This document shows, in pieces, positions 1 through 29,835 of a stretch of 29,835 nt of DNA (position 1 is the first letter of the stretch; every line of letters begins with the position of its first letter). The notes under the pieces are model-generated. The model ran no database searches and was not told the origin of the DNA. It worked only from the letters and a program-made list of their open reading frames with translations. The DNA comes from a virus (lineage: Duplodnaviria > Heunggongvirae > Uroviricota > Caudoviricetes). A program made the translations under genes and the position numbers. The stretch lies in IMG/VR virus record IMGVR_UViG_3300016476_001281. One strand, given 5' to 3'.

Positions 1-1197
1 TTGACCAGTTGTTATTGTTTCTACATTATACTCAATATCTGATAAATTAGTCCATATAGTATTTAAAGATGATTTAAGATCATAACTAATTTTTTCAATT
101 TTATTCTCAATATCTGATAATACTAATTCAAAACATATTGCATTTCTACCTGATTTATCTTCTTTATAATTTCTTAATTTAGATAAACTTATTCCAGAAC
201 CTATAAGAAATTCACCTAATTTATCAATATTTAAGATATAAATAAATATTCTATTATTCTGTTTTAGACCAATTATATAATTATCACAAAATAATTTTTT
301 TACTTTTATTTCTTTGGTATTTCTATTTTGCCAAGTTGCAATATGATCTAATGGGTCTTTTGTCTTAGGATCTCTAAATAATCTAATATTTCCATTATCA
401 CTCATCCAGTCAACTAACTTAACCTGATATGTTGTTTTACCATCATGACCAACAATATCTACTTTACTATTATCATCTGGAACTTTACCATTTAATAAGC
501 CAGCAATAAAAGATTCAAATAAGAAACCACCACTTGTAGCATTAAATTTTTCTTTAATTTCTTCCAAATATTTAAGAAGTAATAATGATGAAATCTTCTG
601 TTGTATCTGACCTGTAAAATTTTCATCCTCAAATCCTCTTATATTTAATGGATTTTTTAACTTACCTAATTTATCTTTTAAACCAATTACACCCTTTTGT
701 CTTGATAATCTATTTGAGAATCTTTCTACCTTTTTAAGAACCTCTTTATCTATTTTAACATTAACCCAACCAGTTGGCAAATTATCAACTAAATCAGAAT
801 ATTCAGGTGCATTAAATTTATAATCTTCAATATTACTATTTCTTCTCCAAGGTGCATTTTCTAATCTATTAATTACAACCTCACCTTTACTATTTTTCAA
901 TTCATCAGTTCTCTCATCAAAGTTAAAACCTATTATATAACCATTTATATCAATACCTGCAATATACTCATGAGCTCTGTTAGGACTTGTTTCTTTATCT
1001 TTATTTAAGTTATCTATTTCATAACTCCAGTCAGAGTCAACTATAAGTTCAACAAGTTTACTATTTCTTTTTACATTTATAATAAAACCTTTTCTATTAT
1101 GTAGAACTCCATCCTCATCTATTACCTTAGTAAGATACTTTTCCCTAGTTCCTAAAGTTCTTTTTTCAAAAATTCCATATTTCTTAATATGTTTCAT
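1..1197 (-). CDS. Hypothetical protein, 3'-truncated by the window edge, with a PD-(D/E)xK-like nuclease motif and the MKHIKKYGIFE N-terminal motif
   Basis: Manual translation from the reverse-strand ATG at 1197: MKHIKKYGIFEKRTLG...GFLFESFIAGLLNGKVPDDNSKVDIVGHDGKTTYQVKL...; open to base 1; absent from the ORF track because its stop lies outside the window. Confidence 0.75.
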   Translation of the reverse strand, partial: MKHIKKYGIFEKRTLGTREKYLTKVIDEDGVLHNRKGFIINVKRNSKLVELIVDSDWSYEIDNLNKDKETSPNRAHEYIAGIDINGYIIGFNFDERTDELKNSKGEVVINRLENAPWRRNSNIEDYKFNAPEYSDLVDNLPTGWVNVKIDKEVLKKVERFSNRLSRQKGVIGLKDKLGKLKNPLNIRGFEDENFTGQIQQKISSLLLLKYLEEIKEKFNATSGGFLFESFIAGLLNGKVPDDNSKVDIVGHDGKTTYQVKLVDWMSDNGNIRLFRDPKTKDPLDHIATWQNRNTKEIKVKKLFCDNYIIGLKQNNRIFIYILNIDKLGEFLIGSGISLSKLRNYKEDKSGRNAICFELVLSDIENKIEKISYDLKSSLNTIWTNLSDIEYNVETITTGQ

Positions 1198-1220
1198 AGT
1201 TAAATTTAAAATTTATATTC

Positions 1221-1232
1221 ATATATATTAAT
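1221..1232 (-). promoter_or_regulatory. Putative phage late-promoter motif (TTAATATATAT)
   Basis: Variant of the recurrent TTTWATATATA motif, about 25 nt upstream of the ATG at 1197. Confidence 0.5.
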
Positions 1233-1269
1233 ATTTTAAACTCAAACTTTAATTTTATTTAAAATATAA

Positions 1270-1300
1270 TTTGTAATTGTAAAATATATTTGTATATTTG
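1270..1300 (+). promoter_or_regulatory. Bacteroidota-type housekeeping-sigma promoter
   Basis: TTTG 1270-1273, 19-nt spacer, TAtaTTTG 1293-1300. Confidence 0.65.
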
Positions 1301-1373
1301 CAGTGTTGATTTAACAACTGGTGGCGTTAAAGAAATTCACGATAGTAATTTCCTAAAATTAAAAATTAGGAAT

Positions 1374-1706
1374 ATGAACTGGAAGAGATTAGAAAAACAC
1401 AATGTATTAGACATTGTTAGAAGAGAATCATTATTAGAATTTTCTAAACAGGAAATTTTAAGATGTGTAGAAAATTCTAGAAAGAATGGATTTCATTATT
1501 ACTCTTATAATATTGAAAACATATTACAAGAATTAGTAAATGAAGGTAATTTAGGAGTTTACTACATATCGGTTAAAGTAGAACCTTTAAAATATTCTTG
1601 GCCATCTTATAAAGAGACAGACAATAAAGTTGGTTCAAAATCTGTTGCCATCTATAAATCATTGAAGGCAATGAGAAATGAAAGAATTGAAGAATTATTA
1701 AAATGA
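1374..1706 (+). CDS. Hypothetical protein ending in the shared C-terminal motif (RNERIEELLK)
   Basis: The track start at 1290 (TTG) lies inside the promoter, so ATG 1374 (MNWKRLEK) is preferred. Confidence 0.7.
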   Translation: MNWKRLEKHNVLDIVRRESLLEFSKQEILRCVENSRKNGFHYYSYNIENILQELVNEGNLGVYYISVKVEPLKYSWPSYKETDNKVGSKSVAIYKSLKAMRNERIEELLK

Positions 1707-1714
1707 TAAAAAAC

Positions 1715-1872
1715 AGACAGGTGGCGGAATTGGTAACGCTGTATCATACATATTGTAAGCTAAAGGCTCAACTTAGAGATAACTGTGCACCAGAGGACAA
1801 CCATTAAGATAACCACAATGTATGAATAAGGAGATAGAGATATTAATACAGGTTCGAATCCTGTCCTGACTA
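1715..1872 (+). ncRNA. tRNA-like RNA with a 93-nt insertion in place of the anticodon loop
   Basis: Acceptor AGACAGG/CCTGACT (one mismatch); D-arm GCG-GAATTGGTAA-CGC; stem GTATC/GATAT; T-arm ACAGG-TTCGAAT-CCTGT. Confidence 0.65.
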
Positions 1873-1887
1873 CAATTTAAGATTAAA

Positions 1888-2466
1888 ATGAAAGTAATAG
1901 GTATAACTGGTGGTATTGGGTCTGGTAAGACAACAATAACTAAACACATTGAAAGTTTAGGTTATCCTGTTTACATTGCAGATGATGAAGCAAAAAAATT
2001 ACTTGATACTACTGATGTAGTAAAAGAGTTAGTTAAAACATTTGGAGAAGAAATTATTGTAAATAATTTGGTAGATAAGAAAAAGTTAGCTACTTTTGTA
2101 TTTGGAAATAAGGACAATCTCAAAAAGTTAAATGAGATTGTCCACCCAAGGGTAAGAGAACATTTTATCAACTGGTCTAAACAATTCAATTCAATTGTAG
2201 TTAAAGAAGCTGCAATTTTATTTGAAAGTGGTGCAAATAAAGATTGTGATTATACAATTTTGGTTACAGCACCAGAAGAAGTAAGAGTTGATAGAGTTAT
2301 TAGTAGAGATAATACTAATAGAGAAGATGTTCTTAAAAGAATTAGGAGTCAATGGTCTGATGAAGATAAAGCCAAATTAGCAGATTTTGTGATAGAAAAT
2401 GTTGATTTAGAAAAATCTAAGAGAGAAATTGAAGAAATTTTGAAAAAAATTGAAAAAAATAGTTAA
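1888..2466 (+). CDS. coaE: Dephospho-CoA kinase
   Basis: GITGGIGSGKT P-loop, IADDEAK, LNEIVHPRV, EAAILFE, R-V-x-x-R-D and Q-W-S motifs typical of CoaE. Confidence 0.92.
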   Translation: MKVIGITGGIGSGKTTITKHIESLGYPVYIADDEAKKLLDTTDVVKELVKTFGEEIIVNNLVDKKKLATFVFGNKDNLKKLNEIVHPRVREHFINWSKQFNSIVVKEAAILFESGANKDCDYTILVTAPEEVRVDRVISRDNTNREDVLKRIRSQWSDEDKAKLADFVIENVDLEKSKREIEEILKKIEKNS

Positions 2467-2490
2467 AAATTACAAAAGGGAACAAAACTT

Positions 2491-2502
2491 TTTAATATAT
2501 AC
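2491..2502 (+). promoter_or_regulatory. Putative late-promoter motif TTTAATATATAC
   Basis: Exact 12-mer also at 5812 and 26145; 17 nt upstream of tRNA-Met. Confidence 0.55.
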
Positions 2503-2519
2503 AACTATAAAAGATATAT

Positions 2520-2592
2520 CGCGGGATAGAGCAGTAGGCAGCTCGCAAGGCTCATAACCTTGAGGTCGGTGGTTCGAGTCCACCTCCCGCTA
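2520..2592 (+). tRNA. tRNA-Met(CAT), initiator-like
   Basis: Cloverleaf; CAAGG-CTCATAA-CCTTG; C1:U72 mismatch typical of fMet; CCA not encoded. Confidence 0.92.
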
Positions 2593-2629
2593 CTAAGAAA
2601 TTAAAATAATAAAAAAAAATACAAAAAGA

Positions 2630-2661
2630 TTTGGTAGATAAAAATATTCACCTTACTTTTG
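2630..2661 (+). promoter_or_regulatory. Bacteroidota-type promoter upstream of the leader peptide and tRNA array
   Basis: TTTG 2630-2633, 20-nt spacer, TActTTTG 2654-2661. Confidence 0.7.
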
Positions 2662-2707
2662 TAGAAGAATTAGAAAACAAATAAACAATTATTAAAAAAT
2701 AGAAAAA

Positions 2708-2800
2708 ATGAGAACAATTACTAACATAACAACAATAGAAGCTATAGGCGGATATGAGGCGGGGTATAGAATACCATCGGTCAGAAAAGTTATGGAATAA
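2708..2800 (+). CDS. Putative 30-aa leader peptide MRTITNITTIEAIGGYEAGYRIPSVRKVME
   Basis: ATG 2708 to TAA 2800 between a promoter and a terminator; 4 Thr and 3 Ile in the first 10 codons. Confidence 0.55.
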   Translation: MRTITNITTIEAIGGYEAGYRIPSVRKVME

Positions 2801-2833
2801 AGTAATGTAACTCATAAACATTATAAATCATAT

Positions 2834-2867
2834 AACCCAATCTGACAAAAACAGATTGGGTTTTTTT
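2834..2867 (+). terminator. Intrinsic terminator (attenuator candidate) directly upstream of the tRNA array
   Basis: AACCCAATCTG-ACAAAAA-CAGATTGGGTT followed by a T run. Confidence 0.8.
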
Positions 2868-2880
2868 ATTGAAATAAACT

Positions 2881-2963
2881 GGGTAGATATGCAAGTGGTT
2901 AAAGCTGGCAGTCTGTAAAACTGCTCTCATTAGAGTTCGGGGGTTCGAATCCCTCTCTGCCCA
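2881..2963 (+). tRNA. tRNA-Tyr(GTA)
   Basis: GGGTAGA/TCTGCCC acceptor; GCAGT-CTGTAAA-ACTGC; long variable arm; TTCGAAT loop. Confidence 0.9.
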
Positions 2964-2972
2964 CAAGTACAA

Positions 2973-3056
2973 GGGTGTACGATGAAGTTGGAGAGTCATG
3001 GCGGTCTGTAAAACCGTTGCCTTTTGGCTGAGTAGGTTCGAATCCTACTACACCCA
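2973..3056 (+). tRNA. tRNA-Tyr(GTA)
   Basis: GGGTGTA/TACACCC acceptor; GCGGT-CTGTAAA-ACCGT; long variable arm. Confidence 0.88.
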
Positions 3057-3064
3057 CTAAAAAT

Positions 3065-3137
3065 GGTCTATTCGTCTAGTTGGTTAGGACACTACCCTTT
3101 CAAGGTAGCGACGCGGGTTCGAGTCCCGTATAGACTA
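3065..3137 (+). tRNA. tRNA-Glu(TTC)
   Basis: GGTCTAT/ATAGACT acceptor; CTACC-CTTTCAA-GGTAG. Confidence 0.9.
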
Positions 3138-3144
3138 CAAATAT

Positions 3145-3216
3145 GCTACTGTCTTCTAATGGTAGGAAACTAGTTTTTCAAACTGGGAGATGCGGGTTCG
3201 AGTCCCGTCAGTAGTA
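3145..3216 (+). tRNA. tRNA with TTC anticodon (Glu by anticodon; body unlike the other two Glu tRNAs)
   Basis: GCTACTG/CAGTAGT acceptor; CTAGT-TTTTCAA-ACTGG. Confidence 0.8.
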
Positions 3217-3220
3217 CAAA

Positions 3221-3270
3221 AGTAAGTAGAGCTACCTAACCGGGCATTGTGCTTGAGTAGAAGACTTACT
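3221..3270 (+). ncRNA. Inter-tRNA multi-stem hairpin of unknown function
   Basis: AGTAAGT/ACTTACT, CTAC/GTAG, CGGGCA/TGCTTG with purine-rich internal loops. Confidence 0.4.
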
Positions 3271-3275
3271 AATTT

Positions 3276-3361
3276 GGGTGGAAGGATGAGCAATGGTGCG
3301 ACGCCGGTCTGTAAAACCGGCCCTTTAGTTAGGATGGTGGGTTCGATCCCCACTCCACCCA
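3276..3361 (+). tRNA. tRNA-Tyr(GTA) with an atypical D-arm
   Basis: GGGTGGA/TCCACCC acceptor; CCGGT-CTGTAAA-ACCGG; T-loop TTCGATC. Confidence 0.8.
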
Positions 3362-3376
3362 CAAAAAAATAAATAT

Positions 3377-3450
3377 GGTCTATTCGTCTAGTCAGGTCAG
3401 GACGTGCCCCTTTCACGGGTAAGACACGGGTTCGAATCCCGTATAGACTA
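3377..3450 (+). tRNA. tRNA-Glu(TTC)
   Basis: GGTCTAT/ATAGACT acceptor; TGCCC-CTTTCAC-GGGTA. Confidence 0.9.
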
Positions 3451-3458
3451 CAATTTTT

Positions 3459-3532
3459 GGGCAAGTAGCTTAGATGGTAAAAGCGCATGTCTTATACACA
3501 TGAGATAGAGGGTTCGATACCCTCCTTGCCTA
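3459..3532 (+). tRNA. tRNA-Ile(TAT)
   Basis: GGGCAAG/CTTGCCT acceptor; CATGT-CTTATAC-ACATG. Confidence 0.88.
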
Positions 3533-3542
3533 CAAAAAGTGA

Positions 3543-3600
3543 TTTATAGTTAGATTAGGTTATGAGTAAATAAAGGTGAAAATCCCCTACTAACTATAAA
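3543..3600 (+). ncRNA. Inter-tRNA hairpin of unknown function
   Basis: Perfect 11-bp stem TTTATAGTTAG/CTAACTATAAA plus TAGG/CCTA. Confidence 0.4.
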
Positions 3601-3644
3601 CTACAAAAATACCGGTAGGTGATTTAATTTTAATTCAAATTAGC

Positions 3645-3713
3645 AATCTGTTCGTCTAGGGGACTAGGACGCCACATTGGGTGGAAACATAGGTTCGAAT
3701 CCTATACAGACCA
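3645..3713 (+). pseudogene. Degenerate tRNA (Glu/Gln-type body) with a shortened anticodon arm
   Basis: TC-GTC-TAG...GAC D-arm; CCAC-ATTGG-GTGG mini-arm; intact ATAGG-TTCGAAT-CCTAT; only TCTGT/ACAGA pairs in the acceptor. Confidence 0.6.
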
Positions 3714-3793
3714 AGTAATGAGAATAAAAATTAATACGAAACTTAGATATGATAGTCGCGAATTGATTATTTAAGAGTTCAGTCACCTTATAT

Positions 3794-3866
3794 GCGGAAG
3801 TAGCTCAATTGGTAGAGCTCCTGCCTTCCAAGCAGGTTGTTGCGGGTTCGAGTCCCGTCTTCCGCT
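3794..3866 (+). tRNA. tRNA-Gly(TCC)
   Basis: GCGGAAG/CTTCCGC acceptor, U73; CCTGC-CTTCCAA-GCAGG. Confidence 0.93.
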
Positions 3867-3872
3867 CTAGAA

Positions 3873-3928
3873 TGTTGAGTTAGGCTGTGTATGCCACAAC
3901 AACCTTTGCAAAGGTGAATACACACTCA
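3873..3928 (+). ncRNA. Inter-tRNA structured element
   Basis: TGAGT/ACTCA, GTGTAT/ATACAC, ACCTTT-GC-AAAGGT. Confidence 0.4.
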
Positions 3929-4001
3929 GCAGTAGTAGTGTTAATGTGTAACATATGTGGCTTCCAACCACAAGTTGTCGGTTCGAGTCCGGTCTATTGC
4001 A
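3929..4001 (+). tRNA. tRNA with TCC anticodon (Gly), atypical D-loop and A73
   Basis: GCAGTAG/CTATTGC acceptor; TGTGG-CTTCCAA-CCACA; the D-loop lacks GG. Confidence 0.78.
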
Positions 4002-4019
4002 CAAAAGAGAGTTTTAAAC

Positions 4020-4031
4020 TTTTATATATAG
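4020..4031 (+). promoter_or_regulatory. Putative late-promoter motif TTTTATATATAG
   Basis: Exact 12-mer recurring at 15356, 24140 (minus strand), 24850 and 29262. Confidence 0.55.
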
Positions 4032-4077
4032 TTCTACCAACTTATTTATAGATTGGAAGAAAAATTAAAAGTTAAAA

Positions 4078-4515
4078 ATGATTTGTACAGTATGTAAATT
4101 AGATAAAGATGAAAATGATTTTCATTTTAAGGATATTAAAAGAATTAAAAGAAGAAGTTATTGTAAGTCTTGTGTTAAAGTATATAGAAAGGAGTATTAT
4201 AGTAAAAATAGAAATGAGGCAATAGAATACTCCAAAGTGTCAAGTAAAAAAAGAAAATTACAACTAAGACAATATATATGGGACTATCTAAAAGAAAATA
4301 ATTGTATAGTATGTGGTGAGAATGATCCAATTGTTTTAGAATTTGATCATAGAATACCTGAGGAAAAGTTTATGTCAATAAGTGACATGATTACAACTAA
4401 GTATGGCTTAGATAAAATAAAATTAGAAATTGAGAAATGTGATGTTTTGTGTAGTAATTGTCATAAAAGAAGAACATCTAAACAATTTAATTGGTATAAT
4501 GAAATAATAAAATAG
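4078..4515 (+). CDS. Free-standing HNH endonuclease with Zn-binding CxxC pairs
   Basis: CTVC...YCKSC; CIVCG...LEFDH...CDVLCSNCHKRRT. Confidence 0.85.
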   Translation: MICTVCKLDKDENDFHFKDIKRIKRRSYCKSCVKVYRKEYYSKNRNEAIEYSKVSSKKRKLQLRQYIWDYLKENNCIVCGENDPIVLEFDHRIPEEKFMSISDMITTKYGLDKIKLEIEKCDVLCSNCHKRRTSKQFNWYNEIIK

Positions 4516-4519
4516 AATT

Positions 4520-4590
4520 GCAGAATTTGTATAAGGGTATTACACCGGCTTACCACGTCGGTGATGAGGGTTCGAGTCCCTTATTCTGCT
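4520..4590 (+). tRNA. tRNA-Gly(ACC)
   Basis: GCAGAAT/ATTCTGC acceptor, U73; CCGGC-TTACCAC-GTCGG; T-arm GAGGG-TTCGAGT-CCCTT. Confidence 0.8.
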
Positions 4591-4597
4591 CACAGAA

Positions 4598-4656
4598 ATG
4601 GTGGATGTTATAACCTCTTGAATACTGACGAGTATCTAAGTTATAGTTGAAACCAT
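4598..4656 (+). ncRNA. Inter-tRNA long imperfect hairpin
   Basis: ATGGT/ACCAT, TATAAC/GTTATA, ATAC-TGACGA-GTAT. Confidence 0.4.
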
Positions 4657-4661
4657 AGGAA

Positions 4662-4735
4662 GGGGAATTAGCTCAGATGGCTAGAGCGCTTGCCTTGCAC
4701 GCAAGAGGCCACCGGTTCGACTCCGGTATTCTCCA
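4662..4735 (+). tRNA. tRNA-Ala(TGC)
   Basis: GGGGAAT/ATTCTCC with G3.U70; CTTGC-CTTGCAC-GCAAG. Confidence 0.93.
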
Positions 4736-4744
4736 CTAATAATT

Positions 4745-4818
4745 GGGGTCACATGTACCAAGGCAGGCGAGTTTGGTTTGCAACCAGACTGTGGTGGGTT
4801 CGATACCCATTGGCTCCA
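4745..4818 (+). tRNA. tRNA-Ala(TGC) with an atypical D-arm
   Basis: GGGGTCA/TGGCTCC with G3.U70; TTTGG-TTTGCAA-CCAGA. Confidence 0.78.
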
Positions 4819-4830
4819 CACAAAGAAAAA

Positions 4831-4861
4831 TTTGAATAATTAAAAACTATTCTTATCTTTG
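4831..4861 (+). promoter_or_regulatory. Bacteroidota-type promoter for the Thg1-like gene
   Basis: TTTG 4831-4834, 19-nt spacer, TAtcTTTG 4854-4861. Confidence 0.7.
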
Positions 4862-4968
4862 TATTGGTTTAAAAAACCAAAAATTAATTTATTAACTATC
4901 ATTTTCCTTTGTCAAAAGGTGATCAAAAAAAATTTCAAAGGAATTTGAAAAAAAGGAAAATGTAGTTT

Positions 4969-5796
4969 ATGAAAACAACAAACAAAAAAGATTCCTTCGG
5001 GGATAGAATGAAGCTTTACGAAGCACAAACATGTGGTATCAAAATGATGCCAAGAATTCCAGTAGTTGCAAGACTTGATGGTAAAGGATTTTCAAAATTC
5101 ACTAAAGGTCTAAAAAGACCTTATGATGAAAGATTATCTAATCTTATGATTGAAACCACCAAATATCTTGTGAAAGAAACCAATGCAAACTGTGGTTACA
5201 CTCAGTCAGATGAAATCACACTTGTTTGGTACACTGATAAAATTGATTCATCCATCTATTTTAATGGAAGACTTTTCAAAATGATTAGTGACCTTTCTGC
5301 AATGGCATCTGTTTTTTTTAACAGAGAACTTAGTAAATATCTTCCTGAAAAAGCAGATAAACTACCAAGATTTGATAGTAGAGTGTACAATGTACCAACT
5401 CTTGATGAAGCAGTAAACTCTTTCCTTTGGAGAGAACAAGATGCTACTAAAAACTCTATCAGTATGGCAGCTCAACACTATTTCTCACACTCTGCTCTTA
5501 ATGGGAAGAATGGTTCAGAAAAACAAGAAATGTTATTTTCTAAAGGTGTAAACTGGAATGATTACCCAACTTTCTTCAAAAGAGGTACTTATGTACAAAG
5601 AAAAAGAGTTCTTACTCCTTTCTCAATAGAAGAAATTGAAAAACTTCCTACAAAACACAATGCAAGAAAAGATCCAAACTATATCATTGAAAGATGGGTA
5701 GTTGATAAAGTGGAGCTTCCACCACTTACTAAAATCTCAAATAGAGTTGATGTAATTATGTTTGGTAAAGATGTTGTAATGAAAAGTCCAGAGTAA
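4969..5796 (+). CDS. tRNA(His) guanylyltransferase Thg1-like protein (3'-5' polymerase family)
   Basis: FGDRMKLYE, RLDGKGFSKFT, GYTQSDEITL, FDSRV, WREQDATKNSI motifs. Confidence 0.92.
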   Translation: MKTTNKKDSFGDRMKLYEAQTCGIKMMPRIPVVARLDGKGFSKFTKGLKRPYDERLSNLMIETTKYLVKETNANCGYTQSDEITLVWYTDKIDSSIYFNGRLFKMISDLSAMASVFFNRELSKYLPEKADKLPRFDSRVYNVPTLDEAVNSFLWREQDATKNSISMAAQHYFSHSALNGKNGSEKQEMLFSKGVNWNDYPTFFKRGTYVQRKRVLTPFSIEEIEKLPTKHNARKDPNYIIERWVVDKVELPPLTKISNRVDVIMFGKDVVMKSPE

Positions 5797-5810
5797 ATCT
5801 GGACTTTTTT
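5782..5810 (+). terminator. Intrinsic terminator
   Basis: AAAAGTCCAGA-GTAAA-TCTGGACTTTT followed by TT. Confidence 0.8.
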
Positions 5811-5811
5811 A

Positions 5812-5823
5812 TTTAATATATAC
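5812..5823 (+). promoter_or_regulatory. Putative late-promoter motif TTTAATATATAC
   Basis: 3 nt upstream of the ATG at 5827. Confidence 0.55.
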
Positions 5824-5826
5824 CTT

Positions 5827-6285
5827 ATGAGATATTTGAAATTATTTGAAAGAATATTTAGTAGTGATGAATCCAGAGTTAAAAAAATGTGTGAAGAGTA
5901 TTTAATCTATTTATTAGATGAAAATTTTCAACTAAAATTTTTTACACAACCATATGATAAAATTAATATTCATTTAACAAAGAAAGGTGTAGATAAAAAT
6001 GTTATTACTTTTGATTGGGATGATGTTAAATCTGATTTAATTCCACTTATTGAAGTTTTAAGTCAACAAACTAAAAATGATGATTTAAAATTTAGACTTA
6101 CTAATGATAAAGGTACTAAAAATTATGTAACAATTATGTGTAACTATGAAAATGGTAAAGGTGCATTTGGTATGACTTATGATTTAAACTCTATATTAAA
6201 TGATGAAATTCAAAATAGACATAGACTTAATATAAAAGATATTTGTTTTGTAGTTAAGAAACTAAAAGGAGGATTATGGGGTTAA
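5827..6285 (+). CDS. Hypothetical protein with MRYLKLFE N-terminal motif; paralog of 6289-6684
   Basis: ORF track; shared C-x3-L-x-YLLDE-x-F and F-x-W...K-x-D-x-IP-x-IE-x-L blocks. Confidence 0.75.
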   Translation: MRYLKLFERIFSSDESRVKKMCEEYLIYLLDENFQLKFFTQPYDKINIHLTKKGVDKNVITFDWDDVKSDLIPLIEVLSQQTKNDDLKFRLTNDKGTKNYVTIMCNYENGKGAFGMTYDLNSILNDEIQNRHRLNIKDICFVVKKLKGGLWG

Positions 6286-6288
6286 TTA

Positions 6289-6684
6289 CTATTTAAGGTT
6301 TATATAGAAGAAGATACCTGAAAGTAGATAATCAATTTCAATTTCATCTAAATTATCTATAAGTTCTGTTCTAATACCTGATACTGTATTTGCAACTTTT
6401 ATTTGAGTAGTTGAATTAAATTTATCTATTAAGCTAATTCTTTCATCACAAGTATCATACTTTTTATATAAGTATTCAATAAATGGTATTATATCATCTT
6501 TGTATTCAGACCAATAAAATAAATCTTTTGGTATTTTCAAAAGAATTGAAATATATGTACTTCCATTATAAGTTGATACTTCAAATCCTTCATCTAGTAG
6601 ATAAGCTAATGCATTATCACAAAAGTCTTGTACTTCTTCTATATCAACACTCTCTTTTATTAAAAACTTTTTTATATACTTCAT
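6289..6684 (-). CDS. Hypothetical protein with MKYIKKF N-terminal motif; paralog of 5827-6285
   Basis: ORF track; same shared blocks. Confidence 0.75.
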   Translation of the reverse strand: MKYIKKFLIKESVDIEEVQDFCDNALAYLLDEGFEVSTYNGSTYISILLKIPKDLFYWSEYKDDIIPFIEYLYKKYDTCDERISLIDKFNSTTQIKVANTVSGIRTELIDNLDEIEIDYLLSGIFFYINLK

Positions 6685-6687
6685 AAC

Positions 6688-6699
6688 ATATATATAAAA
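6688..6699 (-). promoter_or_regulatory. Putative late-promoter motif TTTTATATATAT
   Basis: 3 nt upstream of the ATG at 6684. Confidence 0.5.
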
Positions 6700-6719
6700 T
6701 ATTTTTTTTATATTTGCAT

Positions 6720-7430
6720 ATGGAAAAATTTCAAGTTTTTGGTAGTGAAGATAGTTTAGACTATGATGTTATGGTATTTGTTGATGAAATACCTGAAATC
6801 ATAGACCATTCTCATACATTGTGTAAAATGTACAATGCAAAATTGTCTAAAGTATTAACTGATAAACCTCTAAACTGTAACTTAGCTATAGTTGCAGATG
6901 GTTTGATTGTTAAAGTATTCAAAGGAACTCCTGATGAAGTTAACAATGCACTTTTCTATACCTATGATTTTCATACACAATATCATCCTTTAGTAGTTAA
7001 AGCTCCTATTGTAAGAGAATATGATATGAAAATCTTGAGAGCTTACAGAAATATCTTATCATTCTTTTCAAGAAGTGAATTAAGAACTATTATCAAACCA
7101 GCTTTAAGAGGTGATTTAAGAGCTAAAATACCTGTGATGAAAATGATTGACTTTGAAACTATGAAAGAGTTTCCTGGTAAAAAAGAATCAATCAAAGACA
7201 TCTACAAAGTAATGGCATTCCAGTTTGGTCAATTATTCTCTTTAGTTGATGGTTTTGAAAAAGACTCCTATACTAAAAGTGGTATCATACAAAACTATCC
7301 GGACTTGACACCAATGTTACTTAGACAAGAATTGTCAGAAAAAGATTACAAAACTTTAAATATCTATTTAGATAGACTGATTAAATTATCAGAAGAAAGA
7401 GTAGATAAAATGTTAAGATTGGTAGAATAA
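6720..7430 (+). CDS. Nucleotidyltransferase-like protein (pol-beta superfamily motif)
   Basis: FGSEDSLDYDVMVFVD fits the GS-x-x-x-x-D-x-D motif; ATG 6720 preferred because the TTG at 6714 lies in the TAtaTTTG element at 6709-6716. Confidence 0.55.
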   Translation: MEKFQVFGSEDSLDYDVMVFVDEIPEIIDHSHTLCKMYNAKLSKVLTDKPLNCNLAIVADGLIVKVFKGTPDEVNNALFYTYDFHTQYHPLVVKAPIVREYDMKILRAYRNILSFFSRSELRTIIKPALRGDLRAKIPVMKMIDFETMKEFPGKKESIKDIYKVMAFQFGQLFSLVDGFEKDSYTKSGIIQNYPDLTPMLLRQELSEKDYKTLNIYLDRLIKLSEERVDKMLRLVE

Positions 7431-7496
7431 TATTATAGTTATATTATATATCATGATGTTACATGTTTTTTATAAAATCAATTAAAATTAAACCTA

Positions 7497-7736
7497 ATGA
7501 AAAAATTCTTAATTACATTTATTGTATCATTTATTGTGTTCTATCTATTAGAACATCTTATCTCACATATATTCAATATAAATCTACATACACTTGATTT
7601 TGGGTGGTTAGGTTGGTTTGGATTCATTTTAGTATATGGATTTAAGTTTCACATTTTTTGCTGTCTTATACCTCTTATATTTACTTCATATAAGTGCAGA
7701 CATAAAAAATGTGGTCATGAACATTGTTCTAAGTAA
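7497..7736 (+). CDS. Small membrane protein
   Basis: Two hydrophobic segments and a Cys/His-rich C-terminus. Confidence 0.65.
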   Translation: MKKFLITFIVSFIVFYLLEHLISHIFNINLHTLDFGWLGWFGFILVYGFKFHIFCCLIPLIFTSYKCRHKKCGHEHCSK

Positions 7737-8238
7737 TTTTCTTAAAAATTAGTTTACAACTTAGGTTATGTGCCAACTTTCTAATGAAAACATCATTGGC
7801 TTTAGTTGAGTGAAGAAGTTTTGGTTTCTTGATAATATCAAATGAACCATCTTCATTCATATAAATTAAACCTGCATAATCTGGAACTTCATCTACAGAG
7901 ATTAAATCTTTAGGAGTAACAAAATTAAAATAATTTGGAAGTAAATACACCAATTCTCCTTTTCTGGTCTTGGTGTATTTCTCATTTATAATAAGAGTAT
8001 GCTTTTCTTTTATAAAATCTTTTTTATAATCCGCTTTACTTATTTTTATTTCATATTCATAAATATAATCAGATTTAGATATTGATATTACATCACATTC
8101 TTGTAGTCCCATACCAGTAAAGTGAGTGGTTATAGGTGAATGAGATTTTTCATAAAGATACATACAAAGAGCAGCTTCTATATTTTTTGACTTTGAATTA
8201 TCTCTTTTTATTTTATTAATTGAACTTTTTCTTGACAT
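7729..8238 (-). CDS. MmcB-like PD-(D/E)xK nuclease-fold protein
   Basis: ECDVISIS...EYEIKISKADYKKD...PNYFNFVTP...VPDYAGLI; ATG 8238 (MSRKSS) preferred over the track start 8319, which overlaps the next gene. Confidence 0.65.
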   Translation of the reverse strand: MSRKSSINKIKRDNSKSKNIEAALCMYLYEKSHSPITTHFTGMGLQECDVISISKSDYIYEYEIKISKADYKKDFIKEKHTLIINEKYTKTRKGELVYLLPNYFNFVTPKDLISVDEVPDYAGLIYMNEDGSFDIIKKPKLLHSTKANDVFIRKLAHNLSCKLIFKKIT

Positions 8239-8240
8239 AA

Positions 8241-8252
8241 TTATATATATTA
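8241..8252 (-). promoter_or_regulatory. Putative late-promoter motif TAATATATATAA
   Basis: Immediately upstream of the ATG at 8238. Confidence 0.45.
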
Positions 8253-8284
8253 TTTGGTAGTTACACCAATTATTAGTATATTTG
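8253..8284 (+). promoter_or_regulatory. Bacteroidota-type promoter
   Basis: TTTG 8253-8256, 20-nt spacer, TAtaTTTG 8277-8284. Confidence 0.7.
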
Positions 8285-8306
8285 TACAACAAAATAAGAA
8301 AACAAT

Positions 8307-9137
8307 ATGACACCAGCACAATTTGAACAATCTAATATCAATGATAAACAACACTTCATTACAGAAGCAAATACTTATCTTAATGATACTTTTGTTGATT
8401 TTGAAGATATTGATACCAAAAAAGTAAATACTTTCAATGCCGCAAGAAAATTAGCTACTGCTAATATGCCAAAGAATGAGTTTGGATTTAAAGGTCACTT
8501 CAAATCTGCAGCAAGAGGTGATAAAAAAATGGTAAGAGTTGATGGTAAAAGTTCTGTAGGTGATGATAAATTATATGATGCTATTACAGGAATAATGAAA
8601 TTCCCTCAAGAATTAGGATTAGTATCATCAGACTTTACTAAAGGTATTGACTCTAATATGAAATATGCATTGAATAATGTATTAGATATTAACTTTGTAT
8701 CTGAACAAACAAAATCTGTATATGACAATTTAAGAAAAGAAGTTTACAGAAAATCATCAAACAAAGGTTTACAAGCAACTGATGTTGTTTTAGGTACAAT
8801 CACATCAGAAAACTTCACACACTTTATTTCTTACAATGAAATTGGATTTGCATATGAAGAATTAAACTTAGCTCAAGAGAAATTCTTTATCTGTGCTAAT
8901 GTTAAAGAAAACTACAAGTATATGAAGAAAATTGACTTTGTAACAATGACACAAGGTGATGTAGAAGTTTCATTACATATTGATAGTAAATTCAACTATG
9001 TTTACTTAGTATTTAAAAATCAAGGAGAAGTAGTTTATATGGTATCTCAAAGACATAACTTGAATACTGCAAACTGTTCTTTCATCAATAACAAAAAATT
9101 TACAATTATAGAAAACACAAAAAAACCTCTTAACTAA
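8307..9137 (+). CDS. Hypothetical protein (276 aa)
   Basis: Long ORF with genome-typical codons behind a host-type promoter; no family recognised. Confidence 0.75.
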   Translation: MTPAQFEQSNINDKQHFITEANTYLNDTFVDFEDIDTKKVNTFNAARKLATANMPKNEFGFKGHFKSAARGDKKMVRVDGKSSVGDDKLYDAITGIMKFPQELGLVSSDFTKGIDSNMKYALNNVLDINFVSEQTKSVYDNLRKEVYRKSSNKGLQATDVVLGTITSENFTHFISYNEIGFAYEELNLAQEKFFICANVKENYKYMKKIDFVTMTQGDVEVSLHIDSKFNYVYLVFKNQGEVVYMVSQRHNLNTANCSFINNKKFTIIENTKKPLN

Positions 9138-10257
9138 GAGGTTTTTTTATAAATAAGTTTGTGAATATTGCTTCTAAAACATTTACTACAATTGAATTTC
9201 CTGCTTGTTTAGTTAAAGCAGTATCAATTAAAGTTCCTTCTACCTTATCAAAGTCTGAATCAGTGAATCCCATCATCTTCCAACATTCTCTTGGACTTAA
9301 CATTCTGATTTCACCATTCTCATATACTTTAATTCTTGATTGAGCACCAGTAGCTGTAATAGTTGGTGATATACTATTTAGGTGATAAACTTTTCTCTCA
9401 CTTGCAAAATTAGTATAGTTAACCAAATCAAAACAACTAATACCATTTTTAGTCTTATCAGTTTTAATTACCTCTGGGTAATATCTTTTAAAGTCTAAGT
9501 AATACTTTTTATCCTGATTAGGAGTTAAAATATCTGAAATAGTTAAATCTGTTAATTTATCTTGAGCAGGAATAACAAAATCACTTTCAGAACCATTTAG
9601 TATTGAAACCATATAAGCTCTTTCTCTATTTTGAGGTACACCAAAGTAAGATGCTTTTAATTTAAAGTCAAAGTTGATATAACCCATTTCTTTAAGATTT
9701 TCTTTCCAAATATTGAAGCCATCTTTATTTTTCTCACCAAATATAGCAGGTACATTCTCCATTAAAAGATATTTAGGTAATCTGTTTTCTTCATTTAATT
9801 CATTTAGAAGTCTATTAACTTCCCATAACAAAGAAGATGTTTTACCTTCAAATAAACCTTTTTGAGACCCTTGGTTAGATAAATCTTGGCAAGGGAATGA
9901 ATAGGTCAATAAGTCATGATCAGGTGTCATATAACCTTTTAAATCAACAATAGAACCTAAGTTCTTTGAATTTTTATTAGCTACATATAACTTTTTAAGT
10001 CTATCAAGTTTAAGTGTACTATTTTTAATAGGTGTTTTAGTATTTGATGAAAATGTGAAGTCTTTTAATTCTTCTAATATTTGCTCTTTAGTTAAATCAG
10101 TAGTTTCATTTGAATTGTGGTGAACATTAGCATAACTAATTATAGAGTCAATAGACCATTCACTTATACCTACAACTTCAAAATCTACTCCAATATTTTT
10201 AAGTGCTTTATGTTGACTACCAATACCAGCAAACAACTCAATTACTCTTAATTTCAT
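9130..10257 (-). CDS. dcm: DNA (cytosine-5) methyltransferase, M.SssI/M.MpeI-like (predicted CpG-specific)
   Basis: ELFAGIG, DLLTYSFPCQDLS, KYLLMENV, QNRER and GNSI motifs; target-recognition segment YTNFASE...PTITATGAQSRIK. Confidence 0.9.
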   Translation of the reverse strand: MKLRVIELFAGIGSQHKALKNIGVDFEVVGISEWSIDSIISYANVHHNSNETTDLTKEQILEELKDFTFSSNTKTPIKNSTLKLDRLKKLYVANKNSKNLGSIVDLKGYMTPDHDLLTYSFPCQDLSNQGSQKGLFEGKTSSLLWEVNRLLNELNEENRLPKYLLMENVPAIFGEKNKDGFNIWKENLKEMGYINFDFKLKASYFGVPQNRERAYMVSILNGSESDFVIPAQDKLTDLTISDILTPNQDKKYYLDFKRYYPEVIKTDKTKNGISCFDLVNYTNFASERKVYHLNSISPTITATGAQSRIKVYENGEIRMLSPRECWKMMGFTDSDFDKVEGTLIDTALTKQAGNSIVVNVLEAIFTNLFIKKPLS

Positions 10258-10319
10258 ATTTAAAATTTATTTTATTCTTTATATTAGAAATATACAAAAA
10301 AGTTAATCAAACAAGTGTA

Positions 10320-10331
10320 TTTAATATATAA
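10320..10331 (+). promoter_or_regulatory. Putative late-promoter motif TTTAATATATAA
   Basis: Upstream of the ORF at 10389. Confidence 0.45.
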
Positions 10332-10388
10332 TTAAAAAATAAATAACTAATGACAATAATTAAAAAAATATAAAGAAATAAAAAGAGA

Positions 10389-10997
10389 ATGATATATTAT
10401 AAAACAACAATATTTACATATAATGAATTTTTAAAAGAAAATAAAACTAACAGATTATCAAAAACTGAAAAAATACATACTGGTTCAGGTATAGTAAACT
10501 TTCTAAATATAGAAAAAATAGATGAAATATTTGATTCCAAAATAGATAATTTAGATTATACTGAGAATAAATATAAACACTCAAAATATAATAATGAAGA
10601 AAATATAACCTATGTTTTCAAATCAAAAAGTAATACAGAATATAGATTAGACCTAGTAGTTCTACTAGAAGAAAATAAAAATTTAAAAGACATTAGATTA
10701 CATGATAAAAAATTCATTTCAGTTAGCTTTTCTTTATTAAACTCTAATGATGAGAACTATGATACACCAACAAATTTGAATGAATTATATGATGTTATGT
10801 CAAGAATAAGATACTTTATTGAATTAAATGAATATAAAATTAATAACAATTATGTATTCATGTTTGGTAAACCAAGTACCAATAAAATTAAAATGTATGA
10901 ATATTTTATTAAATTTTGTTTCCCTGATTATAAATTAATTATAGATTACACATCAGGTTTTCCTAATACAAATGTTGGGTATTATTTGGTTAAATAA
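10389..10997 (+). CDS. Hypothetical protein with an N-terminal TYNEFLKE segment
   Basis: ORF track; no family recognised. Confidence 0.7.
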   Translation: MIYYKTTIFTYNEFLKENKTNRLSKTEKIHTGSGIVNFLNIEKIDEIFDSKIDNLDYTENKYKHSKYNNEENITYVFKSKSNTEYRLDLVVLLEENKNLKDIRLHDKKFISVSFSLLNSNDENYDTPTNLNELYDVMSRIRYFIELNEYKINNNYVFMFGKPSTNKIKMYEYFIKFCFPDYKLIIDYTSGFPNTNVGYYLVK

Positions 10998-11016
10998 TAA
11001 TTAATCATTACATTTG
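10985..11016 (+). promoter_or_regulatory. Bacteroidota-type promoter
   Basis: TTTG 10985-10988, 20-nt spacer, TAcaTTTG 11009-11016. Confidence 0.65.
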
Positions 11017-11032
11017 TAGAAATATTAGAAAA

Positions 11033-11821
11033 ATGAACATTCACTTTACAGATAAGGAACTTTTTGAGAAATTAAAATCAGCAACTATTGCTAAAGTTGT
11101 TGTTGGTTCTAATATGTATGGAACTAATACAGAAAGTTCTGACATTGACTACTTATACATTTATGCAACATCAGAGAATGAATTAAACTCATTTATTAAA
11201 GTACACCACCAATTACAATACAAAGAAGATGGTGTTGACTATAACTTTGTATCACTTCACAATTTCTTGAATAATTGTTTGAATGGTGACTCTACTATTA
11301 ACTTTGAAGTAATTAATTCAACTTCATTAATAGGAACAGATATTGAGTTCCTTTACAATTATAGAAAATCATTTTTAACTTATACTGTTATTAGATCTTA
11401 TTTAGGATTAGCAAGAAGAGATATTAAACACTTTTTCAGTGCTAAAACTGATTATGATAAAACAAAGAAATTAAAACATGTTATAAGAGGATATTTATAC
11501 TCAAGAGATATGATTGAGAATAATTTTGACTTTGATAAATGTAATAAAGAGTTGTTAGAAACTAAAATTGATATAACAACTTCTAAACAATTAAAAGAGT
11601 ATGAAAGGTTTATTTCTAATTTAAGAAATATTCTTACAGAAAAATTTAATTCAAAAACTCTTGGGCTGGCTCAACACATGGATGTTGAGAGTGGTAAAGA
11701 ACTTACAAAAATATTTTTAGATTATTGTAAGTCAGATAGTTTCAAAAGTAAGAGTAATATCTTAAATGATTTTGATTTATCTGAGTTTATTAATAGTTTT
11801 GAAAACTGGGTAGAATATTAA
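11033..11821 (+). CDS. Predicted nucleotidyltransferase (RlaP/YcgL-like, pol-beta superfamily)
   Basis: VVGSNMYGTNTESSDIDYLYIY motif; SYLGLARRD in the helical region. Confidence 0.75.
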   Translation: MNIHFTDKELFEKLKSATIAKVVVGSNMYGTNTESSDIDYLYIYATSENELNSFIKVHHQLQYKEDGVDYNFVSLHNFLNNCLNGDSTINFEVINSTSLIGTDIEFLYNYRKSFLTYTVIRSYLGLARRDIKHFFSAKTDYDKTKKLKHVIRGYLYSRDMIENNFDFDKCNKELLETKIDITTSKQLKEYERFISNLRNILTEKFNSKTLGLAQHMDVESGKELTKIFLDYCKSDSFKSKSNILNDFDLSEFINSFENWVEY

Positions 11822-11824
11822 GAT

Positions 11825-12115
11825 ATGAAAAAAGAAAATGTATTTCCTATATTATATAAAAAATATAATTCAAAAGAAAAGTTCAGAAGTTTTATTGATA
11901 AACTTATTGAAAGAATAAAGAGTAATCAACCTATATCTGATAATGGTATGTTAGATGGTTTTATCATAGGTTTAATACATGCAAATAGTGGTTATCTATA
12001 CACAATGATTTTTTGTGAAAGTGATTTACCACCTATGAGTGATAATACAATACAACAATTAGAACAATGTGTTATGTGGTTATTAAATAATGAAGAAGTA
12101 TTAAATAAAATTTAA
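11825..12115 (+). CDS. Hypothetical protein
   Basis: ORF track; tightly packed in the operon. Confidence 0.65.
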   Translation: MKKENVFPILYKKYNSKEKFRSFIDKLIERIKSNQPISDNGMLDGFIIGLIHANSGYLYTMIFCESDLPPMSDNTIQQLEQCVMWLLNNEEVLNKI

Positions 12116-12117
12116 TT

Positions 12118-12369
12118 ATGAGAATAAAAGCAATTTATAAAAAGAATTTAAAAATGAGTGAGGGTAAAGTAGCTGCACAGATAGCACATGCAGTGAAGAA
12201 CTTAGGTATTACCCCAATTGATTGTGATATTATAGTATTAAAAGTTTCAGATAAAAAGTTCAATGAGCTTGTTGCTGAGAATACTAATTGTTACATACAA
12301 ACAGACAAAGGATTAACAGAAGTTGAGACAGGTACACAAACTGCAGCAGCTTGGATAGAAACATTTTAA
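12118..12369 (+). CDS. Peptidyl-tRNA hydrolase 2 (Pth2)-like protein, compact
   Basis: LKMSEGKVAAQIAHA, IVLKV, DKGLTEV..GTQT match the Pth2 KxAAQxxHA and D-x-G-x-T motifs. Confidence 0.75.
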   Translation: MRIKAIYKKNLKMSEGKVAAQIAHAVKNLGITPIDCDIIVLKVSDKKFNELVAENTNCYIQTDKGLTEVETGTQTAAAWIETF

Positions 12370-12839
12370 TAAAACAAGTTATGAATATAAGTTCAGGTAG
12401 TAGTTATCCAGCTTCTTCATTGAGCAACTTTGCAGGTCATAGATTTACTATTGATGATGTAGAGTGTTATTCAATGGAAGGATTTTTACAATCACTAAAG
12501 TTCAAATCAGTTGATATGCAAGAAAGTGTTTGTAAATTAGTTGGTATAGCTGCAAAGAGAAAAGGGTCAGGTAAAAACTGGCAGAAAACACAAACCTTAT
12601 ACTGGAGAGGTGTTGAGATAAATAGAAAATCTAAAGAGTATCAAGATTTACTTGATAGAGCATATAATGCAATGTATCAACAATCTGAGAGTTTTAGAAA
12701 AGCTTTAATGGCAAGTGGTAATGGTACATTAACTCACTCAATGGGTAAATCTAATATGAATGAGACTGTACTTACTACATCTGAGTTTTGTGGTAGATTA
12801 TTAAGATTAAGAGAAACAGGTTTAGCAAATAAGTCATGA
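12351..12839 (+). CDS. NADAR-family protein, T4 gp30.3-like
   Basis: LSNFAGHRF...SMEGFLQSLKF...LYWRG...LTHSMG...LTTSEF. Confidence 0.75.
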   Translation: MDRNILIKQVMNISSGSSYPASSLSNFAGHRFTIDDVECYSMEGFLQSLKFKSVDMQESVCKLVGIAAKRKGSGKNWQKTQTLYWRGVEINRKSKEYQDLLDRAYNAMYQQSESFRKALMASGNGTLTHSMGKSNMNETVLTTSEFCGRLLRLRETGLANKS

Positions 12840-13021
12840 GTAAAGTAAGAAAAGCACCAGTAAGAGTTTATTGTGAAGATACATCACAACTACTCAAGTC
12901 AATAAGAACACATAAAGATCATGGTAAGACTAAAGTAATTAATGGTATTAATTATGAAGTGATTGGTGGTGATATGTTATTGAACACAAAAACAAATAGA
13001 ATAGAAAAAATAAGAGGGTAA
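12836..13021 (+). CDS. Small hypothetical protein
   Basis: ATGA overlap with the upstream gene. Confidence 0.6.
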   Translation: MSKVRKAPVRVYCEDTSQLLKSIRTHKDHGKTKVINGINYEVIGGDMLLNTKTNRIEKIRG

Positions 13022-13037
13022 ATCCCTCTATTTTTTT
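13013..13037 (+). terminator. Intrinsic terminator
   Basis: AGAGGG-TAAAT-CCCTCT-A followed by T7. Confidence 0.6.
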
Positions 13038-13059
13038 AGGTAAATTAAAACATTTATTA

Positions 13060-13067
13060 TATATTTG
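13060..13067 (+). promoter_or_regulatory. Bacteroidota-type -7 element
   Basis: TAtaTTTG 23 nt before the helicase ATG; -33 element imperfect. Confidence 0.5.
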
Positions 13068-13090
13068 CATAACAAAATAAAAACATAAAA

Positions 13091-14713
13091 ATGAAAACAT
13101 ACTTAAAAAGTAAATTTGATAGTTTAAATGATGAACAAAAATCACTTTATAATCAAATGAAAGAAAACTCACTATTACAAATCTGTATTCCAACAGGAGC
13201 AGGTAAAGGATATCTTATGATATTTGATATTTTAAGTAGAGTTTTATCTAAAGACACTAATGTAATTGCTATATCAACTCATAGACTTATGTTAAATGGT
13301 CAACATATGGATGATATATTTGATACTTTATCACCATTAATTGGTAATATAGGATATATCTTTGTTGGTAGTTCTAAATTTAACAATGCAAAATTCCAAA
13401 ATAATAAAGAATTTAACACTAAATTAAAAGAAAAAAATATCTCATACAATGAAATTGTTACATCAACACCTAGTAGTATAGAAGTTAATAACCTAGTTCA
13501 AGAACATTTAAAAAATGGTAGAAAAGTTATTATTGTAACAACCTATCACTCTTTAAATAAATTAAAGAGTGTTAATATAGATAGTCTTTATTGTGATGAA
13601 GCACATACATTGGCATCTGAATCAATTTCAAAATTCCAAAGAAATTTTGAAGAAATAAATTTTAAAAATTGTTATTTCTTTACTGCAACACCAAAAGATT
13701 GTGCGGATGATGAAACAAGTGCTTTTTTAATGAGTAATGAAGAGGTGTTTGGTAAAAGAGTAGGTTTAGACTCAAAGACTTGTATTGAAAAAGGTTATAT
13801 AACATCACCAATGATACAAATTGCAAAACCTGAAAACTATGACTCACAACAAGATTATATGTCTATTCAAAATTTGGCAAAATTTGTAAAAGACACTTTC
13901 TTTTTTCATAGAAATTGGGTTAAAGAAAATTCATATATGCCTGAATTAATTGATGCAATTGTTCTATATAAATGTTCAAGTGTTGAAGAAATGTGGGATC
14001 TTTATAAAGAATTGCTTGGTAAGGTTCCTGGAGTAAAAATTTGTGCAGGTGCTTCTAAATCAGGTAAAGGTTTAGATACATTCCATTATGTTGATAATAT
14101 TGGAATAAAATCAAGAACAGACTATTTAAAAGTTTTACAAGGAGAATCAGAAGATATTAAATATAAACACCTTAATATAAATGAAGGTGAAATGGCAATT
14201 GTATTACATTATGATACAATGAGTGAAGGAATAAATGTACCTTTTACTGGTACTTGTTTCTTAGGTAGAAAATTACCAACTAAAATGAAATCTATACAAA
14301 CAATTGGTAGAGGTACCAGACTACATTGGTTTGACAGAGAAAGACTCAAAAAAGGTGAAATTATTGTAGGTGATGGTAAATGGGTAAAACCAAATAATGC
14401 AGTAATTATCCCATACTGGGATAGAGAAGGTGAAAGTACAAGTAATGAGTTGGCAAAGATGATTAGAGAGTTTAGAAATTATGGATTTAATCCAGCATTT
14501 AAACTTTCAATTGGTGATGATACAGGTGCAGGTAAAGAAAAAGATGATGAAGATAACTTAAATGAGCTTGATAAAAATAAGATAAAATCAGCTTTAATTG
14601 AGAAAATTGAACAAGAAATACTTGAAATGGATAACAAAGATGATAATGATAAATTAGTCGATACTATTAAATCTTTATCTGATGATGATTGGATTAATTT
14701 TATATATGGATAA
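13091..14713 (+). CDS. Superfamily 2 helicase/ATPase (restriction-associated Res/ISP-like)
   Basis: PTGAGK (I), TTYHS, DEAH (II), TATP (III), QTIGRGTR (VI). Confidence 0.85.
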   Translation: MKTYLKSKFDSLNDEQKSLYNQMKENSLLQICIPTGAGKGYLMIFDILSRVLSKDTNVIAISTHRLMLNGQHMDDIFDTLSPLIGNIGYIFVGSSKFNNAKFQNNKEFNTKLKEKNISYNEIVTSTPSSIEVNNLVQEHLKNGRKVIIVTTYHSLNKLKSVNIDSLYCDEAHTLASESISKFQRNFEEINFKNCYFFTATPKDCADDETSAFLMSNEEVFGKRVGLDSKTCIEKGYITSPMIQIAKPENYDSQQDYMSIQNLAKFVKDTFFFHRNWVKENSYMPELIDAIVLYKCSSVEEMWDLYKELLGKVPGVKICAGASKSGKGLDTFHYVDNIGIKSRTDYLKVLQGESEDIKYKHLNINEGEMAIVLHYDTMSEGINVPFTGTCFLGRKLPTKMKSIQTIGRGTRLHWFDRERLKKGEIIVGDGKWVKPNNAVIIPYWDREGESTSNELAKMIREFRNYGFNPAFKLSIGDDTGAGKEKDDEDNLNELDKNKIKSALIEKIEQEILEMDNKDDNDKLVDTIKSLSDDDWINFIYG

Positions 14714-14715
14714 TA

Positions 14716-15351
14716 ATGGAATTTAAACCTTCTAATATAAGAAAAGAACATGTTTTAAAGGCAATTAATCTTATAAAATCATCAAACATATCTCTTAAAA
14801 ATAGTAAAAAATGGGAAGTTATAATTGATGGATATGGATATCCTCCAAAAGAAGTTATGCGTTATGCAAGGGAACAATATGATGGCTTGAAAGACTGGAA
14901 TATTAGTGGTGGCTCACCAACAAACAACCTTTTAGAAAAAATGGGATTCAAAATTATAGAAATACAAAAAAATATGACATTTATTGAAGCAGCAAAAAAA
15001 GTATTAAGTGATAATGGTAATAAACCATTATCATCAAGAGAAATTTGGGACTCTATAGAAAAAAATGGTTTGGTAAAAACCAGTGGTAAAACTCCACACC
15101 TATCTATGAATTCTATATTATGTGGTTATTCTTCTAATTTAGAGGAAATAGTACCAGATAGAAAACCAAGAACAGAAAGTGAGGTTAAAAATTCTGTATT
15201 TAAAATAGTCTCACAAAATCCATATAAATTTGTAATAGATAATTATATGATGCCTTTAGCTAAAGAAATTATGATAAAAAATGGATTTATAACTATTGAT
15301 ATTTTAAAAGAAATTTTAAAAAAAAATAATATAGATGTAAACATAGACTAA
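14716..15351 (+). CDS. Two-domain DNA-binding protein (ScoMcrA head-like plus HARE-HTH-like)
   Basis: HVLKAI...YPPKEVMRYA...ISGG..TN..LEKMGF and MTFIEAAKKVL...PLSSREIW...GKTP segments. Confidence 0.6.
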   Translation: MEFKPSNIRKEHVLKAINLIKSSNISLKNSKKWEVIIDGYGYPPKEVMRYAREQYDGLKDWNISGGSPTNNLLEKMGFKIIEIQKNMTFIEAAKKVLSDNGNKPLSSREIWDSIEKNGLVKTSGKTPHLSMNSILCGYSSNLEEIVPDRKPRTESEVKNSVFKIVSQNPYKFVIDNYMMPLAKEIMIKNGFITIDILKEILKKNNIDVNID

Positions 15352-15355
15352 ACTT

Positions 15356-15367
15356 TTTTATATATAG
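15356..15367 (+). promoter_or_regulatory. Putative late-promoter motif TTTTATATATAG
   Basis: Exact recurrent 12-mer upstream of the m6A MTase. Confidence 0.45.
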
Positions 15368-15422
15368 TATATAAAAGTTAATACTTTTTTTTATTATCTT
15401 TACAAAAAATAAAAATAAATAA

Positions 15423-17057
15423 ATGCAATTATCAAATAACAATATAACTACAGGAATGACATTTTCTGATGGTCTAATAGCCTTTAAAAAAGATGGACTT
15501 AAAAATAGATTTGAAAGTATTATCACTATAAATACTATTGAAGAAGATGAAAATTTATCAGTTGATGATAAAAACAAACTAATTACAATATTAAACTCTG
15601 ATATAAATCCTTTTGAAAAAAGACTTAGAATAATGAGAGCTCTTGATAAAGAGAAGGATTTCTCCACAAAAATTGCAATTATATTACAACAAAAAAATTT
15701 AACCAAAATGGAAATGGTTAAAGAGATATTAACCATTTTTAGGGATGAATATACAAAGAAAGATATACTTAAAAAAGGATTTGGTGAAGTATTAACTCCT
15801 TTATCTAAGGTTAAAGAAATGGTATCTGAAATAGAAGAGGATTTTTGGAATTCACCATATGATAAAAATGGAAAAATTAAAAAAGTTTTAGATACTTCTA
15901 ATGGTTCAGGAATATTTTTATGGTGTGTTCTCTACAAATTTATGTATGGTTTAAGAAATCACTTTCCAAATGAAGAAGAAAGATACAAATTTATAATTGA
16001 GAACATGATATATGCGTGTGAATTACAAAAATCTAAAATGTTTAATTGGTTATGTACAGCAGACTTATATGATCAATATGATTTGAATGTATATTGTGGT
16101 TCTTACATAGATAATATTGAATTTGATAATCATATGAAAGAAGTATGGGGTATTGATAAATTTAGTCTTACTATATCAAACCCACCATATCAAGAAGAAG
16201 TTATTGGTGGTTCTGAGAAGCCTCTTTATAATAGATTTATAATAAAAACAATTCCAATAACTGAAAAATTATTATTTATTGTACCATCAAGATGGTTTGC
16301 TGGTGGTAAAGGTCTTGATGGATTTAGAAAAATGATGTTAAGTAGAACAGACATAAAAATAATAAAACATTTTGATGATGCAACTAAGATTTTTGGTAAT
16401 AATGTTGATATACCTGGTGGAGTTAATTATTTTTTAATTGATAGTGAATATAATGGTAAAGTATTATTTAATGATGTTGAAGTTGAATTAAATAAATATG
16501 ATATATTAGTTAGAAATGTTGATTATTATAAAATAATTGATAAATTTTCAACATTAAAAGGATTAGATACTATATGCAAAGGACAATCATATTCAGGTAT
16601 TAATACTAATGATAATAGATTAAAAACAGAAAAAATAAATGATGATTATGTAAAATGTTATGTTTCTAAAATTAATGGTTATGAAAAATGGATTAACAAA
16701 GAAGATATAAAAACATCTTGTGATTATTCAACCTGGAAAGTAATTACTGCACGAGCAAATGGTGAAAATCCAAGATTTGGTAATAAATTTATTGGAAAGC
16801 CAGGTGAGGTTTGTAATCAAAGTTATATAGTTTTTCTTGTAAATACAGAACTTGAGTCAAAATCACTATTATCATACCTAAATACCAGAATAGTAAATAA
16901 GATGTTATCTATTCGTAAAATAAGTCAAGATATAAAACCAGATACATGTAAATGGATACCTATTGTACCATTTGATAGAGAATGGACTGATGAATTACTT
17001 ATTGAATATTTTAACTTATCAGATGATGAAAAAGAAATTATTTATAATGGAAAATAA
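15423..17057 (+). CDS. N6-adenine DNA methyltransferase, gamma-type (Eco57I/TaqI-like) with C-terminal target-recognition region
   Basis: DTSNGSGIF (motif I) precedes ISNPPYQ (motif IV); PSRWFAGGKGLD segment. Confidence 0.85.
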   Translation: MQLSNNNITTGMTFSDGLIAFKKDGLKNRFESIITINTIEEDENLSVDDKNKLITILNSDINPFEKRLRIMRALDKEKDFSTKIAIILQQKNLTKMEMVKEILTIFRDEYTKKDILKKGFGEVLTPLSKVKEMVSEIEEDFWNSPYDKNGKIKKVLDTSNGSGIFLWCVLYKFMYGLRNHFPNEEERYKFIIENMIYACELQKSKMFNWLCTADLYDQYDLNVYCGSYIDNIEFDNHMKEVWGIDKFSLTISNPPYQEEVIGGSEKPLYNRFIIKTIPITEKLLFIVPSRWFAGGKGLDGFRKMMLSRTDIKIIKHFDDATKIFGNNVDIPGGVNYFLIDSEYNGKVLFNDVEVELNKYDILVRNVDYYKIIDKFSTLKGLDTICKGQSYSGINTNDNRLKTEKINDDYVKCYVSKINGYEKWINKEDIKTSCDYSTWKVITARANGENPRFGNKFIGKPGEVCNQSYIVFLVNTELESKSLLSYLNTRIVNKMLSIRKISQDIKPDTCKWIPIVPFDREWTDELLIEYFNLSDDEKEIIYNGK

Positions 17058-17256
17058 TATAGACATAAATTTTATAGAATTTTATATAAAGTGTAAATAT
17101 TCACAAAAATTAGAAGAGTACTTTGAAGTTAATAAATCTGTTTCATCAAAGTGGAGAAATGAATCTTTTCCAAAAAGAAGATTGAAAGAATTTTCATATA
17201 GAGAGGGAACATTAGATATAAAAGAATTATTTGGTAGAATATATAAAATTAACTAA
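17047..17256 (+). CDS. Small HTH-like protein
   Basis: ATG 17047 overlaps the MTase end; LEEYFEVNKSVSSKWR resembles a helix-turn-helix. Confidence 0.5.
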   Translation: MENNIDINFIEFYIKCKYSQKLEEYFEVNKSVSSKWRNESFPKRRLKEFSYREGTLDIKELFGRIYKIN

Positions 17257-17273
17257 CTTTACAAAAAAAACAT

Positions 17274-17891
17274 ATGAGTACTATAAAACATGAAGCATTT
17301 GTAAATCTTTACAATAAAAATCAAAACATCTTTGATGAACTATTCAAAGAAACTAAAACACTAAAAGACTTAACTAAAAAAATTAGTAAGTTATCATTAA
17401 CATATAAACAATTAGCATATTCTGAAAAAGAAGGTTCTAATAAAGTAAAGGGTGATCTTTTTGAAATATTTGCAGAATGTTTCTTAAATATATTTTCTGC
17501 ACATCCAAGAATTGGAGTTTATGACTATAGACCAGGTCCTGCAGTTGATGATTATGGGGTAGATGGATATGGTGTTGGTATGGATAATAACCCTTGTACT
17601 GTACAAGTAAAGTTTAGACAAAATATAACAAGTGAATTAGTACTTGATGATATTAAAAACTTTGAAGGATTTTCATACAGAAATTATAAAGTTCCTGTAG
17701 ATACTACAACAAATTTAATATTCTTTACAAATGCAAAAGGATTAAATTTTATTACTGAGGCTAAAGTATTATCAGGTGCATCAAGAACAATTGGTAATAA
17801 ACTTATTAGAGAACTTGTAGATAACAATAATGTCTTTTGGAAAGAAGTATTGGAAATGGTAGAATTGACAATTAAAGAAAAATATAATTAA
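17274..17891 (+). CDS. Mrr-like PD-(D/Q)xK restriction endonuclease-fold protein
   Basis: KGDLFEIFAE...DDYGVDGYG...VQVKFR. Confidence 0.7.
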   Translation: MSTIKHEAFVNLYNKNQNIFDELFKETKTLKDLTKKISKLSLTYKQLAYSEKEGSNKVKGDLFEIFAECFLNIFSAHPRIGVYDYRPGPAVDDYGVDGYGVGMDNNPCTVQVKFRQNITSELVLDDIKNFEGFSYRNYKVPVDTTTNLIFFTNAKGLNFITEAKVLSGASRTIGNKLIRELVDNNNVFWKEVLEMVELTIKEKYN

Positions 17892-17949
17892 AAAATATAA
17901 AAACAGAGAAATAATTAAATCATATATAATTAAAAAAAATATAAATATT

Positions 17950-18207
17950 ATGAGTTTAATTAAAATGTGTAAGAATATTACAGGTAAGAAAAGTATAAAC
18001 AATGAAATAATAGATGTTTATGTTGATGGTGAAGGTTGTTTTTCAAAACAGACTATCATAGATAGAATAGGTAAAGGTGAATGCTTTGTGGTAAATGGTA
18101 GAAAAGTTAATGTAGTTAAAAATAATGGTAAAGATGAATATCTTAGAACAGATCCAAATACAATATTAGAAGATAATTTAGGAATATTAGACCAAAAGTG
18201 TAGATAA
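17950..18207 (+). CDS. DUF3892-like small protein
   Basis: KQTIIDRIGKG..FVVNG..V.VV...EYLRTDPN....DNL. Confidence 0.6.
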   Translation: MSLIKMCKNITGKKSINNEIIDVYVDGEGCFSKQTIIDRIGKGECFVVNGRKVNVVKNNGKDEYLRTDPNTILEDNLGILDQKCR

Positions 18208-18234
18208 TTTAGTAACTTTGTAAAAAATTAAAAC

Positions 18235-18966
18235 ATGTTAATAATAGGCTCAACAGCAATAAAGAATTTCTTTCCAGATTTCCCAAGAAATCCAAAAGAT
18301 TTAGATTATGTAGTAGATAACAATGACAACAAAAACTCTGATAACACAGAGTATCTCTACAATCCAATTATTCTGAAATATCAAAAAGATGGGTATCTTA
18401 AACCAGAATTACTTCTGTCACTTAAAATATCCCACCTATTCCATGATATTAACTGGTTCAAACATATCTTTGATGTACAATTCCTTATTTCTAAAGGAAT
18501 TCAATACAATAAAGAAATTGTTAATGAACTTATCCCTTTCTGGAATGATATTCATAAAAAAGTAAAGAAATCAAACCTACAAATGTCTAAAGAAGATTTC
18601 TTTAACAATGCAGTAAATGAAGATACAAACCAACATGATTATATTCATACTCTAATCAATCCAATACCTATGTACACACTTCTTCTAAAAGATGGTGCAG
18701 AAGTTGAATTAGATGAAAACAAATGGCATAATCTTTCATATGAAGATAAAGCAAAAGTTGTTTATGAAGAAACTGCTGTAATGGCATGGGAAAGATACAA
18801 AAACAACCACTGGAGAGAAGCATATAAATTACAACTAAAAGATAATATTATTAAACACTTTCCAAATTATATTGCTATGTTTGCAATTGAAAATTATAGA
18901 AACCTGGAAACAGTTAAAGTAAATTATAGAGAACTAATTAATAAAAATTATAAATATGAACATTGA
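18235..18966 (+). CDS. Conserved phage-type protein with a nucleotidyltransferase-like N-terminus
   Basis: IIGSTAIK...PKDLDY; LKISH, WFKHIFD and HDYIH blocks; -7 element TAacTTTG at 18213-18220. Confidence 0.55.
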   Translation: MLIIGSTAIKNFFPDFPRNPKDLDYVVDNNDNKNSDNTEYLYNPIILKYQKDGYLKPELLLSLKISHLFHDINWFKHIFDVQFLISKGIQYNKEIVNELIPFWNDIHKKVKKSNLQMSKEDFFNNAVNEDTNQHDYIHTLINPIPMYTLLLKDGAEVELDENKWHNLSYEDKAKVVYEETAVMAWERYKNNHWREAYKLQLKDNIIKHFPNYIAMFAIENYRNLETVKVNYRELINKNYKYEH

Positions 18967-19210
18967 AATTAAAAAAGTTAATGAAGTACTTTCAAGAATT
19001 GGAAACTTTTCAAGCAAGTACAAAAAAGTTGCAAGTGAGTCAGATGGTGAATACAGACCAAGTACAACTACTATTTATGATGTAGGTGATGGTTTGTTTC
19101 TTAAAGAAACAATTAAAGTTGACTCTTATGGAGAAAATGCAGAGCTTACTGAATTACAATTTGTACAACCAGTAACAAAAACAATTACAGATTATCAAAC
19201 AATTAACTAA
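18956..19210 (+). CDS. Small acidic protein, tandem paralog 1
   Basis: C-terminal DSYG...FVQPVTKTITDY. Confidence 0.7.
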   Translation: MNIEIKKVNEVLSRIGNFSSKYKKVASESDGEYRPSTTTIYDVGDGLFLKETIKVDSYGENAELTELQFVQPVTKTITDYQTIN

Positions 19211-19216
19211 TATATT

Positions 19217-19510
19217 ATGACAAAATTTGAAGAATTTAAACAAGCTTTTAATGAAAAGTTTGATTCTATCTATGACTACATAGAGGATTTTTATAGAGAA
19301 CCATTTGGTGGTAAACTTGTTGAGAACAATGACAAGTTTAACTATGACTCATATGGTAATGAGGAAAGTGACTTAGAAAGAGTTATTTACTTTGAAGAGT
19401 ATGACATTAATGTTATGTTCTCAGGAACAAGATGTTCTTATGATGGAACAGATTGGAATGAAATGAAAGAAGTTAAAAAAGTAGAAAAGACAATAACAGT
19501 ATGGCAGTAA
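19217..19510 (+). CDS. Small acidic protein, tandem paralog 2
   Basis: C-terminal SYDG...EVKKVEKTITVW. Confidence 0.7.
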   Translation: MTKFEEFKQAFNEKFDSIYDYIEDFYREPFGGKLVENNDKFNYDSYGNEESDLERVIYFEEYDINVMFSGTRCSYDGTDWNEMKEVKKVEKTITVWQ

Positions 19511-19869
19511 AAGCAACAACAGCAGAAGAAATTATCAAAGTAATTGAAGATAAAGGATTACAAGAAGCATTTTTTGAACCAGAATATTTTGAAGATTGTT
19601 TAGATGATTTATCAGAAGATGAAGATGTAGATTATGATTCAAAAGAATCATATTTAGAATCTGTAGGTCTTCCAACAAACTTTAAACAAGTAGCAGGTAG
19701 ATGTGATACATCTGAATTTTGGTCAGTAATTCATTTCCCTGAGGAAGATGTTTATATCAAAATTACTGGTAGATATGATTCATATGGTCAATATGAACAT
19801 GATTATCATCAAAAAGTAACTCAAGTATTTCCTAAACAAGTAACAACAACAGTATATGACAAACAATAA
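19501..19869 (+). CDS. Small acidic protein, tandem paralog 3
   Basis: C-terminal DSYG...QVFPKQVTTTVY. Confidence 0.7.
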   Translation: MAVKATTAEEIIKVIEDKGLQEAFFEPEYFEDCLDDLSEDEDVDYDSKESYLESVGLPTNFKQVAGRCDTSEFWSVIHFPEEDVYIKITGRYDSYGQYEHDYHQKVTQVFPKQVTTTVYDKQ

Positions 19870-20158
19870 ATTGACTGCAGAACAAATCTTGAATAAAATT
19901 CAAGAGAATATGAGTGTACAAGCATTTGCTTATGAAGATTATAGTTCTGAGGAATTGGGATTAGGTGAAGTAAAAGTGGTTGATAAATATGGTGGAGAGG
20001 ATAAAGGATCAACCTGGTATAAAGTTCAATACTTTGTTGAGCATGATGTTTATATCAGAACTGATGGTTGGTATTCATCTTATGATGGTACATACTTTGA
20101 TGAAGGATATGGACATGAGGTAAAACCAGTTGATAAAGTGGTTACATTCTATGAATAA
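19856..20158 (+). CDS. Small acidic protein, tandem paralog 4
   Basis: C-terminal SYDG...EVKPVDKVVTFYE. Confidence 0.7.
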   Translation: MTNNKLTAEQILNKIQENMSVQAFAYEDYSSEELGLGEVKVVDKYGGEDKGSTWYKVQYFVEHDVYIRTDGWYSSYDGTYFDEGYGHEVKPVDKVVTFYE

Positions 20159-20162
20159 AAAT

Positions 20163-20200
20163 AAATGTCAAGTTTTTTGATTAAAAAACTTGACATTTTT
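20163..20200. terminator. Perfect 16-bp inverted repeat, probable terminator
   Basis: AAATGTCAAGTTTTTT-GATT-AAAAAACTTGACATTT followed by TT. Confidence 0.7.
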
Positions 20201-20214
20201 AATAATTTAAACTA

Positions 20215-20463
20215 ATGGAAATACCAAGTAACATAAGAAAATTAAACATAACAGAAGAAATTATAAACCATTTCTTTTCTAAAACTAAACTATCTGAACA
20301 TTCTATAGAAAGTGTTTCTCTTTTCAAAAAAACTGATTCATTTATACTCATTAAAGCTTACTTAGAGTTAAATTCCAGACAACCAAAAAGAAGAGAAATG
20401 ACTATACAGATAAATTTAGATAGTCTTAGAGATTATAAACTAAATAAACTATTCAATGATTGA
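20215..20463 (+). CDS. Hypothetical protein ending RDYKLNKLFND
   Basis: ORF track; overlapping operon. Confidence 0.65.
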   Translation: MEIPSNIRKLNITEEIINHFFSKTKLSEHSIESVSLFKKTDSFILIKAYLELNSRQPKRREMTIQINLDSLRDYKLNKLFND

Positions 20464-20770
20464 TTTTACAAAAGATTTTGTCTTTATAGCAAAAACAGAA
20501 GAATGGTTCATTGGTGAAACAAAACTAATTGGTGATTATACTGAATGGACAGAGAAAACCATACTAAAAGATGGTTGGGGTATGTTTCAAGGTATAACTA
20601 ATGAAACTTATATGGGTTATAATGGTGAACTACCAAGAGATGATGAAGAAACAGCATCATTTGAAGAGTTTGATATTTATTACAAAGGTAAACTACTTGA
20701 TGAAAATCAAACATGTTTACAAATTATATCTATAATTAGAGATAACAAAATTGAAAACATTTTAAAATGA
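20456..20770 (+). CDS. Hypothetical protein ending RDNKIENILK
   Basis: ORF track; overlapping operon. Confidence 0.7.
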   Translation: MIDFTKDFVFIAKTEEWFIGETKLIGDYTEWTEKTILKDGWGMFQGITNETYMGYNGELPRDDEETASFEEFDIYYKGKLLDENQTCLQIISIIRDNKIENILK

Positions 20771-20988
20771 TAACAAAAGAACAAGTTGATATGTTAAACC
20801 AACATCAAAATAGTGGTAAATACCATCCATATACTTGTTGCTCATATAATGATTGTGAAAGAAATAAACAACCAAAATATGGTCAACTAATTGCAACAGA
20901 AGAATGTTGGGTTTGTCCTTGTGGTGAATACAAACAAGAATATAGAGGTGAAGTTGAAACAATACAAAATTTGAATGGAATTCACTAA
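20767..20988 (+). CDS. Small Cys/His-rich putative Zn-binding protein
   Basis: HPYTCC...C...WVCPCG. Confidence 0.65.
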   Translation: MITKEQVDMLNQHQNSGKYHPYTCCSYNDCERNKQPKYGQLIATEECWVCPCGEYKQEYRGEVETIQNLNGIH

Positions 20989-21238
20989 AGAAGATATATT
21001 TGAATGGGTAACCTATAAAAATGATTTTAAAACATCAGATATTTACCCTTTACAAAGAAAATGGGCACATCCTGTTGGTATAAGTTATGATAATAAATAT
21101 GACCACTATCTTAGAGTATTTTACTATTCAAAAGACATTGATGCCACAAATGGTTGTAAATATAAAGACTATCTAATTAGTGAGTTCAAATCTTGGAAAA
21201 GAAATAAAATAATTAATAATATATTACAAAATGGATAA
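20975..21238 (+). CDS. Hypothetical protein ending RNKIINNILQNG
   Basis: ORF track; overlapping operon. Confidence 0.65.
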   Translation: MEFTKEDIFEWVTYKNDFKTSDIYPLQRKWAHPVGISYDNKYDHYLRVFYYSKDIDATNGCKYKDYLISEFKSWKRNKIINNILQNG

Positions 21239-21422
21239 ATACTTAGTAGTAACAGGTGATGAATATGGGTTTGACTTAGGAAACTTATTAGACCTAAATT
21301 TTAATGCTTTAGATAAAGCAGAAGAAATCTATAATGAATGTTTAGAAGAATATGCTTGTGTAGCAATGTATAAAGTAAATGAAACTGGATTAGAATTAGT
21401 AAAAATGGAATCAAACTTTTAA
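21231..21422 (+). CDS. Small acidic hypothetical protein
   Basis: ORF track; overlapping operon. Confidence 0.6.
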   Translation: MDKYLVVTGDEYGFDLGNLLDLNFNALDKAEEIYNECLEEYACVAMYKVNETGLELVKMESNF

Positions 21423-21423
21423 T

Positions 21424-22419
21424 ATGAAAATAAAACCTACAATAGACCCAAAAGAATTTGAAGTTGGTGTAATCATTGGACGTTTCCAAACAAACAAATT
21501 ACACCAAGGTCACAGAGACCTTATCAACTTTGCTTTAGACAACCACAAAAAAGTAATCATCTTACTTGGCATGTCTAAAATGCCTAACACTACAAAAAAT
21601 CCTTTGGATTTTGCAAGTAGAAAGTTAATGATCCAAAAAGAATTTCCAACAGTGAACATTCTTCCAATTAGTGATACTAAAACTAATGAGAAGTGGTCAG
21701 AAGAAGTTGATAAAATTGTTGCTATACCTTATGGTGAAAAACCTACAGTAATCTATGGAAGTAGAGATTCATTTATTCCTTACTACTCTGGTGTAAATAG
21801 TGTAATTGAACTTGAACCAAGTGAAACATACAATGCAACAAATATCAGAAAAGAAATTGCAAGAGAAACTTTAGACTCAGAAGATTTTAGAGCTGGTGTT
21901 ATTTACTCAACTTTTAATCATAAACCTGAGATAAGACCTATGGTATTCACATTAGTTCAAAACTTTAAAGGTGAAATACTTTTAGCCAAGTATAAAGATG
22001 AAAAGTATTACCACTTACTTGGTGATTTTGTAAATGATACTGATGGTAACTTTGAACAAACATCAACAAGAAATCTAAATGAAGTAACAAGTAATAATAT
22101 TAATGTTAATAATTTTAGATACATTACAAGTACTAAGTTTACTGACTGGAGACACAAAGGTGAATCTACATCTATAATGTCAACAATTATGTTAGCAGAT
22201 TACAACTTTGGAACTGGATATTCAGCTCTAAAAGATTTAGAAACTAAATGGGTTAAAGTACAAGATTTAAGTAACTTCTATGGTGTTAGAACTAAAATAG
22301 CACCTGAGTACAGAGATATTATTAGTAACCTTATTGATAAAATATATAATCAAAATCTTATTCCTAATATTGGAGAAAGATTAGAAGAAGTAACTAATGT
22401 AACATTTACACAAGAATAA
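21424..22419 (+). CDS. NadM-type NMN adenylyltransferase fused to a degenerate Nudix domain
   Basis: GVIIGRFQ..LHQGH (HxGH), GSRDSF, NATNIR; Nudix-box position reads GDFVNDTDGNFEQTSTRNLNEVT. Confidence 0.85.
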   Translation: MKIKPTIDPKEFEVGVIIGRFQTNKLHQGHRDLINFALDNHKKVIILLGMSKMPNTTKNPLDFASRKLMIQKEFPTVNILPISDTKTNEKWSEEVDKIVAIPYGEKPTVIYGSRDSFIPYYSGVNSVIELEPSETYNATNIRKEIARETLDSEDFRAGVIYSTFNHKPEIRPMVFTLVQNFKGEILLAKYKDEKYYHLLGDFVNDTDGNFEQTSTRNLNEVTSNNINVNNFRYITSTKFTDWRHKGESTSIMSTIMLADYNFGTGYSALKDLETKWVKVQDLSNFYGVRTKIAPEYRDIISNLIDKIYNQNLIPNIGERLEEVTNVTFTQE

Positions 22420-22826
22420 TGAGTTCAAAAGAGTTTATAAAAGAGTTGGATAATATAACACAAACTCAATGGGAAAAAATATTTAATCAATTAAAAGATA
22501 TTGATGCTCATAAAAGTATTATGGGGCTTAAAATACTTGTAGAACCAAAAGAAGTACTTTCTCTTTTAGAGAAGTATAACTTAGACAAAAAGATTGAATT
22601 TATATTAGAGGTTAATTCTGGTGATGGTAAAATGAAACACTATTACAATGGTAATGAAATAAAACCAGATAGTAGATATATTGGTGTTGAAAGAGATGCC
22701 ACTTTATTAGAAATTCTAACAGAATGTACAATACAAGAAAAACATAATCCTGATATTAAACATCTACAGATTAATTCTGTAGAGAATATAAGAGAAGATA
22801 AATTAAATGATTTAATTAAAAATTAA
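22419..22826 (+). CDS. Hypothetical protein ending REDKLNDLIKN
   Basis: ORF track. Confidence 0.7.
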   Translation: MSSKEFIKELDNITQTQWEKIFNQLKDIDAHKSIMGLKILVEPKEVLSLLEKYNLDKKIEFILEVNSGDGKMKHYYNGNEIKPDSRYIGVERDATLLEILTECTIQEKHNPDIKHLQINSVENIREDKLNDLIKN

Positions 22827-22827
22827 A

Positions 22828-23112
22828 ATGATACAAATGGCAGTAAATCCAGCAAATATAGGACCAATTACTATATCTCCTAATAAAATTGAACCTACTT
22901 TAGTATGTAAGTGTGGTAATGAACCTTATGTAGGTGCAGAGTTTTACTATAAATCAAAATATAGTATTGAACCTACTATTGGAATTATTGCAAGAATTGA
23001 TGATACACATATTCTTTCTACTAATGGAACACCATATAAGAAAGAAGAAATTGAAGTTAAACCAAAACATATTGCAAGAGAAGAAAAACTTAATGAATTA
23101 GGAATAAAATGA
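22828..23112 (+). CDS. Hypothetical protein ending REEKLNELGIK
   Basis: ORF track. Confidence 0.7.
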   Translation: MIQMAVNPANIGPITISPNKIEPTLVCKCGNEPYVGAEFYYKSKYSIEPTIGIIARIDDTHILSTNGTPYKKEEIEVKPKHIAREEKLNELGIK

Positions 23113-23564
23113 AAACAATAGCAATCTACCCAGGGTCATTCAATCCAATGCACATTGGACACATTAACATACTTGAGAAAGCAGAAAGAATATTTGGTAG
23201 AGGTAATGTATTAATTGCAGTAGGAGTTAATCCTGATAAGCAAAATACTCTTAAATCTGATGATGAAATTCATTTATTAGAACAAAGAATAAATAGAAAA
23301 GTAATTACTTATAGTAAGTTTCTACATGAACTTATCCAAGATTATGAAGATGAAGGTTACAAAGTAGTAATTATTAGAGGTCTAAGAAATGGAGTTGACT
23401 TAGATTATGAAGTAAATCAATATAGATTTGTAGATGATTTCAAAAAAGATGTGAATGTTATTTACATTACTTGTGATAGACAATATGAACATATTTCATC
23501 ATCTGCAATAAGAAAAATTGAACAATTTGGTGGTCCTGATATGATTAAACAATATCTTGTTTAA
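23109..23564 (+). CDS. coaD: Phosphopantetheine adenylyltransferase
   Basis: AIYPGSFNPMHIGH, IIRGLR...DYE, ISSSAIR. Confidence 0.87.
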   Translation: MKTIAIYPGSFNPMHIGHINILEKAERIFGRGNVLIAVGVNPDKQNTLKSDDEIHLLEQRINRKVITYSKFLHELIQDYEDEGYKVVIIRGLRNGVDLDYEVNQYRFVDDFKKDVNVIYITCDRQYEHISSSAIRKIEQFGGPDMIKQYLV

Positions 23565-24136
23565 GAGTTTTGATACTTACCAGTCCATTCAGGAATATAT
23601 TTAACTCTTTTTCTTACAATATATCTATCCTCTCTTAAATTTTTGGCAGCCATTGCTCTTGCTGAGTATAAAGCAGGATCAGTGTCTGTCATTTTTAATT
23701 CTCCTAATAACTGATCAAACTTAGTAACTTTAAAGTATTTATCAAAAGAAGATGTATCATCACTTGCTACAATCTCACCTTCAACAAATCCTTCATATAC
23801 TTTGATATACTCACCATCATTCTTAGCTAATAAAACTTTCCAATAAGCTTTCTTACCTACAAATGTTGGAATTTTCTCTTTAAACCATTTTAAGTTAACA
23901 CCAATGTTTTCACCTTCAACTTCTAATGATGTATCTTCTGATATAGTAAATGGTCCATTATCAACTGCTTTATAAATTGCCACAGTTTCATCATCTGCAT
24001 CAACTTCTGGTAGGTCTTGTCCTTCTTCAACTCTAAGATTTGGTATTAACTCTCTGTATTCTCTAATCTTTCTTGCATTACTTGTTACTAGTGTAAACTT
24101 AGGTAAAAACCCCTCAAATGTCATTAAATATATCAT
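23561..24136 (-). CDS. Ham1/ITPase-family non-canonical NTP pyrophosphatase-like protein
   Basis: LVTSNARKIRE, LPEVD, SEDTSL, GVNLKWF; the SHR motif reads SAR. Confidence 0.75.
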   Translation of the reverse strand: MIYLMTFEGFLPKFTLVTSNARKIREYRELIPNLRVEEGQDLPEVDADDETVAIYKAVDNGPFTISEDTSLEVEGENIGVNLKWFKEKIPTFVGKKAYWKVLLAKNDGEYIKVYEGFVEGEIVASDDTSSFDKYFKVTKFDQLLGELKMTDTDPALYSARAMAAKNLREDRYIVRKRVKYIPEWTGKYQNS

Positions 24137-24139
24137 ACT

Positions 24140-24151
24140 CTATATATAAAA
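24140..24151 (-). promoter_or_regulatory. Putative late-promoter motif TTTTATATATAG
   Basis: 3 nt upstream of the ATG at 24136. Confidence 0.55.
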
Positions 24152-24190
24152 CTTTTAATGTAATATAGATATAAAATAATAAAAAGTATT

Positions 24191-24847
24191 ATGGAATTAT
24201 TTCACTGGGACATAGAAACTGTAGGGCAATATAAAGATTTTGAAACATTTGAACAAAATGATGAAAGAGGATCAGAACTTTTCAAGAAAAAATATCTTAA
24301 AATGAATTGGGAAGAAAAATATGAAAACATATATGATGCTTATCTTGATAATGCTGGTATAATACCAACTTATGGTAAAATAGTTTGTATATCATTTGGT
24401 TATACTGATGATAATGGTACTGAAAGAATATCAAGTTTCTATGGTGATGATGAAAGAGATATTGTAAATAGATTTAATGAACTTCTTAAAAAAATTGAAA
24501 CAAAAAACTTTAATCTATCTGGGTTTAGAATTGCTTACTTTGATATACCTTGGTTATTACATAAGTTATATAAGTATGGTATTCAACCAGCTGATATAAT
24601 TGTAACTCATAATAAGAAACCTTGGGAAATGAGAATTACTGATATGTCTGATGATTGGAAAGGTAAGTTTGCTTGGTCTCTTTCATTTGATGAAATGTGT
24701 TATGAATTAGGAGTTGAATCACCTAAAGATAATATGAATGGATCTGATGTTCACATTTCTTACTGGAATGGTAAAGTTGAAGAGGTAAAAACATACTGTG
24801 AGAAAGATGTTTTAGCTTGTATAAAAGTTTCTAAAAAAATATACTAA
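24191..24847 (+). CDS. Stand-alone PolB-type 3'-5' exonuclease (DnaQ-like)
   Basis: WDIETV (ExoI), GKIVCIS, FDIPWL (ExoII), YCEKDV (ExoIII). Confidence 0.85.
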   Translation: MELFHWDIETVGQYKDFETFEQNDERGSELFKKKYLKMNWEEKYENIYDAYLDNAGIIPTYGKIVCISFGYTDDNGTERISSFYGDDERDIVNRFNELLKKIETKNFNLSGFRIAYFDIPWLLHKLYKYGIQPADIIVTHNKKPWEMRITDMSDDWKGKFAWSLSFDEMCYELGVESPKDNMNGSDVHISYWNGKVEEVKTYCEKDVLACIKVSKKIY

Positions 24848-24849
24848 TA

Positions 24850-24861
24850 TTTTATATATAG
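24850..24861 (+). promoter_or_regulatory. Putative late-promoter motif TTTTATATATAG
   Basis: 3 nt upstream of the ATG at 24865. Confidence 0.55.
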
Positions 24862-24864
24862 AAT

Positions 24865-25536
24865 ATGAAGTATATTAAAAGTTTTAATGAAACATATTCA
24901 ACAAGTGAATACCACAAACAAATTGGTGACATTCTTAGAGAGGAATGTCAACCATTTTTAGAATTATATAAAGATACACATATTGAACTTTGGAGAGGTG
25001 TTACTCAGAGATTTATTGATAAACATGCTACAGAAATAGGTAAATTAGCTTATAAAGTAAAACATAAAAATAGAAAACCTGTTGATACACCAATAGAACT
25101 ACATGATAAATTAAACTCAGAGTTTATTAAAAAATTTGGTTGGCCAGTAAGAGATGGTGTTTTTTGTCTTCCTGATAGTGGAATTGCACAAAGTTATGCA
25201 CAAGAAGCTTCATTTAAAAATGATAGTAGGTCAGAAGTATTCTTATTAATACCAGTTGGTGATTTTAGATATTGTTGGTCACCAAAGTATAAAGACTTGA
25301 CTGTAGATATTAAAACAAGTGTACCAATGCACAAGAAATCTGAGTGGAGAAATGAATTAAACAATCTGAGTAATACAAAGATTAAAAATATTGTAAATAC
25401 ATATAAAGATACTGATATTGAAGGTGCCAAGTATCAAGGTAAAAAAGAAGCATCTGAAATATCAATTGATTGTGATGAGTATTTACTTATTTCACCAAGA
25501 TATTTTATTAATTCTTCTGATATTTCAAAATGGTAA
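24865..25536 (+). CDS. Hypothetical protein with MKYIKSFNE N-terminal motif; possible ADP-ribosyltransferase-like fold
   Basis: LWRG...GVFC...AQSYA...SEI pattern; fold is an inference. Confidence 0.6.
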   Translation: MKYIKSFNETYSTSEYHKQIGDILREECQPFLELYKDTHIELWRGVTQRFIDKHATEIGKLAYKVKHKNRKPVDTPIELHDKLNSEFIKKFGWPVRDGVFCLPDSGIAQSYAQEASFKNDSRSEVFLLIPVGDFRYCWSPKYKDLTVDIKTSVPMHKKSEWRNELNNLSNTKIKNIVNTYKDTDIEGAKYQGKKEASEISIDCDEYLLISPRYFINSSDISKW

Positions 25537-25589
25537 AAAAATACCTTAAAAAGTAAGGTTTTTCATAATTTCATTATGATATATACTTT

Positions 25590-25922
25590 ATGGAAAACCT
25601 TACTATATCTCACATCACAACCAATGCACAGAACTTAGAAATGTGGGTTGCAATTGACCAATCTAATAGCTTAGCTGTTGGTCATATCTTTATGAATGTT
25701 GAAAAAGACAATAAAATAAAATTTCTTGATGCTTGGGTACATTCTGATTACAGAAGACAAGGAATATACAGACTTCTATGGGAAACCAGATGGGAATATG
25801 TATTAGAAAACTACAAAGGTTATACCATCTATGCTTGGTGTAAAGAAACATCACTACCACTACTTATTGAAAAAGGATTTGAAACAGGTGAAATAGTTAC
25901 CTATGTTGAGAAAAAAATCTAA
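25590..25922 (+). CDS. GNAT-family acetyltransferase
   Basis: AWVHSDYRRQGIYRLL (acetyl-CoA motif A), LIEKGF. Confidence 0.8.
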   Translation: MENLTISHITTNAQNLEMWVAIDQSNSLAVGHIFMNVEKDNKIKFLDAWVHSDYRRQGIYRLLWETRWEYVLENYKGYTIYAWCKETSLPLLIEKGFETGEIVTYVEKKI

Positions 25923-25971
25923 AACCAAACTGCACATATAAATATATACTTGTAAAAATAAGTATAAACAA

Positions 25972-26133
25972 ATGGCAAAAGATAGAATATTTGGTATAAG
26001 AGTATCAGAAAAGTTATTGGAAGAGTTCCAAAAATTTTGTGATGAAAACTCAATGAATGCTTCTAAGAGAATTAGAAAATATATGGAAAATGACATAGCT
26101 GCCTGGAGAAAAAGACAACAGAAAGAGGAATAA
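25972..26133 (+). CDS. Small ribbon-helix-helix-like regulator (53 aa)
   Basis: Manual translation MAKDRIFGIRVSEKLLEEFQKFCDENSMNASKRIRKYMENDIAAWRKRQQKEE; alternating beta-strand then two helices. Confidence 0.7.
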   Translation: MAKDRIFGIRVSEKLLEEFQKFCDENSMNASKRIRKYMENDIAAWRKRQQKEE

Positions 26134-26144
26134 TACTTTGAGAT

Positions 26145-26156
26145 TTTAATATATAC
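26145..26156 (+). promoter_or_regulatory. Putative late-promoter motif TTTAATATATAC
   Basis: 19 nt upstream of the ATG at 26176. Confidence 0.55.
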
Positions 26157-26175
26157 ATTAAAAAAGTATAACTAA

Positions 26176-29100
26176 ATGTCAGTAAATATAAATGATGTTG
26201 TCACAAGCATACATAGTGATTATGAAAAAGTTTCAAAATTATCAGAATTAAATACAGAACAATTAAACTCATTTAAAAATAGAGTATCAACTACAATTGA
26301 AAAGTCTAAAGAAGTAACTCTACCAATTGATGTATTAAATAAGTTAAATGTAATATCATTTACATTAAATGGTTATGTTAAAACTTTAAATGATATAAAC
26401 TATTCTAATTCAGGTTATAAACCAGCATTTCAATATTCTCCTGAAATTAGTTCTAAAAATTATTACACTACATATAGTGATTTAATTATCAATTGTTCTA
26501 AAATAGAATATGGTAAAGTAATAGGTGTTGATAAGACTAATCAAGGTCTTATTGATGATTTAACTTATTATGATGGTAAATCAAATTTAAGTATAAGTAA
26601 AAATCCAAGTATTAATCAAGATAAATATCTACATGATATTAAAATCAAAGATAAATACTCTGTAGGTTTCAATTTTAGATTAAATAGATTTCCTGTTAAA
26701 ACTTGGGGAACAAAGAAGATACTCAAACAATATACAACAAGAAGAAGTGATTTAATCTCTTTCAATTATGAAAATCAAAAGGGTAAAGTAAATAATAATA
26801 TTTCATTTGGTGCTATGGCTCCTTATGGTGTTGACTTTAGTGATAAAATACCTCCAATTAAACCTAATCAACACCCACAAGAATATTACTTAAAAGCAAA
26901 GTATCAAAATAAGTTTAGCCCATTCTCAATTGCAGCAAGTGTAACTTATGATAAAAATAAAAAATTATCAGTATATACTGATTATAAATTTGAATTAGGT
27001 AAATTTTATGATGTAAGACTTGATATTGAATACTTAAATAGTTCTAAGGAATTTGTTAGAGGATTTAAAGAAGCAATTGATAATGGTTTATTAAATGCTC
27101 AAGCATTTTCTTTTAATGGTATGTCATTTAGTAATTTTAATGATGCTCAGACTTATATGGATCAACAATATGAGTTATTAAGTCAACCAATAAATGAATT
27201 TCAATATGCAGTTACTAAATCAAGAGAACAATTTGAATATTCTGACAGAAATTACAATACAATTCAAGAGGCAAGAACAGCATTAGATAATTTTAAAAAT
27301 TATTCTGATGATTATTCATCAAAGTTTGAATATGCTATCAATACTGCAATAGAAACCTTTTCAATAAATGGTGCAACATTTAATACTATTGATGATGCAC
27401 AAAATTATATAAAAGATTATACTACAAGATTTCAATATGCTATTGATACTGCAAGTGAAAACTTTACATTTGCAGGGCATACTTATAATACTATTGATGA
27501 TGCACAAATTGCAAAGTCTAATAAAGAGTTAATTCTCAATCAATTAATGTCTGATTGGGATGATTATATGTTAAATTATGATGTTGATTCAATTTCAGGA
27601 ACATTTACAGAAAATGACATGCCAATATTTACAAGTACAACAATTTTAGGTACGACTTCAAATACATTAAAATATAATAGTAAAAAATCAGTACAGGATG
27701 CAATTTCTTCAAAGTCTAATCAAATTAGTAAATTTCAAAAAGCTATAACTGACCAAATTTCATTGGTTGAAAGCCAAACATATATAAACAGACCTATTAT
27801 TTTTGATGGTGTAACTTATGAAAAAGATGAAGAAACATCTGCAAAGGAAGTTGCCACTATGGAATTAGATAGAATAAATACTTATTATAATTATGAAATA
27901 AATAAAAGAAAAAATGAGTTAGAAAATAGTAGTGCATATTATTCTAATATTGTTTTTTATGATAATGAAACATATAATATAAATTCTGCAAAAAATGCAT
28001 TATCTAATTATTATACATTTTCTGAAAATTACTATAATAATTTTAACAATGCAATATTAGCCAAGGAAGATCATGTTAATCAAGGTGATTATACAAATAT
28101 GACATTTACATATGATGGAGTTTTATATGATAATAGTGATCAAAAATCTATAGATACTAAAATACAATCATTAGAAGATACAAGAGATGAACTTATTAAA
28201 CCAATTAATAATGAATTGGAATCAAAAAGAAAAGATTTTTCTAAAAAAATTAAATCAAATTCTATTCTAGTTTCTTACTCAGGTGAAACATATGGTAATA
28301 ATGATGCAGTTACTGCATATAAAGGATTTACACAACTTTTATCTGGATATAAAAATTTTGGTAAAACAACACTATATAAATTTACACTTTATGTTAATGG
28401 TAAAAAAGAAAAAATATCAGGAACATTAAATAAAGTATGGGGTAAAAAAGCAAAATTTTTATCAAAATATGGTGCCATTGCTAAGAGACCTGGTTTTAAT
28501 CCAATTGGAACTAAAGAAGTATTATACCATTTGATTGAAGAGAAATATGAGAAAAATAATACAAGACCATCTAAAGAGAAATTAAAAGATATTATTTCTG
28601 AAATTAATTCAAATAGAATATCAACTGATATTTCATACTCACATATTATAAATAATCTTAATTTTTCTAAATTGGTATCTATTAATACAGTACCATATAA
28701 AGTTAATTTAGAACCTAATTATATTAATACAAAAATATTTATAGATAAATTAAATTTGAAACAAACAGAAGTAAAAATTGATTCTATTACAATAAAAAAC
28801 TTTATAAAAGAAATTAAAAAGAAAAATAAGAAAAGCAGAAGATTGGATAAAATAAAATATAGTAAATTATATAATAGATACTTATATAAGTGTAACAATA
28901 GTGTTGACTTTGGTGATATTAATATCTACTATACTGAAAAGAAACCAAATTTATCAATAATTGCATTGGATCAACAAAAGAGATATGGTGAGGAATTTAC
29001 ATTTACTGGTAATGAATTTAGAGTAAAAGGATTATTACTAGGTGATTCTGTTGATTCAGTTACACTAACAAGTTTAGGTAGTTTACAAGATGCAAACATT

Positions 29101-29244
29101 ACTTATGTACCTTCTGATACTCAAGCTATAGTAAAAGGTATAAATAAAAATGGATATCTAATAAGACCTAGTAATGCACAAGGTACAGGACTAGATAAAT
29201 ATGAAATACACTATAATATAGGAATATTTAGAGTTATTCCATAA
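26176..29244 (+). CDS. 1022-aa protein with internal repeats and a C-terminal MBG-like adhesin domain
   Basis: Repeats F-x-x-G-x-T-[FY]-N-T-I-x-[DE]A...F-x-YA; C-terminus IALDQQKRYG...GLLLGDSV...Y.IRPS....LDKYEIHY..G.F.V. Confidence 0.7.
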   Translation: MSVNINDVVTSIHSDYEKVSKLSELNTEQLNSFKNRVSTTIEKSKEVTLPIDVLNKLNVISFTLNGYVKTLNDINYSNSGYKPAFQYSPEISSKNYYTTYSDLIINCSKIEYGKVIGVDKTNQGLIDDLTYYDGKSNLSISKNPSINQDKYLHDIKIKDKYSVGFNFRLNRFPVKTWGTKKILKQYTTRRSDLISFNYENQKGKVNNNISFGAMAPYGVDFSDKIPPIKPNQHPQEYYLKAKYQNKFSPFSIAASVTYDKNKKLSVYTDYKFELGKFYDVRLDIEYLNSSKEFVRGFKEAIDNGLLNAQAFSFNGMSFSNFNDAQTYMDQQYELLSQPINEFQYAVTKSREQFEYSDRNYNTIQEARTALDNFKNYSDDYSSKFEYAINTAIETFSINGATFNTIDDAQNYIKDYTTRFQYAIDTASENFTFAGHTYNTIDDAQIAKSNKELILNQLMSDWDDYMLNYDVDSISGTFTENDMPIFTSTTILGTTSNTLKYNSKKSVQDAISSKSNQISKFQKAITDQISLVESQTYINRPIIFDGVTYEKDEETSAKEVATMELDRINTYYNYEINKRKNELENSSAYYSNIVFYDNETYNINSAKNALSNYYTFSENYYNNFNNAILAKEDHVNQGDYTNMTFTYDGVLYDNSDQKSIDTKIQSLEDTRDELIKPINNELESKRKDFSKKIKSNSILVSYSGETYGNNDAVTAYKGFTQLLSGYKNFGKTTLYKFTLYVNGKKEKISGTLNKVWGKKAKFLSKYGAIAKRPGFNPIGTKEVLYHLIEEKYEKNNTRPSKEKLKDIISEINSNRISTDISYSHIINNLNFSKLVSINTVPYKVNLEPNYINTKIFIDKLNLKQTEVKIDSITIKNFIKEIKKKNKKSRRLDKIKYSKLYNRYLYKCNNSVDFGDINIYYTEKKPNLSIIALDQQKRYGEEFTFTGNEFRVKGLLLGDSVDSVTLTSLGSLQDANITYVPSDTQAIVKGINKNGYLIRPSNAQGTGLDKYEIHYNIGIFRVIP

Positions 29245-29261
29245 AAAAATGGTTTTAAAAG

Positions 29262-29273
29262 TTTTATATATAG
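29262..29273 (+). promoter_or_regulatory. Putative late-promoter motif TTTTATATATAG with no protein gene behind it
   Basis: Exact recurrent 12-mer just upstream of a GC-rich structured stretch. Confidence 0.55.
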
Positions 29274-29284
29274 TATAAAGAAAT

Positions 29285-29442
29285 TTATTTCTGACGCCTC
29301 AAACACACCCTTGCGGATAGGAGGTTGACTGGATTTTCCAGTGGCCGAATGAAGTAAATTATTCACAACAACCTTTTAAAGCTAAAAGGGAAGTTAGTGT
29401 GATGGGAAAGCGTGTTGCTATTGTGACGCGCTTTTCTATTTT
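29285..29442 (+). ncRNA. Candidate stand-alone structured ncRNA of about 150 nt; ends approximate
   Basis: GC- and CpG-rich island; GGAGGTTG/CAACCTTT enclosing ACTGGA-TTT-TCCAGT and TGAA/TTCA hairpins; CCTTTT/AAAAGG hairpin; terminal 12-bp hairpin. Confidence 0.6.
29407..29442 (+). terminator. Intrinsic terminator closing the candidate ncRNA
   Basis: AAAGCGTGTTGC-TATT-GTGACGCGCTTT (3 G.U pairs) followed by TCTATTTT. Confidence 0.65.
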
Positions 29443-29444
29443 AA

Positions 29445-29476
29445 TTTGGTAGATATAAAAACATTCCTTATCTTTG
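29445..29476 (+). promoter_or_regulatory. Bacteroidota-type promoter
   Basis: TTTG 29445-29448, 20-nt spacer, TAtcTTTG 29469-29476; closely resembles the promoter at 2630. Confidence 0.7.
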
Positions 29477-29496
29477 TCAAACAAAACAGAGATACT

Positions 29497-29835
29497 ATGA
29501 GCAAACTTTACTTTACTAATAAATTTATTGATAAAAAATACTTAGAATCTAATCCAGAAGAAGATAATGGATTTGATTATGAAAATCATGATGATTATGA
29601 AGAAATAAAAATTGGAATTAGTGATTCTAATTATTCTGATGCAGGTTTAGTTAAAATTGATGAACTAATTACTATTCTTCAAGAATTAAAAGATAAAGGT
29701 GCAAATTATGTAGCTTGTGACTGGCATTGTGATCATCAAGAACTTGAAGTTTATGGTTTCAACTACAGAAAATCTACTGATGAAGAAGTTCAAGAAGTAG
29801 AAAATGCTGAGAAAGTAAAAAAAGAATTACTTAAA
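29497..29835 (+). CDS. Hypothetical acidic protein, 3'-truncated by the window edge
   Basis: Manual translation MSKLYFTNKFIDKKYLESNPEEDNG...ACDWHCDHQELEVYG..., open to the end of the window. Confidence 0.7.
   Translation, partial: MSKLYFTNKFIDKKYLESNPEEDNGFDYENHDDYEEIKIGISDSNYSDAGLVKIDELITILQELKDKGANYVACDWHCDHQELEVYGFNYRKSTDEEVQEVENAEKVKKELLK

Follow-up and report, generated by a model that had tools for sequence, protein, structure and literature searches.

Leader-peptide attenuators of enterobacteria include multivalent ones, such as thrL, which senses Thr and Ile, and ilvL, which senses Ile, Val, and Leu; trpL, hisL, pheL, and leuL are further known leaders. The pheST operon of E. coli, which encodes phenylalanyl-tRNA synthetase, is controlled by the pheM leader attenuator. 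T-box riboswitches (RF00230) also make a terminator/antiterminator decision in a leader and report the status of tRNA. Bacterial tRNA and rRNA operons (ppGpp/DksA, Fis) and the tRNA cluster of bacteriophage T4 are controlled at the promoter level or by processing. To our knowledge, no codon-matched leader ORF has been reported for bacterial tRNA operons or for the T4 tRNA cluster.

The tRNA genes of bacteriophages are usually seen either as a fixed supplement to codon usage or as a counter to defenses that target tRNA. How the expression of these genes is set is largely unknown. Here we analyze the region in front of a tRNA array in a sequence of 29,835 nucleotides (the whole of which we call the window) from a virus of the class Caudoviricetes, IMG/VR record IMGVR_UViG_3300016476_001281. 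The element in this region is very likely a ribosome-mediated (leader-peptide) transcription attenuator of a phage tRNA operon, with the reservation that no expression data exist. This reading is supported by the match between leader codons and array tRNAs, by 28 related units, by exclusively synonymous change in the matched codon run, and by the geometry of the folds. If it is true, the phage has a direct feedback loop on its tRNA supply and a built-in readout of the codons that limit translation during infection, and attenuation is applied outside the genes of amino-acid metabolism and synthetases. The principle of attenuation is already known; the novelty lies in tRNA genes as the regulated target in a phage, for which we found no description in the literature searched. 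That search covered full texts, not of all journals, and leader-peptide control of tRNA genes was undescribed there for phages and cells alike.

The proposed element resembles the thrL/ilvL class in having a promoter, a short ORF with a run of regulatory codons, an intrinsic terminator, and an antiterminator that excludes the terminator fold and has its 5' strand in the last part of the ORF. In both, the position of the ribosome is the signal, and several amino acids are sensed by one leader. Unlike that class, the phage element would control 11 tRNA genes instead of biosynthetic enzymes, and the sensed product, charged tRNA, includes the product of the phage operon itself. It is viral, has no sequence or Rfam likeness to the enterobacterial leaders, shows no evident 1:2 anti-antiterminator, and has a promoter and a translation start of the Bacteroidota type. 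Thus it works like the class without being a member of it. The pheST/pheM system is similar in applying leader-peptide attenuation to a gene of the translation apparatus and not to amino-acid biosynthesis; however, it controls a synthetase, senses a single amino acid, and involves no tRNA block. T-box riboswitches share the leader decision that reports tRNA status, but a T-box binds uncharged tRNA via a specifier codon and needs neither a ribosome nor an ORF. With bacterial tRNA operons and the T4 cluster the locus shares clustered tRNA genes that are controlled together or expressed as polycistronic precursors. An Rfam cmscan of positions 1-8000 with E up to 1 gave no match in 2594-2880, either to the T-box or to amino-acid leader families such as Thr_leader, His_leader, Trp_leader, and Leu_leader.

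The window is AT-rich and phage-like. Its array consists of 11 tRNA genes on one strand (2881-4736, +): three Tyr(GTA), three Glu(TTC), one Ile(TAT), two Gly(TCC), one Gly(ACC), and one Ala(TGC). The array thus serves five amino acids, i.e., Tyr, Glu, Ile, Gly, and Ala, and tRNA-Thr is absent. The first gene, a tRNA-Tyr, starts at 2881, and tRNA-Ile(UAU) occupies 3459-3533. No second leader or terminator was found within the array. One more tRNA gene, tRNA-Met(CAT) at 2520-2593 (+), lies upstream of the leader promoter, and from this position we infer that it is outside the gated unit; its position is the same in the type-B relatives examined. An HNH-like endonuclease ORF (4078-4515; Pfam E 1e-3, which is under the cut-off) separates a tRNA-Gly(TCC) from tRNA-Gly(ACC) and is probably a mobile insertion in the array.

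Several observations concern the tRNA genes and their surroundings. The tRNA region is flanked by a CoaE-like kinase gene (1888-2466, 5' of tRNA-Met; Pfam E 1.4e-41) and, 3' of the array, by a Thg1-like gene of the tRNA 5'-end repair family (4969-5796; E 1e-29). In the acceptor stem of tRNA-Met (2520-2593) the first and last positions appear unpaired (C versus U, judged by eye), which resembles an initiator tRNA. The tRNA-Gly at 4520-4591 has the anticodon ACC with A at position 34, which is unusual in bacteria and phages. Weak Rfam tRNA-like matches without an ARAGORN call occur at 1715-1872 (38 bits), 3645-3713 (31.7), and 4747-4818 (21.5). The first of them spans 158 nt and may contain an insertion. 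These three matches could represent degenerate or non-canonical tRNAs.

The nearest phage record to the window is LR745206.1, an uncultured phage of 634,780 bp, which is among the megaphages of more than 630 kb (PMC9723777). Its counterpart of the locus, with about 75% identity, has the tRNA-Met, the promoter, an ORF of 28 codons, a terminator with compensatory changes, and the tRNAs. Further relatives came from a scan of viral contigs that used the conserved beginning of the ORF as its pattern. Three of the ten pattern matches (L004, L006, and L010) lay inside large ORFs and were discarded as chance matches. The scan gave five further homologous leaders and one divergent leader (L002/L007). 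We then surveyed LR745206, LR756502, and three IMG/VR contigs for leader units with an automated scan that considered every tRNA behind a gap of at least 230 nt. A unit had to have a terminator at most 110 nt upstream of the tRNA and an ATG-started ORF ending shortly before. This survey yielded 28 ORF-terminator-tRNA units with 26 distinct leaders. Under the scan criteria no terminator was called for a few blocks, among them the Asn/Leu/Val block of LR756502 (in L035) and the Lys/Phe/His blocks in L042 and L043.

A first-pass annotation of the window, made without database searches, had proposed a host-type promoter at 2630-2661, a 30-codon ORF, a terminator, the first array tRNA at 2881, and two antiterminator pairings. 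All of these are present at the positions given in this text. It had combined them into a ribosome-sensing leader with a terminator/antiterminator gate and feedback by the array tRNAs, and our analysis supports this combination. The term "host-type" holds in the sense of a Bacteroidota-type promoter: a sigma-70 scan found no plus-strand promoter at 2630-2661. The site instead matches a Bacteroidota sigma-A-type promoter with a -33 element TTTG (2630-2633) and a -7 element TACTTTTG (2654-2661), a TAnnTTTG box; the pattern scan gives a spacer of 20 nt. In flavobacteria, TAnnTTTG serves as the -7 box of sigma-A promoters (PMC9723704). The same study reports "strong clues" for leader-peptide attenuation at amino-acid operons of these bacteria, which have the same promoter type. 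The TTTG/TAnnTTTG pattern occurs at 11 sites in the window versus 2.4 expected, and 24 of the 28 related leaders are preceded by a homologous T[TA][TA]G-N17-23-TAnnTTTG.

The promoter is followed by an A-rich 5' untranslated leader without a Shine-Dalgarno sequence (2662-2707, +), which is conserved in relatives. We infer a transcription start near 2668; it is unmapped. An A-rich start context lacking a Shine-Dalgarno sequence fits the translation starts of Bacteroidota. In one related leader (L048, on the contig of L008) an extra insertion of about 30 nt with a small hairpin GTCAC/GTGAC is observed at about 1330-1365, between the -7 box of the promoter and the 5' untranslated region of the leader.

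The leader ORF (2708-2800, +; 30 codons) keeps its frame in relatives. It contains four Thr codons and five Ile codons (four of them ATA), as well as GC-rich codons; these counts of the first-pass annotation are confirmed. Its inference that Thr and Ile are the sensed amino acids failed. Sensing of Thr/Ile as in thrL is rejected, since the array has no tRNA-Thr and the Thr/Ile-rich start of the peptide (TITNI) is shared with leaders of other arrays. What the annotation had not seen is that codons 10-20 (2735-2767, +) encode IEAIGGYEAGY, in which every codon specifies an amino acid of an array tRNA. This match is directly observed. A simulation with the amino-acid usage of the window itself gives P of about 2.5e-5 for an array-matched run of 11 codons, and all five amino-acid species of the array are present among the codons of the leader. 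The GC-rich codons, which had been remarked on as unusual, are the Gly and Ala codons of this run. The link drawn between the ATA codons and tRNA-Ile(UAU) held, and the ATA codons of the run match this tRNA.

Decoding was assessed with simple wobble rules. Ten of the 11 codons of the run are readable by the array anticodons, and the same is true of 13 of the 15 matched codons in the whole leader; the unreadable ones are ATT (codon 4) and GCT (codon 12). Two relatives have ATC at one Ile position. Among five close relatives four codons of the run vary, always synonymously; the codon that directly follows the run encodes R, T, or I in the same relatives. We consider it likely that the sensor is the run Ile(ATA)-Glu-Ala-Ile-Gly-Gly-Tyr-Glu-Ala-Gly-Tyr and not the Thr/Ile codons, an inference that rests on the sequence alone.

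The start of the ORF has a separate module. Its N-terminal box ACAATTACTAACATA (2714-2728, +), which encodes TITNI, is conserved across relatives and is identical in all type-B leaders except L034, which has two differences. TITNI is also present in the divergent leader L002/L007, which precedes another type of array: its ORF goes on with H, Q, L, S, and R residues and is followed by a terminator and Ser, His, His, Arg, Ser, Arg, and Gln tRNAs. A search of LR745206 for the 15-nt box with up to two mismatches found a single true copy, the remainder being equal to the control count, and the other leaders of LR745206 are without the box. The role of the box is a matter of inference; it may help ribosomes to load, act as a spacer, or form the 5' side of a 1:2 helix.

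Support for translation of the ORF is only indirect, i.e., translation is inferred from the open frame and the synonymous change in the run. In eight relatives the frame runs uninterrupted through 28-33 codons in spite of indels. On the opposite strand, the corresponding part of L001 is covered by no ORF longer than 25 aa. The first-pass annotation had named conservation of the leader as a check; both the frame and the matched composition are kept.

An untranslated small RNA, with the 5' box and the hairpins as its functional parts, is an alternative that can be all but excluded. In its favor, the full leader folds better than its shuffles (z -5.0), and the nucleotides of the 15-nt box do not vary among type-B leaders, L034 excepted; the region matches no Rfam family. 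Against it, the frame is kept open through indels, and neither the third-position substitutions nor the matching of codons to tRNAs is explained at the RNA level.

The terminator of the leader (2834-2867, +) has a stem of 11 bp (2834-2844/2852-2862) with five G-C pairs, a loop of 7 nt, and a T7 tail; the terminator alone has -15.2 kcal/mol. In eight relatives 98.9% of the alignment cells pair. The T run starts 20 nt and ends about 13 nt before tRNA-Tyr. A promoter of the array downstream of the terminator had been named in advance as an observation that would refute the attenuator; no promoter fits between the T run and tRNA-Tyr. Compensatory changes had also been suggested as a check, and they are found at two pairs of the terminator stem.

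The competing fold joins a 5' strand in the last codons of the ORF (2780-2794, +; GTCAGA at 2780-2785 and GTTATG at 2789-2794) to a 3' strand at 2831-2846 (+; TATAAC at 2831-2836 and TCTGAC at 2841-2846). The 3' strand overlaps the 5' arm of the terminator, and therefore the two folds are mutually exclusive. Between the stop codon and the terminator, an inner hairpin GTAATGT/ACATTAT (2802-2824, +) is present in both folds. The computation of alternative folds, a further check proposed at the outset, showed that the antiterminator is the minimum-energy fold of 2778-2851 (-15.0 kcal/mol, z -4.24, none of 200 shuffles as stable). GTCAGA is invariant, and its six pairs with the terminator 5' arm are retained in eight of eight relatives. 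The 6-bp core of the antiterminator is either invariant or changed only to wobble pairs in these relatives, without a double compensatory change. In the arm-only duplex test the window type was no better than shuffles; in contrast, the whole three-tier structure beats shuffles.

The same geometry recurs in other leaders. The antiterminator folds of three of them have z from -3.95 to -5.1 versus shuffles. In 15 of the 28 units the in-ORF strand pairs with its own terminator arm better than shuffles do (p<0.05). Paralogous leaders have differing terminators, each with its own matching in-ORF strand; in L027 the pairing is supplied by a 9-nt in-ORF copy of the terminator 3' arm. With the A site on the last sensor codon, the antiterminator strand starts a median of 12.5 nt further on (window: 15 nt), which is about the front edge of the ribosome.

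The dependence of the two folds on the ribosome is a prediction of a model. In this model a stalled ribosome masks a footprint that reaches from 15 nt ahead of the first base of the A-site codon to 12 nt past it, together with all RNA 5' of the footprint, and the RNA available just before the terminator 3' arm is made is folded. For the window, the probability that the terminator 5' arm is paired is 0.69 for an A site anywhere in codons 2-20. It falls to 0.60 at codon 21 and to 0.27 at codon 22, and it does not exceed 0.14 between codon 24 and the stop codon. Thus the zone permissive for antitermination is predicted to end with the last sensor codon. All 26 distinct leaders show the same profile (mean 0.59 at sensor codons versus 0.11 at the final three).

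With the 3' arm present and at equilibrium, the terminator wins at every ribosome position, with P about 0.95 (-19.3 versus -15.0 kcal/mol). A purely thermodynamic switch is ruled out by this flat probability; since the terminator is favored regardless of the ribosome, the switch must be kinetic, as in classical attenuators. The state of the leader in the absence of translation is less clear. The full-length minimum-energy folds pair the 5' box with the region of the stop codon, which suggests a 1:2 anti-antiterminator, and the full leader is more stable than shuffles, as given above. In the co-transcriptional model, the untranslated leader still forms the antiterminator (P 0.60) and no clear 1:2 anti-antiterminator appears, and therefore the default state without translation is uncertain.

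The folding results bear on a rival in which the ORF does sense decoding but the output is RNA processing or stability, or Rho-type polarity, the hairpin with its U-tract being a 3' end or processing signal. Two points favor this rival. The codon match demands translation-dependent sensing and leaves the output step unfixed, and equilibrium folding never disfavors the terminator. Against it, the hairpin and its T7 tail form a textbook intrinsic terminator. In most units the 5' arm of the terminator takes part in a significant alternative helix, and a strand of this helix lies at ribosome-edge distance from the last sensor codon. We regard the rival as very unlikely.

The proposed attenuator would act as follows. 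Host RNA polymerase would start at the Bacteroidota-type promoter at 2630-2661 and transcribe the leader, and a ribosome would translate the 30-codon ORF, in which codons 10-20 would be a multivalent sensor for Ile(AUA), Glu, Ala, Gly, and Tyr. If any of the matching charged tRNAs is scarce, the ribosome would stall in the run with its leading edge just short of 2780. The strand 2780-2794 could then pair with the emerging 2831-2846 and sequester the terminator 5' arm, and the polymerase would read into the array. If decoding is fast, the ribosome would move over 2780-2794 to the stop codon and block the antiterminator; the 2834-2862 hairpin would form, and transcription would end 12-20 nt before tRNA-Tyr. 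The array products would relieve the stall, and the whole would be a negative-feedback homeostat of tRNA supply. Its logic would be that of OR: a shortage of any single species switches the block on. Hence it appears likely, without experimental proof, that the phage makes the array tRNAs only when ribosomes run short of them. Translation, the coupling of ribosome and polymerase, and the response of read-through to scarce charged tRNA are inferred, and the host is unknown.

The survey of related megaphages shows that the design is conserved. All four large arrays of LR745206 are gated by leader units, several of the arrays surveyed also have internal gates, and the leaders spell out the tRNAs that follow them. 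Seven consecutive Gln codons (L036, 1938-1991) precede four tRNA-Gln genes; an SSRSRSS run (L033, 3621-3695) precedes Arg, Ser, and Arg tRNAs; PQPQDQDP (L028, 1704-1799) precedes Pro, Asp, and Gln tRNAs; HKNFSKSHKWFS (L026, 1881-1976) precedes His, Phe, Trp, Lys, and Ser tRNAs; and a 20-residue run of T, I, N, V, C, and S (L040) precedes Asn, Ser, Ile, Val, Cys, and Thr tRNAs. On average, 98% of the amino-acid species of a block are found in its own leader, and the anticodons of the leader's own block can decode 279 of the 320 matched codons. In a permutation test the true pairing of leaders with blocks was uniquely best in four of four genomes (1/120, 1/120, 1/120, and 1/24).

The split of the sensor also follows the split of the array. 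In L001 and L005 the Ile(TAT), Gly, and Ala tRNAs have a second leader of their own inside the array, with many I, G, and A residues, and the first leader senses mainly Tyr and Glu, without the Ile/Gly/Ala run. The window and L003 represent the type with one gate and one combined run. Beyond the N-terminal module, paralogous leaders have no common peptide.

These data weigh against the ORF being an ordinary gene of a small phage protein, with the tRNAs made by leaky read-through and the match in composition a coincidence. Like any small gene, the ORF lies between a promoter and a terminator and has its start codon in A-rich surroundings, and there is indeed conservation at the amino-acid level. 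However, the composition of the leader tracks the tRNA block in 28 units, the pairing is the best one in every permutation test, paralogous leaders share no peptide apart from the N-terminal module, and seven Gln codons before four tRNA-Gln genes are a hallmark of an attenuator. This explanation is very unlikely.

A second regulatory signal has to be considered. The motif TTTWATATATA occurs in 10 copies in the window versus 0.93 expected, including one at 2491-2501, 19 nt before tRNA-Met, and one at 4020-4030, within the array and 5' of the HNH-like ORF. Leaders A, C, and D of LR745206 have a longer form, CTTTTTAATATATAAG, immediately before their ATG. The motif is a candidate phage-specific, perhaps late, promoter, although this is no more than a possibility. 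Should the 4020-4030 copy be a promoter of this type, Gly(ACC) and Ala(TGC) might be expressed without the gate.

Another rival takes the terminator as constitutive. In that case it would insulate the array from the host-type early promoter, most of the tRNA would come from a phage-directed polymerase that starts at TTTWATATATA motifs and ignores the hairpin, and the ORF would be a by-product or have another role. The enrichment of the motif, its copies before tRNA-Met and within the array, and its location just upstream of leaders A, C, and D of LR745206 favor this view. On the other hand, it leaves unexplained why leaders spell the tRNAs of their own block, why the run changes only synonymously, and why in-ORF strands match the terminators. 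Moreover, in LR745206 the motif is upstream of the leader, so that transcripts starting there still pass the gate. This rival too is very unlikely, and codon-matched attenuation remains the preferred reading.

A bolder form of this reading, which we consider likely, is that megaphage tRNA genes are self-sensing modules: each block has its own codon-matched attenuator, and some gates lie inside arrays. If this is true, a phage gauges the decoding capacity of the infected cell codon by codon and tops up only those tRNAs that are short. The shortage may come from codon-usage mismatch, from host shut-off, or from host defenses that cleave or deplete tRNA. The match between leader and block also gives a simple and testable rule for the annotation of small ORFs preceding tRNA arrays, and the leaders offer compact modular sensor parts for synthetic biology.

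Three internal attenuator units of the relatives have no promoter of their own and lie directly after a tRNA: L036 (1938-1991), with its seven Gln codons, and L043 (2578-2655) and L047 (2966-3043), which have Ser/Arg runs. As these promoterless units follow a tRNA, gating can nest in one transcript. A separate observation concerns the tRNAs of the relatives: several tRNA-Lys and tRNA-Glu genes (L026, 2794-3059; L034, 1262-1347; L005, 9107-9193) measure 84-87 nt, which would fit long variable arms and is unusual for tRNA-Lys and tRNA-Glu identities.
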